From: an uncultured Chloroflexia bacterium
GTDB taxonomy: Bacteria; Chloroflexota; UBA6077; JACCZL01
Assembly (NCBI GenBank): GCA_963765765.1
Contig: CAVXYC010000009.1
Location: forward strand, 1 to 20,499
Reading direction: 5' to 3'
Length of the DNA stretch: 20,499 nucleotides
The position numbers and the translations under genes are program-made. Below the pieces are notes generated by a model. That model was not told the DNA's origin. It made no database searches and was given only the letters and a program-made list of their open reading frames with translations. How positions within the stretch are numbered: the stretch's first letter is position 1; each line of letters starts with the position of its first letter. This document shows positions 1 to 20,499 of this stretch, piece by piece.

Positions 1-1848
1 CGCTCGGCGCCATGACGGTGGCACGCAATGCGGATGGACGACTCCAGGTGTTCAGTCGCCTGGGACTCATGTCCAGCGGCGTAGTCTGGAGCATCGCTCA
101 GCAATCCGCTAACGGCGCTACCTGGGATGCCTGGAGCAATCTCGGCGTCGCCACCCGGCGGCGTATCGGCGCACCTGCTCGTCAGCGCACAAAACGCGGA
201 CGGTCGACTGGAGCTTTTTGCGCTGGGACAATCGGCCGAAGTCTGGCACACCTGGCAGCTCACCCCTTCGGATACCGCCTGGTCCGCCTGGGAGTCACTC
301 GGCTCGCCCGCGGGCACATTGATCATTCGCTTAGGAATTGGTCGAAACTCAGACGGAAGGCTGGAGCTATTCGGGCTCTCCACCGATGGTGAGCTCTGGA
401 ACATCTGGCAGACCGCGGCTAACGCTGGCTGGGATGCCTGGAACGCGCTCGGCTCTCCGGTCGGCGACCAACCTGGGTGTGTTGACGGTGGGCGAAAATG
501 CCGACGGTCGGTTGGAAGTCTTCGCTGTCGCGGACGGCGATGCCCTCTGGCACCTCTGGCAGGACCCCGCGTCCGCCACAGCGTGGAGCACCTGGGACAG
601 CCTCGGCACGCCTGGCTCGGGTTTTCTTGATGACCTGGCGGTCGCTCAGAACTCGGACGGCCGATTGGAAGTGTTTGCCGTTCTGAACGACGACGCGCTC
701 TGGCATATCTGGCAGGATCCAGCCTCGCCCAACTACTGGAGCGGCTGGGACTCGCTGGGCGGGGAGCCTGATGGCGCCGCCGCCGTGGCACGCCACCTCG
801 ATGGTCGGCTGGACGCCTTTGCCGTCGCTCGGGCGGCATCAGGCCCCAAGCCGCTTTACCATCGCGCCCAGACCGCACCCAATAGCGACTGGGGTCCAAA
901 TCCTGATTGGCAGCTTACCGCCCTCACCGCCAGCACCACTGCTTTATTCCGATGCTCAGACGGCTCCGTCTTTGCCCGCACGCAGACTGAGCTTCTGCGT
1001 AGCACCGATCAAGGCGATACCTGGACACCCATCAACTTGCCTCCCGGCGCGGGGAAGGTGGCAGTGGATGCCGCCGACTCCAACATCATCTACGCCGGCG
1101 GTACCGGTGGGCTGTTCAAAACGACCAATCAGGGATCCACCTGGAATCTCGTCTACACCGACTTGCCCCAGACCAAGGTCCTCGCCGTGGCGGTGAGCGA
1201 GGCAAATCACCTCATCGTTTACGCAGCGGTGAGCCCGACTGGCACCGATATCGATAATCTGCGTTCGTTGGACGGTGGCGCCATCTGGACGGGCATCGGC
1301 GGCCCGTTTCCCAGCGCCACCTGCATCTGGGGCGTCAATCTCCTCTTTCCACATCCGACGAATCAGATGCATGTATTCAAAGCGTCAAATTGCTACGCCG
1401 GTCGAGTCGTTCCTTCGGGCGATCCGCTGCAGCTCAGCACCGCCCAGGGTTCCGGCTGGGCCACCATCCTTCAGCAGTCCACCTTGTTTCCGTCGCGCAT
1501 GGTCGGTGGAAAAGGCATCGAGCCGACGCGCTTTTACGTGACCGCCCATCGTGGCGCCGCGCCGGGGGCGGGCGACTCTATGCCACCAAGGACAGTGGCG
1601 CCAACTGGTCGGTCGGCATCGACATTGCCAGCGGCCCAGCGATCTTCGGCCTCGAGTACGAGCCGAATTCGCCTCTGCGGGTGTATGCCGCCCTCACCAG
1701 TGGGGAAGCGCGCACGTCGTCTGACGCCGGCTTCTCCTGGACCCAGCTCGGATCCAGCGGCCTCGGCCGCGCCGAAGCGCTTCTCCGCAGCGGCTCGTAT
1801 TTGTTTCTGGCCAGCGATACGGGGGTGTGGAGGTACCCGTTGGCGTAG
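1..1848 (+). CDS. Tandem beta-propeller protein: PLL/PHL-type lectin-like repeats followed by an Asp-box (BNR) propeller; 5' end outside the window; split by three 1-nt indels
   Basis: Joining ORFs 12-392, 127-630, 338-1951 and 1390-1848 at ~147 (+G), ~466 (+G) and ~1566 (-G in a G run) gives one protein. It has six [AG]xN[AS]DGRL[EQ]xF...W..WQ...W..W..LG repeats, then six Asp-box-like motifs (STDQGDTW, TTNQGSTW, SLDGGAIW, STAQGSGW, TKDSGANW, SSDAGFSW), and ends ...LASDTGVWRYPLA-TAG at 1848. The frame is open back to position 3. Confidence 0.8.
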
Positions 1849-1916
1849 AGGCGAAGGGTTCCGGATTGTGCGTTTCGCCGTTCACATGGCATTGCACTGG
1901 GTCTCCCGCTCTGCAG

Positions 1917-1990
1917 TCGCAGCGAAGGATCTTCCCCGCCGGAGTGCTTGATACCGGTCGGAAGATCCTTCGCTGCGATCAGGATGACAG
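1917..1990. repeat. REP-like palindrome (GCAGCGAAGGATCT...AGATCCTTCGCTGCG.TCAGGATGAC type) between convergent genes; possible bidirectional terminator
   Basis: Perfect 19-bp inverted repeat, TCGCAGCGAAGGATCTTCC (1917-1935) / GGAAGATCCTTCGCTGCGA (1960-1978), followed by TCAGGATGACAG. Confidence 0.75.
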
Positions 1991-2036
1991 GAGGCAGGAA
2001 CCGCGGCGGCTCATCGGTAGTGCGCGGCTCTGATTG

Positions 2037-2850
2037 TCAGGTCGACGGCGGAAACACCGCATCCATAAACGCCTTCCACCGCTCGCTATCGCGCCGCACC
2101 GCCTCTTCGGCGCCCTCACCGAAGAGATAAAAGCCGAGACCCACATAGGTGGTGTCACCTGCTCCGTGCGTGGTGAGCGACGCGATGCCGCTGGCTGGCT
2201 GAGTCAGGCGGATATGCACGTTGCGCATGGTGCCGCTTGCCCGCGTCCTTTCCACAGTGCCCTCGAAAGGCGGCACGTCGGCTGACGGCGCGGAAACACG
2301 TGCGCCCTCCTTGACGGATGTCAGCCCGAGCGGGGCACTCACCGCGGCCCATGCCTCCGTCTCTGACATGCTTGTGGGTCGCATCTGCTGCATCGTGAAT
2401 GCCGGCAGGCCACGGTAATGCGTGAGGACGAGTCGAAGAATGTCGAAGAATGGCCGCCAGCCCGTGTCCATGGTTTCTGAGCTGATCGTCCCACTCATCG
2501 CTGCTGGTGAACAGACTGGAGACGATTCGGACCCTGCACATCCCGCCCGAGATGGCTTCCACTACGTGCTCTGTGGCCAATGGCGGCGCTGGGGGATTCC
2601 AGTCGGGCTCTTCGTAGGCGAGCCGATGTGGCGGGCTCCAGGCGGTCACTTTGCCCGCCGATTGCACTTCCTCATCCAGGTGGAACAGCACCGACCCACC
2701 AACGCGCTCCTCGAGGTCCGTCGGCACGAACCAGGATGTGATCCCTGCTCCAGTGGCTATCGCCTGCCAGACCTCCTCCGGCGTGCCGGGCACTTCAATC
2801 TCGATCGTATTGAACCGCCGTCGACCATCCGTCCCTAACTCCACGGGCAT
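2037..2850 (-). CDS. SRPBCC (AHSA1/START-like) domain protein, one 1-nt indel
   Basis: The N-terminus IEIEVPGTPEEVWQAIATGAGITSWF is typical of SRPBCC/AHSA1. Removing one base at ~2478 joins ORF 2155-2850 to 2037-2498 (WDDQL-ETMDTGWRPFFDILRLVLTHY), giving ~270 aa. GGAG RBS lies upstream of ATG 2850. Confidence 0.85.
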
Positions 2851-2924
2851 ACCAGCTCCAGGTGAATTGCATTGACGCTGCCAGCACGCGCTCCGAGCGC
2901 GCGCTCAGCCCCGCCAGTCACCTG

Positions 2925-2952
2925 ATTTTAGTATTGACAGAAAGGCTGTCAA
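2925..2952 (-). promoter_or_regulatory. sigma70-type promoter of the SRPBCC gene, with a palindromic operator over the -35 box
   Basis: Minus strand reads TTGACA-16 nt-TAAAAT. The palindrome TTGACAG-aaagg-CTGTCAA is at 2934-2952. Confidence 0.7.
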
Positions 2953-3023
2953 AGCTGTCGTTACATCGTGTGTCCGCCGTGGGCTGCTCGAAAATGCCTT
3001 GACAAAGCGCCACCCATCAAGAA

Positions 3024-3124
3024 GCCTTCGAGCCGCGCTACGTGAGTAAGCTGTTCCGTCGCGCTCTCGCGGGTGGGTGATCTCATGAGAAGCGCCGCTT
3101 ACTCACGTAGCCCGGCTCGGAGGC
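3024..3124. repeat. Long intergenic inverted repeat (REP/MITE-like hairpin)
   Basis: 28-bp arms GCCTTCGAGCCGCGCTACGTGAGTAAGC (3024-3051) and GCTTACTCACGTAGCCCGGCTCGGAGGC (3097-3124), with one mismatch and one G-U pair; 45-nt spacer. Confidence 0.75.
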
Positions 3125-3200
3125 CGGCTGCGATGTCATCGGTTTCTAATATGGCGCAAGAGGAACCGCCCCTTACGGGGTGCGGCTTTGAAGTGTCTGG

Positions 3201-3483
3201 CTATGCGGCTTGCGCAGCGTCGCGCTTCTTGTAATAGCTCGGCCGCATCGGCTCGCCGGATGCCAGCCAGCCGCCCAGCACACTACCCACGAGTCCAAGG
3301 AGCAGTGTGGTCACACCACCCAGGGCGGCATTGCGCGCCGCGGCGGCCGCGCCCGGATCGGCAGCGGGTCCCGAGGGCGTGGCCCAGGTCGGCACGCCAC
3401 CGAGGCCGCCAAACCACGCGCCCATCAGATTACCGGCACCCAGCGCGGCAAGTAAGAGTAGAAACGGCACCGCGATCAGCCAG
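3201..3483 (-). pseudogene. 3' half of a membrane-protein gene paralogous to 9952-10722; 5' half missing
   Basis: WLIAVPFLLLLAALGAGNLMGAW...ARNAALGGVTTLLLGLVGSVLGGWLAS aligns by eye with FLFGVPVMLWLASQGLGSLMGAY...IRNGAWGSLLAAIVGLGASALGGYLGT of the 9952-10722 product. The sequence 5' of W (above 3483) shows no hydrophobic continuation. Confidence 0.65.
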
Positions 3484-3779
3484 TCATCATCGTTAGATGA
3501 CAGCGGTGGCGGTTGGCACCCCTTCTTCCTTGTCATTCCGAGGGTCGAGAGGAACGAGCGACCTCACCGGGACATCGAAGTACGCTGCGTCGGCGATGTC
3601 TACGCGTGTTCCCGTTCGGACTCTCCGATGTCCGGGAGATGGCACCAACAGGCAGATGAACACTGATCCGGCTGGGTGTCTGTGCTCCCCGCAGGCGCAT
3701 GGAGCATCTCGGGATTAGATGCGATCGAGGTCAGGATCGGAAACCGGTGGATGGCGTTTCCCGAGCCAATCGCAGCATG

Positions 3780-3815
3780 AAGACAAAGAGCGCAGCCCAA
3801 TCTGGGCTGCGCTCT
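3780..3815 (-). terminator. Intrinsic terminator of the SBP gene
   Basis: Perfect 13-bp stem AGAGCGCAGCCCA-atc-TGGGCTGCGCTCT (3787-3815), followed by a T-rich tail on the minus strand, 25 nt after the stop at 3841. Confidence 0.7.
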
Positions 3816-3840
3816 ATGCCCGTCGGGACTGCCGTAAACG

Positions 3841-5034
3841 CTAGCGGAACAGCGCCTTATCGAAAATCTCGATGAAGTCGTTGCTGCGAGCGATCTGGTC
3901 ATCCGTGCGCTTGGACGGCTTGACCTGCTCTATCGGTGGCTGACCCGCTGGCGGCGGAGTACCGGGCAGCGCCGCGTACGAATTCTGGATGTCGACGACC
4001 ATTTTCTGGCCCTCTTCCGAGGTGATCCAGGAAACGAACATCTTGGCCGCGTCCTGGCCGGGCGCATCCTTGATCACACCGATGGTGCTCTCCTGGATGG
4101 ACGTACCGCCGTCGGTGAAATACACCACCTTGACCGGCGCAATCTTGGCCATGTCGAACAGCTCCGACGTGATCGTCACGGGGTAGAACAGCGCATACTC
4201 GCCGCGGGCGATCTGTGATGGCGCCGCGTCGCGGTCCCGCACGAACGTCGTCTCTTGCGACTTGAGACCGGCCAGCCACGAGTCGCCGAGCTGGACGTAG
4301 TTGATCGTGCCCACGTCGAGGCCGGGACCATTGCCGCGCGGATCCTCGAAGAGCAGTTTGCCCTTGCCCTTCCAGAACGGCTCCAGCAGCTCCTGGCGGG
4401 TCGAAGGAATCTTTTCGGCCGGCACCAGGTCCGTGTTGACAAACCCGCCAAAGAGGCTCACCCGATAAGGCCAGCGCGTCTTGCCATTGGTCAGGCCGGC
4501 GGGCGGAATCAGCGCCGCAGTCGGCGGACCCTCCCACTCGGTGAGGTCCCCCTGCTTCTCGAAGGTGGACATGGTCGTCTGGCCGTGAACCGCAAGGTTG
4601 GCGATCTGCTTGCCGCTGGCCTTCTCCGCGGCGAGGCGCTGGAGCATCTCCGGCCCCCGCAGATTCACCTTCTCGATCTGAATCTCTGGGTAGCGCTTGC
4701 GGAACTCCGGAATCATCGGGTCCCACTCGGGACCAACCCCACCGTAGATGACGACGTTTGTCTGCTTGGCCGCCTTGGCTTTCTCGTAGTAGCCATTGAT
4801 GACCGCCGAGACCTCAGCCGCGGATGGCCCGCCGCCGGTCTGTGCGGCCGCTGGAATACCGGGCAGCCCGGCCGCTGGTGATGCCGCGGCGCCCGGCGAT
4901 GCTGCCGCGCCTGGTGATGCCGCCGCGGCGGGCGCCGTGGTCGGCTTGGCCGGCGCAGCCGTGGGGCTGGCAGGCGCCGGTGTGCTGCACGCGACCGCAA
5001 GCAATGACGCGAGCAGAGTGAAAAGAACGCGCAT
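3841..5034 (-). CDS. ABC transporter substrate-binding lipoprotein (AfuA/Fe3+-thiamine-polyamine-like class II SBP)
   Basis: Lipobox LLAVA-C and a Pro/Ala/Thr tether, then AKAAKQTNVVIYG, RLAAEKASGK, LLEPFWKG, ARGEY and AAKMFVSWITSEEGQ, all characteristic of this SBP class. 397 aa, intact. Confidence 0.88.
   Translation of the reverse strand: MRVLFTLLASLLAVACSTPAPASPTAAPAKPTTAPAAAASPGAAASPGAAASPAAGLPGIPAAAQTGGGPSAAEVSAVINGYYEKAKAAKQTNVVIYGGVGPEWDPMIPEFRKRYPEIQIEKVNLRGPEMLQRLAAEKASGKQIANLAVHGQTTMSTFEKQGDLTEWEGPPTAALIPPAGLTNGKTRWPYRVSLFGGFVNTDLVPAEKIPSTRQELLEPFWKGKGKLLFEDPRGNGPGLDVGTINYVQLGDSWLAGLKSQETTFVRDRDAAPSQIARGEYALFYPVTITSELFDMAKIAPVKVVYFTDGGTSIQESTIGVIKDAPGQDAAKMFVSWITSEEGQKMVVDIQNSYAALPGTPPPAGQPPIEQVKPSKRTDDQIARSNDFIEIFDKALFR
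4877..4930 (-). repeat. Degenerate 18-bp tandem repeat encoding the (AAASPG)n linker of the SBP
   Basis: The protein reads AAAASPGAAASPGAAASP. The DNA units begin GGTGATGCC/GGCGATGCT/GGTGATGCC at 18-nt spacing. Confidence 0.7.
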
Positions 5035-5322
5035 TCCTGTGAAAAACCTCCGTCAGGTCCGGGTCCGGATTGCAAGGCAATCGGCCATCTGCCTGAGAAC
5101 GAAGAATAGTAACGGCTCGGGAATCGTGGCCACTTGGTGTGGTGAGTCCACATCTCGTCAAGACGAGAAATGGGGTGGGTATGGCACCCCTCGTTGAATC
5201 TATTCGCGGCCCCGCCATTCTGGGACTGCGGCGCAGAATCACACCCGAATCTGTCGGCCCAGTGGCGCTGGCGCCGCACCGCTATGCGCACGAGCGCTCA
5301 GTATCGCATCCACAGGGCACCT

Positions 5323-5890
5323 CTAATTCTCGGGCATTCTACCGATTATCTCGTGCCGAATTAGGTTTATGCCTCGCTGAAGGGAAATCTCTAACCCATC
5401 TAAATCTTGCAGCACCTCAGACAGATAACCATCGGCGAGTGCCAAGTGAGCACGTGGCAGCGGTGCGTCTGCGGCTCGTACATGGATATGCGGTCCCTTC
5501 TTGTATGAATGCCAAGGCTCCCCGTTCACGAGATCCTCGTCAGGATCACAGTGCAACGCAACGAATTCACTCGAGTCGGAGCGTGATTTCATTCGAAACA
5601 ATTGAAAATACGCGCGTTCGAGGGACCACTGGTGCGTATCATCGACGGGGTACCAGTCATCGAAGTATTGGCCAGAGAGTTGGGCGCAGTTCGTCTTGAA
5701 TCGCCAATCACGATACGATTCTTCGAGGTTTGGGACCATCGTGGGCCGCGACGACTACTGATCCGCCGCTAGGACCGCCGGTCCTTGTCGCACCGGCCCT
5801 CCCGACGCACGGGATACCTCACGTAGAAGTTGCCGAATTCTGCCGGGCCGGTCCAGCCAGCTGTCGATCAGTCATTTGGATCGTCGGCAT
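5323..5890 (-). CDS. Hypothetical protein (~188 aa if reconstructed) with HCDP...GPHIHV...AHL motifs, overlapping the 3' end of the methyltransferase
   Basis: ORF 5323-5739 looks protein-like but has no RBS. GGAGG-5 nt-ATG at 5890 overlaps the MTase end by 23 nt. Linking it to the ORF needs about three frame switches (~5857, ~5790, ~5725), so the 5' part is tentative. Confidence 0.6.
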
Positions 5891-8509
5891 CAACGCCTCC
5901 TAATCCAAGCAACCCTCGGTCCAGTCGCGAAATTCCATACAGATCCGAAGCCAAGTCGTCGATTTCCCGCTCCATGGCGATTGCGTGCGTCCCGGTTGAA
6001 TTGATTCTCGCATCGACCGCATCACACAGCCGCTGTGTGAGCGAAGGACTGCGACCGGGATCCGGAATTGGAACGTCCCGAAGAGTTTTTCCCTCCAGCA
6101 TCGAATAGCCGTGGCTATACTTGTGTGAATGTTGGCTCAAGTACCAAAACGCCACGGATGAATTCAGTAAGCCTAACAAGTACAGTAACAATTCCTCGTC
6201 CGCACCGATGCCCTTTGTTGTCAAATATGTGCTTCGAGTGACAACGTAGGTTCCGGTCCGATCAAATCCGAATCTCGGAGCAAGCACCAAGTGTGGACTT
6301 ACCAGCTTCGGGCGAAGCATGCTTCGAGGGGAGCGAGGCCAAGCTGGTTGCCACCATGCCACGTTTCCCCGCGAAACCGCTGAGCGTTTCTCAAGTTCCC
6401 CTCGATGTTCCTGAAGATAAGACCATGTCGCTGAGAATTCAGTGCGAAGTCGCTCCTCTTGAACGAGTTCACCGTCGATGAAAGGGTAGAAGATCGACTG
6501 TTCCGTCGCTTCGGGGACGCGGTAACGCAGCATAGACCTATCTGCAAGTAAGGGACGAAACAATTCACTGTCGAGCGAGTCGGACACCGAGTCTGGGACA
6601 ATGAAAACTTTGTCTGCGCCAGTGATAGCTCCTTGTCGGATTTCAGCGAAGTTCGCCAGGGTTGGTAGAGTTCGCAAGCCTCTTCTAATCCGTGAAGCAG
6701 TCTCTGGAAGCAGGATCCACTCTTCAGACTCGAATTCTTGTTGATCCAGATCGTAAATACTGTAGAAGTCGCCAGTGACTCGCTTTCCTTCGAGATAGTC
6801 CTCAAGTGCAAGCCCGGGCAGATCACGTACGCTGACAATCGTTGCGGGAAGCGAACTGACTGACTCATCGACACGCTTCTGAAACACGAGCAGTATCACG
6901 TAGATGTCTACGCTTTCGAAGACGGGGATGCTGGAGAGATCGACCAAACAGTGAATCCTGGCCTCATTGGCAAGTTTTTGGCGAATGCTCTTAGCGCCAT
7001 TTGCCAATAAGAAGCTGTGAGGCAGTACTAACATTCCAAAACCCCCCGGGCGAAGGAGGTCTCAGAGCGGCTTTCACGAACGCCGCGTAAAGGTCCACTC
7101 TACCCTTGCCGTCATCGCCGAGGTATGTTGACACGACGTCACGTAACTCTTGTGATTGTCGTTCAATGCTCACGAATGGCGGATTCACGACGACCGCTTC
7201 GAATGTCCCCAGGATGTTTGGGTTCTCAATCAGATAGTGAAAGAGTTCGTGTTGATGGACGTTTAGTGTTTCCGGATCGTGCCTGTCAATGCCAGATGCA
7301 ACAGACTTAGGGAGAGCCGAGATGCTGAGACGGCGCTTGGATCCACGTCGATACCATAACAATTGTTGAAGGCGTGGAAAATTGAATCCGATGTGACACC
7401 GTCTTGAATCGGGTCGCACTGAAGTTCGAGTATGTTTCGGAGAAATATTCCGGTGCCCAGGCCGGATCAATAGTTGCCATATTTCTAAATATTGAAGGAG
7501 GTAGTTGATCGCGGATGATCCTGGCGAAAAATCTGGATATGAACTCAGGTGTGTAGACAACGCCTTGAGACCTGTTCGCTATTTCATTTGGAATAGGTGG
7601 GAAGAATGATAGCTGGGGAGAAAACTCGTCTTCGTAGTGGAGCAGTGAAGAATAATGCTCGTATATTCTTCCTAAGGCGTGTTTCGATAGTAATGAAAAG
7701 TTGTATTCATACGGTGCGAATGGATTGCGGTAGAAATCGAGTATTAACTCGTCTATCAGTGATGCTTGACAAGAATCAAATTGCATCAATGCCTGAATGG
7801 ATATGAAGTCTTGAGATGACAAGCCAAGCTGTTGAACGCGTTTAGCAATGATTCGCGATAGTTGCCTGTCTAAATCCGACGTTGATCGCCATGACATGGC
7901 GAGACTTTCAGAATTGATGCTCCGTTGGTCTTCGATTGTTCTAATGAAGATTAATGAGTTAAAGAGATTTGAGAGACCGAAGTTGTCAATCTTACCCGGT
8001 GACTCGGATGACAGAACCCTCTTCCATTTGGAAATTAATCGTACTAAAGCGTCTTCAATATTCGGAAGAAGTGGAACTTTAGGAGGTATGAGAGATTCTT
8101 GAACGTTAAATTGTTGTAGAGAATCAATTGTTGTGCGGGAGAGTGGTATTTTGCTTACGATTGCGGGTTGGATTCTGTTGTTGCATAACGTGGCTCCGTC
8201 AGTTTCAATGCATAGATGCCAGTCGACTAGATTGTTATAGGAAATCGAGAGAAGGCGATTATATGTCGATATGTCGAAGTCATAGGTCCGCACGGATTCA
8301 TTGATGAAACTGAGGACCGCCGATGATTGGAGTCCGTGTTCTACAACAAGATGTGCCCGCGCTATGTCCTTCGAAGGATTGTGGTCGAGTAGTGGGTAGC
8401 TGGGTCGCCAGCCGAGGTAGCGCGCGAAATCCCGTAGGGCGCGTCTCGCATCGACTTCATGGGAGGATGGAGATGCTAAGGTGAGGATGCTGTCGTAGGC
8501 GTCAGGCAT
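5868..8509 (-). CDS. Type IIG/Eco57I-like gamma-class N6-adenine DNA methyltransferase with C-terminal TaqI-like target recognition domain (~880 aa); three 1-nt indels
   Basis: Motif X QGVVYTPEFI; motif I restored as IDPA(C)GTGIFL by +1 nt at ~7458; YGIDVD; +1 nt at ~7277; motif IV VVVNPPFV; RVDLYAAF; -1 nt at ~7063 giving LLRPGGFGMLVLP; then QGAITGADKVF and LLYLLGLLNSS...LRDVPIP, typical of TaqI_C. Confidence 0.88.
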
Positions 8510-8667
8510 GCTGCGGTTCCGCTCTCGGGGTTTGGGCGTCGGCGTTCTCGGTATCGTTCGATCCGCTCTATGTTAGAGCAGGTGGACATGGGGTTGCCCT
8601 GGCGAGCGATGCTCCGCCGTCTCGTTAATTATTGCGTTGACAGAATTACGGTTGATCGATGCCAGAA

Positions 8668-8696
8668 TTGACATGGTGAGGGTACTCAATTAGCCT
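8668..8696 (+). promoter_or_regulatory. sigma70-type promoter of gpmA
   Basis: TTGACA (8668-8673), 17-nt spacer, TAGCCT (8691-8696). RBS GGAGGAGG at 8734-8741. Confidence 0.6.
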
Positions 8697-8745
8697 TCCG
8701 GGGAGATACTTGACCCCAGTAGGAATGACGCGCGGAGGAGGAAGA

Positions 8746-9379
8746 ATGGCTTACCTTGCGCTGGTTCGGCATGGGCAGTCGGAGTGGAACGCGCTCGGGC
8801 TCTGGACGGGGCTGCGCGATATCGAGCTCAACGACATCGGCATTGAAGAGGCGCGGCAGGCGGCGGAGTCGCTGCGCGGGATCACCTTTGACGTGGCGTA
8901 CACCTCGGCGCTGAAGCGGGCGCATCAGACGCTGGAGAAGATCCTGGACACGCTGGGGCAAAAAGGGCATCCCGACCACTGCCGACGCGGCGATCAACGA
9001 GCGCGACTACGGCGATCTGACGGCCAAGAACAAGTGGGACGTGCAGAAGGAATACGGCGACGAGCAGTTCATGAAGTGGCGCCGCAGCTGGGACTACCCG
9101 GTGCCCAACGGCGAGACGCTCAAGGACGTGCACGATCGCGTGGCGCCGTACTACGACGCCAACATCCTGCCGCAGCTCAAGGCCGGCAAGAACGTCATCA
9201 TCGCCGCGCACGGCAACAGCCTGCGCGCGCTGGTGAAGCACCTGGAGAACATCCCCGAGACGGAGATTCCGTCCCTGGAGATCGGCACCGGCGAGGTCTA
9301 CCTCTACGAGGTCGACAAGGACGGCAAGATCACCAACAAGGAGATCCGGGTGGCGAACCCGCTGGCGGGGAAGGTCTAG
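8746..9379 (+). CDS. gpmA: 2,3-bisphosphoglycerate-dependent phosphoglycerate mutase (210 aa), one 1-nt indel
   Basis: LVRHGQSEWN, SALKRA, INERDYGDL, WRRSWD, GETLKD and AAHGNSLRAL motifs. One extra A in the A5 run at 8960-8964 splits the frame. Very strong GC3 codon bias. Confidence 0.93.
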
Positions 9380-9397
9380 CGCCCGAGGGGCGTAATT

Positions 9398-9472
9398 AAG
9401 AGTGAAGAATTAAGAATGAAGAATGGGAGTCGAGGATCATCGGTCCTCGACTCCCATTCTTCATTTTTCATT
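9398..9472 (+). terminator. gpmA terminator hairpin built from 7-bp tandem repeats
   Basis: Perfect 22-bp stem 9415-9436 / 9444-9465 followed by a T-rich tail. Heptamers AAGAGTG AAGAATT AAGAATG AAGAATG at 9398-9425. Confidence 0.75.
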
Positions 9473-9531
9473 GCGCCTTCGTCTGCGCGGTTCTGGTGCG
9501 GCCGGGGTGTCCAGGGCTCGAGAGAGCATTT

Positions 9532-9735
9532 GTAGCACGGGGCCTCGTGGCCTGTGCCGTCGGCTGACTGGCCCGAGGCGTCAGAATGGGCTGCAGTCTG
9601 GCTTTATGCCGCGTTCCTGGCGGTCAGTCGGGGTTTGCGGTCACTGTCGGGGGCATCTTAGCGGCGACATTGGTAGTGGAGCCGAGATACGGTCTGGGCC
9701 GCGTTCCAGGCACAGGCCACAAGGACCCGTGCTAC
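9532..9735. repeat. GTAG-family REP doublet (REPIN-like non-autonomous element), 204 bp
   Basis: GTAGCACGGGGCCTCGTGGCCTGTGCC (9532-9558) and GGCACAGGCCACAAGGACCCGTGCTAC (9709-9735) are inverted copies matching at 25/27. Each is GTAG plus an imperfect palindrome. Confidence 0.75.
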
Positions 9736-9874
9736 GGTTGCTTCTGATTCGCGGTCAGCGTCCGCGTCACTTGCTCCCCGTCATGGGGCAGCGCTTTACG
9801 GCTGCCGGAAGGGTCGACGCCTCGCGTTCGTCCTCGTAACTGACGGGAGGCCGGTGGTCCATAACGCTTGGACG

Positions 9875-9915
9875 CAAAAGAGGGGTGAGGACACTGGCTC
9901 CTCACCCCTCTTTTG
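9875..9915 (-). terminator. Intrinsic (bidirectional-type) terminator
   Basis: Perfect 17-bp inverted repeat CAAAAGAGGGGTGAGGA-cactggc-TCCTCACCCCTCTTTTG, 36 nt after the stop at 9952. Confidence 0.85.
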
Positions 9916-9951
9916 TTTGCCGCTCTTAACTCGAAGCTAAAAGCTGGCTAA

Positions 9952-10722
9952 TTAGTCGCTAACCTTGACGGCCTCTGTCTGCGTACCGCTGACGGGGGAG
10001 GTCGCGACCGTTGTCTCCACGTCGACGTCGCGGCGGGTGCCGAGGTAGCCACCGAGGGCGGATGCGCCGAGACCGACGATAGCGGCCAGGAGACTGCCCC
10101 AAGCGCCATTGCGGATTTGCTCAGCGGCGCGAGCAACGTCAGCCGGGCTCGTGTTCCGAGCGGTGTTCTGGGCATTGTTGGCGACGTCCCCGGCGTAGCC
10201 ACTGTATGCGCCCATCAGCGAACCAAGTCCCTGGCTGGCGAGCCATAACATGACCGGCACGCCAAAGAGGAAGACCATAGCGCCGTTGAGTGCGCCCCAA
10301 CCGCGTGAAAACACCGACGCGGTGCGCCCTGCCACGAAGCCGCCCAGCAAGAACGAGATAATCGCGCTCACGGCACCCCAGATCGTCGTAGTGGCGCCCG
10401 TGTTATTCGGTAATGAGCCGCTTGCGGCAGCATCGCCGGCGTTGACCGTGGTCAGGCCGATGGCGAGTCCAAGCAAGGACAGAATCAGCATGGATGTCAA
10501 CGCCGTGGCCAGGCCACCGATGATCGGTCCCCAGCGAAGGCGATCTTCGAAGAGATTACTTGCCGGCTGGATCCCGACTTCGAAATCTTGGTCACGAACC
10601 GTCGACGGGTAAGACCGTCGGGCCGGTGACGTGTATGTTGAGTCTCTTGTTGTGACCGTCGGGTCGGGTGTTGTGCCTGTCGAATCGGGGTCAGTGTTGA
10701 CCCCACTGTCGCGCATGGTCAT
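9952..10722 (-). CDS. Four-TM membrane protein of the 'RxxWGxIxxG' stress-associated type (256 aa)
   Basis: ATG at 10722 with GAGGTG RBS. A low-complexity T/D-rich N-terminus is followed by RLRWGPIIGGL and four Gly/Ala-rich hydrophobic helices. The ORF-track extension to 11085 overlaps the upstream gene and is not supported. Confidence 0.8.
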   Translation of the reverse strand: MTMRDSGVNTDPDSTGTTPDPTVTTRDSTYTSPARRSYPSTVRDQDFEVGIQPASNLFEDRLRWGPIIGGLATALTSMLILSLLGLAIGLTTVNAGDAAASGSLPNNTGATTTIWGAVSAIISFLLGGFVAGRTASVFSRGWGALNGAMVFLFGVPVMLWLASQGLGSLMGAYSGYAGDVANNAQNTARNTSPADVARAAEQIRNGAWGSLLAAIVGLGASALGGYLGTRRDVDVETTVATSPVSGTQTEAVKVSD

Positions 10723-10804
10723 GTCTTCACCTCTTAAAAATTGCTTTGTGGTGGGAATCTTCGTCCCAGCTGGCCTTCTCCCGCTGAGAGAAGGAGCACT
10801 TGCG

Positions 10805-11683
10805 TTACGCTCGCATGCGTTGTCGGAGGGTTTCCCACGCCGTGCGAGCGTTATCTCGGACGTGACCCCAGGGATACTCATAATCCGACCTATAACCGTG
10901 TTGAGCCGCCCAGTTGTCGTATTCGATACGCAGGTCATCTTCAGCGTCGGCCCACTCTCGGTCGCGGAATCGCGGGTCGTGCGCCATGGCGTACCCAAAG
11001 TGATAACCGGCTTCCTCGTCGTGCCAGTGACGTCCACTGAGACCCTTCTCGCGCTCCCAGGCATCGCGGTACATGGGGGCGACATCCTCCCATGTATTCG
11101 CTGAGTCGTTGTGACCGTTGGATGCCGGGCTCATCGCAATTACGTCTTCGGATGTCCGGTTTGCGGGTGCTGATGAATCGAAGGTCGCGGCTCGATGAAC
11201 GTCGTAAGCACCATGATTCCTCAGGATGCGGCTGGCTTCATCGTCGCGACCATTCGCTTTCACGGTGATGATCACGCGCCCGGCTTCGAACTCGGACTGG
11301 TAGTAGCGAGCCTCATCTTCTGGTATGCCCAGGCCCATCAGCGCACCGAACATGCCGCCGGCGGCAGCGCCCACCGCGGCTCCCCCCACAATAGTGGAAA
11401 GAATGCCCGCGGCGATGACGGGCCCGAATCCGGGGATCAGGCCGGCGGCCGCCGCACCTACCAGGCCGCCCAGCACGCCGCCGGTGAGCATGCCCGTGGC
11501 AGCACCCTCGCCGGCCGCGGTGCCCGGTACGTCGGACGTCGCGTCAGTTGTCTCACCGCCGCGCACGGCGTAGCCAAGATCTTCATCACGGAAGCCCGTG
11601 TTACGTAGGTCCTCAACCGCACGGTTGGCATCATCCCGATCGAAGAAGACGCCAACAACGGCTCCTCTACTATCAACAGACAT
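10805..11683 (-). CDS. General stress protein 17M/YflT-like domain with glycine zipper and Trp-rich C-terminal domain
   Basis: VVGVFFDRDDANRAVEDLRNTGF, a GxxxG zipper, and LMGLGIPEDEARYYQSEFEAGRVIITV, followed by W.D....YR..W-like repeats. 292 aa. Confidence 0.82.
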   Translation of the reverse strand: MSVDSRGAVVGVFFDRDDANRAVEDLRNTGFRDEDLGYAVRGGETTDATSDVPGTAAGEGAATGMLTGGVLGGLVGAAAAGLIPGFGPVIAAGILSTIVGGAAVGAAAGGMFGALMGLGIPEDEARYYQSEFEAGRVIITVKANGRDDEASRILRNHGAYDVHRAATFDSSAPANRTSEDVIAMSPASNGHNDSANTWEDVAPMYRDAWEREKGLSGRHWHDEEAGYHFGYAMAHDPRFRDREWADAEDDLRIEYDNWAAQHGYRSDYEYPWGHVRDNARTAWETLRQRMRA

Positions 11684-11760
11684 CGGGCTGCGACCCCCTT
11701 CCCTTGTGCTGGTCTATACAGGTGTCCCGCCCGCTCGGGCTCTGCGCTGCACGAGAGAGG

Positions 11761-11778
11761 GCAAGATCGATGCCAAAA
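11761..11778 (-). promoter_or_regulatory. sigma54-type (-24/-12) promoter upstream of the YflT-like gene
   Basis: Minus strand reads TTTTGGCATCGATCTTGC, i.e. TGGCA..-TTGC with exact GG-N10-GC spacing, 78 nt before the start codon. Confidence 0.65.
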
Positions 11779-12037
11779 TGAGGGTTCCGTTACCTTAGTG
11801 ACGCATCTGTAATGAGCCTCAGAAGGCACGTAGTGAGTGCTTCAGCGCCTTTTCTGGGATGAGACTAGCGAGCGAGCGATGGCTGCTCAGCCTGGCAGTG
11901 AAGTCTCATGCTGCATCGCTACTCTCGTGTTGTTCGTCTGGAAGCGCTCAAGCGCTGACTACGTCCGCTGGGGTGTTCGCGGATCGTGTGATTGCGTGAG
12001 GGTAGGACGGAAATGACACCAGGTGGCATGGTGAGCG

Positions 12038-12961
12038 TTACGCTCTAATCGCTTCTGTGACCCGCAACGCCGCCTCAATAGCTTTCTGAGGCGATGACTC
12101 GGCGGGCTGGAGATTGACGTGCGTGGCGCCAGCTTCGAGGTATGGGACGATAGCGTCGGCAATCTCGCCAGGTGAGCCGTACGGTACATAACGCTCGAAT
12201 CGCTCGAAGGGCAGGTGATAGGTGGCTGCCATCCGTTCGGCGACTTTGGCGCGGGCTTTCTCGCGATCGTCGTCCACACCCATCCAGAACTGCATGCCGA
12301 AGGTGAAAGGCGCATCAGCGCGACCGTATTCCGCGGCAAGCTCGGCATGGCCGGTGACGATCTCGCTAAATCGACGCGACGAGATCCAGATGCCAATGTA
12401 GCCGTCGCACAGGCGCGCGGCGCGGCGAAGCGCGGCTTCGGATCGACCTCCGATCCAGATGGGCACGCCGCCTCCCCGCGCAGGTTTCGGCCGTAGTTGA
12501 ACGCCATCGAGATCGAAGTGGCGACCGTGGAACGTCGTTTCGTCCTGGGTCCAGAGTGACTTGAGGATCTGGATGCCCTCCTCCGTGCGTTGACCACGGG
12601 TGCGGGGATCCACACCACATGCATGCCACTCATCAGGATCTTCGCCGCCAACGCCGACGCCCAGGATGAGGTTCCCGCCGCTGAGCTGATCAATGAGCGA
12701 CGCCTGTAGCGCCACGGGCGTTGGGTGACGCAGCGCCAGCAGGTAGACGCTGGTTTGCAGCAAGAGCTTCCGCGAATGCGCGGCGGCCAGCATCAGGTTC
12801 ATCAGTCCATCGTTGCCACGCCCACGAAAGGTCACATGATCGCCGCTGAACAGGCCGTCCAAACCGCCGAGTTCGGCGTCGCGGATGGCGTCAATAGCCG
12901 CCGCGGGCGAAACGCCACCGTTGGTGTTCCATGCGCTGGCTGGGCCGAGAACGTTGATCAC
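12038..12961 (-). CDS. LLM-class (luciferase-like) flavin-dependent oxidoreductase; start uncertain
   Basis: GLDGLFSGDH, LRHPTPVALQASLIDQLSGGNLILGVGVG, RGQRTEE and PIWIGGRSEAALRRAARLCDG. An ATG at 12977 is out of frame by one base and may be the true start. Confidence 0.9.
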   Translation of the reverse strand: MINVLGPASAWNTNGGVSPAAAIDAIRDAELGGLDGLFSGDHVTFRGRGNDGLMNLMLAAAHSRKLLLQTSVYLLALRHPTPVALQASLIDQLSGGNLILGVGVGGEDPDEWHACGVDPRTRGQRTEEGIQILKSLWTQDETTFHGRHFDLDGVQLRPKPARGGGVPIWIGGRSEAALRRAARLCDGYIGIWISSRRFSEIVTGHAELAAEYGRADAPFTFGMQFWMGVDDDREKARAKVAERMAATYHLPFERFERYVPYGSPGEIADAIVPYLEAGATHVNLQPAESSPQKAIEAALRVTEAIRA

Positions 12962-12979
12962 AGACGCGGTGCTCCATCT

Positions 12980-13040
12980 AGTGAGAGTGAAGAGTGGAAA
13001 GTTAAGAGTGAAGGGTGGGACGAATGAAGAAATGAGATTT
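12980..13040. repeat. Degenerate 7-bp tandem repeats (AGTGAAG-like)
   Basis: AGTGAG AGTGAAG AGTGGAA AGTTAAG AGTGAAG GGTGGGA..., the same family as 9398-9425. Confidence 0.6.
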
Positions 13041-14274
13041 AACTTAACTCCTGACTCACATGGACCGGAACGAATCCGAGCCCGATGACCCGGGCCGGAA
13101 TGGCCCGTATCTGTGGGACGCTCAGAAGCGCACCGAGAGCAGGCGGAACGGTTCCGGGGCTCCGCGATCGAAGCGTTGCCGAGAGAATTCTTGTCTGTAC
13201 GAACGACTGGATCGTCTGGATCAACCGAGTGGGGAGCTCGCGCTTCTTCTGTACTCGCGCAAGGTCGCGAACGCTCATTCGGCCCGATTTGAGTGACCCC
13301 GTAAGCTCGTTCGCCGCGACGACCGCATCCTGGATGGCGTAATTGATGCCGACGCCTCCGACAGGCGACATCGTGTGGGCGGCATCGCCAATGAAGAGCA
13401 AGCCGGGCTGATACCAGCGTGGAAGTCGATCTGACTCCACCGAAAGCACCGAGATTTGATGCCAGTCCTGAAGCTCACCGACTCGACCGGCCAGCTCCGG
13501 TGCGAGCTCGGCGATGTTACGCCGCAGGTCTTCAAGGCCGGCCGCGTGAAGATCTTTGTAGGTGCCCTTGGGAATGACATAGGCCAGTTGCCAGTATTCA
13601 TAGCGATCGAGCATCGCCATGATGTGTCCCTGGCCGAATCGACCCAGCGCGCCTTCGGGATCGGTGGGCTCGCGGGAAAGCCTGAACCACAGAACGTCCA
13701 TAGGTGGGGACGTCTCGTCAGCCTTTATCCCGGCGAGGCGGCGTATGCGAGAGAAGCGACCATCCGCGGCTACCGTGAGCAACGCACGCACGTCATGCCA
13801 GCCGGCGTGATCGCGATAGCGTACGCCGCGCACGAGCCCGTCTTCCTGGATGAGCTCGCGCACGCCTGCGCCCATGACAAGGTGAAAGCTGGGAAAGGCC
13901 GCGGCCTCTTCAGCCATGAACTTGAGAAACACGGCTTGCGGGATCAGGGCCACGAAAGGGAACTTGGTGGGCAAGGATCGAAAATCGACTGCCGTAACTG
14001 GACCTGAGCCGCTCTGGAGGGTGATGTCGCGAATCTTCGTGTGGCGTAGCTTCAGAACGCGATCCACAAGTCCAAGCTCGTCCAGTATTTGAAGGACAGA
14101 CGGATGAATGGTGTCGCCCCGGAAGTCGCGATCGAAGTCCTCGTGTTCTTCCAGCAAGGTGGTGTCGATACCGGCACGGGCAAGCATATAGGCCAGCAGG
14201 AGGCCGGCCGGTCCGCCGCCGACTATGCAGCAGCGCGTGATGCTCGAATCGCCTGATGGTACCTGGGATTGCAC
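13039..14274 (-). CDS. FAD-dependent oxidoreductase/monooxygenase (FAD_binding_3, UbiH/PheA-like)
   Basis: CIVGGGPAG, DFDRDFRGD, AADGRFS (DG motif) and IGDAAHTMSPVGGVGINYAIQDA (GD motif). GTG start with AAGGAG RBS. Confidence 0.93.
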   Translation of the reverse strand: MQSQVPSGDSSITRCCIVGGGPAGLLLAYMLARAGIDTTLLEEHEDFDRDFRGDTIHPSVLQILDELGLVDRVLKLRHTKIRDITLQSGSGPVTAVDFRSLPTKFPFVALIPQAVFLKFMAEEAAAFPSFHLVMGAGVRELIQEDGLVRGVRYRDHAGWHDVRALLTVAADGRFSRIRRLAGIKADETSPPMDVLWFRLSREPTDPEGALGRFGQGHIMAMLDRYEYWQLAYVIPKGTYKDLHAAGLEDLRRNIAELAPELAGRVGELQDWHQISVLSVESDRLPRWYQPGLLFIGDAAHTMSPVGGVGINYAIQDAVVAANELTGSLKSGRMSVRDLARVQKKRELPTRLIQTIQSFVQTRILSATLRSRSPGTVPPALGALLSVPQIRAIPARVIGLGFVPVHVSQELS

Positions 14275-14447
14275 TATTGTCTCCTTCGAGTGATGGAGGA
14301 CCGCGGGTGCTCCCTGATCCCCACCCTGGACTTAGCGATCCGGTATGCTCTTCGCTGCCAGTGTCGCGCTCTGGAAGGCGGATGGCAAGCTGGCGGCATG
14401 ACTATCTATCAGATGGGTAGTCATTAGTTTTGAACGGGGGCTTCGTT

Positions 14448-15620
14448 ATGAGCACCGAACCAGTTCTGCGACTCGGACTCATCGGCGTTGGCGTCGGGGC
14501 CAGCCAATTACTGCCAGCAATGACCTCGAGCCCACACTACAAACTCACCGCCGTAGCGGACGTGCGCCCGGACGCCCTCGAGCGTTTCGCTCAGGAATAC
14601 GGCACGGAAACACATCTCACTGTCGAGGGACTTTGCGCAAGCCCGAACGTGGACGTGGTGTGGATTGCCACACCGAATCACCTTCACGCCCCGCACGTCA
14701 TTGCCGCGGCCAACGCCGGGAAGCACGTGATCGTGTCAAAGCCGATCGCAATCACTCTCGATGAATGCGCGGCGATGAACGAGGCGTGTGAGCGGAACGG
14801 CGTCAAGTTTCTGGCGGGCCATACGCAAAGTATGGCGCCCACGATCCGCAAGATGGCGGAGCTGGCTCGGAGTGGGCAGTACGGCGAGCTGGGCATGATC
14901 CAATGCTGGAACTTCACCCCGTGGATTTATCGGCCGCGTATGCCCGACGAGCTCGATTCTTCCAAGGGCGGCGGACCCGTTTTTCGACAGGCGTCGCATC
15001 AGGTCGACATTGTGCGGCTGATCGGTGGGGGGCTGGTGCGGAGTGTTCGCGCGATGACCAAGCTGCTGGATCCGACGCGACCCGTACCGGGCGCGTATAC
15101 CGCGTATCTCGAGTTCGAGGACGGCACTCCGGCCACGGTGATCTATTCCGGCTACGGTCATTTCGATGCTTCCGAGATGACTGCAGGTGTTGGTAGTGAG
15201 CGCAAAGGTGGCACCCCGGAGATTCCGCCGTCGTCGGGAACATTGACCCCCGAAGAAGAGGCCAAGATCAAAGAGTCCATGCGCTACAACAGCGCCAGTG
15301 GGTCCGATGCATCCCGCTCTCAATCGCTCGGCATGTTCGGCATGACGCTGGTGACCTGCGCGACCGCGGACCTCACGGAAGCTCCATTCGGAGTTACCGT
15401 GCACACGCGCGACGGCAAGTCCGAGATCCCCGCTGGATCTGAGAAGCGCGGCGAAGCGGAGCTCGAGGAGATGTATCAGGGTGTTGTCAATGGAGCCCCG
15501 TTGTCTCATGACGGCCGCTGGGGTGAGGCGACGCTCGAGGTGTGCCTGGCAATTGCCGAGTCCGCTCGGGAGCGTAAGGAGATCATGCTGAAGAGGCAGG
15601 TGGCGAGTCCTACGACGTAG
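14448..15620 (+). CDS. Gfo/Idh/MocA NAD(P)-dependent oxidoreductase, phthalate 4,5-cis-dihydrodiol dehydrogenase (OphB/Pht4)-like subfamily
   Basis: LRLGLIGVG, ATPNHLH and GKHVIVSKP, plus the subfamily-like segments YRPRMPDELD..KGGG.VFRQASHQVDIVRLIGGG and HDGRWGEATLEVCLAI. ATG 14448 is preferred over TTG 14430. Confidence 0.88.
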   Translation: MSTEPVLRLGLIGVGVGASQLLPAMTSSPHYKLTAVADVRPDALERFAQEYGTETHLTVEGLCASPNVDVVWIATPNHLHAPHVIAAANAGKHVIVSKPIAITLDECAAMNEACERNGVKFLAGHTQSMAPTIRKMAELARSGQYGELGMIQCWNFTPWIYRPRMPDELDSSKGGGPVFRQASHQVDIVRLIGGGLVRSVRAMTKLLDPTRPVPGAYTAYLEFEDGTPATVIYSGYGHFDASEMTAGVGSERKGGTPEIPPSSGTLTPEEEAKIKESMRYNSASGSDASRSQSLGMFGMTLVTCATADLTEAPFGVTVHTRDGKSEIPAGSEKRGEAELEEMYQGVVNGAPLSHDGRWGEATLEVCLAIAESARERKEIMLKRQVASPTT

Positions 15621-15716
15621 GCGACGACCCGCGCCCGCTCTACGGAGGGTCCTCGCCCGGCAAGTTTCGTGCGATTTGCACGGCCACACCAAGAATGAAC
15701 GCAAGGCGGCACACGA

Positions 15717-18366
15717 ATGCGGGCGACGTATCGAGTCCAGCTACGGAAAGAGTTCGGGTTCAATGACGTTGCCGCGCTAGCGGACTATTTGGCCGAGCTT
15801 GGGGTGAGCCATCTCTACAGCTCGCCATACCTGCAGGCCGCGGCGGGTAGCACCCATGGTTATGACGTCATAGATCACAGTCGCGTCAATGCCGAGCTGG
15901 GTGGCGCCGAGGCGCATGCGGCGATGTGCTCCGCTCTTGGCGCATGCGGCCTTGGTCAAGTACTTGACATCGTCCCGAATCATATGGCGATCGGTGGCCG
16001 TGAGAATGTGTGGTGGTGGGATATTCTCGAGAACGGTCCGTCCAGTCGCTATGCGGCTTATTTCGACGTTGAATGGGACCCGCCAGAGGCGCGTCTACGA
16101 AATACCGTCCTTCTGCCCGGTATTGGGCGATCGATACGGACGCGTTCTGGAGGCGGGTGATCTCACTGTCGTTCGCAGCGGCGGCCGGTTTGAGGTTCGG
16201 TACTTCGATCACGTTTTTCCGATCAGACCACGCTCCCTCGTCACGCTCTTGGCTCGGGCTGCTGACCGATGCGGCTCCAGAGAGCTGGCGTTTATTGCAG
16301 ATGCACTTGAGGCTCTTCCACTGACGACGGCGACCGATCGACCAAGCATCTCGCGGCGGCATCGGGATAAAGAGGTCTTACTTACCCATCTCGAGCAGCT
16401 GACGCTAGACAATCCTCTGGTCGCGCGCACGATTGACGCTGAGGTTACAGAGCTCAATCGCGATCTGGACGCACTTGATGGGCTTCTAAGCGATCAGAAC
16501 TATCGACTCGCCTTCTGGCGAACGGCGCAACGCGATCTCGGCTATCGGCGATTCTTTGATGTCAACAGTTTGATCGGGCTGCGGGCCGAGCTCGAGGACG
16601 TCTTCGAAGAGACCCATCACCTGGTGCTCGATTGGCTCCGACGGGGCGTTATCGACGGGTTGCGCATCGATCATCCAGATGGACTGCGGGATCCAGAGCA
16701 ATACCTACAGCGACTGCGGCAGGCCGCGCCAGATGGCTGGCTCGTCGTTGAAAAGATTCTCGAGAGTGACGAGCACCTTCGAGAGTCGTGGCCGGTCGAT
16801 GGGACGGTTGGATACGAGTTTCTCAATCGGGTGAACGGCATCTTCGTCGACCCCGACGGCGAAGAGCCGCTTACAGAGCTCTATTGGCGCTTCACGGGCG
16901 AATCAATCGACTTTCCAGACATCGTTCGGCAGTCAAAGCTGCTCGTCCTGCGGGAGATTCTGGGAAGTGACCTGGGACGCCTAACCGCCATGCTCGTGGA
17001 CGTCTCTGAGCAGCACCGGGCATATCGCGATTACACGCGCGCTGAGTTTTACGACACACTTCGAGAGCTTATTGTCAACCTGCCGGTTTATCGCACATAC
17101 GTCCGGCCCGAGCATCGCGAGGCTCAGGGCGACGACGTTCGATACCTGACTGAGGCGGCCGAGCGAGCCAGTCAGTTGCGGCCAGACCTCGATCCCGATC
17201 TGCTTGCCTTTCTGCGTGATCTGCTTCTTCTTCGCGAGCCGGGCGAGCTCGAAACCGAGCTCGCGATGCGAGTACAGCAGTTGAGCGGCGCGGTAATGGC
17301 AAAGGGCGTCGAAGACACCGCCTTCTACACGTTCAATCGCTTGATCTCACTCAATGAGGTCGGTGGTAACCCGGAGCGATTCGGGATCTCCGTTGACGAG
17401 TACCACCAGGCTTGTATCGAAACTCAGGCTCGATGGCCGGCAACGATGCTGACAACGTCTACTCACGATACAAAACGCGGTGAGGACGTCCGCGTCAGAA
17501 TTAACGTGCTATCTGAGATCCCCGACCGTTGGGCTGATGCAGTGACTCGATGGTCGACAATGAATGAGCGATATCGACACCGCGACCTGGTTGACCGAAA
17601 CGCCGAATATCTCATTTACCAGACACTCGTGGGCGCCTGGCCCATCGATTCTGCCCGCCTTCGCGAATATCTGGAGAAAGCGGCCCGGGAGGCCAAGAGC
17701 CATACGTCCTGGACAAGTCCGAACGCGGAGTACGAAGCCGCTCTACAGGACTTTGCAGAGGATGCTCTCAATAACAGAGAGTTCATCGATGATCTGGTGA
17801 AGTTCGTCGATTCGATTCTCGAGCCGTCGCGCGTCACGTCAGTCGCGCAGTTGTTGCTCAAGTTAACGGCGCCCGGAATACCCGACATTTACCAGGGGAC
17901 GGAGCTCTGGGACCTCAGTCTGGTAGACCCCGACAACCGCCGACCTATCGACTATTCTCACCGCCGCGCTCTGCTGACGAAATTGGAAGGGCTGTCCCCT
18001 GAGCAAGTGTGGCAGGAAGCCGAGAGCGGCTTGCCAAAGCTGTGGGTCCTGCAGCGCACGCTGGGGCTGCGCAGGAACCATCTCGAGGCATTCGGGCCGC
18101 GCGGCAGCTACGTGCCACTTACGGCACAGGGGGCACGCAGTAAGCACGTTGTGGCGTCGAGCCGTGGCGACATAATCGTCACAGTCGTTCCGCGACTAAC
18201 AACTCGGTTGGACGGAGATTGGCATGGGACGCAACTCGAGCTGCCGGGGAATTACTGGCGGAATGTGTTGACAGGAGAAGAAATCACGGGGTCGAGAGTT
18301 GAGCTGGACAGGTTATTGCGGCGCTTTCCGGTCGCGCTCCTGGAGCGACTGGGGGAGCCAGCTTGA
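15717..18366 (+). CDS. treY: Malto-oligosyltrehalose synthase (GH13), 882 aa, one 1-nt indel
   Basis: RATYRVQL, GSTHGYDV, LDIVPNHM, YRRFFDV, GLRIDHPDGL, VEKIL, TSTHDTKR and SLVDPDNRRP motifs. One extra C at 16116-16118 splits LLP-VLGDRYG. Confidence 0.95.
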
Positions 18367-20096
18367 GCCTATTTCGTGTGTGGGCGCCCGCGGCCAATTC
18401 TGTTGAGCTTGTTACACCGAACAGTCGAACCAGGATGCGCGCGGCAGAACAGGGCTGGTGGGCTCTGGACATGTCTGCAACCGACTACGCGTTCAGTCTC
18501 GACGGTGGTCCGCCACTGCCCGACCCTCGATCTGGATGGCAACCGTCAGGCGTGCACGGTATGTCACGGCGCGTTGATCATGAGCTGTTTGATTGGACGG
18601 ATGAAGGATGGCAAGCGCCGCCACTGGGCTCCGCCATCATCTACGAGATGCACGTTGGGACGTTTACGCCTGAAGGAACGTTCGACTCGGCAATCGAACG
18701 ACTGGGCCATCTTCAACAACTTGGGGTGACCCACGTTGAGATCATGCCAGTGGCCGAGTTTCCCGGGGCTCGCGGGTGGGGATATGACGGTGTAGCGCTG
18801 TACGCGCCGCACCATGCCTACGGTGGTCCTGATGCGCTGAAACGCCTGGTCAATGCCTGCCATGAGCAGGGGCTAGCGGTACTGCTCGATGTGGTCTACA
18901 ACCACCTGGGGCCAGACGGAAATTACCTTGGCCAGTTTGGTCCGTACTTTACAGACAAGTACGCCACCCCATGGGGCCAGGCCGTCAATCTAGACGGCGA
19001 GGCAAGCGACGAAGTCCGCCGATTTTTCATCGACAACGCGCTGATGTGGCTACGCGAGTATCACTTCGACGGGCTCCGGCTTGATGCCGTGCACGCCATT
19101 TTCGATACATCCGCCGTGAACTTCCTGGAGGAGCTTGCCCTTGAGGTTTCCGAGCTGGAAATCAAGCTTGGTCGACATTTAGTGCTCGTCGCCGAGAGCG
19201 ATCGCAATGATCCGCGGCTACTCTGGGCGCGTGAGCGCGGCGGCTATGGCCTCACCGCGCAATGGAGCGACGATTTTCATCATGCCGTGCATGCCGTGCT
19301 TACCGGCGAGCGGAATGGCTACTACACGGATTTCGGTCGGATTGAGCACGTTGCCCGGGCGTTAGAGCACGGCTTCGTATACGACGGACGGTATTCAGAC
19401 TTCCGTAAGAAGCACCACGGTCGACCCGCCGAAGGAGTCTCCGGCGATCGATTCATAAGCTTCATGCAGAACCACGATCAGATCGGCAATCGCGCACGTG
19501 GAGAGCGCAGTACGCATCTGATGAGCGTCGGTAGGCTTAAGGTGGGCGCGGCGCTCCTACTTACGTCCCCCTTCACCCCGATGCTCTTTCAGGGGGAAGA
19601 ATGGGCCGCGAGTGCACCGTTCCTGTACTTCACCGATCACCAAGATGCGAGCCTCGCCAGGGCCGTGACTGAAGGTCGACGGACAGAGTTCGCGGCTTTC
19701 AGCTGGGACATGAACTCAATTCCGGATCCACAGGCTGAGACCTCATTTCTCGATTCCAAGTTGAGCTGGGACGAAATCTCAAATGAGACCCACGCAGAGA
19801 TGCTGGAGTGGCATCGGCAGCTCATCGAGCTCCGGCGCCGTTCTCCTGACCTGAGCAACGGACGTATGGATGAGACGCGGCTGACGTATGAAGAGGACCA
19901 GGCGTGGATTGTGATTCAGCGCGGATCCATTATGGTGGCGAGCAATCTTTCCAGTGTCGTTCAGGAGATCCATCTTCCCTGCGACGCATCGGAAATTCTC
20001 CAGACCTCAGACGTTCAAACGCGATTGTCCGGGAACAGCGTCAGACTCTCTCCAGACTCAGTAGCGATATTGCGCTCACCGACTGACGATTACTGA
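18363..20096 (+). CDS. treZ: Malto-oligosyltrehalose trehalohydrolase (GH13)
   Basis: FRVWAP, YEMHVGTFT, WGYDGV, DVVYNH, GLRLDAVHA, QWSDDFHH, QNHDQIGNR and LFQGEEW motifs. The TTG start overlaps the treY stop (TTGA). Confidence 0.96.
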   Translation: MSLFRVWAPAANSVELVTPNSRTRMRAAEQGWWALDMSATDYAFSLDGGPPLPDPRSGWQPSGVHGMSRRVDHELFDWTDEGWQAPPLGSAIIYEMHVGTFTPEGTFDSAIERLGHLQQLGVTHVEIMPVAEFPGARGWGYDGVALYAPHHAYGGPDALKRLVNACHEQGLAVLLDVVYNHLGPDGNYLGQFGPYFTDKYATPWGQAVNLDGEASDEVRRFFIDNALMWLREYHFDGLRLDAVHAIFDTSAVNFLEELALEVSELEIKLGRHLVLVAESDRNDPRLLWARERGGYGLTAQWSDDFHHAVHAVLTGERNGYYTDFGRIEHVARALEHGFVYDGRYSDFRKKHHGRPAEGVSGDRFISFMQNHDQIGNRARGERSTHLMSVGRLKVGAALLLTSPFTPMLFQGEEWAASAPFLYFTDHQDASLARAVTEGRRTEFAAFSWDMNSIPDPQAETSFLDSKLSWDEISNETHAEMLEWHRQLIELRRRSPDLSNGRMDETRLTYEEDQAWIVIQRGSIMVASNLSSVVQEIHLPCDASEILQTSDVQTRLSGNSVRLSPDSVAILRSPTDDY

Positions 20097-20339
20097 CACC
20101 GCATAAGTGCGCACGTGGAATGATGTCGCGGATGATGAAGATACGGACAACGATTGTGACGACGCTATCGTGATGAATCTGAATAGCGGAGCCTTCCGCT
20201 AATCTACTTCTCCCCTATCTCCTCCCGTCACCAGGGGTCGGTGATTCGGCACCTGGCGCTCGTGGTGAAAAGCCTTCCTGAACGGGAGGTCTTTATGATT
20301 TGTCCCATATCCCCTCGCCGCAGTAAGGTTGGACGGCGC

Positions 20340-20369
20340 TTGCTCGCGCCCGGATTGGTCTGTTAGAGT
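20340..20369 (+). promoter_or_regulatory. Possible extended -10 promoter for the riboswitch transcript
   Basis: TTGCTC-18 nt-TAGAGT with TGn before the -10, ~25 nt upstream of the aptamer. Confidence 0.35.
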
Positions 20370-20394
20370 ACCTGCTAACAAGTGAATACACGCC

Positions 20395-20499
20395 CTTATC
20401 AAGAGAGGTGGAGGGAGACGGCCCGATGAAGCCCGGCAACCCCCCGCTCGTCAAGACGGATGAACGTAGTGACGCGCAGGCAGGTGCCAATTCCGCCAG
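20395..20499 (+). ncRNA. SAM-I (S-box) riboswitch aptamer, truncated by the window end
   Basis: CTTATCAAGAGAGGTGGAGGGAGACGGCCCGATGAAGCCCGGCAACC...GGTGCCAATTCCGCCAG matches the SAM-I core (AUC, kink-turn, GCAACC, GGUGCCAAUUCC). P4 and the 3' strand of P1 lie outside the window. Confidence 0.92.

Follow-up and report, generated by a model that had tools for sequence, protein, structure and literature searches.

In Type III restriction-modification systems (Mod and Res), a methylase subunit, encoded by the first gene, gives recognition to a separate cutting subunit. A different group of systems joins a small protein to a DNA-handling or neutralising partner. The HHpred comparison in the supplement of Rousset et al. 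2022 (PMC9122126) ties the DUF2290 protein of the Helicase+DUF2290 system to DUF6516/TumE with a probability of 87.8%, and TumE itself is presented by Durairaj et al. 2023 (PMC10584680) as an alpha+beta protein built on an antiparallel sheet of seven strands, without a counterpart in the PDB, and as a predicted ester hydrolase whose gene is usually the downstream one in a bicistron. Here we compare these systems with a two-gene cassette in a contig of an uncultured Chloroflexia bacterium, of which the whole 20,499-nt stretch that was analysed is referred to as the window. The cassette appears to be related to restriction-modification defence systems without having been described so far, and in the parts of the literature available to us we found no described equivalent of its pairing of a methylase with a small histidine-motif protein. 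It lies on the minus strand at 5323-8509 and comprises a large methylase gene followed by the gene for the small protein, both of them damaged. Its features are as follows.

5868..8509, minus strand: methyltransferase gene of predicted Type IIG architecture, about 880 codons with three 1-nt indels (tblastn to the relative P0004; stop TGA 5870-5868)
8120..8509, minus strand: predicted N-terminal restriction-endonuclease-like fold, residues 1-130, with E57-H58-G59 and no conserved Lys (AF2, Foldseek, residue counts)
7466..8119, minus strand: helical connector, residues ~131-348, highly conserved (FNAxIFxRAxED, SKHALSRIYEHY; consensus, AF2 model)
7440..7468, minus strand: SAM-binding motif I DPA(C)GTGIFL, broken by frameshift 1 (family consensus DPACGSGIFL)
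7459/7458, minus strand: frameshift 1, one base lost in the Cys codon of DPA-C-GTG (DNA against family consensus, tblastn)
7278..7280 (~7279), minus strand: frameshift 2, one base lost between LTGT and DPETLNV (consensus LTGxLPxxLNV, tblastn)
7174..7185, minus strand: catalytic motif IV NPPF (frame piece 7578-6994; Pfam Eco57I E 6.4e-6)
7062, minus strand: frameshift 3, one additional A between AAL and DLLRPGG (consensus GLExLKPGG, tblastn)
6066..6482, minus strand: TaqI_C-type target recognition domain (TRD) (Pfam PF12950, residues 194-332 of piece 7061-5871)
5896..5900, minus strand: Shine-Dalgarno GGAGG of the small gene, within the coding end of the methylase gene (DNA reading)
5323..5890, minus strand: gene of the small His-cluster protein, start ATG 5890, about 188 codons in its ancestral form (tblastn, family HMM)
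within ~5851..5857, minus strand: frameshift 4, a +1 shift by one additional base in the N-terminal coding region of the small gene (frames against consensus MxxIxLxxxxLxxRGxxVRxLL)
5757..5759, minus strand: TAG stop, in frame, where the small gene encodes a variable loop (frame reading, tblastn)
5446..5553, minus strand: His-cluster core, HCDP 5553-5542, GPHIH 5496-5482 and AH 5451-5446 (DNA and family alignment)

The methylase gene (8509-5868) is collinear with N6-adenine methyltransferases of about 875 aa and is split among three frames by 1-nt indels, three in number, which were placed by reading the DNA against the family consensus. Residues 1-872 of the 873-aa relative P0004 align collinearly to 8509..5901 through frames -3, -2, -1 and -2 (tblastn), in agreement with the sequence-only reading, which had proposed a single methyltransferase of about 880 aa once the indels were repaired. 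That reading had also placed the GGAGG and ATG of a gene of about 188 aa within the last codons of the methylase, and this is the arrangement found, with GGAGG at 5900-5896, the ATG at 5890 ahead of the methylase stop at 5870-5868, and relatives of the small protein that are 177-191 aa long. It left unstated that the small gene is itself broken, by a +1 shift and a TAG, and it understated how non-functional the window copy looks. The sole intact ORF left in the small gene encodes 138 aa (5739-5323); residues 8-182 of the relative P0002 align to 5868..5338 (tblastn), and the family HMM matches the window gene over profile positions 52-183 with E 1.6e-53. Matches of both genes to independent relatives are far beyond chance, at E = 1e-88 for the N-terminal piece of the methylase and E = 9e-30 for the small ORF. 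The cassette holds five lesions within 3.2 kb, and the window copy is probably dead or decayed. Two flanking genes, gpmA and treY, are likewise frameshifted, and some of the cassette lesions may therefore be assembly errors; a GC3 frame plot, meant to count frameshifts over the whole window, proved too noisy given the GC content.

The prediction of a gamma-class methyltransferase with its own TRD was upheld by matches of the Pfam models Eco57I, N6_Mtase and TaqI_C to the window pieces and to intact relatives, and the window copy has SAM motif I (DPAxGxG) followed by motif IV (NPPF/Y; NPPF at 7185-7174), the order of the gamma class. Relatives of 701-2000 aa at E<=1e-3 number 363, the best 120 of which are all 712-908 aa long and all carry PF02384 and PF07669. 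Scores for TaqI_C (PF12950) fall on either side of the gathering cut-off of 26.5 bits, just below it for the window piece (24.6 bits) and P0004 (25.8) and just above it for P0039 (26.8). Among PDB sequences P0004 matches M.BseCI (7qw5, E 1.7e-26) and CamA (7lni, E 5.5e-25) in alignments that extend to residue ~861 and cover the TRD, and together the Pfam and PDB matches delimit an M.BseCI/CamA-like methylase with its TRD at residues ~313-864. Mean identity among relatives is 0.44 in the TRD, compared with 0.45-0.50 elsewhere in the methylase; a family that diversifies in specificity would not usually keep its TRD as conserved as the remainder of the protein. The PADLOC model REase_MTase_IIG (PDLC03604) matches the window connector over positions 232-374 with E 4.8e-10, and intact relatives with E 2e-37 to 5e-42. 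Together with the N-terminal model described next, these data support a predicted Type IIG domain order of endonuclease-like N-domain, helical connector, gamma-class N6-adenine methyltransferase and TaqI_C-type TRD.

The additional N-terminal ~310 aa consist, in the AF2 model, of an endonuclease-like core and helices, and the predicted order of elements in the N-domain is helix, three strands, helix, three strands (pLDDT 83.9). Foldseek returned the Type IIG/L enzyme DrdV (7lo5) as the best PDB match for the N-terminal 348 aa, with E 3.5e-3 and probability 0.93, and no PDB match to the N-terminal model at E<=1e-3. An N-domain profile run against PDB sequences gave nothing significant (best E 0.43; RPB5 at E 0.9). 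In 119 relatives E57, G59, Y91, N92 and W97 are invariant, while H58, D96 and H98 are each kept in 114 and H53 in 103. There is no conserved Lys in residues 30-125, and at no single position does the count of Lys exceed 19 of the 119; on a putative mapping of motifs to predicted strands, the domain would lack the lysine of a canonical PD...(D/E)xK site. The methylase had been taken to be Type IIG-like and nuclease-dead. The predicted Type IIG domain order and the missing lysine agree with this, but the N-domain is strongly conserved and may therefore have a non-canonical active site.

The family of the small protein comprises 401 representative clusters, most of them of 175-200 aa. Histidines are kept at positions 113 (172), 134 (173), 136 (172) and 148 (173) in 173 members, and E76, like the four His, is kept in at least 171 of 172-173. 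The window copy retains all four His and has D in place of the near-invariant E76. The four-histidine cluster has the appearance of a metal-binding or catalytic site, and the structural model is alpha+beta and confident (pLDDT 92.5). Neither the window copy nor P0124 or P0125 has a Pfam match, no NCBIfam family matches two or more of the 68 members searched, and a word-index search with a 60-sequence profile found 29 proteins, none of which carries a Pfam domain. A profile search of PDB sequences gave only noise (best E 0.025, ribosomal S17), and Foldseek found no match to the model at E<=1e-3 in PDB or BFVD, the best being E 1.7e-2 in PDB, at TM 0.18-0.27, and E 1.9e-2 in BFVD. A His-Me or HNH finger, as expected from the layout of the motifs, was considered but finds no backing in the fold search or in the secondary structure. 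In PADLOC, REase_II (PDLC03556) matches four of 150 members weakly across the His core (E 2e-4 to 2e-2), and PtuB, given there as of unknown function and presumably HNH-type, matches one of the 150 (E 0.018). The ESM Atlas, used for leads only, scores a cluster partly annotated as DUF2290 (PF10053 on 17% of its members) at 0.91 and a TumE cluster (PF20126) at 0.83, with 15 of 30 named matches in the DUF2290 set. At E<=5 none of 60 family members matches PF10053 or PF20126, in searches where HMMER filters may hide very weak matches, and PADLOC gave no DUF2290-type match among the 150 members.

Of 25 pattern stretches matched in a genome scan, 14 proved to encode relatives of the small protein. 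At 13 of these 14 loci the gene immediately upstream, in the same orientation, belongs to the methylase family (contig ends cut two of the 13), and the fourteenth (L014) is a truncated remnant. Stop and start overlap or are at most 12 nt apart in 11 of the 13; in the remaining two the start was probably miscalled. The only gene families common to the loci are the methylase and the small protein, with no third conserved gene across the 14. The two proteins co-vary in their pairwise identities (Spearman 0.63-0.82), and domain-wise co-variation singles out no methylase domain. The hosts belong to six named phyla, and the trees, mostly unresolved, do not track taxonomy. The methylase and the small protein are a conserved, translationally coupled pair across phyla, neighbours well beyond the window, as the proposal of a two-gene module had supposed. 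The companion claim that the pair is unlike any named system is consistent with the lack of any PADLOC system match and of a Pfam or NCBIfam family for the small protein.

Around the cassette the window encodes a solute-binding protein, gpmA, oxidoreductases and treY/treZ. The Pfam scan covered 62 of the 67 stop-to-stop ORFs of at least 100 aa, the remaining five being the locus itself, which was scanned separately, and the NCBIfam scan covered 26 of them; among these window ORFs we found no HsdR/HsdS, Res, BREX or DISARM partners, as had been stated from the sequence, and neither the window nor the 14 loci hold PglZ, BrxC/L or DrmA/B/C. NCBIfam scores for BREX and DISARM models are 11-47 bits against cut-offs of 400-900 (46.7 against 400 for BREX-2 PglX), and membership in BREX (PglX) or DISARM (DrmMI) was rejected on these scores, far under the cut-offs, and on the lack of companion genes. 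The AT-richer block reported earlier is evident, with GC of 0.42-0.57 in 5001-8500 and 0.59-0.69 in the remaining intervals, and this low GC, foreign to the host, is a local sign of horizontal origin. The flanks of the 14 loci (Pfam, 76 of 83 flank ORFs) hold mostly housekeeping genes, with toxin-antitoxin, restriction or integrase genes nearby in L002, L003, L005, L007/L008 and L011. By tblastn the small protein has no match at E<=1 on 72,556 plasmids and only chance-level matches (E>=1) in 50,697 phage records, and the methylase meets only distant methylase cores on plasmids, at 21-27% identity. No member of the family was found on the plasmids or in the phages searched, and mobility is therefore not directly demonstrated. 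No att-like flanks surround the island, where repeats are short two-copy matches only; a promoter scan gave 0 sites against 3.0 expected, and terminator-like sites number 3 against 3.3 expected. In this genome the locus is probably a horizontally acquired cassette that has decayed.

We favour, with a probability of roughly 0.4, the reading that a two-gene cassette, self-contained, widespread and working by restriction-modification logic, has decayed at this locus. The methylase would mark host copies of its target sequence and provide DNA recognition, and the small protein would be a harmful, nuclease-like hydrolytic subunit, held and aimed by the methylase, probably via its exapted N-domain, such that unmodified incoming DNA would be attacked. 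The domain architecture, the conserved pairing and coupling, the histidine cluster and the lesions of the window copy come from the sequences and models; physical association of the two proteins, hydrolytic activity and a role in defence are what we infer. The interpretation made from the sequence, with the methylase as sensor and the small protein as effector, is as a whole partly supported. Several points run against the favoured reading, namely that no nuclease fold was recognised in the small protein, that the TRD is as conserved as the other parts of the methylase, that no family member was found on the searched plasmids or in the searched phages, that the highly conserved N-domain could itself still cut, and that the genes are broken in the window.

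The order of methylase then nuclease with overlapping genes is common in Type II systems, restriction enzymes of about 185 aa exist, and the small protein could as such be a free-standing restriction endonuclease with its own recognition and the methylase its mere cognate. The methylase core is nearest to that of M.BseCI, a Type IIP methylase, and the weak PDLC03556 matches always fall over the His core, with the single PtuB match in addition. We consider such an ordinary Type II pair unlikely, however, as the supposed cognate methylases always carry the highly conserved ~310-aa N-terminal module that M.BseCI and CamA lack, the core of the small protein is conserved across phyla (mean identity 0.41), unlike typical fast-diverging restriction endonucleases, and we found for the small protein neither a known nuclease fold nor an NCBIfam endonuclease family (68 members). 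A toxin-antitoxin or abortive-infection module, to which we give similarly little credence, would make the small protein a TumE/DUF2290-like toxin (its target perhaps RNA or translation), which the methylase neutralises and which a phage disturbance, for example by an anti-restriction protein, sets free, methylation being secondary or housekeeping. The Atlas scores for the DUF2290 and TumE clusters, the HHpred tie between these families (PMC9122126), the fit of our model to the general description of TumE (PMC10584680) and the bicistronic coupling point this way; furthermore, DUF2290 proteins in the Rousset supplement show RYD ... HP..H, which by eye resembles HCDP ... GPH.H. In contrast, no member among 60 matched PF10053 or PF20126 even at E<=5, PADLOC found nothing of DUF2290 type in 150, the Atlas scores are leads only, and an 880-aa enzyme with catalytic motifs intact across the family would be a costly antitoxin.

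Lysine-less variants of the PD-(D/E)xK site are known, the N-domain keeps acidic and His residues (E57 in 119/119; D96, H58 and H98 in 114/119; H53 in 103/119), and the fold search points to DrdV, all of which would suit a complete Type IIG enzyme that cuts via a non-canonical N-domain site and uses the small protein as an accessory, be it regulator, metal chaperone, assembly factor or immunity factor. This is improbable, given that the His/Glu/Asp constellation of the small protein is kept more strictly than a passive accessory needs and that we found no Type IIG enzyme with a comparable small partner in the parts of the literature available to us. CamA-type relatives are orphan methylases, and the flanks of the loci are mostly housekeeping genes, both in favour of an epigenetic or regulatory methylase acting with a small metal-binding partner in host physiology. 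The patchy spread over six phyla without regard to taxonomy, the foreign GC of the window cassette, the remnants and decay in L014 and the window copy, and the toxin-antitoxin and restriction genes near five locus groups make such a role outside defence highly improbable.

If an intact pair does defend cells, it would be a compact two-gene addition to the restriction-modification repertoire and a case in which a separate subunit has taken over the function of a Type IIG nuclease domain. It would also contribute a small effector fold that is new, with a function for a family of several hundred clusters that is unnamed in databases, and it might bring TumE toxins and the DUF2290 component of Helicase+DUF2290 under one mechanism. 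A bolder proposal, possible though doubtful in our view, is that the four-His protein represents a novel fold of hydrolytic effectors, remotely akin to DUF2290 and TumE, that has been plugged onto varied nucleic-acid-handling partners (a helicase, a small antitoxin, a Type IIG-derived methylase), with the former nuclease domain serving as dock or switch; the cassette would then be an immune system not described before, one that joins the logic of restriction-modification to that of toxin-antitoxin pairs and occurs in at least six phyla.

With BREX PglX and DISARM DrmMI the cassette methylase shares a related Eco57I-type core, seen in weak PADLOC and NCBIfam matches. M.BseCI and CamA, the closest solved relatives of residues ~313-864, have the TaqI_C TRD in common with it; at about 580 aa they are without its ~310-aa N-terminal module, and neither is known to have a comparable small partner. 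Type III systems may serve as an analogy for the division of labour, although the cassette has no helicase or ATPase and its partner protein of 185 aa has no motor domain. Helicase+DUF2290 and TumE-TumA likewise combine a small alpha+beta protein that has no PDB match with a DNA-handling or neutralising partner, and the toxin gene of the TumE bicistron is usually downstream, as is the small gene here. Their partners are a helicase and a small antitoxin, whereas that of the cassette is a methylase, and the likeness of the small proteins, a lead only, lies in language-model scores and a His motif matched by eye, with no match at the HMM level (0/60). The Type IIG and IIL enzymes (MmeI, BpuSI, DrdV) have the same domain order as is predicted for the cassette methylase, and DrdV is the best structural match of its N-terminal 348 aa, short of E<=1e-3. 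On the putative motif mapping, the lysine of their D...ExK motif is absent from all 119 relatives, and unlike these enzymes, which are single chains without a partner, the cassette methylase is accompanied by an obligate, translationally coupled small gene.

Homologues of the two cassette genes, a large methylase and a small protein with a histidine cluster, are neighbours in other genomes, a test set beforehand for the two-gene defence module proposed by the sequence-only reading. One genome per species was scanned with the pattern Ex[LVI][ACS]LHCDP[END], and 14 of the 25 stretches matched were confirmed as small-protein relatives, giving at least 14 loci because the pattern is narrow. In 13 of the 14 loci a methylase-family gene is the immediate upstream neighbour, in the same orientation; two of the 13 are truncated where a contig ends. 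Among the 13, 11 have the small-gene start either overlapping the methylase stop (by 1, 4 or 8 nt) or following it after 2-12 nt; in the two exceptions, L009 and L011, the starts were probably called too early by the first-start rule. All-against-all clustering of 547 locus ORFs found the methylase and the small protein to be the only two families common to more than three loci. At E<=1e-3 the methylase N-terminal piece matched 363 longer proteins; the top 120 are 712-908 aa long, all with PF02384 and PF07669 and 36-45% identity. When the small gene's 138-aa ORF was searched exhaustively with HMMER, 401 representative clusters passed E<=1e-3, of which 241 also passed E<=1e-10 (mostly 175-200 aa among the 150 matches listed). 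Three matches from each family occur on contigs of the same sizes (5063, 5402 and 3622 nt), soft evidence that fits pairing.

The hosts are Pseudomonadota, Thermodesulfobacteriota, Chloroflexota, Myxococcota, Acidobacteriota and Verrucomicrobiota, and trees of 10 of the 14 loci, which are poorly resolved, show no grouping by phylum. Flanks vary by locus and are chiefly housekeeping genes (recA, tRNA synthetases, EF-G; Pfam, 76 of 83 flank ORFs), with mobile or conflict genes nearby in five locus groups.

Mobile or conflict genes in the locus flanks (Pfam)
L002: MqsA, HI1420-type antidote, ParA
L003: integrase, GmrSD
L005: RelE/HTH, RHS
L007/L008: Type III-like Res/Mod pair, HNH, methylase-helicase, group II intron
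L011: AAA_12-MTES_1575-WGR

A tblastn search of 72,556 plasmid and 50,697 phage records did not find the small-protein family. The GmrSD of L003 (12683-15127, +), a Type IV restriction enzyme next to the integrase, adjoins the cassette, as does the AAA_12 helicase fused to MTES_1575 and WGR in L011 (8717-11179, -). L007 (2311-4065) and L008 (1202-4603), from two Chloroflexota MAGs, share cassette and flanks, and the DUF6094-methylase/helicase gene that is whole in L008 is split in L007 by a group II intron ORF (reverse transcriptase, maturase, HNH).

In the window, the four overlapping reading-frame pieces at 8509-5868 (-) are, by alignment, a single gene. Residues 1-872 of P0004, an intact 873-aa relative, are collinear with 8509..5901 at 44% identity in frames -3, -2, -1 and -2 (tblastn), and reading the DNA against the family consensus placed three single-base lesions, which bears out the earlier claim of one methyltransferase of ~880 aa once indels are repaired. 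Eco57I, N6_Mtase and TaqI_C were detected on the pieces (Pfam).

Features of the cassette and its neighbours
3844-5052: solute-binding protein gene, neighbour of the cassette
5870-5868 (-): methylase stop
5890 (-): small-gene ATG
5900-5896 (-): Shine-Dalgarno GGAGG of the small gene
7062 (-): third methylase lesion, one extra A between AAL and DLLRPGG
7185-7174 (-): catalytic NPPF
near 7279 (-): second methylase lesion, one base missing between LTGT and DPETLNV
7459/7458 (-): first methylase lesion, one base missing in the Cys codon of motif I, DPA-C-GTGIFL
from about 8746, extending to 9376 (+): gpmA, neighbour of the cassette

The small gene's GGAGG and ATG fall within the methylase end exactly as had been claimed. 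Its proposed length of ~188 aa agrees with relatives of 177-191 aa, but the intact ORF in the window has only 138 aa (5739-5323): residues 8-182 of the relative P0002 match 5868..5338 through an in-frame TAG at 5759-5757 (tblastn), and the ATG at 5890 is out of frame with the remainder, comparison with the N-terminal family consensus placing one extra base within about 5857-5851. About 130 nt past the small-gene stop, at 5172-5190 (-), a GC-rich hairpin runs into a T-rich tail and could be the operon terminator; terminator-like sites in the region are no more numerous than in shuffles.

The block is AT-richer, as noted earlier, with GC of 0.42-0.57 across 5001-8500 against 0.59-0.69 in other windows, and the statement that no HsdR/S, Res, BREX or DISARM genes stand alongside holds for the window. 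Oxidoreductase genes and treY/treZ lie farther out. In a long ORF at 335-1948 (+), whose sole match is a weak one to the F510_1955 glycosylhydrolase, the codon phase with the highest GC changes near 1550-1600 (region 1000-1900), which may mark another frameshift or a gene boundary.

The cassette thus carries five lesions within 3,187 nt. The phosphoglycerate mutase gene gpmA is also frameshifted, in a GGGGCAAAAAGGG run near 8950-8965 (first frame, profile positions 4-78; second, 73-203), which points to either a pseudogene or homopolymer-related assembly indels; treY, encoding malto-oligosyltrehalose synthase (15699-18363, +), is frameshifted near 16115-16125, close to a CCCGG stretch (TIGR02401 positions 2-138 and 132-837), and treZ downstream (18303-20093) is intact. 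These two frameshifts therefore point to an assembly with indel errors or a genome with pseudogenes. Lesion density is ~7x higher in the island than in the flank genes (5 in 3,187 nt vs 2 in 8,783 nt; conditional binomial test, p = 0.017 counting all five lesions, p = 0.047 counting only frameshifts), a comparison limited by our choice of flank genes checkable end to end with curated profiles. The three methylase indels lie outside long homopolymers, the small-gene TAG is a substitution, and the window cassette has probably decayed. The one locus of the 14 lacking a methylase, L014 (592-987), keeps only a truncated small-gene remnant (residues 62-129) and is a second decaying cassette. An ARAGORN call of tRNA-Ala (CGC) at 16139-16216 (+), within treY beside its frameshift, is probably a false positive.

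By its domains the methylase is a gamma-class Eco57I/TaqI_C-type adenine methylase. Intact relatives carry N6_Mtase, Eco57I and MmeI_Mtase at residues about 315-549 and TaqI_C at about 700-820, and residues 1-310 match no Pfam domain. The closest solved sequences, M.BseCI (E 1.7e-26) and CamA (E 5.5e-25), align over residues about 313-864; both are ~580 aa and, unlike the cassette methylase, have no N-terminal module. The AF2 model of the first 348 residues in the window (pLDDT 83.9) has a helix, three strands, a helix and three strands in residues 1-125, followed by an all-helical domain. It matched nothing in the PDB at E<=1e-3 (Foldseek): the best match, the Type IIG/L enzyme DrdV, lies above that threshold (E 3.5e-3, prob 0.93), with weaker ones to BsaXI, PacII, Hjc and a putative restriction-endonuclease domain. 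With the PADLOC Type IIG profile PDLC03604, the match falls on the connector in the window piece and on the methylase/TRD half in intact relatives (E 2e-37 to 5e-42 for the latter). Among 119 relatives E57, G59, A64, F68, Y91, N92 and W97 are invariant and H58, D96 and H98 each occur in 114, so the N-domain is, on this alignment, under strong constraint, and no lysine is conserved in residues 30-125 (at most K in 19/119, position 114). As to the 'nuclease-dead' Type IIG-like label, the domain order resembles that of Type IIG enzymes and the textbook D...ExK lysine is missing, but the N-domain is strongly conserved, and its deadness is a reasonable inference. PglX and DrmMI were rejected as identities, their scores being far under cut-offs and their companion genes absent.

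The small protein appears to belong to no described family. The window copy matched no Pfam, NCBIfam or PADLOC family; no Pfam family matched more than two of 60 members (E<=5), and no NCBIfam family more than one of 68. H134 and H148 are invariant in 173 members, H113 and H136 occur in 172/173 and E76, which is D in the window copy, in 171/172; Y74, W78, F63, P116 and K130 are nearly invariant, and the motifs are YFExW, LHCDP, YKRGPHLH and PxPxAHxAL. The AF2 model of the relative P0124 (pLDDT 92.5, pTM 0.89) is an antiparallel sheet of ~8 strands with short helices and a long C-terminal helix; Foldseek gave no match for the small protein at E<=1e-3 in the PDB or BFVD. The histidines are spread over three successive strands (108-114, 134-137, 147-150) and may, we infer from the model, form a shared metal or catalytic site. 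In L003 (8001-8684; Chloroflexia) the protein has 227 aa, with ~35 residues inserted between HCDP and GPHxH and a split HMM match (positions 1-128 and 120-182); large inserts are therefore tolerated in the loop that separates the histidine motifs.

At the level of sequence, these comparisons establish a self-contained, apparently horizontally moving cassette, methylase first and small gene tightly coupled, with purifying selection acting on each of the two proteins across phyla. In our preferred reading, with a probability of about 0.4, the methylase would modify its own target sites and supply recognition, and the small protein would be the hydrolytic subunit that does the damage, with the methylase controlling or aiming it, most plausibly through an exapted N-domain. 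An ordinary Type II pair, in which the small protein is a free-standing novel restriction enzyme, seems unlikely. The PADLOC profile REase_II PDLC03556 is matched weakly by 4 of 150 members (E 2e-4 to 2e-2), always with the His core against profile positions about 437-510 of 549, and PtuB by one (E 0.018), both weak leads. A still-active Type IIG enzyme with the small protein as an accessory is decidedly improbable. In architecture the methylase resembles Type IIG enzymes, but it failed the catalytic-motif test, the lysine of D...ExK being missing. A role outside defence we regard as very improbable. We found no description of this pairing in the literature and, as far as that search reached, would regard it as restriction-modification-like and not previously described.

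Toxin-antitoxin or guard logic, with a TumE- or DUF2290-like toxin as the small protein, is also on the unlikely side. DUF2290 is reported as the partner in the Helicase+DUF2290 anti-T7 system, and an HHpred table in the same paper links it to DUF6516 at 87.8% probability (Rousset et al. 2022, PMC9122126). Durairaj et al. (2023, PMC10584680) describe the TumE toxin as DUF6516, an alpha+beta fold with a seven-stranded antiparallel sheet, no PDB match and a predicted ester hydrolase activity, which inhibits translation and whose gene is usually downstream in a bicistron. The ESM Atlas neighbours of the small protein are unnamed clusters (score 0.96); a cluster partly annotated DUF2290 scores 0.91 (PF10053 on 17% of members; 15/30 named matches) and a TumE cluster 0.83, likewise weak leads. 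A new effector superfamily common to the small protein, DUF2290 and TumE is conceivable, if doubtful. By eye, RYD ... HP..H in the DUF2290 sequences of the Rousset supplement resembles HCDP ... GPH.H of the small protein, a likeness that we offer as a lead.
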